Below are positions 1 through 64,000 of a stretch of DNA of 64,000 bases, piece after piece (within the stretch, counting starts at the first letter, position 1; each line of letters starts with the position of its first letter). Origin of the DNA: Diadema antillarum (taxonomy: Eukaryota); contig NW_027270960.1 in NCBI RefSeq assembly GCF_040938485.1, positions 1,984,001-2,048,000 of the forward strand. The letters run 5' to 3'. Made by a program: the position numbers and the translations under genes. Under the pieces are notes generated by a model. That model saw nothing but the letters and a program-made list of their open reading frames with translations. It did no database searches and was not told the origin of the DNA.

Positions 1-10
1 TCTCTGTTAA

Positions 11-95
11 TTACTGTACTCTTTACGAGACTTGCGAATTCAACCACTCACAAAATTGTCGAAAAGTCCCAATTCGTGAAAAATTAGACTCGCTT
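11..95. mobile_element. Partial MITE fragment related to the TACTGTA-ended family at 5613-5804
   Basis: Contains TACTGTA and the motif AATTCGTGAAAAATTAGACTCGC, resembling AATTCGCGAAAATATCTGTACACG of the 5613 element; no second end seen. Confidence 0.3.
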
Positions 96-3000
96 AACTT
101 AACACATGGCATACACACAGTGGTTAGTCATGTGAAAGGAAAATTTATGTGACAAGAGGAAGGGTACAATTGGTCTTTGTTATTAGTATGCTCAGTTTCT
201 GCATGACCACCTCAGTCTCATGTCTCATTCATCATTCATGCCACCATTTTCCCCTTTTGCAATATTAATTGAAAGTGGTATCGCATGAAATACGAGCTAC
301 GATTCTCTTTGTTGACAATTTTTGCGCCTGATTGAAAAGAGCATGGGCATTACAGAATTTATAAAAAGAATGTATCAACTAGTACAATTGGTCCATGTAA
401 CTCTGAATTATGATATTTTTTAATCCTCCCCCCCCCAAAAAAAAAAAAAAGACAGAGAAAGTATTATGACCATGTGTGACACTGATGATTATATGCATTG
501 TGTACACATTTAGAATTTATGAGATTCAATTTCTGTGCAATTTCAATTTGTCATTTTTCATGATCCTTGGTACTTTTGTTATTTTGATTATAACAATCTT
601 TTCTAAAGGCTGTGAAACTTAACTAGCATATGTCTAATCTCAGTTCAAGGCTGAAATGGACAGAGCATCCTTGTCATATTTATGACGATTTGTTAGCTTC
701 ATTGTGTTGAAAGCATTTATTTGATATGCAGAGAAAGGGTGTGAAAAGGCATGGAATGATTCGTGGTAAATAGGTAACAGTTTAACCTTGTGGTGGGGTA
801 CTCTAGTAATTAGTTACTTGCCCACTAAGCTGATTGAAAATGTTTCATAGATGTTAATCAGTATATGCCTCTTTGACATACTTAGTATTCAGAAAATGAA
901 TTGTACTGTAGGTGTGGTAATCTGCATTTGTAAGCCCATGTGTGGTGGCCAATATTTTTGTTACTTGATGACAAAATTAATAACCAATATATACCAGCAT
1001 TAATTTCCTAATTTCTAGGGCACAAAATTCAGTAATTCATACGATTCCATGCCTACTTTCATTAATTGTAACATATGTATAGAACAGTATTTCAAAATTT
1101 TCAATTCTGTGTTGACATATTGGATTTGTTTTTGTTTTGTTTTTATGTGATGAGCTACACTAGCCTACTGCATGTTTTTAAGGTAGTGTAGATTGTTTTA
1201 AACTGTATGTGAATAGAAAGGGAAGAAGATGGAGAGAGGAAAGGAGGAAGAGGAAGAGGAGAAGAAGGAAAGTCCACTTTCAGATGATAGATGTTAGTCA
1301 ATCTCCACTTGACTGAACTGAAAATTTCACTTGGCCACTGTGCCTGGTGTTCTGTGACAGATTCAGTGTCTCTTCAAGCCATCAGCTTTATGTGGTTAAG
1401 ACTTTCCCTCTTTAGCTCTTCTTTGAGGGAACACAACTGGAACAAGATGTGACCTGTTGCCCAATACAGCCGCGTTATCCTCTCCAGTGCTTGAAACAGT
1501 AATGAACAAGTGAGATGGAGTTTCCACTAGGCTTGATATGATACCGGAGAATTGACATAATAAACGATTGTTATCCAATTATCCCAAATCATGTGGTTTC
1601 TGCTACTGTTTATTCACATTGATTCAGAGCTCTGCAGAAAACATCTGCCTACTTTCTGCCGCTAAATTGCATTTCCCCTTCCCTTACCTCGCGTGTGCCT
1701 TTTCTTGCGATTCACCATAGATTTTTCCCCTATTATTACCATCGGGCCTGTGGCTCTTTTTACTTTACTTTGCACAGAAAAAGGAAAGCAAAACAGAACT
1801 CACCTAATTGAATAACGCCCCTCTGGAACCAAAACCGCACCGCCTGGTTGCAAATGAAAATGTGGTCTGTCTCCGCAGATTGTGTGGCTTTATCCCAGCA
1901 AGGAGACTCTTGCGCTAGAGTGGCTGTTTTATGCTTTACAAAGAGCCCAAACTTTGGAGGTGGGTCTCCAAAATTTTGTGGTGAAACTGTGATTGAAATT
2001 AAATTGTTCCTCAACTTTAAACTGCAAGTAAAGGAAATGTGTCACTTAGCACAGCTTTGACATGCAGGCACCAGCCCTTGACCTAAAAGAACTTAAGTGT
2101 ATAATACAATAGCATGCAGGGTAGGATGCAAGTGTATTTCTTTTTTCCTGTTTAGACCTCTTGCCTTACTTTTGATACACCATTTTTTCCCAAATATGAC
2201 TTTTGATATATATTTTGTCCAAACATGAAAAAAAAAAGAGAGGAAAAGACAGAGCAATGTAGCATTGAAAGTTTCTTAAGTCTTAGTGACAATCACAGAA
2301 ATGAAAGTGCACTTCTGACTGCTGGAAATTCAGTTTCATGGTGCAATATGTTTAGAGGTATAGGCCTACTGTATTACTATATGCAGTATACTGTATATTA
2401 CTCATATTGTGGGTTGACTGATAGTCACAAAACTAAGAATTCCCCAAAATATTGCCTCCTGTAATACTTGCACATTTTATAATGTATCTAAGGTGTGAAA
2501 TTGTTCATTTTCCTCTGAAAAAGGGACGATATTTTTGTTTTCAAACCATTATGGTTCTCAAATTGCAAATTCAAGCAGATGCAAAATTGCCTTGCAAGTC
2601 CCACTTTGCAAGATAAACTTGTGAATTATGTGGCATATAGAGTAAATGTGTTTCAAGATATGCAATATTATTTCAAGCCTGTGTACATATAACCCACAAG
2701 CTTGTGAGCATGAGATGGTGAGATGGAGTCTTGATATCTTAATTTGGGCAGCACAGACAGTGTCTAGATCTCTGACATTGTGCTTTAGTGCTTGATTGAC
2801 ATCGTCAGCTTACCCCAACCTGATGTAAGTGGGCTTGTACCAAGGAGGTACCAAAGAGGTGTGATATCTCTTTGGTCGTACTCAGAGAAGATAGACCTGT
2901 GTTGTCCCCTTTCTATGTCTGCAACAATTCACCCCCTTCTAACAATGAATCATTTGATTGTAAATTGCTGCATAATTGCGTCAAGAAAGAGTCTAGGAAA

Positions 3001-3392
3001 CTTGAAGTCCAACGTTTGATAGGAGAACTAATGGAAATTCATTCAGAGAAAGAGAGGCCTGATTTGCTGGCTTTACTCAAACATATGATTATATATAAAT
3101 GTTAAAAAAAATAAAACCATGGCGTGGTGCTATGTGACATCTTTGATAATAAGCCATTTAGATACATTTTGTGATTAAAATGTAATATTATGTTGCTATA
3201 TTATCTTTGTGAACAAAAAATTTATTATATTTCTGCCCGCACCTGCTGTTGGGTATAAAACAAAGCATCAGCAAGTTTACTATACAGTTCGTATTCGAAT
3301 ATTTTAGTGCCGAAACTGCAAAAGGGACATCTATATGTTACATGCATTGTAACATTATGTTCATCCCTTAAATACCACCCAATCTCAGAGAC

Positions 3393-3678
3393 TTGTATCA
3401 AGGGTGTTGTTAGTCAGAAGTGACTAGTTTCTACTGGGATGCCAAGTTTTCAGGCCAAAGTCTGAATTCAGGCCTTGTGAAAGTATCAAAGTTCGGGTCC
3501 TTTTCGAGTGCTAAGTGGCTTCATGTAGATGTATTTCAGGCCCTCTCTTTACAGTCATTCTGTCTGGCATCCCTGCTTCTAGAATCAATGCCTAGTTCAT
3601 GCTAATTTTCGTCCAAGCACTTTCCCGTAGTTTCCCCCCCCCCCCTCAAGTGTCAAGTGCTGGCTACCCTTGATACAA
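3393..3678. mobile_element. Possible degenerate MITE bounded by 13-bp inverted repeats
   Basis: TTGTATCAAGGGT (3393-3405) and ACCCTTGATACAA (3666-3678) are exact reverse complements; weaker inner IR GGGATGCCA/TGGCATCCC; no TSD seen. Confidence 0.35.
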
Positions 3679-5612
3679 TTCAAAGCAGAGCTTTCGTGAG
3701 AGTATTCATTACTCTTTATAGAGCTGGAGAACAATGCTACCGTGATTTCAAAAAGGGGTATTTACCAGTGGTGTCAATGGATACATCCCTGATAAATGGA
3801 CAGAGGTAGGGAACCATGAAGGATATGAAAATATTTGGATTTCACATAATGATAAATCGCCCATGCCCTCTGCCGTTGTGGAAAAGCGACTGGATTGCGT
3901 GAGAAGCGGCAAATCAAAACATTCTATGTTTCCGAGTCTGCGATTTCTGAAGGTCGGGTCGGTCCCTGCACAATGATGACAAACTTCACAGGATTTTCTG
4001 GGTGCACATGTGCACCAGTGAGTAAAGTAACACTTGGGATGTTTTCATGAGGACTAATAATTACTACATCCTTTCATTTCTTATGAAATGAAGTGGTAGA
4101 TTAAAGTTCTGGATGCAAGATGTCAGTGCAGCATGAAACCCTTGGCTCAAGACTAGAAATAATGCAATAGGTATGACAGCATCTTATATGTTCCTAAATC
4201 CAGGATATTGTGGAGGTACATATGTGTAAACTAAATGAGAAGAATTATATTTTGCAGAGCATTTGTGAATGTAATGATGCAATCAGCTGTTTAGCAAGGC
4301 ATCTGCCATATTCTTCGGCTTTAATGGCTGCTCTTCATCGTATTCGGCTGCAAAGGACTTTCTACCAGTGCATTCTATTGTAATGCAGTCCTTACATCTT
4401 CATTAGATATGGCAGTATTATCGAATGCTTAAGTAGGGAATATGTAAAACAGAAGTTGATCTCTCCTAGTTGTTTTTGTGTTAATCAGAAACTCTCGCAA
4501 CTACCCATGGTTATTCTTCATAGTGGAAGAATGAAAACTTGGCAATACTTTAATATTCAGCTCTTTTATGAAACATGCACTGGCAGGTATAGCTATCCCT
4601 GCACATGATGAATCAGCAAACTTGATTGATCTGTTATTTTGTTTTGTCATTATAAACTACTTGGTGAAGATGTTATTTATTTAAACTTTTGGCACACAAT
4701 GTAAGAACTTGTTGTGAGTAAGGAGATTGATGATTTTTTTTAAATATTTCCAGTGGGCTGTCCAATTACATGCCATTGTAACTTGCTGCGTGCTCAGGAT
4801 CTCGAGTGTAGCCTAAATGTGGGCTCCCCTGTTAAAGATAGCTGCCTTTAAGAGCAAGGATACCAACTGAGTTGTCTCTGTAGATATTTTTGCAACAAAG
4901 AGCATTGCCAAGATCCAGATATTGTGTTTTGACAGTCATTAGCTTTCCCTCCATAAAGGCTGAGTTATAGCCCAAACCTGTATTCTCACGTTATTCATGG
5001 GAATAGGGGCACGAGGCATACAAACAGTGCATCAGTTGTTCAAAACACACCCCAGCATCCACCTCATTTTCAGGCAGGCCTAATGTAGCATGAAATTTGC
5101 TTCTCTTCCTAACTGCGGCGATCACTTCATCTTCGATACTGACATGAACTGTATATTACCCTGCACAATGTCGGCATAAAGAAATTGAATCATGGAAAAA
5201 TCAACTGTTTTTGTATGGGTTTATTCTTTTCCTTAAGAGGGCGATCATTCAACTTACAGATGGGGACCCAAACCATCAGTATGCATGTCGGGTCAGACAT
5301 GGGATGGAATTGGTTTCCAGATATTCATCTCTATCCACGCTTTTATTCACTTTTGTTCAGATTATTGCTTCCACAACTCATTGAGTATATGGGTAAATGG
5401 TCCAAACATGAATCTTACGCCAAGGAATAATGGGGAAATATTGTGTTTTTTTTTTCTCCCCTTTTTTTTTGGGGGGGGGGATGGGAATGGGAATGGGGGA
5501 TCCTGCAGTCTGAATGAGTTTGTGTTGGAGAATGTGCAAAATGAGGAACTGGTGCAAGCGTGTTGATTAGCTCCGTATTTAGGTGTCCTGCTTTGTGTGT
5601 GTTTGTGCCCTA

Positions 5613-5804
5613 TACTGTACAAGCTGAAATTTTTGTGGTGGTTTTATTTATCGCCTTTGAACCGTGAAAATAACAACATGCGAAAATAACAACGCGCGAA
5701 AAAGTAAATTCAGTTAGACCCTCACAACTGCGAACACGCGAAAATGTCCTCCAAGTAGCAATTCGCGAAAATATCTGTACACGAAAATTTCAGCTCGTAC
5801 AGTA
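5613..5804. mobile_element. TA-flanked MITE (TACTGTA...TACAGTA ends)
   Basis: Left TACTGTACAAGCTGAAATTTTTGT vs reverse complement of right end TACTGTACGAGCTGAAATTTTCGT (22/24); internal repeated CGCGAAAA motifs. Confidence 0.8.
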
Positions 5805-6204
5805 ATTCTTTTTTTTTTTTTTAGTAATGTAGTGTGTCATGTATCTTTCTGATTCTCCTTTATTTTTCTCCTCATTGAAAGGCATGAAAGTACCTTGTTG
5901 ATGTGTGCTGATGCCATGCAGATGCTAGAGGGGATGATAATGTGTACCAGTAACTGCTGTGGGAAATACAATGGAATCAATACTGCAAGGTTATGTGTAT
6001 TTCAAGGGCATCCCTTGCATGAGATGAGTAGTCAATTTAACATGTGGGAGAGCCTGGCCTGCAAAAGACATCAACATTTGTGGTTACTTTCTGCAGTGTG
6101 CAGACATTTGTGGTCAATTAGTGTATTGGGGCAGGCATAGCAGCATCAGAATTTGCGTTGCTAAATTTGCACAAGAGTGGTTCAGTAGTTAGAGAATATT
6201 GATG

Positions 6205-6357
6205 NNNNNNNNNNNNNNNNNNNNNNNNNNNNNNNNNNNNNNNNNNNNNNNNNNNNNNNNNNNNNNNNNNNNNNNNNNNNNNNNNNNNNNNNNNNNNNNN
6301 NNNNNNNNNNNNNNNNNNNNNNNNNNNNNNNNNNNNNNNNNNNNNNNNNNNNNNNNN
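6205..6357. other. Assembly gap (153 N)
   Basis: Run of N. Confidence 1.
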
Positions 6358-7112
6358 CACTCCTTGTTTCATGCCAAACTTTACTGTCACAAGGAAGTAT
6401 GTACCGTTATGTGAATATTAGAGTTTGGGTCTTAAACAGAAATTAACTCATTGCAGGCATGTAATGATGTGGTTTGCCATGACTTGACATTCGATTTCCA
6501 GCCCTATTCCTGATTTAGACCTCAGAAGAGGTGAGACTAACATCTTTGTAACCACTACTAGTAGTACAGGACAGGCTTGTGGCCTACATTAGTTTCATTC
6601 ACACTGACCAAATAGCGGGATTTTGATCACAGTCAAGATACAGAGATTTTTTATTTTTTTTGCAGCTGGTCAGATGGACAGAAATATCGGGCTAATTGCT
6701 GATTGCAATAATTTGTTGACCAAACTGAGCATGCCCAAGATCTACCGGAATGGTTACCTTTGACCTTGTGTTCGAACACTGTCTTGATGTGTGTTTTGAA
6801 TGACTGGATAAAAAAAATCTCCAGATTCTTTTTTTATGTCTACACAGGCAAAAATTTTGAGATTTTGACCATGATGCAAATCTTGAGATTTGTTTCCTGC
6901 AAATACATGTCAGTTTGAAATTAATATCTCATTTTGCAGTACCACTAGGCCAAGCTGTGGGGTACTTACACAACAAGCCAGTAGTCTGTGATTACTAGAC
7001 CTTACATGCTTCTGCCATCTGCTGACTGATGATCCAGCCACATTGCAATGAATATTCATATCTCATTGAGCTGCATGTCAATGAATGTTTATCTCAGCTA
7101 GCACTATGTGTG

Positions 7113-7118
<6 letters not shown>

Positions 7119-7157
<39 letters not shown>
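7119..7157. repeat. (CA)n microsatellite
   Basis: Pure CA run. Confidence 0.95.
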
Positions 7158-7159
<2 letters not shown>

Positions 7160-7432
7160 ATATAAGTCATAGAGCCCCCAGATGTACAGGGCTAAGATGA
7201 CTGTGCCCAAGTAAAGAAAGATTAGCTCCTGTAAGCAGAGGATTAAAGACCAGCATGTGAATATAGCATTATTCATTACCTATAATGAAGAGAACAAAAG
7301 AATAAATGTATTGATGGGACTGAACAGTGGAAAAGATATCACAAGAAAACAAGTTGAGAAATTCTAATCTTTGTCATTTAGGTTATAAAAGTATAAAGAT
7401 TTAACAACATTTGAATTAACCCCCCCCCCCCC

Positions 7433-7465
<33 letters not shown>

Positions 7466-8105
7466 ATGAGGATTTTACAGATGGTTATTTCACAGGCAGA
7501 TGCTGCTGCTTTCAGCCAGAATTCAGCAAAAATGAAAATAAGGATACCCTGCAAAAGTGTGGCTTCAGTCCTTACATTTGGTAGTTTTAAATCCTTAAAT
7601 AGGAAGAGACGTATGATTATGTGTCAGTGATAGGTGATGACGAAAATTCAGGGGGCCTTTATGTAACACGCTGTCCTTGAATCAATCAGGGTGATTATAG
7701 TATTCAGATTTGACAAATTTTTAATGGCAAGTTGATCGTTATGTGCAGGGCAGAAGGTCAAGCTGTGTTGTAGCCAGAAAGTTAAGACAAATTTTATTTT
7801 ACTGCACTGTTTGACTGTCACTTCTTAGTGAGCTTCCGAAAGCACATTTGAACTTACAGAGCGCACACCTTACTTCAATTGAATTCTCAAAAACCTTCTC
7901 TATCAGTGAGAGTGAGGGGAAAATACTCCCATAGAAAAATAGTATCATGGCATCATGGCACTTTTTTTTTATTTACAGATTCTTCTTCCTTTTTGTGAGC
8001 CATTATAGCTTTGTTTATTTTTTAGGCATCATTTTTTTCCAGCTCAGAATTTTATCATGCAGTTTTGTTTTCATTTGCTTTTTCATTTGCTTACATGTTG
8101 TTACA

Positions 8106-8408
8106 CAGAGACTCCAACTCTCCCGTTTTCGACGGGAGATCTCCTGCCGAAAGTCCATTTTTGCAAAATCTCCCTTTCTCCCGTTTGAGATTTGATTTCT
8201 CCCGCCCTGGCTCTGTGTCTCCCGGTGGAAAGGATTTCTTACTTATTGCTATCGTATGTTGACAAAATAAGCCTTAGATAGCACCAGAGAACATCTAGGA
8301 CCCTACGAACTTCGCGCTTCGCACACATCAACTTGCAGTCTCCCGTTTGCTAGGGGTGTCGGGCGGGAGAATCTCCAGATCAGAAGTTGCTTGGGGTTGG
8401 AGTCTGTG
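8106..8408. mobile_element. MITE with CAG-start 13-bp TIR and 7-bp flanking direct repeat (hAT- or P-like)
   Basis: CAGAGACTCCAAC vs reverse complement of right end CACAGACTCCAAC (12/13); TGTTACA at 8099-8105 and 8409-8415; many internal TCTCCCG motifs. Confidence 0.75.
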
Positions 8409-9499
8409 TGTTACATGTTTCCTTGCATCAGGCCTCATTGTGTGACATTACTGTATCTTTAGCCATATTTCCATAATCTTCCTTGATTGGTCTAATTTTT
8501 TGTGTGTGTAGAAATAAGATTCTATAAAGTATTGTAACAGTGTGATAGTGACATAGACTGAAAGATGCTCCAGTGTGAACAAGAATTGTACACATGAAAT
8601 GCAAATTCAGTTGTTTGGTTGTGGTAAGGTATGTGAAATATCACGCTATATAGCGGGACACAGCCCCAGATGTTCACAATGCATAAACTATGTAACATGC
8701 GCAGCATAGCCAGTGACACAGAAAAACGGTGAGAAATTCTTCATACTGTGCAGATATTATGGGCAAGGAGTGGTGTGGTTCCCCAACCATCTCTCCAACA
8801 AACACAAAAAGAGTTCCATGTTGTTGTTGTCTTTGAACCGCAGCATAGTGTAATTAGTGTTCATTGTTCCACTGCTGGTGCGCCAGATGACTCTATTCAT
8901 CTAGGGCAGTCAGCTGTATACAACCATCCAGAAAGAAAAATCATTCAGTCTATAGCCAGTGACCTTGGCCATTTGAAGTGCATTTCATTCAGTCTTGTAG
9001 GGTTCATGGAGCACTAAACAATAAGATCGTTCAAGCCGTGAAATGACAAATGTGCTGAATAATCTAAGCAACTATGATCTAGAATGATCACGTAGAAACC
9101 AAGCTCGTCTGTTACATTTCTTTTGCTTTGATTGTGTGTGCGTGTGCATGTGTTTTCAAAAGCAAACCTTCAGCCATGTCAAGAAAATGTTGGTATATAA
9201 CAATGTATTTGTAGTGTGCTCATGGATGCGATTTCAAATCCAATCCATCATTTGATCAATCCATCATTCAATCTATCCATCATTCCATCCATCTATCAGT
9301 CAGGCAATCATTTAATCATCAGTATCATCATTACGTGATCACATGTGCTCTTTGGAAGTGTCATCCATCATGGTAATCACCATCACTTTGTCAAGGATTT
9401 CCCTTTGAAATTCATTTTCTTCATAATATGCCTCGATGTGGAATTCTTTTCATGTTCATATGGAGCATAAACAAGATCTCTGATCAGAGCAAATTGTAG

Positions 9500-9681
9500 T
9501 ACAATGCACTCCTGAACACGGTTAAAACGAAATTCTGGTTACCACGAAGTAAAAATTCAAGCGGCAACATTATCCGTTCTATGTATTTTTATTGTTTATA
9601 TGTTCGGTTATAACGAAATTTCGATATAACGGTAGAAAACTGCTGGTCCCAAGGACTTCCTTATAATGGGAGTCCACTGTA
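9500..9681. mobile_element. Tc1/mariner (Tigger/pogo-like) MITE, degenerate
   Basis: Left TACAATGCACTCC vs reverse complement of right end TACAGTGGACTCC; internal TTATAACGAA motifs; TA ends. Confidence 0.6.
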
Positions 9682-9715
9682 CGACTGATACAGATCATCT
9701 TTTTTTCTTATGAAA

Positions 9716-9741
<26 letters not shown>
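9716..9741. repeat. (TG)n microsatellite
   Basis: Pure TG run. Confidence 0.9.
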
Positions 9742-9749
<8 letters not shown>

Positions 9750-10589
9750 CTTGTATGTACGCACTTGTACAATTGGCCATGCAAAAAGTGACAACTGACA
9801 AGATTGTTTTCGATAGATTGTCCTTTCCCTTTTTTTAAATTCATTCTATGATTGACACTTTAGTGCACAAATATGTATTGATTATGTGTTCAAAACAGAA
9901 GGGTAGAACGAATGACTGAAAATTTTTTGAGAAACATATGGAATGTCAACCTCTAGTTTCATAAAGTCAGCTTTATTTGTGTCAGTTTCATACTTGACAG
10001 AAATAACAAAATTGTAGCTAAAAGAATACAAATAATTTCCACTGTGTTAGTACACCCATTGTCTTCATGTCCTTTGATTGAAATCATGTTTGAGATACCT
10101 TTTTACAACTTTTTCAGTAACTGTGTATATTACTGCAATGATATAATTTCTCTCATTTAATACACAAGCATAAAAATGCATGTGTGTTACAGCAGAACTG
10201 ATTTTTAGAGTCACCATTTGGATACATCTTGTTGATGAAAACTGGTATCTTTAATGTGTATTTTGTTTTGTTTGAAAACTGGTGGGGGGGGGGTCATGTG
10301 TGTGTTGTTATACCTCAGAAGTAAAGACAGAATGAGTTGTTGAGATATTAGCCCCCTCTCAGTTATCAATAGGCCTAGAGAGAAATAGTAAAAAAAATCT
10401 GATGAGAGAAGACAGAGAAAAGTATTAAAAAAAAGAAAAGAAAAGAAACAATTTTCTGGTTTGTTGGGTCAAAGTCAGGCATTTTGACACCGTATACATT
10501 TGAGTAGTTTAGCCCCAGGAAATAGACCTTGTGTGTTGTCATGATATCACCACACACAGCAGCTACTCTGCATATATCCCCCACCCCTG

Positions 10590-10682
10590 TTAACCCGTTG
10601 AGGACGAGTCGCGAGTATACTCGGGCAAGTGTCTATTGAAAATGCATGTAGTAGTAAAATCAGTCCGTCCTCAACGGGTTAA
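10590..10682 (+). mobile_element. 93-bp piggyBac-like MITE, copy 1 (strand = arbitrary family orientation)
   Basis: TTAA|CCCGTTGAGGACG ... CGTCCTCAACGGG|TTAA perfect 13-bp TIR; TTAA TSD and CCC..GGG termini are piggyBac hallmarks. Confidence 0.85.
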
Positions 10683-12839
10683 CCATCAACACACTGCCTA
10701 CACCATCCATGTCAGTCAAAGAAAAAGAAGAAAAAGGAAAAAAAGGGGAAATAATCAACTCGAATATGATGAGTAAAATGACATTGTCCACAAAATGCTC
10801 ACAGATTCTGTATGATTCTAATTTCATGATTATTCACAATTTACTCTACTAAGGAGCATACGGGTGGGAAGGTAAATGATAAAAAATGTGAAGCAGAGAA
10901 GTCACTCGGAACAATCATATTCTATTTGCCATTTCCAAGATAACAGAACCCAGAAATAGTGTTGAGAGTCATGCTAGTACATGTATTCTAAGGATGAGTG
11001 ATTAATTGGCATTTTCTTGATTTTTACCCATTTCTAGCCAGTTGAGAAATGAAAGTTTTCAGGTAAATTCTGTCAGTAGAATATGTGCAAGAAATCTGCA
11101 AGTAGAACAAGTTTCTGAAGTGTGAGATGGAGGGTTGCCTGCTTGTGATGAGCCTGTGCCCTCTACCATCGTCATTTTCCTCCCGCAAGACTCAACCCTG
11201 ACTCACTGTACGGGTCAGAGTCCAAATTCCGTGAAAAAGTATGATAACCAGGTTTAGAGTTCTTAATCACCCCTTTCCCATTTATGGTCCCCACAATACA
11301 GCCGGGGCAGCCAAGTTTATGGACCCCTCTACAGATCGGTGGCATTTTAAGAGCGGAGTGTTGTGATTTGTCCCGAAAGTTGAATGATTAGTTTTGTTTG
11401 TCTGTTGATGCAATATAATGGCCGAAGGAGACAATTCCTAACTGTGGAGGATTTCATCACCTCATTTTCGTCAGTGGCGATGTCGTATATTTGGCCATTT
11501 ACGTACCCTTCATAACCCTTGTCAGACGCATACATCATACCCATCGTCTCACAAGTGAGTTATTACCATGCTGTCATGAGTAATCCCATCATTGTCAGCC
11601 AGGGTGGTATGGTGGAAAACAAAAATTCTTTGTGTGGTACTGCGTTGATTTGTGCAATCTTAATTTAATGCTGTGTAGGCAAGAATTCATACATGCATCA
11701 ACAGGAACCATTCTTGGACAGGACAAAACTATGAATTGTAGCAGAGATGCCATTTTCCATTCCATCAGCATCATAAAGAGGAAGAAGAAAAGAGCCAAGA
11801 AAGGGGCTTGAAACCTTTGCCCTACATGCAGGGTTGGAGGCAAGAAGGACACATCTCTCGCCATGTGTGTAAAAAAAGTCATATATAACAGCGCTTAGAT
11901 TTTGGAGAAGCCAAAAGATGTAGCCCTGAACAGCAACTACATACTGAATATGTCTAATGGGAATGTTGTGCCCTCTGAAGATTGCTGCCAAATTTGAGAA
12001 TTTCTGAAAGTACTCTATAATGAAGCAAGTTGGTATCCAAATTAAAGTGAAGATGACAGTTGCATTCTGCCAGTTAAGGCTTCCCTTGATGTATAGCTCC
12101 CTCTCTTGGTTTGTTTAGGAAAGATATCATTTGATGTCAAATTAGATAGAATTACCATTTAGCTGCATCAACATGTGATTTCATATGACTTTGGTTTCAA
12201 GACAAGCTACATATTGTGTTTTATACTATCCATCTGCTGTGAAGGGCTTGAAGAGGAATTCCGGACCAGTAACAAGTTAGTCCCAAAAGAAAGAATGAGA
12301 TTTTACAACCACAACAGAAAAAAGGAATCTAAATTTGATTACAAGTAAAGGTGTCATGAAAGTTTGAAGATTTTCTAATTTCCTGCAAAACAGTTCTTGA
12401 ACAGTTGATATGAATGTCAAATGAGTGAACTGGTGATGTCATGACATGTTTTTGTTGTTGTTGTTGTTGTTGTTTTTTTTTTTTGATGGGGGTACACATT
12501 ATAGTAGGCATAAAAACAATTGTGCAGCAAGTACTAATGTACATAACCTATACAGTATGCCGAGTATAGATGAATAACTGTAATTCTGTTGGAATGTTTG
12601 TTTGTTTTTTGTTTTTTCAAACTGGCTAGTGCAATGAAGAGCTGATAGGATTATGTTAGTAAACTTTTCGTTTGATATATATATATATTTTTATCAGTGT
12701 CACAAAATGTACCATACTGACTTCTGTCTTGGCAATTCCTGAGAGACATTAAGGATCCTGAGAATACCATTTGTTTGGTAGTCGTAGAATGACAAGGAAT
12801 TATGCACACTGTAGTATTGAGGACAAATGCATCTGTTGA

Positions 12840-12932
12840 TTAACATGTTGAAGGCGAGTCCCGAGAATACTCGGGCAGGTGTCTATGGGAAATGCATGTT
12901 ATAGCAAAATCAGTCCATCCTCATCGGGTTAA
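12840..12932 (+). mobile_element. 93-bp piggyBac-like MITE, copy 2
   Basis: Same body as 10590 (CCCGAGAATACTCGGGCAGGTGTCTATGGGAAATGCATG); TTAA at both ends; right TTAA shared with the next element. Confidence 0.8.
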
Positions 12933-13318
12933 AGGGATGGTATAGTATTGGTGGAGATGAGGATTGGGCTTTTAACTTTTTGCAAGATACCAAGAAAGCA
13001 CCTATGAAATAATATATAGCATATTATTCTGAGAGGTATTCAAAGTTTATTAGGTGAATATTGGTTTTGGTATGGCTGAGACATCCAAAAACAAAGTATA
13101 ACAAAGTGATCCTAATAAAAGGTGGGTTCCACCTTTTATTAGAATTGCTTTGTTTTGGATATCTCAACCATTTCAAAACCAACTTTCATCAAATAGACAT
13201 TGAATCCTTCCTGGAATTATATGCTCTTGAATATTTCATAAGAGGTTTCTTGTTATCTCACCAGAAAATGTTAGAAACCTGAAGTTAGGTCTCAACCACA
13301 ACTATACGATCCCTTTAA
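12929..13318. mobile_element. Kolobok/T2-like MITE, family A, copy 1
   Basis: TTAA|AGGGATGGTATAGT ... ACTATACGATCCCT|TTAA; body similar to 33268-33643; long imperfect internal IR. Confidence 0.8.
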
Positions 13319-24050: not shown

Positions 24051-27000
24051 CAAAAGTGAATACACTTTTTCCCCTTCATCCTGCTGGTATGAGGCTCTGT
24101 TTCAACTATGAATTCTTGTGATATTGCCTCTTTGTCACTCGCTGTCTTTCCCATAAAAGTTAAGTACTCTCTAATGAATGTAGATACAAGTGATTTCCAC
24201 CATGCCCTGTAAAAAGTTAGTGTTATTTAAGACAAGAAGATAACAAGAAAATGTAAAACGTATCAGAAATTAAGCATTAGGTCTACTAAAGCCAAGATTA
24301 TAGAAAAAAAAAACACCTATTAAAAGGTGTTGGGAAGAACAGAATACATAAAGCTCAAGGCAGCAGTGCTTATTCTTTTTTTTTAAATCTTGTTACTTCT
24401 TAGGAACATGACCTTGTCATCTTATTTCTAACTGGGATTCCAGTTATGTTGGAAGTCATTCCATTTTGTAGAAGAAGGAAGTCAGTGCAATTAAATTCTT
24501 GGCACATGATTTATGAGGTCATTTTAGAGCAAGGATATAATGTACAGGTACCTTGTTTAACCCTTTATTTGCCCAGGCATTTAGCTTTACTTGTGAAGCT
24601 GTTTTTTATCAGCTTTTTGTAATCCATCCAAACTTGGTCTAGTTTTATAGTTTGCTATCAGGTGTAGCAATATGCCTCAGTCCAACCAGAAGGCCATGGT
24701 GACACAATGGGGATTAGGGGGATTAGGTAATCTCTATTCATTGACAATTTGTTTCCAGATATTGGTGCCAATCCCCTTTAAAAAAAGCACTCCAGCTTGC
24801 ATGCAAATTGGTGAGCGAAGCGCAGCAAGGGTTAATATCGAGGAAGAATGGGGGGGGGGGGGAAGGGTTCTGGGTCTCACTGCAACAAAATTAATTAAAC
24901 AGCAGCATCTCATTGATGAACAATTGAGCAAAATCAGACTTATATTGTAATTGACAAGAATGTGACTGCCAGTGACATATCAAACATGGCATTCTTTGGT
25001 GCATTGAAAGAGTTGTTTCGGGCGGGATACCTTAAAGCCAAATTATGACTCATGTTTTTAATTAAAAAGTCATTAATTCTACATTTGTCATGTGATGCTC
25101 CGTCTCTGTTAGTTTGCTAACTTTTATGAAGGATCTTGCAAGCGATTACATGTCACATTCTTCATTGAGCATTGGAGTGGATTCAGTGGTCGGTCATAAT
25201 TCCTGGTAAAGTAAATGAGGAATACTCAGCAAAAATATCACTGCAATGCAACCAAAACAACCAAAATTTTCTGTTATAAGTTGTCTGTGGTAATGAATGT
25301 TAAAGTGAATTGATGAAAGAGAATAAGTTGTTAACTTTGTGTTTTGTTCAATTCATTCATATGTTTGTTAACTATTTATATTGTTTTACAGCTTTTGTTC
25401 AAAAGTGTGTGTGTGTGTGGGGGGGGGGGTTAACTGTCTCTCCTTTACCCACATAACTTTGCCTGTTATGAGGAGTTTGGAAATTTTGTTTTAACATGAT
25501 TCCCATAAAAGTTTGCCAAGGCTAGTATTATTCTACACCGATACGATTGTACGTATAAAAGCTTATAACTCTGTGTAGAGAACATTTTGGGGATCTTGTA
25601 GAGGTTTAGAAGAGTATAACAAGTTTGTTATCTGTGTGAAAGGTTTTAGGTATCCTGCATTGGTCTCTATAAGCTTCTGTAAATCCAAGTAAAATTTGTT
25701 GTGCATCAAAAAAGTAAAAAAAAAAAATCAAAACATCAGTTTACATTTAGTTGGTAGGGCCCTATCTGCATTGAACACAATTGTTTTTTGATTCCCTTTT
25801 GATAATGGATGTATAGGCCTATTTATTCTTCAAAGAGAAAGCTTTATTTGGATGGTATATTTGATGAGCCATTTCTATGAGTGAGTGTGTTCCTTTAATA
25901 TCAACCGTGTCCTCATGGAACAACAATATATGACTGAAGGCGTTAGTGGCATGCATGCCTGTAATCTGGAGTATTAAGCGTCCTACTGTGTGCGCGATGA
26001 GGAAGTCCGCGTCACGGTACTTGAACGAGGAGTGCTACTTGAAGAGAGCCTCGGCGGAATTAATGACTGTGTCATTAGCTTCGGTGATGAAACGCATTGT
26101 CTCTTTTCCAGTTGGGGAAGGCCGGAGAATGAATGATGGATCGGTTTTAGATGCTGTCATTCAAAACTGAGAGGCGGGAGGAAGGAAGAGGAAGGGGGTA
26201 GGGGGAGGGGAAAGGAGGGGTAGCTCTGGGCCGAATGGGATGTTAAGGTATGATGATACTGTTTTGTGGCTGCTCACTCCCAGTGTTTAGTGGAACATAA
26301 ACTGCCTCGGAGGGTTGTTACTCCCAAAGCTGTGAACTTGCTGAGGTCACCTCAGGGGAAACAATCCCTGCCCCTTATGCCTCCTCTTCTAAAGGATGTT
26401 CTGAAGGGGAGGGGAGGAAAAAAACTTCCTCTAAATGTTGAGCCTGTGCCCTGTGGATATTTTACCCAGCAATTATCCATAGGAGAAGCCTATGTTTGAT
26501 TTATGCACCTCTGGGTAAACTGAATTTGTCAATCAGTCACATAAAGGCTTCCCTGAGTTGCCCTTCACCATCTCTCAGTGGCCTGGCTGGCGGCTGCCTT
26601 TTCGGCATTGTCAGGAATACACGGAGAGTGCAGGTGAACACACAAGCATCCCTGAACGGCAGAATATGTGCAGAATTTGTACCTAGAATATTAGTCTGTT
26701 GGAATTGCATATTGGTATTATGCAAACAAGTACCAGTGTTGAATGCTTTTATTTGATAAGTTGTGACGTAAGTGGGAAATATAACAGGTTTTGGAACTGA
26801 AGTAGTGTTAGAGTACAAAGAATATCAGAGCTTCTTTTATTCTTACATTATTACAAAGCTCAATGTGTATATCTGTTCAGTGCTTTACATGTCTTTAGAC
26901 CAAAGCACTATTACACACATTGTAGATGAAATAGGACCTGTTACACTTACTTCCTCCCAGACTTTTTGTCGTGGAGAAGGTGTGATGGTCTGCAACCATT

Positions 27001-27521
27001 ACGGGATGGTTTCAGGATCACACAAACGTGGAGCCTGGCACCAAGTCTACAGTGATGCATACAGATCTTGTCAAAGATCACTTATAGTACTAGATGGACA
27101 ACAGAACTTATTCACAAGTGCCTGTACTCGCCAATGATGTGGCAAGAATCTCACATGCAGGCCGTCAAAGGAGATGTCAGAAAGACTGTGACCCTGTACG
27201 AAAACTTTGATTGTTTACCCAAACTTCATACAGTGCCCTTTTGAGTTTTGTCATCTACTTATTGGTTATATGTCACATTCTTGATTTCTGGAGACTCTCG
27301 CTGCCACTGATGGCATTTCCTCCCGTAAATTTCTGATGTATAAAAATAGTGAAGCAAAGTGTCTGTAGTGAGTTCTCCGTTAGGATTGAATTAACCTCAG
27401 ATGTAATTCAACTTGCTTGAATTGGTGATACACTACACTTTAGGCCCATTCACACATTCACCAATAATCACAATTGTTTGCATCACAATTTAACACACAC
27501 ACAAAAAAAAACCCAACTTTT

Positions 27522-27614
27522 TCAACCCATGGAGGACGGTTTGATTTCGCTGCAACACGCATTTCCTATAGACACTTGCCCAAGTACACTCGGGACTCAT
27601 CCTCAACGGGTTAA
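27522..27614 (-). mobile_element. 93-bp piggyBac-like MITE, copy 3
   Basis: TCAA|CCCATGGAGGACGG ... TCCTCAACGGG|TTAA; body is the reverse complement of the family. Confidence 0.8.
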
Positions 27615-28274
27615 TGTGTCTGGATATGATTATCATGACAATTAATGATATTTAAATTCAAATCCGTGCGCCACTAAAAGCAAGACATTTCGGAAATAGT
27701 CATGATTTTCTTTTTCTTAATAGTTACAGTTATATGCAGTGCAAAGTATATACCAACAGTGTGCAAAGTCATACTTTTTTTGTTTGTTTGTTTTTTCAAT
27801 AGCCTGTAATTAGTGTTAGACAAATTCAGGCCAAACTTCATGACTTGAGTATGTGCAGTCTGGTCTTGTTGAAACCAGTGTTGTGTGGATCACAATTTTC
27901 CCTTGTGAACTGGTGGATGCAATTTACATCACTATTTTTTGTATTGTGTTCATGTGAACAAGAGTGCAAAAAAAAAAAATTAAATCATTCTTTTTCAGAG
28001 CGTCCTTTTATTTCTCCTTTATTTAAACCCCCATATTTTGAATGTCTTTGTCCACATTAACTCTGAAAAACAATTCAAGCTCTCTTCTGCTACAGATCCA
28101 TGTACCTTATGGCACCATGAAATGTCTCTTGTTGAACTGAGAATGAGAGAAAAATGACAGTGGTGCATGTATTAATTACATTACAAGAAAGATAAATAAG
28201 TGGTCCCTTCAAAGAATCTTCCCACATTTGATAATGTGCATTATTCATGCAGCAAATGCCAGCACCTACTCAAT

Positions 28275-28764
28275 AGGCGTTTTCACATCAGCCCGATGTT
28301 TCGAAATAGCACGCTATTTTCTGACTTTGGAAATTAACCCGATCACGAAATAGCGCGTTATTTGATAATGTGAACACAAATTAGCGCACTAATTGTATCG
28401 CTCTGGTCAAGAAAATTTCTCACGTCCAACTCGGGAAATTTCTGAAATAGGGGGATAATTGGCGAACTAGTGCGCTATTTGATAATGTGAAAACGCCTCA
28501 AGAAATTAGCGCGATGCATCCCATCATGCCTAGCGTGTGTGACCCGATCGATCAAGGCAAACTGCACACAAAGCATGAGAAATTTTTGAAAGTGCACACA
28601 TTACTGATGCTGTTTGCACATGCTCAGCTGTCGAATTAGCTCGAAAAAATTTCGGGCTAATTCTCTTCGGGCTGATGTGAATAAGAAATGAAAAAGCGCG
28701 CTAATTCGCAATCGCGAAAAATATCTCGATCTTGGATCTTTATCGGGCTGATGTGAAAACGCCT
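28275..28764. mobile_element. PIF/Harbinger-like MITE (490 bp)
   Basis: Perfect 23-bp TIR AGGCGTTTTCACATCAGCCCGAT; 3-bp AAT on both sides; partial internal TIR copies near 28487 and 28667. Confidence 0.85.
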
Positions 28765-29197
28765 AATGCGAATGTGCTTTGATATGAAAGTGTGTACAAA
28801 TCTGCCATATTTGCACAGCCTTGGTTCAATGGCACAGCCACATGTATGTACCAGTAGAGTGTGATTGATTGCGCTGCTAATGAGCATGCAGAATTCGCCC
28901 AGATGGTTTTAAAGATGAATGTTATGGGGGATGATACAACCACCCTGTGTGAGACCATTCCAAGCATACCACGTTTGCAGACAATAAATAATATGCAGAG
29001 GATTGATTGTCTGATTAATGATATGCTAGATGATTAAACAGAATTTTGTTTTTGTATGAATATTGAAAAAAGTGTTAATTTGTGGAAGGTGATCTGATGC
29101 AAATAAGTATGCAAGTGAATTATTTAGATAAGGAAGAAATGAATACAGCTGGACGTGATTCAGGAAAAAAAAGATGAAGGATAGAAGGAATACATTA

Positions 29198-29849
29198 TAG
29201 CCATGTTCAGACGTTATTTCTAGTCGGAGTAAAATTTATGGCGCAGCAATGAAAATTCAAATTTATACTTATCTTACCATGACCATGTGTCCACACGACG
29301 GTCGTGGGAAGAAACTCCGACCAATTTACCACGGCCTTCGCGAGGATCACCATGGAGGGTCGGTTTAACTTCCGGAAGTGGTAGCGCCGCGCACGTCGAC
29401 CATACGATTGTTTTTTACCGGCGGCATATTGTCTTCTCCATTCTTGTTGATGGAAATTTCTGAGTGCTAGGTTCTTCGTCGCGATCGACTAGGTTAGAAT
29501 TGCACTACACACGCACCTGTACTCACAAAATGTCAACATTGCGATTTGACCCCAGAAGTTTTACCTAGGTCGTAAGGTATGTAAGTTCAGAGATACTCCG
29601 AGGGCTTGTCCGCACGGGCAATTTACTCCGAGCGGCTAGTCGTGGTAGCGAGATACTCCTGAGAAAACTCAGGAGTATCTTGGTCGGAGAAAGAGGTCGT
29701 GGTAAGTTTCTCCGACTGGAGGAACTTACCACGACCTTGTTCAGACGGGCACTACTCCGACCTTTCCTCCGAAGTTACTTCGACACGCTTCCTCTGACCC
29801 TTCCTCCGAAGTTACTCTGACCAAAACTGCCCTCGTCTGAACATAGCTA
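29198..29849. mobile_element. PIF/Harbinger-like non-autonomous element (~650 bp)
   Basis: TAGCCATGTTCAGACG vs reverse complement of right end TAGCTATGTTCAGACG (15/16); many internal TACTCCGA/GTCGTGGTA motifs; TSD ambiguous. Confidence 0.75.
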
Positions 29850-29873
29850 ATATAGATGATGCCTGGAGGAGAA

Positions 29874-29986
29874 GGGAACATACCGAATGTTCCACCTGAA
29901 GGATTTGAAATGCTATTGAGGGACTTAAATAGCCTCCCTCAATAGCATTTCAAACCCTGAGGTTGGAACGTTTGGTACATGTTCCC
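29874..29986. repeat. Foldback hairpin with ~50-bp arms
   Basis: Perfect 20-bp inner stem TTTGAAATGCTATTGAGGGA / TCCCTCAATAGCATTTCAAA, 11-nt loop, imperfect outer arms. Confidence 0.85.
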
Positions 29987-30496
29987 GACAACAAATGTCA
30001 TCATCGGTTATATTATATGGGTTAGTCAAATACCATCATAGGCAGATTTATCCTATCGATTGCGTGAAAGAAATGATCGTTCAATCGTTTGGTATCATTT
30101 GTCATTTGTTACGTGAAAATGTTTTCCCATGGGAGAACATTACAAAAATGTTCTGCCCATGGGCGAACATAACCAATGTGCCTCCATCACGTGACTGTGT
30201 TTAGCCAATCACTAGCCGGTATTTGACTAACCCATTTAATATCATATCATCATGACCAAAAAAAAAAAAATCGGAGTTTCAAGGTCAATGAAATGACATG
30301 GGCTATAAATAGACAGTCACGGACATAGCTGCCATGGAAACTTGAACTGAAGGTGTGCATTTGTTAGATACATTGATGAACCTGTTTTGTATAACTGGTG
30401 ACAATTTGTTTATGTCAGGAACAGTCAAATGCAAGTCAGAGAAATGTTAAACATGATCTCATGATATTAGATCATTTGTTCTGTTGAGCCATAGGC

Positions 30497-30516
30497 AGAA
30501 CATTCTGGAATGTTCT
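30497..30516. promoter_or_regulatory. Perfect 4-unit heat-shock element consensus
   Basis: aGAAc aTTCt gGAAt gTTCt = four alternating nGAAn pentamers. Confidence 0.45.
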
Positions 30517-31543
30517 TCATGGGAACGCATTTTTGTATGAACAAATGACAACTACTTCTGAATACGATATGAATTCTGATTTGATATGATATCATATTTC
30601 ATATTTCAAGTGAGGTCATCAGTGATGATATCAAAGTGCATGTTTCTTGAGGCTTATATTTTGCCTAATTTTGTTTTAATCCTCTGAAGATTATTGCCGA
30701 GAATGTATCAGGAGCAATGGTTCATTTATAGCAAGACCACTCACAGACTGAAAGGCCTCTGCGTGTGATTATTTGGCCTTTCTCATTAGCATTTGCCTTT
30801 TAATTCTTTGAGGAGTAATTAGCTGGCCAGGATCAATATTTGCATTGTGATATCAGAGGCAGAAAATAAGCATTGCTCCATTGAATCTGTGAAGTGTTTG
30901 CAGATGGCAGTTTATGGTTTGAATATAATAAGAAGGGAAAGCAAAAGAGGTTGGTTTATGATGATCCTCATTGAAAGCACTTGATGGACCATGGTAGATT
31001 CTTTAGCAGTGACAAGACTGCTATTAGGAGATTCTAGAGTAGCAGTGGTTTTGTCTCAATATAACATTGAACTCTCGATCAGTTGAGGCACCCCCGCAAC
31101 TGTCAAAGACAGTGAGATACAATGAATTATGACATTCTGCCCACATTTCTCACAATTTTTTTTTTTTACTCCAGTAGCCTCATCCATACACACCAGAAGT
31201 ATCAGCTTTTGAAAATGGATTTTTGCGATGTGATGCAAAAACCATGAATTCATGTACATGTGGATACATACACACAAAAAAATAACTATTGCAATCCCCT
31301 TTGCAATGCAAAAATATTTCCAGCCTTATTTAAAGAAAAAAAATTTGTTATGATTTGCTGCAGTGTGTGTGTGTGTGTGAATACCACGCAGAGACTTTAT
31401 TTATTTTGTTAATCCATAATGCAACTCGCCGTCGTAGGTCTGCACACTCAGATGCACATGGTCACATTCTGGTCACTGTTGATTTTTTTTTCTTCAAATT
31501 CTCAAGATAATTTGTCCTGCACAACTTGTGTGATTGGTGGTAA

Positions 31544-31604
31544 TTAACCCGTTTCCCATAGACGCCTGTGTGAGTATACTCAGGACTAATCTTCAATGGG
31601 TTAA
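31544..31604 (-). mobile_element. piggyBac-like MITE, copy 4 (internally deleted, 61 bp)
   Basis: TTAA|CCCG ... TTCAATGGG|TTAA with GAGTATACTC core. Confidence 0.7.
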
Positions 31605-31714
31605 AAGTAATTTTTGCATTGTGATGCAAACAGCAATAAATCAGTGTAGGTGAACGAGACTTGTCTTCTTCAACCTTCAGACTCCCTTTACTGTGGTAAC
31701 TGTTCCTCATACCT

Positions 31715-31807
31715 TTAACCCATTGAAGACGAGTCCTGAGAATACTCAGGCATGTGCCTATAGGAAATGTGTGTTATAGTAAAATCAGTCTGTCCTCAAT
31801 GAGTTAA
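31715..31807 (+). mobile_element. 93-bp piggyBac-like MITE, copy 5
   Basis: TTAA|CCCATTGAAGACG ... GTCCTCAATGAG|TTAA. Confidence 0.8.
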
Positions 31808-33267
31808 GAGTCAATTCATTCTGGGCACATACATGCAGTTTCGTATTGAGGTAACTGGTTTTAAATGAGATCAGCGCATAATAGGCTCTTCAAGTTTTAC
31901 AGCGCATAACCAAAAACACTGCTCTGTTGAACACACTGTCAGTCTGTGCCTTAGAGGAGAAAGCAGGATGTACTATATATATAATATTGACATTTTTGTG
32001 GTAGTCTTATTGTAGGGAATTTTGTTAGTAGGCCCTTGATGGCAAGAATTACAACTTGTGAAAATGTTTACAAAATTGAAAAAAAAAATTGTCCCAACGA
32101 CAAGCACAGTCCCGCACCAGCACAATTAATGGATGCTGTATCAAGTGAGTACTATAAGCAGAGCCCCAATACCATGCTATTAGGACCTCTGCTCGAATCC
32201 TTCGAATACAAGCACTTCGAATACAAGCACTTTTTTTTTCTGAGTGATTCGATCTCATTTCAAGCAATGTTTCAACAAAACAGTTTGTTTGAGAATTCAC
32301 ACTTCCTTCTGAAAGTTTATGTCATCTTATTTTGCATGTGTGTGTGTGTGTGTGCAATTATCATGAATATAAGGAGACCACAATGTGTGAGATTAAGAAC
32401 TCAAGAAAAGTGTTTATCTACTGCCATTCGCAAAAAATATCTGCTCTCGAAAATATCGTGTACCTTTTGTGTTTGAAGACAAATGACCATTTAATAAGCA
32501 AATTAACAGCAGTGGGAAAATGATTCTTATCAATCTCAATTGAAAATACCATGATTTTAACAATTTTTCTGATAAATTATATTGTTTGAGCATTTCTGTC
32601 CCACAGCAATGGAACATTGCACCGTTATGGCATTCAAATAACATATATATATTGTTTGTTTGATGTGTTGTTTTTTTTCTTTTTGTCTTTTTGCTGCTGC
32701 TACTGCAGTAATTTTCTTGCACAATTGGATCACCAGTCTGCTGCCCACAACTGTGGCTGTGACGTAAACAGTAGCCTGGCTGGCCTGACTGCATGTTTCA
32801 TGTGTGGCCGCAGGGAGGACTGTGAATGTCCAGTGGACATCACATGACAATGACTCACTGTTCTTTCTGCAGTGATTGTTCTTATCCTTACCACAAATCA
32901 TTGCAGCAAAGCTGCATGCAAAGTTTTATTAAGAGAAATGTTGCGCTGACCTGGCCCGCGAATTCTCCAGCGATATGTTGGGTGGCTCGTGGGGCGCTGT
33001 TGCCTAGCGACTTTCACAAAAAGTGTTGGGATATTTCAAATGTAGCAATCATTCTCTGTCAGTTTGAATGGCCCTACTGTCATTATTCTTTTGCCTAAGG
33101 CACTATCTGTACAGGTTATTTGTCTCTATAGTGCCTCATTGTCCATACGTCTATGCATGCAATATTGCCATGTGCTTAAGAGTTTAATCACCTTTTTGAA
33201 GTGGTATGATACAGCAAGCTCAATGTTAGCAATGGTATTGAGCAAGCTGTAGCGATGGCCCTGAGAA

Positions 33268-33643
33268 TTAAAGGGATGGTATAGTATTGGTTGAGATGAG
33301 GATTTAGCTTTTAACTTTTTATGAGATACTTAGAAACTACTTTATCAATTGTTACAGAGCAAACAATTCTAAGAGGAATTCAAAGTTTATTTGCTGAAAA
33401 TCAGTTTTGAAATGGCTGAGATGTACAAAAACACGGTAAAACAAAGCAATCCTGATAGAATGTGGAACCCACCTCGCTTTGTTTTGGATATCTCATCCAT
33501 TTCAAAACTAATTTTCATACAGTGAACTTTGAATTCCTCTTAGAATTGTGTGCTTATTTATATCTTACAAGAGGTTTCTAAGTATTTCACAAAAAGTTAA
33601 AAGCTGAATCCTCATCTCAACCAATACTATACAATCCCTTTAA
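33268..33643. mobile_element. Kolobok/T2-like MITE, family A, copy 2
   Basis: TTAA|AGGGATGGTATAGTATTGGTTGAGATGAGG ... CCTCATCTCAACCAATACTATACAATCCCT|TTAA. Confidence 0.9.
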
Positions 33644-33719
33644 TTCTCAGGGCCATCACTTAAGCTTGCTCAATACCATTGCTATGTGTGAATAAAATCT
33701 CAGTTGAGAACCACCCTAC

Positions 33720-34241
33720 TTTATAGGGGAAATTTACCATGAAAATTAGTTTGTGTGAATAGAAACAGAAGAATTAGGACAGGACAATGAACGTTTAAGT
33801 AAATTCTGAGGAAAACTGAGACAGGTATGATCGGTTAAACACAAATTAGCAATTCTGTGATGTCACACACCAACTCATCCCCCAGTTTTAGCTGAGTTAT
33901 AGAAAATGAAATTTTCATTTTCCCACCTAGCAAATTTTCAATTGTACAGATACAATCATTGTGGATATTTTTCTGTACAACTCCTGCATGAATATATATA
34001 TTTCTTGATCAATAACTAAAAAGAGATATTTTATGGAATTTTATTCACAGAGCAAATGAAAGGTGAGCTTGCATGCTATATAACAGAGTTACCAATTTGT
34101 GCTTGATTGATCACAACATTGAATTAAAAAAATTATAACTTTTACTGTCCTGTTCCCTTCATTTTTCTGCTTTTATCCAAACAAACAGATTTTTAGAATG
34201 GTCCTTCCCATTTATGAGAAACAAAATGATACTGTGCCTTT
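33720..34241. mobile_element. Old degenerate TTAA|AGG-type MITE (only right end clear)
   Basis: Right end reads TTAAAGGCACAGTATC on the minus strand; imperfect internal IR around ACAGGACA/TGTCCTGT; left boundary uncertain. Confidence 0.3.
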
Positions 34242-35249
34242 AAATCAGATCAAAAGAAGCACAGTTTGTGGTTTCCCACCACTTGGCATTCATGTCAAAG
34301 GGGGGCAAAATTTCAGTTTTTGTTAAGTTTGTTGACATAAGTAGACTGGCAAAATTTGCAAAAAAAAAGAAAAAAAGAAAAGAAAAAGGAAGGCGAAGAT
34401 GCCACTATGGTCTATTCTCTGTGATTTACAATAACTTTGATATTTATTGTACATATGATACTGTAATATATTTTATATCAGCATATATTCTGACATTGTA
34501 AATAGTTGCATATCAAAAGGTAGTAGCTTTGAAAACTTCTAACCATTCACAATGACAGTATTATATAGTGATTGTTATCTGTAATGTTATCCTGTGACAT
34601 TAGTTTTCAATCTTAAGATTTTATCTAAACCCGAACAGAGTGAATTGTGGCCACTTCTGAATATGTGTAACTAGTGGTCAATGTTATCATCGGCATTTAG
34701 TTTTGATAATGTGATCCTCACTGAAGACATACGATATTGTAACCCACATGCCATCCACTTTAACTGTGGTACTGTTTCAGCTCAGTGTTGGTACCATTAG
34801 GAAAATAGGACGTGCGCATGCAACTCTCCATTGGAAATGGAAGGTAAAAGAGGGAAAAAGGTTTTTGTAGAGTTTTACATCCAAGTGTCTGAGTTTGATT
34901 ACCCAGCGGACGCCTGATTTTTGTTGCTCGGGGCAACAGGGCTACTGCTGTACATTACTTTCCTTGAATTCCAGCCCTTTTTTTTTCGTCGACTGGCGAT
35001 GTATCATTGGAGCTAGCATCAATATTACATGGAAATTCAAGCCCAGAAGCTGGCCGAATGCATGACATTGATGAAGTCTATGAATGTTTCATAATCTCTG
35101 ATAATATGCTTCTTGAAGAAAGTGTAATCCATACGATTAAAGTGACATGGCACACTTTATCTCAGGTTGCTATCATATCTGAAATCTCAGGTTCAGTCAC
35201 TCACATGTGTGCTAGTGCTTCATATTTTCTCTTAAACCTGGTGGTACAA

Positions 35250-35343
35250 TTAACCCATTGAAGACGACTCCCGAGAATACTCAGGCAGGTGTCCATGGGA
35301 AATGCATGTTACAGCAAACTCAGTCCATCCTCAATGGGATTAA
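35250..35343 (+). mobile_element. 93-bp-family piggyBac-like MITE, copy 6
   Basis: TTAA|CCCATTGAAGACG ... TCCTCAATGGGA|TTAA. Confidence 0.8.
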
Positions 35344-37779
35344 AGATTGTCATTAATTTTTTATAAGATTTCATAACCAAAATCTGTTGTTACAATTTCT
35401 AGTAATTTTGTTCTATGTTTTGTTTTGTTTTTTCTTTTGTCATGGATGGGGAGAAGCTGTGCACAAGGAGTCTTAGTAAACATTATGCACTGTGATTTAA
35501 CTCTAAAAATATGCTCCTGAGTGAATCTAAATGGATTAGAATTGATGTTGAATCTCCCTAGGCATTGCAGCAGCAAAATTGAATAAAACGATGCATTGTG
35601 GATTTAGTCTTTGTAATGTCGTTGAACGACAAACCCGAAAACAATTTCTCCCTACGTATGATTGCTTTGCCCAGTTGTTACTGTTTTTCTGTTTTTTCTG
35701 AGCATAAACCAGATTTATGCTTGTGAATGCAATACTTCAATTTTTCAGTGGGGAAAAACCTGCAATTCTTTCCGACATGAATGCTGATAGTACAGAAGAT
35801 GTTAATCGTTGTGATGAGTAGATGAAGGGAGGGTGGGGCTGGAGTAGCAGATGTGCCTGGTGTGCAGCGATTCATACTTAACCATGGACATTCTTTTTAG
35901 ATGTCCATTCTGCTAAGACAATTAAACCAAAGAGCAAGTCATGCAGATTTGAATTAGGACATTGGAAAGTCAAAAGTAGGGGGGAAAATGATGAAGAATT
36001 ATCATCTCATGTTGAAATGAATGCTTCTTCATCTTCTGGATAAATGAGAACCAAGGGAAATTTCTTTAAAGAAATGTAGGATTTTTATAAATTTTCAATT
36101 TTTAGTATTTTCTTTGAAGAACTTCTTGAACTGTATTGTAATAGCTATCTTATTCTTTCTCCAGACCCAATATAGAGAGGGGTTGTACAGTGTACATGTG
36201 GACTTTAGAACGCTTGGTGAGATGCTTGGAAGAGATAGAAACAGCTAGGGAAGGTAAAGAAAGAAAATGATATTCCCAAAAAAGTTTATGTCTTAGGGAA
36301 GTTGATATTGTGGGGAAAAAAAGGAGTTATCATAATTGTTACAAGAATTGTTAAGCAGATAGATTTGATATGAAAATATACTAGAGTACATCAAAATCAT
36401 TGGAGAAATGTAAGAGGTACAGGTATGCAGGGTAACATGAGATATAGAAGTTTGTGGGATCTGCCAGGAGAATAGATGCTAGTAGGGTAAAAGACAGTGA
36501 ATAGTTTGTAGATAAACGTGAAGGATAGACATGATATGATAGGAGGAGATGGGGGGGGGGGGGGGAGAAAGGGATAGAGCGGTAGGTATAGAGGGGGAGA
36601 GAGTGAGTGAGGTCAAGTTGGTATTCCACACATTCCTGTGGATTCTTCCAGGTGTGCTGTGGGGAGAAAACAATCGCGACCCTTGACCCCTGCCTCCTGC
36701 GCTCTGTTATCTGATGCCAATTTGCAGAGCAGCGTGACCCGGGCGACTGCGAGCATCTCGTCGCCCCAATATTTCTTGTGTGGCAATTTGCTTACCCCGT
36801 ATGCGTGGGGGTTTGTATGTCTCCAGTGTTGTGTTTAGTAGATCAGGTACAAATGTATGATAGTGATATAGCCAATCACATTTTGTGATCATGAAGACAT
36901 TAGTATTAATTTTTCATACATTGATTATTGGTATTGGTATGTCACTGGGATTTCTTATTCCTAGCTACACATCATAACATGGTCAAATTCTCCACAGTTT
37001 TTTAGGGGTTGTGGACTGTTCTCTCTACAATGCCAATGGGCCAGAAAATGCATTCCACCTCAATCAAAAACTGATTTGAATTATATAGTCATTGTATTGA
37101 CATGACAATCTATGCAAAAATGTCGTCCTGACACCTTGCAACTTTACCCTCTGCAACCAGTATGGGCCAACATTTAAGCTGTCGTACCAAGTTGGTCATC
37201 TGCTCATTCCAGTGCATTCGGATGCAACTGTTGATTGTACATTAACCATTATCAACCAGTACATCATGTTAAGGTCACTCAATTAATAGCCAGTTGTGAT
37301 TCTCTTCTATGCTTTAAATGTTACATGGTGTATCAATGATTCCTTGATATTCCACTATGTTTATAGAGTTACATGATACATACTCATATTAACATAGCCT
37401 TCAGTGATGTGGCTGCATGTGGTATAGCTATTATTTTACTCATAATATATGAAACATTGGCAAAAAAAAAATCTCAGTTTTTGTAGTGGGAGGCTATAAA
37501 CCTCATAAAGGAAGGTGATGACATTAGAGCATCATACATGTACTCTTCAGTAAAAAGCATTGAGTGAGATTTGATCATTCACGAGAAAATTTATGCCCTG
37601 AATGCGTGCATCATTTTGCCATATGCAGACAGCTCACACATACAGCCGTTACGCTGATGGAATGTTAACTTTCTTGCTAAAGATTCTTCTCTGGTTAGTG
37701 TGGAAGGCAAAGAGAATATTTGAATTTATATCCCTCATGTAAAGCTTCTTGCCATAGGATTGTACAGAGCACGAACATG

Positions 37780-38400
37780 GTGTAGTTTTACTAGCTAGCT
37801 ACGAGCAGCTGGATGCGGTGCAATTGGTTACTAGCCAGCGGGATATAGTACTTTTGGGAATCCACGATCTGCACCCAATCGTGATTGTGTGATCGATATC
37901 TACATTTCCCACTTAAGAATGTACGCAGTGCGCGTAGTAGCGATACTTTTGAGCGACAGTCCTGTGCGTGGCTTGTAGCTAGCGCTAGCAGCGCTTTGGA
38001 ATTGCGCGACGGCATTACAGAAATCTGTGGTGCAATGGCGTGTGTGTGTGTGTATTCGTTAGTGTGATCAATGCAGTTCAGCTCATTATTGACAAAGTGA
38101 CTGCGCTTCAAGTAACAGAGGAATGATTGCAGCAGAAGGACACCATATCAGATCAGGTACGAATTAGGAATAAACTAAAAGCGAGTTTGAAGATGATGTG
38201 GGTAACCAAGGCGCTTTAGACCTACTTCTAACGTAGTCCTGAACCTCCTCGATCTTTCGGAGTTTTGCACGCTATAGTGTAGCTCGTGTGTAGGAACCAA
38301 CGGTGTCGTTCGCTACGCGCTGCACGCACTGCTGCTGCACTGCTACGGCCTAACGTTAGATTTAACGTCAGGAAACCTGCACATTTTTCCAAAAGGGAAC
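37780..38400. promoter_or_regulatory. CpG island-like segment, candidate promoter/enhancer
   Basis: Roughly 35-40 CpG in 600 bp by eye versus <1 per 100 bp in sampled flanks; contains GGCCTAACGTTAG. Confidence 0.35.
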
Positions 38401-38460
38401 CATCATCACTCTAGTAAAATGCTCGAGAGGGATATAAAACAAATATGGACAGCTTGGGCC

Positions 38461-38570
38461 ATGGTAAAACTATTTGACCTCGGTGATTTCTCAACAGTGC
38501 CATGTCCCTCGACTTCGTCTCGGGACATAGCACTGTTGAGAAATCACCTCGGTGCAAATAGTTTTACCAT
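38461..38570. repeat. 110-bp foldback (hairpin MITE-like)
   Basis: ATGGTAAAACTATTTG ... CAAATAGTTTTACCAT with ~48-bp arms, 4 differences, 13-nt loop. Confidence 0.85.
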
Positions 38571-41500
38571 CTCCCTCTGCAGCAGTCGATATTTGTATAA
38601 TATTCCTGGAGGTAAGTTACTTTCTCAGCAGTAGATAATCCATCTGAATGTTAAATTATAGTTATAAAAGATTTCTTTTGGAATCATGGAGAATTTGTTT
38701 GTTTTTTCTGAGAAAGTGTTCATTGTATTAGGACACTGTATGCTCAAAGCATATGCACAGTTACACTTTTTGTACATACAAGCAGTAGCATAGTCTCATG
38801 ACCTATACAGCTCTTTGCTTTGGAAGCTATGATAAATGACTCATTGACATTAAAATGACCGTAGCTTATTCATTGATTGATTTTGCCCAGAGTTTCATCG
38901 ATCTTTTTCTTTCATTCTCTTACTTGTAATATAAAAACTACTTTTTCCCCCAGCAGATAAACTCGTTTCTAATGGAGATTTCTGCCCCAAAGGTCCGGGA
39001 GTCTGAGGGTTCACTGAACACTATCTTATCAGGCTGAAGTCCTGCATTAGTTTCATGGTCCCTGTTAGAATCTTATTAAACTTCAGCCATTTGTGTCAAA
39101 TCCTTGTGAAACATTCTGTCTGTCACTTTGCTTGCTTCAACCGAGTCCGTACCGCATGCCATCTATGACATTATTTCACTTTTCAGTGTTGTCATTTGGG
39201 CGTTGACTGGTGTCAGCACTGGCATCACTCCCTTTAATATTTGTTAAGGCCATCACTACCCTCATTCATCGGGATGGGATGTCAGCCTGTGTATAAATTT
39301 TCACAACAGTCTCTCCGAGACCAGCTTGCATCCCCACTCCCCCATACTCCCACATAATCAAAGAGCTTGTCATCCCCCCCACCCCCCATCTCCTGGCTAT
39401 TTTCTTTCACCCATCTTACCTGAACATTCCTTGACATGTGTGTTAGGCCAATATCACACCTCAATCAGTGATATGTATGTCTCTGCTATCAGCATTTAGT
39501 TGTTTTTCCCATGTGTGATTGTCAAGTCTATCTCTTTCACCTACAACAAAATGGGTGTTTGATAACATGTTGTCCATTGTTCAGCAGTGCCAAGGGGACT
39601 TCAAACAAAGATAATCACTTCCTTCAGACTTTTAAAAGGGACTGTTTTATAACCTTCAAGATGCAATAAGCTTGGTAGGATGTTATGAAGTCGAAATCAT
39701 GTTGCAACATGGAGGAGTGTGACATCTGCTTTGTGAAATATTTAGATTTGCTACACAATATGATGAGAGTTGCAGCATGCTCATCACCCCTACTGGTATA
39801 TGTGCCATGGAAAAAAAAATGTTTTGTCTGTTCACTTGTTTATACTTGCTCACATGAGTCAAATGGTGGATTTTGACCAAAGTTGTCTGGAATCCTGAAG
39901 GGGGGGGGGGGGGGGGGGGCATATATTTCCTGTTTCATGATCATCGTAGTATTTACCCAACTTAATCTACTTCTACTGCAATGTTTGCAACTGTGTTGCT
40001 TGTATTCTATTGCTCTAACTAGAAAGTAAAAAGATGACAAAATCAAAAAAAAAAAATCTCCACATGGTATTTGGCCCAATTCAGAAAGCTACACTTACAA
40101 CCAAATGAACAACATTCAAGATTTGTCAATCCTATAACCTATTTCTGTGTGCTATGTCCAATCAGTGTTTGTTGTCACTGCCGGCTCCCACACTGTCACG
40201 CATCCCTGCCACTGTGCTGAGTCCCTGCCACCTCCTTCCTACCGGTCTCAAGTCACCAGCGGTGTAAATTGCACCCTCCATTCTAGTCTTGAGAATCGAC
40301 CCCCTGTGGTGCACCACCCAGTTCACCTGTTCCCTCTCCCAAGTGTAAGGCAGTAAATTTCATTCCCCATTCAGTGTGATCGTAAGTCACCGTTTGGTCC
40401 TCCCTATGACATTCAATTTCGATAGCTGTTCTTATGACATCTGGGGTCCCCTCTCTTGGGTAGAGGGAGGAGATGGGGGGGGGGGGGGAGGGAGGAGAAT
40501 GTATCCTATCATCTCAGAGGAGAGTGATTTAGGAGTTGCAATACTCCAAGCTGGATGGGGTTGCCATAGCAACGGATATCAGCAGGAAGTGAGTGTTCGC
40601 ACGAAGTTGCAAAGCTTTGTGCGCTTGAGGGAGCCGTTCACATCATCCCCTTTTTTGGACAGCCTCCGCTGAGAGTGGTGCTGCCCTACGCCCTCGCAGG
40701 CTGGGTTGGTGTCGATAGTTTCTAAATCCATCCAGCAATGGAAATGTGATTGTAAAGAAAAATATGAAAATAAAAACTTTCCTTCGTAAAGATGATATGA
40801 CAAAAGCTGGTAAAAAAAGTGGATGTGAGCAACATTCTCCTCTAAGAATTACACTAAAATTGACTGAATGTGTGAATATGTTGTCGGTGTTTAAAGATGT
40901 CAATAAACCAGCAAGTGTCAAAAGTTGGCATGGTAATCTGACTCCCACATAAAAAGTTATGCTTATCTTCTATCATGCACTTGAAGACAGGGTCTTAAAC
41001 CATTTCAAACTTCAAACTGGCATTGAGAAGTACCTGTGTGTTTTGCTTTGGAAAATGTCTTGGGTATGTTGTCATTTATACGATGCATCGTAATTCATGT
41101 GCAGATGTTAGAGGTCAATCTCTTCTTGTTTAGTGTCATCATTCCTTGTTCGGAGATTCACATATTTATATAATACTCTTGCACATTGTTTGACAGTGAT
41201 AGCCTGGTATCTGCACCCCCGACTTGATTGATTTATTTTTATTTTTTCAAAGTGGCAGTACTTTTGCCCCTGTGTAAGATGAAGACTTACTTCTATAGTC
41301 AAATTGGAAGTGATAGCAACATTGAAGAAATCTACTTGTAGACACTTGAAATGTATCTCATGGAAACCATCTTTTGTCAAGACACGGATGATATTTAATT
41401 GATTTCCTGACACTCAAAGCATTGTAAATATCCTTTGGTTGTTTTCTTTCTAAATATGAAAAATACATCACATAAAAATAATCATAAGCCTACAGTCAGA

Positions 41501-44500
41501 AATCTTTTGTAGAAGTTGACATTACACAGTGCGCTTCTTTGCTACTGTTTACATCCAATGAATACTTCCCTCTTTGCCATTTTGATGATTTGCTGTTTAT
41601 AAAGTGCTGCATATGCTATGACCAGTGACACCTATTTAAACAATGTAGTGCAAGCAAAGACAAGCAAACATAGAGACGATGTAATCAATTCAGAATTGAA
41701 ACAAAGAGAAATTACACAATACGCTCACTTTACAGGAAGACTAAAGGACAGCAATCTGTAGAGGACAGTATCAGGTGAAAATCCATAAAATTTGTGTATT
41801 TCCTCCAAAGTTTACTGACATATCAGAGTATCTATATCCCGGTAAGTGAAAGAGTAGAATGTCAGGAATGCTGCAGTCTCTGAAACCAGACTTTTATTGA
41901 AAACATTTCAGAAGGCAGACAATATTGTTGAGAACAAAATGGTATTGAAGGAATGTTACTCTTGTATAGTTTTACTGTCTGTTTAAATGTTTCTCAACAT
42001 TGGATAGGGATTTTTTTTTAAGGGAAATAATACCAAGAAAGAGAATTAAAAATAAAGCTAACAATATTTTGCAATCATACTGATGTCATGTCAGATCGAG
42101 GAATGTGTCCATTTATCCCTTTTTTTCTCACTCAAACTAGACAGCAGTTTGAAAAAAACTTGGAGCTCTGCTCTTCTGGCACTATAGTTTCATCTACCAC
42201 TTGGCCTGTGCACATACCCGCACAGGTGCCTGTAAAAATGCATATCAGGTGCCCCCCAGAAAAATTTTCCTGTGAGTAACGCCCTTATGGCTCTCAGTTG
42301 ACACCAAGGCAAAATTCTCACCACAGTGAAGACAGGGTTAGCCCCGAGTGCACAGCCACTGATGGGTGTGATCATGTGCCCATGGATTTCAAGTGTCTCC
42401 TTGAGGCTGTGTCTATTTCACGCCCAGAGAACCTGATTTTCTTCTATCCCCACATAGGGCAGGTGCAATACATGCAGATTAAATGTGTTTCCTCCCAACT
42501 TCCAGCTACTGCAACAGTCAAAATTAAAAAATAAAAAAAGGAGAAAGGGAAAAAGAAGGGGGGGGGGCGAGGAGAAGAAAAAGGAAGGAAAAAACTGATA
42601 CCGATTTCCTTTGCTCTGCGAAAGAAGATTGAGTTTTCAGCTTCAGCAGTTGTGGCAGTCATAGGGGAGGTACTTGTGCTCTCCAGGACCGTAATGAAAC
42701 TGACAAAGAATTGATTTAGAGTGGATTGAGCCAGGCTGAAATGAGAGGATACTTTCCTCACATATGATTACTGCGAGTTCATTCTGCCGTACATCACTGT
42801 ATGTGAAGGTGTTAGGAGAAACACAGGGAAAAGTTTTAGGAGGGATAGTGTCAGAGATGAAAGAATGAGAAATAAATAGAAACAGGCCTTCGAGATTGAT
42901 AGATGGAGAGACTCTGGCAAACTACCAGACGATAGGTTTACACAAATAGGGGGGAGGGAGTCCTGAAGTTTTAAGTGTGGCATCAACGTTACCATTTGTA
43001 AAGGGTTCTTTTGGACCTAAGAGTTTGGATGGAGGTGGAAGCAGAAATGTGAGGTACAACACCTCAAGAACCAGAAGATCCCATAGGCCACAGACCTCAA
43101 CCTTCCCTTCCTGTATATTCAAGTGGCTAGATAGGTTTTCCATCATTACCGTTTGAAACAAATCGCCAGTGGGAGCTGGATGTAGCAGTGTGTGAACTGG
43201 GGAAATTATTGTATATCGGTGGTAAAGGCTTTATAAGAGGCATGTCAACTTCTGAAATGAGACATGAAATCGTCCTACAAAGTATGGTAATGAAATAGCA
43301 GCTCTACGCAAAGAATGTATGAAATAGTGTGACTGCAAAGCAAACCAGAGAGGATTATGTTACATGAAACAAGTCAAACAGAGGTAAAAACCCGACACAA
43401 GCAAACACGTCGATATCATCAAGCACAACCATTTTCAAAAACAAAAGATCAAATGTTTGGCTGACAAACAATTTGTTATAGACATAAAAGTGTCAAATCT
43501 AAGGGTACATGAAAATGAGAACATGCCAAAGAGAAAATGTCGTCACACAGAATGGCAGATTGGTATTAACATCATTTTAAAAAAAGAGAGAGAAAATATT
43601 GTTAAACTAATAAAGAAAAACACACATTTCTGTGGTTACATGCTGTAACTTCTCATCATGGTAGGTTGGATATTTGGTAGAATAGTAACTTTCCTGTTCG
43701 TTAGGATAGATATTTCCCTCTTATGTGAGCATTTAAAAAATATATATATTTTTGTAGTTTGGTTGCATACTGTTTGTTTCAGTTGAAGAATTATCACAAG
43801 CCACTAAGTTGCTAATTTTGAAAGTGATCCTTATATTGGTATTGAATGGGAGAATATTCCAGCGTTTCTGTCTCAAAAAACAAGCAAGCAAACTTCAGTT
43901 TTGTTAATTCTGATGAAACGTGCAACTTCAATCCATTTTTTTTTTCTCTGATATATTTTCATTTCATTTTGTTTATCTGCGATATCCAAAAGTATGCAGA
44001 ATTATTGCAACAAATTTATGGTAATGTATGGTGTGCAACACACACTCAGTGTTGCCAATTTGATGAAGAGAAGAAGATAACCTGTGCAGCTAAATTACCT
44101 CAGGGCTTGATGGGTTAAGCTATCAATAGATACCCCACCCCCACAGATGTGAGTTTACCTACAATTATGATTGCATGACAGAATTTTGATGGACCACATT
44201 ATCAAATGTTTGCATATTCATGTCAAACTCTACAAGGAAACAAAATGCCATCTAGAAGAGCTGTACAAGACATACTGAAGTTCATGAATGAAATCAGAAA
44301 AAGTGGAAAGAAAGATATTAACATGTCTATGAAGCTATACACTACAATGTAACCTTGCATATTTAGCCATGGACAAAGGAGCCATTGTGTGCTGAAATAC
44401 AATAGTGTATGCCGTATATTGCCTATCTGCATAAAATGTAATCCCAACTGAGCGCAATATCCATGTTGTATTGTGACTTCATTTCTCAAATGGAGGAAGC

Positions 44501-45811
44501 ATAAAGGAGAAAGATAACAGACTGTTGCTTACTCAAGTTTCACAATGACCTATAATCACTGTGTATGGCTGGAAGCCTCGCGGAACACGAGACAGAAATG
44601 CTCATTTAGCCGCCTCCGCTCTGCGCAGGTAAAACAAGTCGTTTAATTGCAGATTGGCATTATAGAGAGAGCAGAAATGGAAGGAGGAAAAAAAAAAGAA
44701 AGAAACTGCCCTAGAAATGATAAATGTCTTTTCAAGTATTCCAACCAAGAAATGACCCACTTTTTCCCAAAGAGAATGGCTTTTTCCTCTTCTTCTCTTT
44801 TTTTTCTGTCTTCTAATTTTCATTGAATTAAGTCATCACACTGGAAAAAAAAAAAAGAAGTAATGGTTGAGATCCATATCAGCAAAATTGATGTGGCTTT
44901 TGTGGATGCAAATTGGGTGAAAGAGGAGGATGCGTTCACACTGATGAGATTCTGTGAAGAACCTCCTCCACATTAGTCACTTAGTTCCCAGTTGCAGATG
45001 TGCACAGAGATACAGATCTCAGTTGATTCATAGGGATTAGCAGTTTGTGTTATATGTTTGACTACCAAATAGACACAGTTCATTCCAACTATCATTTTTC
45101 TAATGGCAATCTTTAAGGATATTTTTTTTTTTTTTTGCGATTGTGCTCAGTGTTGATAGGTAATAAAAAAAAAAATAGACTAATAATGAAGTGATAATAA
45201 TGTAAATGGCAATGGTGAGGACATCTTAAATACTTTAAGCATGTGTACAACCATACCCGTGTAAACATATGATGTGCCCTTGTTTACATGAGTAGCAGTA
45301 GTCATAATTTTGACTTTACCTGATTTTTCATTTTAATGAGCATATTCGCAATATCTTGCACTCAAGTGTACTCTTTCTCTTGATATGAATGAAAACACTT
45401 CAACCTTTTGTGTGCCTTTTGAGTGTCAATTGGGAAAGAAACCCCCTTAGCATTGTATGCTGTGTTCAAAGTCCATGGCTCAGAAAGGGTTTTAAACATA
45501 ATATCCATCCTAGGTAGTAGGCTTGGTGATAGAAGGTCAACACAAAACATTGACAATTGTTGGTTACTTTCCACTTTGTAGCTTGAAGCAATTTCATAAT
45601 CCATTTTGATGTTTGTTAACACAAAGTGTTTGTGTAGAATTGCAAGATCTTTTGATAATTCTACCTGTAAAAAAACAGCCCTTGTATGTATATATGCTGG
45701 GTTCATGTCATGGAAGAAGTAGGAACTGAATGCATGGATCATTAATGTTGTCAGATGATGTTTTTGTCGGATATTTTGGATGTGAAAGGAACCTCAAACT
45801 GATGGGATTTC

Positions 45812-46298
45812 GGCTGCATTTATCTAAAAATTTTCTGAGGCAGAATCACGATCCTAAACGCGTTTTGAGGCATTTCCAGGGGTCAGATAAACGCAACCGT
45901 GTTTTCAAACGCGTTTAGAAACGCCGTTTTGAAACGCCTTTCAAAGGGGGGTTTGAAACGCATTTGAGACCACGATCGCCGTTCCGTGAGTAGATAAACG
46001 CAATGCCGTTTTGAAGCGCGTTTATATCTCAAGGTCAAATCCCAGCTGTTTCCGGTTGTGCTCTCTACCCATTATTTGTGTGTGACTGATGAGGCATGTT
46101 TGGTGGTATGCAGTTGACCTTTACTTCCCGTGTCAAACTGCGCAGAGCAGCTGCGCAGTGACACCACTCGAATCGCGATTGTATGATGGTTAGATAAACG
46201 CGGCACCCTGAGAATCGCGTTTCAAACCACGTTTGCAAACACCGTTCCAAACGCGTTTTGAAACGTGATTCTCTCTCTTAAGTGAGATAAACGCAGCC
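45812..46298. mobile_element. PIF/Harbinger-like MITE
   Basis: GGCTGCATTTATCT vs reverse complement of right end GGCTGCGTTTATCT; flanks TTC/TTA; internal AGATAAACGC x4 and AAACGCG repeats. Confidence 0.75.
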
Positions 46299-47349
46299 TT
46301 AGAGTGCGAACAATCAGAAGGTGAGGTGTGGTCATAGAGGATAGTCAGTCAGGTGGGTCCAGTGCAGAGTGACCACTAAGCTCCTTGTGAAAGAACTATG
46401 GTTGATATTCAGCTGTAGGATTGCACAGAGAAATGGTGAGGTGCTTGACTTGTGGAACTGTCTAACTATTCCATTGTTCATTTAGCCACATATTCTTGTC
46501 CAGCCATCTATCTTTGTCAAGGTTAAGATGTTACAGAGTGTTAATCCACTGATTGCCTCACTTTGATCCTCTATAATGGTATTGTCTGTCTGCAAAATGG
46601 TAGTCCCCACATTTTCAGCATCCAAGTTTGTGAGAAAACAGCAATTAGAAAGAAAAGGGAAGAAATCAATTGTGTGAGTTGTGGAATAATTCATAATTTG
46701 GTAGCAGAGAAGAAGGTGTTGTCTTTGTGATCTGGCTGCTGTCAGTCAAATTTGATAATGTCTGTTTCAACTGATGTGTGTGGCTGGTCCTCACGTGCTT
46801 GGTCTAAGTGAACTTTGCTGGACTTTTTTGTCTCACGATTGTGAATAATGCATGAAACATTTTTAGTTCATCTTAGCCAATTTCCCGTTTCCGGAATTCT
46901 TACCGCTTGATCTCACCTGAAGGGTGAGAAAAGATCGCTGCAATTTGCATCGAAAGAAGGAGAGACAGGGGGAGAGTAAATGCATGCAAGTCACGATATA
47001 TATGCTGCCACAATCGTTACAAAAGGCACAAGGACTAGAGAAAGTACATTAACTGCTTGTGCAGGGCACTGACATTGGTAGTCATCAAAAGAACAGTAAT
47101 GGGCAGAAGGAGAGAGCGGGGAAAGTGAAGAAAGGGAATAGAGACGATGAAAAGGTCGAGGGAAGAAGAATAGAAAATAGCTGCATTTCATGTTGCATTC
47201 GACCATGTGCCTCATGAAGAGACATGCTCTGTATAGCAGTGGGTAAGAACTGAATGCATGCATTAGGACTGCGCTGCTAGCTAGCTATGCCAAGGTGCAG
47301 TGACTGTTGTTTGTGACATTTGCTCACAGAGGTGAATGCTCTGGCAAAT

Positions 47350-47720
47350 TTGTCTCCCCTAGAAGTCATTCATGTGCGATTTCGTGAGCGTTTCCCTCCA
47401 GACGAGGAATAGAGATTGTGCGATCACGTGTAAGTACGTTAAAACATTTTCTTCTTACTTTTCTATTGCCCTTCCCTTTCCATGTTGGAGAGCTTTTGTT
47501 GGTGGCAGGCAGTGGTCATATGCATACTCCTATTAACTGAATAATGGTAGTTTCTATAACTGTGTTTCGAGCTTAAATATGTACATGTTTGCATCCACTC
47601 GCGAGCTCGTGGCTCTCTCGCGGAACGTGATTGATGCGCGGCAAATACGATTGCTATGATGTGCGCCAAATGTGGCGTGAATGGAGGGTTTGGCTTTTTT
47701 CCCCCTCCTTCGCTGTTCTC
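47350..47720. promoter_or_regulatory. CpG-rich promoter-like segment
   Basis: High CpG; CTCGCGAG at 47598-47605 plus TCTCGCGG nearby; + strand donor-like GTAAGT at 47430. Confidence 0.3.
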
Positions 47721-50700
47721 TCCCCTACACTGAAGGGTGATTACTGGCAGAAGGGGTTGAACGAACTGGGGCTTGTGCCCGCCCCCCAACTCACTATGGC
47801 GCCAGGATTAGGAGAGAAATGCACTCTTGGAAAGAACTGAGGAGTGGCCTCCTGCTGTTACCTTGCCCAAACCAGAAAAGGTAGATGAGGAAAATGACGA
47901 CCAACGGGAAAGAAGATAGAATAGAGAGAAAGAAGAAGAAGAAAAAAAAAATGTGAACTTCTCTCTCCCGATTACTGATTCCTTATTCATAAGCCACTCA
48001 TGCTTGCAGAAATCGACTCCTCGTCAGCCACATGAACATGTGTGAGCTTGACTGAGCAGGCTTATGGATCCCATAGATGGGCACTGGGAGGGGGCAGAGA
48101 AAAGAATTACAGGTGCGTGTGCGCCTAAAGCATGCCGTTTACGTAGGCTTATTAAACTGGTTATGAACATGAAACAAGGCCACTCACATACAGACTTGGG
48201 CTTCCTGTTCAAGGTAAAGTGGGCTTCAATTCCCCTCAAGTTAAAAGCATCTGCACCCACTTTGACTTTCAGATGTTGTTCCAGAAGTGTCTATCTTGAT
48301 GAACCTGTAGTCTCTTTCCAGACTTTTTGCAGGTATTGCAATATTCTACCCTGATTTGAATGCTCAGTGTAAAGCCTGCTTACCACATGCAAAAATGTTG
48401 CAAGGCACAATTGAAGACTTTGCCTTTGCACAGATTGGAAAGTATCCTTTAGCTACTTTAGAAACTTAATTCCTCAGTCTTCTCATTGATAGTAGAGATA
48501 ATATTCATAGAAGTGTAATGTCAATCATTTGCTATAACTGTGATTGTTTTGTTGCTTCAAAGTAAAATCAATATTGACCTTGAAAGAATTTTTTTTTTCT
48601 TGTGGTTGATAAAATGATGCACAGGAGAGGAGATGTAAAAGGCATGTTGTGTGAACTCATGAATGTACAATAGTACCATCATGAGAAGATATGAACTGAG
48701 GGGATGCTGATGTGTCTCAGTATTGCAGGAAGCCTGTTTGGCGTAGGAACTCACTGGTTGTTGATCATGAGTTTTTCATCCTCTTCCCCCAAGTCACATG
48801 ACCAGCTGTCACACACTCGGTTGCTGCTGTGACATCTTTTAGAAAACATAGTGTATCGATCTAAAGCTCAGTAACTCTTTTGCCAGCCAAGTTTTGTTTT
48901 TCTGCGGTACATTCAAAAGGAGAAAAGAATATGTCTAGGTTGCCCAGGGCATGAATACATATTTTCTGCGGCAGGATCTCTGGCCCATGGCACAATTGCC
49001 TTTTTGTGCATGGCCTGTAAATATCACATTTGCATATCCTTCAGTTTTTCTGATCTTGCCCCATCTTTCTTCTTGTCTGTATATGAAGGAGCTGTATTGC
49101 CTCGTACTTTTTGCATGTAAGCTCAATCTTGTCGACTAAAATTGCTACTTTGATTTCTTAAAAGAAGAAATAGTAAATAGAAATTTAAAACCAGAAGACC
49201 ATTTGTTGCAGTAATTTGTCAGCAAGTTATATCAATAAAAGCTATTTTTTTTTTATACAATCACTGACACTGACAAACAAACAAACACACACACACACAC
49301 TCATACACTCATACGCAAGCACAAAGCTGTACATGTTAGTGAAAGGGAAGTGAGACGGAAGAGCAGAGGTGATGTGATATGAGGATGATCGTCGCTCTGA
49401 ATTGCAGGGGATCTTGAAGGGAGAATATCTGTGGCATAGCAGACAGACAGCTAGCCAACCCACATTCTTCTTGAACCCTTGCCGCATTCTCAATTCAGCC
49501 AACAAGCCATGTGAATAAACCTGGTTACTCAGCAGTATACATAAGCAAGTGTGAAAAGGAAAGAAACCGAGTCAGTATACAAATAAATAAGAATGGGGGG
49601 AGGGAAAAAATGAAAGTACATCAACACTGTTTTTGGAAGTGGGAGAAAAGAAATGAAAATCAAGAAGTCCAGACAAAGGACTGTGGGAATAAATAGATGT
49701 ATGCCTGATACGGCAAGAAAAACTGATTGTGGTTTTATGATTGTATGGTGACTGCACACAGGCAAAGCTATTTCGTTCCCTCATTCGCTTCCTTTTTTTG
49801 AGATTGCTCATCTGAGTATGTGTCCGCATGTATGTCTGCCTGCCTGCCCGCCTGTGCACACGCATGCGTTTCCTCGTACCTCCGGTTGCAGAAAGCCTAA
49901 CAGTTTGCCTCCAAATCTGTTTCAAAACTGTCCAGGGGAGCGTGAAGAAATTCGCCCAGAAGTGGCAGAGGGGGGAGAGAGGGAGGAAGAGGGAGGAAGC
50001 TAGGTCTGTCGTGGCTAAGGTCATGCACCTCTGCATAGTGCAAGAGCGGAGGTGCGCGGCTGGTGGTCGAAGTGTGGCACGGGTCAGCAGGCGAGTCTGG
50101 GAGGGCTTACAGTAGCAGACCTTGCCTATTTCCACGGCCGTACCACCAGTGGTGCAGATATGATGGCATCAGTAGAAACTGTTCAAAAAGCTTCAGCGAA
50201 ACTATTATCCCAACTTTCTGTCATAATCGGTGTCAGGTTTATACAGTTCACCGGCTTTCGTCTTTTTTTTTTTCCCATCTATATTCTGATTTGGTTGTAG
50301 AAGCGTTAGTTGTATATGGAACATACGACTAAATTAAGTCTCTGGAATCTGTTTGTAGCTTCAATTTCTCAAGCTCATGTGTATTTCAATAATAATATAA
50401 TGCAATAAAGTGAAACATTCTGATGCTGCTTGTTTCATGACACTCCAAACATGATAGAACAGTTTAATGATATAAGATATGAATTGCACATGTAGTTCCC
50501 TGAGTCCTTGCCCGAGAGCGCAGTCTTGCTTTTATCTTTGGATTTTGACAAATTCTATTGTTTTAACAATATGTTAGAAGCATAAGTCATAGAGTATAAT
50601 ACAAAATATATTTACACAGGAATATATGATGAGAGAACAAATACATACTTTGCAATGATGACAACAAGAACAAAATCAATGTAACTATGGAAAAGAGTCA

Positions 50701-53094
50701 CAATCTACTGAAAAGCATAATGGTTAAACCCATGATGATTTTTCAACAGCAATGGCTTAGAGTGCAATCAAAATGTTATATGTAGAGGTATTGGTTATAA
50801 AGTGAGGGTGCATTTTTTCCTGAAGAGCATTCTTTGTTTTCTACTTGCCATGTCATTGTAAGTGTGAAAATGAAAGGCATTGTCATATTTATTAAAAACA
50901 ATTCATGTGAACATTGGATAAAAATCACTTTGTATCAGTCATTGCCATGCAAAATGATATATGGCCCTGTGCATTGCTGACTGACAATTTTCAGTCCCAA
51001 GATGTGGCTATGTTGTTAGTGTTGATTATGTTCCGAACGATTGTTCATTCCACCCTTGTTTGTCATGCTTGCAGTAGCTTCTTCTTCTTCTTCTTCTTCT
51101 TGTTTGATATCAAGATCACTTGCGATCACCAGAAAACTGTGAAGCATCACACTTGATCCACCATTCAAGTCTCATTTCTTTATAAAATTTTTATGATCTT
51201 CATCATTTCCATGGTCTCATCTCAAAAAGAGCCCACACCCAAGGAGACAAAAGCAGGCACATATGACTACACCCACACAGCCAAACTGATATTTTTGTAG
51301 ATAAAAGCAACAATATTTATCCCTAAAAGAAAAAGAATCCCAACATTTTGCATTTTTTTGTGAAATGAAGTTATCCTCACCAAGTTATTTCGGTCTTATC
51401 CAAAGACTATGCATCGATAAGGTGATCTGTTACAATAATGGTATACCATGTCATTCTGTTGCATGTTGGTACAACTTAGGAACTGCTCATCACCAACAAA
51501 ATGCCACTGAAAGATTAAAAAGAGAAATGTTTTAGATTCTTGTTGCAAATACTTCATACAATTTTAGGTGTGGTCTAAAATCAGATGGATGCTGTTGCTA
51601 TTCTCACAAAACCATGGCAAGAACTCGAGTTAGAGGCTGTTAAACTTTGATATATTTTTCCATCCAGTCTTCATTTGTTCTCAGTATTCAAACATAGGCT
51701 GCTGATGCTCTGGAGTACACCAATTGCAGGAGGGGGGGGGGGGTGGAGAGTGATGAAAGAAAGCTGATGAAAGAGTCTAGTGTGTTACAGTCAAGACAGG
51801 AAGAAATATTACGTCCACACATGATTCTACCTGGTTCCGTCATTCAATGACATCTTTGTGTCCATTCTCATGCTCTCCAGAGTCTATGAGGTGAAGTCAC
51901 AGGAAGAGAGGAAAAGATTGACAATGACCTAGACAAGAAAAGAGAGAGAAAAATGGCCTACTCATATTGATTTCCAAGAATTTCTTTAGTTGCCTATTTT
52001 CATCAAAATTGTGATATTTGTACGTCATTTTTTTTTAAAAGTAAAGTCGATTCTAGTAATCTTATAGTCCATTTATCTTGTTTCCTGATAGCCTTACATT
52101 CCCAGGTTATTCCCCTATACCTTCTTCCGCTTGTTGTTGAGTTATGTACTTATAAAGAGAAAAACATTTGATGTTGCCTGACGGTGTATTGTGCTGTTTC
52201 CTGTAACAAACAATATTGTGTCTGATGTTTTCTTGATATAGACAGTTTACTTCACCTTAAAAAAAAAAAAATCCTGATTTATAGATGAAATATGTCTGCA
52301 CTTTGTAAAGAGCAAGGCGGTCATTTAGCGCTGTAACTTCACTGGATCCAGCAGCATAATTTTGAAAAAGAAAATCAGCAATAAGAAAATACTATTGTGT
52401 TAGATGGTTTCCGTAATGTACAACAAAATGGGATGATGTCAGGAGTAGAAGGTATTGGGAAGGAAACTCCTCCACTCCTTTTCTCCTCCCATCATGAAAG
52501 AAAATGTGGAAAAACTTAACCAGCATCAAGTTGGGCTCATGATAATGAAGGTGAATTTACTACCAAAATTTGAAAATAAAAGAACAAAAGTGATTTGAGA
52601 GAGAAAGGAATCAGAAGGAAGCAATAAATTGTGATATTGCCTCTTGAGAGTAAGCCATGTTCAGTGTGCTTCTCATCCACTTTTGGACGTAGTTTATCAA
52701 ACTCCAAGACCTAAATTCACAAAGTAGTTTTACTTTAATCCATTTTTTAGATTCAGCCCTCCAACTAAAACAAGCTTGAAGTGGACCTACCTTTGCACAT
52801 GCACAACATGTCAGCATGCATCCATTATTGAATATCTGTAGAGGTGTCAAACTCTTCTTTTTTTTTTTGTCATTGAAATTTGGCTAGTTCATGGAATATA
52901 GTTAAACTTACCTCAGTGAATTTGGGCTCAAGATATTCCTTTCAAGAAAAGCGTAAACAAACTAAGCTATACTGTGATTTACCGTGGCTGTTTCCTGTAG
53001 AAATGTCAGTCACTACCATAGATTTCAGTGTAAGGGACATGCAACACTTTGACTTAAATCAGTTTGACAAGAAATATTGCCAAGACAGTAATTG

Positions 53095-53110
53095 TGTTTG
53101 TTTGTTTGTT

Positions 53111-53146
<36 letters not shown>

Positions 53147-53154
53147 TGTGTGTG
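53095..53154. repeat. Compound (GTTT)n-(GT)n microsatellite
   Basis: Direct reading. Confidence 0.9.
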
Positions 53155-53990
53155 TTCAATTTAAATGGGATGGACAATTGTGTTTGTAGGAATGTATGCT
53201 GCAGTATTTGATAGTATTTGACCAAAAACCTGTAGACACTTTCAGTTAAGAATTGATAACACCATGTTCATGAATTTTATATGGTAGAGGAAGAGAGTAG
53301 AAAGACGTGTGTTCTGTACAGGAAAGATAATTGAAAGAATGATTAAAAAAGTTTATCAGCGTTTTTCTTTGTAGGAAAGATATCTTGGCAGAGATAATCA
53401 AGAACGTCCATAGAAGGAGACATATGACTGTGTGCCATATTGTGGAGTAATGAATTTTAATGAGAATAGCATATTGTGAAATGGCATATGAAGTGATTTT
53501 GGAATCAGAACTGCACATTTGCCTGCATTAGTGAGATGCTTCATAGCTTAAGCTGGGAGTTAAGAGATTTTGTATGCCACTATCCTTATTTTTCCTCTCA
53601 CAAAATGATGAAAATAAAAAGTCTGGGGGAAAAAGGAAAAAGAAATGGAAAACTGGGTGAACTCCATGGACAAAATGATAACATACATACCCTGGGGAAT
53701 TGCATTAGCATAAGTCAGTGAAATCGGCTTCTGCAAATCCGTCATAAATACAGGAAAATTGATCATGTCATGAATGATGGAAAAGGCTATCTTCATTCAT
53801 GCAAAATAAGGAAAAGGAGTGTTTGAAATGTAGGGAGACTTCACTGTTTACCTGCTCCATTAAACTGAATGTTTAGATTTTTTTTTAGTCTCATTATTAT
53901 TATTATTTCCTGTCTGTGGGATTCAAGAGAGTAGACAAATGCACCTGGATATCCTGTTTATTATTTGATTTGTAGTTGTAGTTTTGTAAT

Positions 53991-54059
53991 GTGTTTATGT
54001 TTATGTTTGTTTGTTTGTTTGTTTGTTTGTTTGTTTGTTTGTTTGTTTGTTTGTTTGTT
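53991..54059. repeat. (GTTT)n microsatellite
   Basis: About 13 GTTT units preceded by ATGTTT units. Confidence 0.95.
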
Positions 54060-54135
54060 GGTACAATTTTTCATCCAAGACAGCTGTGGAATATTCATCA
54101 AGCCAGATATAAAGCACGGTTTGTAGGAATGCCTT

Positions 54136-54228
54136 TTAACCCATTGAGGACAAGTCCCGAGTATACACGAGCAAGCATCTATGGGAGATGCGTGTTTTAG
54201 CAAAATCAAACCGTCCTCAATGGGTTAA
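54136..54228 (+). mobile_element. 93-bp piggyBac-like MITE, copy 7
   Basis: TTAA|CCCATTGAGGAC ... GTCCTCAATGGG|TTAA. Confidence 0.85.
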
Positions 54229-55124
54229 ATACAGGAGACCAATGTAGTGTCTGGTAGAGTACAAGCAGTCTCAAGAATGCAAGTGATAGCAGTAACAATG
54301 TAGTATTTGATAGCAGTATGAATCAATAATTCTATAATTCATAGAAATGGAACTTTGAACTCTTTGTTTTATTAATGCTATGATATAAAACTTTCTTCTT
54401 GTTTCCATCATTCTTTGCATCCTAATATTTGAGACATAATACCTCACAGCAAAAAATCTGATAGTCCTTTGCATACATACTTAATTATGCCCTTTTGTCA
54501 CTACATTTCAAACTAGTAGCAGTAAAGACAAGAAGGGGTGCAGAAATTGTGATTACATTCAGATATTTAACATGAATATAATTCATCATCTTTTTTTTTC
54601 CAATTTAGTATTTGAAACTGACTGATTTAAAACTGAATGATTAGGATGTAATATCATACTGTTTCCTTCATTTATCCTGTAGCTTTTTAAAGCTGCACAG
54701 AAGACAGCCATCAAAACTGCCAAAGATGATATTTGGACTTAACCTTGAATTTCTCCGATATTGTTGGTGTAACTCAACAGGATGATTGAGACCTCTTCTT
54801 CCATTATATTGGTGCCATTTCTCAATTTCTTTCAATTTGCCTACCCTCGAAATCAAGTCATCAAACTCTCGGTGGAGGGTAGGGAGTAGGTTTATATATA
54901 TCTGAAAAAGCCTGGCAGTCATATGTGACCTCTGGTTTGGTTTTCCAAAAGGTCATGGGAGGATGGGATGGGGGACAGTGTGACATCAAAACAAAGAGGC
55001 ACATTCGGAGAATCGCAGCATCTTGCTTGTCCCTTTCTACCCCCCTCTCGCGGATTTCTCAAGTTTCTGAATCTTGAGTTTGCCGATAATCAGATTTTGC
55101 CTTTGCCCGTGTTTGTAGCGTCGG

Positions 55125-55400
55125 CAGGCCTTTGTGCGATGATGTTCAATCTATTTATAATGCAAGAGACTCTAGTATTTTCTTGCAGATTTTCTCCCCC
55201 CAATTCTCCACTGGAATACAATTTTCCCGGGCTCTCTCCTCCACAGCGATGATAACACTGAGGTACTGAGATTAATAGCGGCACGGGGCTTGTTTCACCA
55301 ACATATAAATCTTGCTGAATTTCGATACAGTTATTAGTGCATGGCAAGTGCTTTTCCATTATGTAGATTGTGAGACCAAGTTGGTATAATACAGTGTGAT
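55125..55400 (-). mobile_element. Probable decayed Penelope-like GIY-YIG endonuclease fragment
   Basis: Minus frame reads CTNNCIE..LYVGETS (55288-55308) and later TRVSCIINRLNIIA, resembling the PLE YVGET and RE..WI..L.T..P.GLN motifs; heavily diverged. Confidence 0.5.
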
Positions 55401-58400
55401 TGGGGATTATATTTGCTTTAACAGTATCCATTATTTTCGTTCCACTTGTTGCCATACAATTTCAGATCATAAACGTGCTGTTATTTGGAATAATCATCCC
55501 AAGTAATCTTACTGGTATTTCTATTTTATGTCTATTTACATGCACGCTTTCAACACACAACAGGTCTTCATCAACAAGTTCCCTTGATAATGAATAAATG
55601 TCAATAATATTACTCTTCCTGCCTCCAATTTTACAAGTTAACTCTGTATTTTTATTTCATTTTGCATTGCCTTTCAAGCAAAATATAATTTTCTTGATAT
55701 TTACATAAAATTCATCGTTCATGAAGAGAGAAACAAAATAAAGCGTAAAGATAGAGTAATGTAAACAATTTCCTTCACATGACATAGGAAAAAAATATTT
55801 AACTATCACTTCATTTTATAAATATGGCACACATACAGATGATGATTTATATGTTACTGAGTGGACATACATTGAAAACATTGAAAAAGGGGGCTGGTAC
55901 AGTGAATCCTGTTTCACTTTGTTAAAAGATTCTATATCATTTTGTAATATAGCCCAGGTCTTGTAATCTCTTGTGATGTGCAGTACAATTCAGCAAACAA
56001 CATTTTTCAGTGGTCAGAAGTATTTTTCTAATTTGTTGTAGTCATACGTCAGTCAAGACAATATACATATAAGTGCACAAAAAACCTACAGTCTGACTTA
56101 TACTTTCACATGACTCTTGCCTAAATTCACTTGGACTATGAGTAGTTGCCAGTTATTGTTCTGAAGGACGCATGCATCTCTCTTGCTTATGCATGTGATG
56201 CAGGGAATTCTGGGATAGGTCCACTGGACCGAAGTCATACCGATGATTCCCCAACTTACATCATGCAATGCATCAAAACATTCCTGCTCACTTTTCTACC
56301 AGAAAGTATGTGTGCACAAGTTCAGATATTTCAGGTGTTGCATCAATGTAAGGCACTGTCAAAACTCAGATGATGTGTTTCAAAGTTTTGGAATGTGAGG
56401 CATTGAGGTTCAAATCAGATTCCAAACTTGGATGGTCTTAGGAATCAATTTCATTTCACTGCTGTTGTGTAGTGGTGTTCTAGGGAATCCTTGTGTCTCA
56501 TGATTTGACTGCTGAGTGGATATTTCTCTTCTTTTTCATTGCTACCATCCCCTATCTTGCAGTTAGTATTGTTGTAAACTTTCATGTCACACTAAATTGC
56601 TTATTATCTCACCTGTCTTGTCCTTTTCACTCTCCCCTTCTACTCAATCTTAATGCTGTTGTTCATAGTCACCTATCCACCCCGATGCACAGTCGTAGTC
56701 TCCCTCACGCGACGCTCACATCAAGTGTCTCGAGTATTTACCCTACCAATATACACCACAATGAATGATACCAGGTTGACTGATGTATGAAATATTGAGG
56801 CCCACAAAGCGTTTCTATATCCAGCGTGACACAGTTGTGACTGGCTTATGTTGGTACATCAATACCATATCCGGTATTCACCTTCTTTTTCCTAAAATTT
56901 CTTGTCACTTTGTATTGCAAATGCTGTCAATTTGCCAGTTGCTGCATCTTTATGGAATAATTGTGAGGACCTTATGAAGGAATATGCTGAATGATGAGGA
57001 CACTTGATATCTACCTGCAGAATATCATTTCCATCCATTTCTCGATATAATGCATTTATTAACATCCGCAAACATGAATTTTCAGGGTTCTTGTAGCTCT
57101 TATGGAGCATTGAACCATTAGATATGAGTTGATGGATTGTATCTGGAATAGTCTTTTTTTCTGTCTTCTTTTTTTTTCCTGCCATTTAAAGTATGGATTG
57201 TATGAATGCATTAAAGATATCAAAGTTGTATAAACCTACTGCCAAAGAAAGTGTGCTAAATGATCAAAGATAAAATTGTATTTCATTTAGTATTATGTGG
57301 ATCCATACATTAGAGGAAAAAATATGAGCAGTTTTTGATCTGTATTCTTTTTTCTTAGTTCTTCCTCCTTTCTTTTTTGTATGAAAAAAAAATACAACAG
57401 AGAAAACAAGTTGCCACCATCATGCCCTACATTTTTTTTCCCTTTTTTCTTTTATCTTTTTTTTTTCGGCTGCAAATTACGACTGATATAAATGCTTTTA
57501 TGGATGTTTGTTAACACTTTATTTTTAGACATATGTACAGTGCCAGTGTCAAAAGAGGCGCTATGATTTAAGTCTCATTCATTGTAGTTATTGCTCATAA
57601 TGTCTCTTTTTCAGTCTTGGTAATGAGAGCCTGATCGACGTCCACTAATAAAAGTTTCTCTTCTCTTTGATTTCTTCCTCTTTCCATGTCACCGCCCTGC
57701 TTTGGAAAACATTCATCATGCTGTGTCCAATTCAGGTGAGAAATATACAGGTGCATATATATACAAATATATTTTAATTAACATATTATGCGTTATTTTT
57801 ATTTATTTATTTTTGGCATGGAAGCTCATGTAGCTTGCATTCCTCCTTTGTACTCCTCTTTTCTCTTTTTTTTTTTTTAATATTTGATATACTGTCTACA
57901 CTAATTTATTAGTATTGGATATTATCTCTGAAAGCCTGCTGTGGAAATAATGATGATGATGAGGAGGATATTGATATTGATGATTTTAACATCACATGTC
58001 AACATGTATCAAAATATCCCACAAATATCAAATTAAATTTTATCCAACCTGTAGTGTTAATAACAATACTTCTATTAAAAAAAAAAAGGCTTCATGCAAA
58101 GAGACAAATGAAGCCATTGAATTTTTGGAATTGAGAACAAAAAAGGGTTATGAAACTTGAGAGTAACAGTCACAAATGATACCATTTAATTCATTCCTTT
58201 AGAAGTTTGGAACCAAAAGGTGTTATGAAATTTGAGAGTAAAAGTTGCAAAGTAATTGATAAAAAAAAACCCAACACATTTATACACTAATCAAGCACAT
58301 TGTTTTCATGATTATTTCAAAATATCAAATGCTGCTGCTGTTTTTTTTTCCAATAGTTATATGTATAATTTGTATGCACTCATGCCACCAGCGTTGTTGA

Positions 58401-60337
58401 CATCGAATTTTGAAAATAGAGAAACACAAAATTAGCCCTGTTGATACCAAATCCACATTTTTTTTTTGGGGGGGGGGAGGGGGGAGGGCTTACTGGGACG
58501 CTGACCAGGGCGTCTTTTGCATGGTTTGTGATATAGTTATTGTGTTTGTGTATATTCATTCAAATTTCAACCTGCCCTCCCTTGCCACTGGAGCTTTTTG
58601 CAACATTGATCATGTCCATTATTGACAGGAAAATTTAGACTTGGAAATCTGCTCTGCTTGTACAGGGAATTTTGAGATCAGAATTAGGTCACAGGCCTTC
58701 GCCAGTAATAAGTATGAGCATACATCATGAGAAATTCCCTTTCCTTTGTCTGTGTATTCTATATGTCCTATTGCACCTGTCATTGACTTGTGTTTTGGGA
58801 TTAAACCTGATTTAAAATGTTTCTTCTTGTTTTGCACTGTTGTTTTTGTGTTTTTGCTATTCATTGATAATGAAGAATAAGGTCTTTATAGAATCATGCC
58901 ATTTCTTGTTTTCTTTTTCTGTGTGAACCAATCACACTATTATAAGTCAAGAGGACAAGATGGACATAGGGTCAATGTCAAGTCCTGACAGTCATTCCCA
59001 AAATTCACATTTCCATGAAAAATTTGAAGATATAGAGCATGATGTATTTTATGAAGCATTATATTTTGTGATTGCAGTGTCAGTTTGTCAAAGGGACTTG
59101 GAAAAAAATGCAAGTTTAAATCGTAACAATATGGACCAATGGACTTTGGATGACTTGAAAATTATGAGTTGTCATGTCTGTTTATGGAATATTTGGTCGG
59201 AAATTTCCTTTTGGTAAATATTTCACATTATACCGCATTGACAGCTTTGTACCAAGCATGAAGCTTGTTTCGGCTGTCCATAAACTTTGTGACCTTGACT
59301 TGATTTTGTAATATAACCCTAACTGTTATCACTGAATGTGTTTTCTGAGAGTTGATACAGAATTGTAATACAATGTCAGATGATAATTTTTAGTGCAAAG
59401 TACAGAGACATCATTAGCAGCAATCTTATCTCAAAATGTTTGGACATTGGAAGATATAAGCACATATATGACATTTATGTAGATGCCATTAAACAGTGTA
59501 CTAGTCTCTTGCCATCAAAGCACACATAATAGGCAAGGGTGTATTTGCAGGGCAAATTATTTCCAAAGTATCCTGTGTTCCCCTGGCTAAAGGTTAATGA
59601 CGGAGTATAATGGATGGTGAAAGTGTACGAGGAGTAAAAAAGCAAAACAAAAACAACCTCTTATTGCTTAGAAGACCATAGCATGTATGCCTTCCATAGA
59701 AGTGCAGTCAACACTGAGCATGGTAAATACACCGGCTACAGGGTCTAGCGGGTGCACACCTGGTAGAGAGCCTCCCAGCACGAGCTAAATTCCCCCGTCT
59801 CAGGTGCTGACGCGGAACGTCATCGCCATGGAGATGGTGGCACATCCTCTGTCGGTCTCGTTAGTGATGTCAGGCCAGCTTCACAATGGGCATGACGTTG
59901 ACGGCTGATCCTCCGCCGTCTCCCGATATCCCGGTAGTGTTGGTAGTGTCAGGTTGTGTGCTGCGTGATGGAATTGTTTATCCAGCGTTATTAGATCACA
60001 GAACTAGCTCCTCTGCACAGCCATTTTTTTCTCATTCTTTTTTTGTGCCATGGCATCAAAACCAGAAGTGTTTCAGTGGGACATTTACATTTGATCTCCT
60101 ATCCCGACAGAATGTGGTGAAATACCTGCAGTGACCCTGTAGATGGTGTCAGATTTGATTGCATTCAACTTTAGTCACACTACGAGCTGGTACCACACAC
60201 AAAAAACAGTGAAAAGCCTGCAGAGAAAGGCTCTCATATTGCAGCTTCTTTTCTCCAGTTTGAGGAATAAAGTTTTCCAGCACTGGCATGAGGCTCCATG
60301 TGCTTTATACTGTGTCTTGATTGAATGCATATATATA

Positions 60338-60664
60338 CAGTTGAACCTCTCGTATCCGGACAAGTCGGGACCGGGGCTCATCCGGATAAGGGATTTGGCC
60401 GGATACGGGAGACTTAATGCTTTATACATGTACATATACATACACATGTAGTGATGTAGCTCATTGTAGTACCACATGTAGTAATGTGTATACTGCAACC
60501 TTTTCATTGTTACTTTTGGGGATGTAAATGTCTGAAGGTAAGCAATTTGGAAGGAAATTTGATGTAATGTATGTTAATATTAAAAAAAAAAAATCACGGC
60601 GAGATTGCGTCCGTATAATAGAGAGATCCGGATAAAGGGAGGCCGGATAAGAGAGGTTCAACTG
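60338..60664. mobile_element. Tigger/pogo-like Tc1/mariner MITE
   Basis: TA|CAGTTGAACCTCTCGTATCCGG vs reverse complement of right end CAGTTGAACCTCTCTTATCCGG (21/22); TA TSD; repeated CCGGATA motifs. Confidence 0.9.
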
Positions 60665-61889
60665 TATATTACTGAACATTCTGTTGGATATCTTTAAGGT
60701 TTCATGTAATACTAGTATCACATCCAGCCTGTAAATGTAATCTTGTACAAATAGCATGTAAGTGATCAGTAGCTTGATTCCTACATTTCTTTCCGAGTAC
60801 AGAATTCAAGTTGGTTGGCATTGAATGGCAGCTAGAGTGCATGAGTCTATACTGACCTACCAACAGAAACAAAACAAAGTAAAAAAAATAACAAATAATG
60901 TGTAGAGTTGATCTGAACAGAATTGCAGTCTAACAGTTTTTCTCAATATTGTCACCATATTGAGTATTGTTTAGATAGGGTATAACTTTAAGTAGAAATA
61001 AGAAATCTGTGTATTCGAGCAGGAGAGAGTGTCCCTATTGTAATTCCTGAAATACATTGTACATGTTGGACAGTTGATATGTGTTCACTGTTTCAACGCT
61101 GTCAAGAATACTTCAGCTAACACCACTCTTCCAGGGTTTATTTCTCTTTTGTCTTTTATCTTGATGTTTGCAAAATAGAAGTATGGCGCTATGCCAAAGG
61201 TGTGGATAGAAAGTGCAAGTCCTGCCCGAAACAATTCCAAATGAATGCTCATTGTTCTATCTGGAGGCAAAATATTGAACTCTGTGGATATGTATATAGG
61301 TCCCTATCAGGACCTGCTGATCAATTTGAGTTCTGTGGAAACACAGGTAAGAAGTGATAACATGTCAAAGTAGTTTTTCTTCTATATCACAATGATGGTC
61401 TGAATAACAACAAACATCATGCTTCCTCAGGTGAATAATAATGGAAAAAAAAAACAGTTTCTTGTTTGAATGGGATGTTCCATAGAATAATTGCTAAGTA
61501 TTACATCTGTGGGAATTTACACAGATAATTTACACTGTCAGTGAAATCAAATTAAATCTATGGGAATATACACAGCATGCATCTGTAGCTATTCATCAGG
61601 AGCGCATTGTCAGTTACAGGCATGATTCTGATGGAATGGGTTTCCTGTCTGCGCTATGTATAGATTGAAGAAGTGTTGATGTGATAAATACATATTTTAG
61701 CCTTTGCGCTGCAAAGATCGGTATTCAAATGGCAGAGTCAGATCATAAAGCGTCACAGGTAATCTGATGAGTGGCAGTGTGGAAAAAAACTGGCCATAAT
61801 TCATGAGCAGCTTCCTGAGTGTTACGTCAGCTTTGACAATGTGTCACTCTCGGTGGAAAACCGGCCGCCAACTTCAGGCTGCCTGCTAA

Positions 61890-62030
61890 CTGCTGCACAC
61901 AGTGCAAGCTGTAGAAGTGTGCCGATGATGTCACTGTCGTCTAATCCCACGACGATATCACATTCTAATGATAATGCTTTGTTGATGAAACTCGTTACCC
62001 TAGCGTTGAATGTCAAAATATTTGATGTGC
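61890..62030 (+). mobile_element. Possible highly decayed LINE reverse transcriptase fragment
   Basis: KCADDVTVV (61915-61941) resembles the K[YF]ADDT motif; LALNVK about 60 nt later in another frame resembles L.LNV.KT; several stops. Confidence 0.35.
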
Positions 62031-63314
62031 ACCTGTTTGTAAAGTAGTCGGTAAAGCAAGTATGGGCCTCAACTGTCATCTCTCTAGCCACTGTTTTCTA
62101 ATACATGGGCAGCCATACATATGTGAAAAATATGCACATACAGCAGAATGTTGTCAGCTGCACAGCAGTTGGATCCATTTCTGTGTTGTTGTGGTAAAGA
62201 TAGAGCTAAGCTTTTGTGTATGGCCATGAAAGCATTGGATATATCACATCCATTTTATCACTTGTGTCGGCACATTTCTTATTCCTTGATCATATCCATA
62301 TAAACCAGGTTTTTAGGGCATTTTATCATAATACATACATTATATACCGCATTATATTTCTCTTTTATTTAGGTCATTTATTTCAAGACCGATCTCATTT
62401 CAAATAAGATTTACAAACCTTTTCTCTTCTGATTTGTGTTAAGTATCCTTGTGGAAGTGCAATTAAACTACTAACCTTTGTTTGATACACACAACTAAGA
62501 AATGATTCATATTTCACGTGTGAAAATTTGCTAGAGTTTATGTCCAATTTTAGTATCTTTTCTGGGCCCCCTTCCATGAAATCATATCATTTTTATATCA
62601 TAGCTTTATGTAGAAACTACATGTTTAATGTTGATATCTGTTGCACATTTTTTTTTTTTTTTTTGTGAGGGGGACCTATAGTCAGGGTTGATATTACTAC
62701 CAGCAAGACAAGGCGTTCCGGGGGTTGGGGGTTGGGGGTTGGGGGTGGGGTGGAGTGGGGAGACTTGATTGTTCAGTAATACAAACCGATTGACCAGCGA
62801 TAGACCACAGCTATGAAGTGGAGATACATGAATTGGAAAGGTTCGAAGGCAGCTGAGTGTATATGTTTGCAATTTAATATCTCTCTGGCGTGCTCCCCTA
62901 TTTCTCATCCCCACTCAATAAAGGAGATATTTGCACATGAAATGAACCAGGCTGGGACTATGCACACATTCCAATTATGGGGGTGGGACAAGACGGTTCC
63001 TGTTTTCACATTCATGGCTAGTTATTGTCAAAAAGGGAGAGGGTGGGATGGGAGGGGGGAGAAAGAAAGAAAGAAAGAAAGAACAGAATTGAAATTAAAA
63101 GTTGGCCTTGGGTTCCCCGTTTGTGTTCATTTTGTCTCTCTCACTCTCTATCTATCTGTGATATAATTATCTCTCTGTCACAGATGGAGTATTATGTGTC
63201 AGTCGATATGCACATAATCAGCTGCATGTAGTCCCACATATAGCCAAAGTATCAAAGGAGTTAACATCTACCCCTGATGTTCATGATCCTCTTACATCCT
63301 TGTGATGTCTCCAA

Positions 63315-63723
63315 GGCTGCGTTTATCATCTTTCCCCTGTTTGAAACGGCTTTCAAAAGCCGTTTCCAAAGCCTTTTAGAAACGGCTTCCAAAATAGTTG
63401 CGTTTGTCAACTCATCGCGAACACGATAACTGGCCTTGTCACTGTGCAGCTGCATTGCGTAATTTGACACGAGGAGAAGGGGTCATATAGTGTAACCGCA
63501 GTACAAAGCTGTTTCAAAACAGCTTTGTGTTTATCTCACTTCAAAAGGCTTCTAGAAACAGGTTTCTGGAAACCTGTTTAGTAAACCTGTTTCGGAAAGC
63601 ACAAATTTGCGGCTTTCGAAAAGGCTTTCAAAACAAGCTTTGCGTTTATCATCTCGTAAAAATTCCCTGAAAGCCGTTTGGAAAACCTGTTTCTGCCGAG
63701 AAAAAGAGTTGATAAACGCACCC
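63315..63723. mobile_element. PIF/Harbinger-like MITE with ends related to 45812-46298
   Basis: GGCTGCGTTTATCA vs reverse complement of right end GGGTGCGTTTATCA; internal AAACGGC/AAAGCCG repeats; TSD not conserved. Confidence 0.7.
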
Positions 63724-64000
63724 TAGGACTGCGATGGCTGTTGCTATCCATCTCTTTAACAATTAACTCCCTTTCATTTGTAAATGAAAAGGGTATCATG
63801 ACATCACATCTGTTATCACACACAAACTGAGCATCATTCTGTCCTATATTTTGCATGCCTGTGGCAGGGAATGAAGCTAAATTCCTTTGTAATCATTGGT
63901 CATAGAATGCAAATCATTTTCTCCAAGATTCCATAACCAAATAAAGACAACATGTGAGTTCTTTTCAAACGTTATGTTTTCTTTTGTTTTTTAATCAGTA

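What the first reader, a model, noticed from the sequence alone, without database searches (positions are those of the whole stretch)
33227..33684. Second Kolobok-like MITE centred in an 86-bp palindrome
Outside the TTAA TSDs, the 41-bp flanks are reverse complements at 38/41 positions (TAGCAATGGTATTGAGCAAGC..GATGGCCCTGAGAA). The sister copy at 12929 lacks them. With 21584-22177, two of four clear TTAA|AGG elements, from different families, occupy palindrome centres, while none of the seven piggyBac-like copies do. The options are preferential insertion at cruciform tips, inverted flank duplication during hairpin-mediated repair, or nesting into a tiny hairpin element (TGT flanks both outer ends, possibly a 3-bp TSD). 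This is the best candidate for an undescribed mechanism in the window.
Basis: partly seen in the sequence, partly recalled or inferred. Interest (0 to 1): 0.75.

Follow-up and report, generated by a model that had tools for sequence, protein, structure and literature searches.

The report
MITE hairpin extended into its flank
An old small transposon that folds into a hairpin had its right tip and 41 bases of neighbouring DNA overwritten by an inverted copy of its left tip and left neighbour, most likely a known kind of copying error and not a new way of choosing insertion sites.

Summary
Window 33227-33342 and 33569-33684 form one 116-nt inverted repeat (92%): a 41-nt flank arm, TTAA, and about 70 nt of a Kolobok/T2-like MITE.

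What the arms are not:
- They occur only at this locus and its two near-identical duplicates, so they are neither a longer subfamily's TIRs nor a small hairpin element.
- 27 other copies end at TTAA and have random flanks.

What they most likely are:
- The family has different left and right ends. Here the right end is left-type out to MITE position ~66-72.
- All 17 of its best genome matches that I checked are left ends of ordinary copies.
- All three arm mismatches can be read as later changes, so the arms probably began perfect.
- The copying (~3.3% per lineage) is younger than the insertion (~9.4%).

Best reading (0.7): a post-insertional fold-back or template switch primed in the MITE's inner stem. 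It copied the left end, TTAA and 41 nt of left flank in inverted orientation. This is a known class of mutation.

The second element (21584-22177) differs. Four paralogous empty sites carry the intact 30-bp palindrome, so there the palindrome came first. 17 other copies of that family show no palindromic flanks, so the "two of four" pattern is a coincidence of two causes.

A targeted 86-bp palindrome that was later homogenised is not excluded (0.17).

The parts
33227..33267 (+). Left 41-nt arm: original, unique left flank of the MITE, and template of the copy
   Evidence: It is continuous with the unique left flank in this genome and in a related species' contig spanning 32950-33387. It is found only at this locus and its duplicates.
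33268..33271 (+). Left TTAA target-site duplication
   Evidence: The family boundary at TTAA|AGGG holds in more than 20 copies.
33272..33342 (+). Left (L-type) end of the MITE, the original end and template of the copy
   Evidence: It differs from the family's left-end consensus at 4 of 72 sites. Many other left ends match it at 92-97%.
33358..33554 (.). Inner stem and loop of the MITE hairpin (arms 33358-33430 and 33482-33554, 86%), the proposed fold-back priming stem
   Evidence: the repeat finder pair I2. The family consensus is self-complementary here.
33547..33568 (+). Cluster of substitutions just inside the inner switch point
   Evidence: 8 of 28 consensus positions (291-318) differ, against about 10% elsewhere in this copy and in other copies.
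33570..33578 (+). Inner switch interval (GTTTCT/AGAAAC block shared by both end types)
   Evidence: The last left-type diagnostic site is at MITE position ~66 and the first right-type site at ~74 (sequence).
33569..33639 (-). Right end of the MITE, replaced by an inverted copy of the left end
   Evidence: About 18 of 21 diagnostic sites are left-type. It is the only such copy among 21. All 17 of its best genome matches that I checked are left ends of canonical copies.
33640..33643 (.). Right TTAA, read here as a copy of the left TTAA and not the original duplication
   Evidence: It lies inside the continuous 116-nt inverted repeat. This reading is inferred.
33644..33684 (-). Right 41-nt arm: inverted copy of the left flank, ending in a non-homologous junction at 33684/33685
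   Evidence: It matches the left arm at 38/41 in the window and 39/41 in the C344 copy. The junction is confirmed by contigs from independent runs. There is no complementarity beyond it.
12929..13318 (+). Canonical sister copy (left-type and right-type ends, TTAA duplications, unrelated flanks)
21584..22177 (+). Second Kolobok-like MITE (family 2, 21597-22164 including TTAAs) in a pre-existing 13+4+13 palindrome of a host repeat
   Evidence: Empty palindromes at four paralogous host-repeat copies.

Best explanation
A ~390-bp Kolobok/T2-type MITE (TTAA target, AGGGA termini) inserted long ago with ordinary, different left and right ends. Like its relatives it folds into a long hairpin with a mismatched bubble near each tip. 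Much later, a DNA end or nascent strand that stopped in the right inner arm (around 33570-33578) folded back on the complementary left inner arm. It was then extended using the element's own left side as template. Synthesis ran outward through the left end (about 70 nt), the TTAA and 41 nt of unique left flank. It then rejoined the chromosome at 33685 without homology. The original right end, right TTAA and some right flank were overwritten. The result is a 116-nt inverted repeat, probably perfect at first, that crosses the transposon/flank boundary. Shown here: the arms are unique, the right end is left-type, identity is continuous across the boundary, the arms are younger than the insertion, and the structure is confirmed by independent data. 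Inferred: the priming geometry, whether the trigger was a replication template switch or fold-back repair of a break (possibly an abortive excision), and what was deleted.
For: (1) The inverted repeat is one continuous 116-nt block at 92%, with 3/41 mismatches in the flank part and 5/72 in the MITE part.
(2) Left and right ends differ at positions ~29-72 in the family consensus. Our right end carries the left-type state at about 18 of 21 diagnostic sites up to position ~66, then reverts. It is the only such copy among 21.
(3) A genome search with the right-end 114 nt gave 37 non-self hits. All 17 I could orient are left ends of canonical copies.
(4) The 41-nt arm is unique in 1.75 Gb apart from this locus's duplicates.
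(5) The arm mismatches can all be read as later changes. At 33250 a related species has the base that the right arm carries. 33662 differs between the window and the C344 copy. The third mismatch is a CpG transition.
(6) Arm-private changes are about 7.5 in 226 nt (3.3% per lineage). The unaffected MITE parts differ from consensus at 22/235 (9.4%), like the family mean of ~10%. A binomial test gives p about 0.006 that the two ages are equal.
(7) The insertion and left arm are present in a related species that is ~5.7% diverged in the flank, while no contig of that species covers the right arm at ~38x depth.
(8) 27 other copies have chance-level flank complementarity.
(9) The mechanism is documented: template switching perfects and expands inverted repeats (PMC5453318, PMC8794818, PMC13100816).
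Against: No empty or unrearranged allele was recovered, so the state before the event is inferred. The absence of the right arm in the related species is only a gap in short contigs. The left end is well conserved in the family (other left ends are 92-97% identical to ours). The MITE part alone therefore does not prove that the right end was copied from this copy's own left end; only continuity with the unique flank does. Only one derived change is shared by the two ends (a CpG site), where about 4 would be expected for a late event (P about 0.07). The 14-15 nt just inside the switch point pair poorly today, so the exact primer terminus is unclear. Some other family members have left-like sequence at both ends without flank repeats, so end symmetry by itself is not unique.
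Confidence: 0.7

Rival explanations
1. Palindrome targeting followed by homogenisation. A unique 86-bp palindrome with a central TTAA existed first. The MITE inserted exactly at its centre, as the family-2 element at 21584 did in a 30-bp palindrome. Later a classical quasi-palindrome correction or gene conversion between the two sides converted the right end to left-type and reset the arms.
For: The element at 21584-22177 did insert into a pre-existing palindrome centre. No TTAA among 1423 sampled has more than 6 nt of perfect palindromic extension, so that hit is unlikely by chance. Short-spacer near-palindromes of 77-97 bp exist in this window (29881-29977 and 38477-38553). A pre-existing outer stem would give the template switch a homology-guided return.
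Against: It needs three uncommon things: a unique long palindrome, an exact central hit, and a later conversion covering everything. The fold-back model needs one. Unreset arms should carry about 6-8 differences from before the species split; at most 1 is seen. The converted bubble region is not younger than the arms (4/44 against 4/73 mismatches). 27 and 17 other insertions show no palindromic flanks.
Confidence: 0.17
2. Inverted duplication of the flank made during the insertion itself, as aberrant transposition or gap repair at the staggered TTAA cut.
For: The arms abut the TTAA on both sides and probably began perfect.
Against: Repair at the insertion site would not turn the element's right end into a left-type end. 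Arm divergence (3.3% per lineage) is well below the copy's own divergence (9.4%). No other copy of either family shows it.
Confidence: 0.06
3. Nested insertion into a tiny mobile hairpin element (86 bp, TGT target duplication), or the arms are the true TIRs of a longer MITE subfamily.
For: TGT lies next to both outer ends. Small palindromes exist in the window.
Against: The arm has no other copy in the genome at up to 3 mismatches or by BLAST. All sampled family members end at TTAA. A 3-nt match is expected once in 64 by chance.
Confidence: 0.04
4. Assembly artefact, such as a fold-back chimera in long reads.
For: The locus has a 100%-identical inverted duplicate 6.8 Mb away on the same contig, so the assembly holds suspicious duplicates.
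Against: A 97.2%-identical copy on another contig has the same structure. Short-read contigs from three other samples and two organisms cross the right arm/flank junction.
Confidence: 0.01

Closest known systems
Short-range template-switch mutations / quasi-palindrome correction and inverted-repeat expansion (Ripley 1982 model; four-point model of Löytynoja & Goldman, PMC5453318; PMC8794818; PMC13100816)
   Same: A stretch is replaced by the reverse complement of nearby sequence. An imperfect inverted repeat becomes perfect and longer. The return to the original template needs no long homology. A single event looks like a cluster of changes.
   Different: This event is larger (116 nt copied). 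It was seeded by the long hairpin of a transposon and crossed the transposon boundary, so unique host DNA became part of the element's terminal inverted repeat. The ancestral state is inferred from the family consensus and not read from an outgroup alignment.
Fold-back (snap-back) repair of double-strand breaks next to inverted repeats, which gives inverted duplications and palindromes (my own knowledge of yeast and Tetrahymena palindrome formation and polymerase-theta snap-back synthesis; not checked in papers here)
   Same: A 3' end anneals within its own strand at an inverted repeat and is extended, giving an inverted copy that is then joined by end joining.
   Different: Those systems usually give either very short templated insertions or chromosome-scale palindromes. 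This is a local 116-nt tract. Whether a break occurred is not known.
Kolobok superfamily / T2-MITEs (TTAA target, terminal AGGRR; PMC6004289)
   Same: TTAA duplications, AGGGA...TCCCT termini, small non-coding palindromic elements in thousands of copies.
   Different: No transposase link was tested. The family-2 terminus AGGAC matches full-length Xenopus Kolobok termini listed in that paper but not the strict AGGRR motif.
Insertion of mobile elements into palindromic or hairpin targets (for example bacterial IS elements that target REP hairpins; my own knowledge)
   Same: The element at 21584-22177 lies at the exact centre of a palindrome that existed before it.
   Different: There is no family-wide preference: 0 of 17 and 0 of 27 other insertions. 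For the element under review the palindrome is best explained as a product and not a target.

Membership tests
Kolobok / T2-type MITE | TTAA target-site duplication | tested here: met
   TTAA on both sides in most of more than 25 family-1 copies and all 20 family-2 copies.
Kolobok / T2-type MITE | Terminal AGGRR motif in the TIR (PMC6004289) | tested here: met
   Family 1 has AGGGA...TCCCT. Family 2 has AGGAC, like full-length XKol A3 termini in PMC6004289 but not strictly RR at the fifth base.
Kolobok / T2-type MITE | Mobilised by a Kolobok transposase with matching termini | not tested
   I did not look for an autonomous partner.
Template-switch mutation (four-point model) | A tract equals the reverse complement of a nearby tract, with sharp ends | tested here: met
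   33569-33684 is the reverse complement of 33227-33342 at 92%, with no similarity beyond 33684 and a drop in similarity inside 33569.
Template-switch mutation (four-point model) | The tract replaced a different ancestral sequence | tested here: inconclusive
   This is supported indirectly. The canonical right-type end expected from 27 relatives is missing and left-type sequence stands in its place. No orthologous pre-event sequence was recovered; the related species shows only a gap.
Template-switch mutation (four-point model) | The event is a single mutation younger than the surrounding sequence | tested here: met
   3.3% per lineage since copying against 9.4% since insertion, p about 0.006. 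All three arm mismatches can be read as later changes.
Palindrome-targeted insertion | The empty site carries the complete palindrome | not testable with these tools
   For 33227-33684 there is no empty paralogue (the arms are unique) and no orthologous empty site was retrievable. For 21584-22177 the feature is met: four empty paralogues carry the intact 30-bp palindrome.
Palindrome-targeted insertion | Family-wide excess of complementary flanks | tested here: not met
   Family 1: 27 copies with 6-17 of 41 complementary (chance about 10). Family 2: 17 copies with 1-6 of 13 (chance about 3).
Nested insertion in a small hairpin transposon / longer-TIR subfamily | The arm sequence recurs at other loci | tested here: not met
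   It occurs only at this locus and its two duplicates.

The most novel reading that the evidence does not exclude
Kolobok-type MITE hairpins may repeatedly seed template switches that overshoot the element's end. That would homogenise the two ends and pull unique flanking DNA into the terminal inverted repeat, which would be a general route by which fold-back elements lengthen or renew their TIRs and create long hairpin loci. Separately, Kolobok transposases may have a weak preference for TTAA at extruded palindrome tips, as the 21584 case hints.
Probability: 0.15. Interest if true: 0.55.

Novelty: new member of a known kind. Interest (0 to 1): 0.3.

Why it matters
This locus is a clear, datable natural example of a template-switch or fold-back event seeded by a transposon hairpin. 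The event nearly doubled the predicted stem stability (-166.8 against -87.7 kcal/mol for a canonical copy). It also moved the edge of the inverted repeat 45 nt beyond the transposon. For annotation, it shows that inverted repeats outside a target-site duplication need not mean a longer element, a nested element or a palindromic target. For transposon biology, it shows one way that TIRs and long hairpins (possible small-RNA sources) can grow. It is a single neutral-looking event and the mechanism class is already described, so it does not open a new question.

Tried and rejected
- Longer-TIR subfamily: rejected. Family copies match only between the TTAAs.
- Tiny hairpin element: rejected. The arms are unique.
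- Whether the two ends are each other's closest relatives genome-wide: this failed as a test. Many other left ends are 92-97% identical to ours, so the MITE part alone cannot prove local copying.
- 'Shared private substitutions' between the two ends: two of three disappeared when the consensus was rebuilt from 27 copies. I do not use them.
- Pattern search for other copies with left-type sequence at both ends: it found three other loci. None has flank repeats. They look like a more symmetric subfamily, or separate homogenisation events, and this is unresolved.
- Orthologous empty site from public runs: only fragmentary contigs were available. The related species has the left junction but nothing over the right arm, which is suggestive and not decisive.
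- Whole-contig palindrome as an assembly artefact: rejected. The centre of symmetry of the 100% duplicate pair is not palindromic.
Later copies were fetched with the fetch from genomes.

Full report
**1. Observation**

The repeat finder reports one inverted repeat with arms 33227-33342 and 33569-33684, 116 nt at 92%. A second, inner pair lies at 33358-33430 and 33482-33554, 73 nt at 86%. The 41-nt arms outside the two TTAAs match at 38/41, and shuffled sequence gives no such match. The sister copy at 12929-13318 has TTAA on both sides and unrelated flanks. The important addition is that the high-identity repeat does not stop at the TTAA. It continues about 70 nt into the element.

**2. The element and its family**

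The window comes from a 1.75-Gb eukaryotic assembly. A search with the locus found thousands of first-look candidates. The scored copies match only between the two TTAAs. Extracted copies show TTAA|AGGGATGG...CCATCCCT|TTAA. This fits the Kolobok/T2-MITE signature of a TTAA target and terminal AGGRR (PMC6004289). Copies are about 10% from their consensus in every region.

**3. The arms are not a repeat family**

- At up to 3 mismatches the 41-mer occurs only at this locus and at two duplicates of it: C72 at 8.84 Mb, and C344.
- The 368-nt left flank is otherwise unique.
- The right flank is unique for about 30 nt and then enters an unrelated repeat from about 33720.
- This excludes a longer-TIR subfamily and a small hairpin transposon. 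The flanking TGT is a 3-nt coincidence.
- The C72 duplicate is 100% identical over 3.5 kb and inverted.
- The C344 copy is 97.2% identical, has the same structure, and shows a single difference inside the element, at 33662.

**4. The right end is a left end**

A consensus of 20 (later 27) other full-length copies shows that the two ends differ at positions ~29-72, while the terminal 28 nt and the interior from ~73 are complementary.

- In a four-way alignment, the reverse complement of our right end carries the left-type state at about 18 of 21 diagnostic sites up to position ~66. It shows right-type states from ~74.
- Of 21 copies, ours is the only one whose right end is closer to the left-type consensus than to the right-type one (0.83 against 0.72).
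- A genome search with the right-end 114 nt returned 37 non-self hits at 83-90%. All 17 I could orient are left ends of canonical copies.

The right-hand 116 nt is therefore an inverted image of [41-nt left flank + TTAA + left end]. The inner switch lies in 33570-33578, inside a GTTTCT/AGAAAC block common to both end types.

**5. A caveat I tested**

The left end is conserved in the family. Other left ends are 92-97% identical to ours, so the MITE part alone does not show that the copy was made from this very element. Two apparent shared private substitutions vanished with a broader consensus. The inference of local copying rests on continuity with the unique flank. A pattern search also found three other loci with left-like sequence at both ends. 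They have no flank repeats and carry a subfamily signature, so they may be a more symmetric lineage or separate homogenisation events.

**6. Timing**

Contigs of a related species (run X8, 18 differences in 318 nt of left flank) span 32950-33387. That covers the left flank, the left arm and the MITE, so the insertion predates that species split.

The three arm mismatches can all be polarised as later changes:
- At 33250 the related species has A, the base implied by the right arm, so the T in this genome's left arm is derived.
- 33662 differs between the window and the C344 copy.
- The third mismatch is a CpG transition.

The arms were therefore probably 41/41 at origin.

Changes private to one arm amount to about 7.5 in 226 nt, or 3.3% per lineage. 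That is close to the species split (2.85%). The unaffected parts of the MITE differ from consensus at 22/235, or 9.4%. A conditional binomial test of equal age gives p about 0.006. The copying is therefore post-insertional. Arms older than the insertion could not have stayed this similar without being reset.

No contig of the related species covers 33664-33697, although its left flank has ~38x depth. Runs of the same and a closer organism do cover that stretch at 4-7x. This suggests the event followed the split, but a gap in contigs proves nothing.

**7. Mechanism**

The canonical element folds as TIR stem, mismatched bubble, long inner stem, loop. A 3' end at the outer edge of the right inner stem can pair with the left inner stem and be extended. 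Extension would fill the bubble with left-type sequence, re-copy the TIR and TTAA, and overshoot 41 nt into the flank before rejoining at 33685.

This is the classical intra-strand template switch, or fold-back repair. It is known to perfect and to expand inverted repeats (PMC5453318; PMC8794818 and PMC13100816). A cluster of substitutions (8/28) just inside the switch point, at about 33547-33568, may be part of the same event. The predicted single-strand hairpin is -166.8 kcal/mol, against -87.7 for the sister copy with equally long flanks.

**8. The second element and the enrichment claim**

The element at 21584-22177 has perfect 13-nt arms outside its TTAAs. Its family (4506 first-look candidates; the scored copies ~97% identical to ours) ends at the TTAAs. 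The whole 681-nt locus recurs at least 15 times at 99-100%, so it sits in a host repeat.

The empty 30-bp palindrome occurs at four places. These are host-repeat paralogues, 90-96% identical over about 225-300 bp on each side. There the palindrome existed first.

- 17 other independent family-2 insertions have 1-6 of 13 complementary flank bases.
- 27 other family-1 insertions have 6-17 of 41.
- Among 1423 TTAA sites sampled, none has more than 6 nt of perfect palindromic extension.

The two palindromic cases in this window therefore have different causes, and there is no family-wide enrichment. The single hit in a rare 30-bp palindrome leaves a small possibility of weak structural targeting.

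**9. Verdict**

Targeting followed by later homogenisation remains possible (about 0.17), because no pre-event allele was recovered.

Noticed in passing
window 21300-22465; L060-L063: The family-2 MITE at 21597-22164 is nested in a host repeat. Filled copies recur at least 15 times at 99-100% over the 681-nt locus searched. Four older paralogues (90-96%) are empty and keep an intact 30-bp palindrome, TCTACAATCAGGC-TTAA-GCCTGATTGTAGA. So the host unit amplified recently, after it acquired the MITE. The identity and extent of the host repeat were not determined.
   Followed up: partly
window 31680-35230 and 21540-22220, against G000:C72 at 8.84-8.85 Mb: At least 12 kb of the window has a 100%-identical inverted duplicate 6.8 Mb away on the same 14.3-Mb contig (coordinates sum to a constant). 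The midpoint is not palindromic. This is either a very recent inverted segmental duplication or an assembly duplication. Many other loci also came back as near-identical pairs on different contigs (L007/L008, L009/L011, L014/L017, L021/L024, L026/L027), which suggests uncollapsed haplotypes.
   Followed up: partly
window 33547-33568: A dense cluster of mostly transition substitutions (8 of 28 consensus positions) lies just inside the inner switch point of the inverted copy. It could be error-prone synthesis tied to the event, or a second small templated patch.
   Followed up: no
L076 (G000:C30:6286788-6287166), L077, L078: Other family-1 copies have left-like sequence at both ends. In L076 the two ends share private variants and an inserted TA, and the right terminus is truncated. 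This may mean recurrent end-to-end homogenisation in this hairpin family, or a symmetric subfamily.
   Followed up: partly
window 29881-29977, 38477-38553, 29689-29742: Short-spacer near-palindromes (arms of 43, 37 and 25 nt at 84-88%, spacers of 3-11 nt) are unconnected to the TTAA elements. I did not check whether they are repeated hairpin elements or products of template switching.
   Followed up: no
window 33716-34002: Another dispersed repeat family (about 200 first-look candidates, 67-81% identity) begins about 30 nt to the right of the right arm.
   Followed up: no
window 23694-23733: The earlier-noted 'TIR-only micro-transposon' candidate is a 40-nt hairpin (TATAGTCAGGGAGGTGCTATAGCACCTCCCTGGTATAG). 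It is unrelated in sequence to either palindrome studied here.
   Followed up: no
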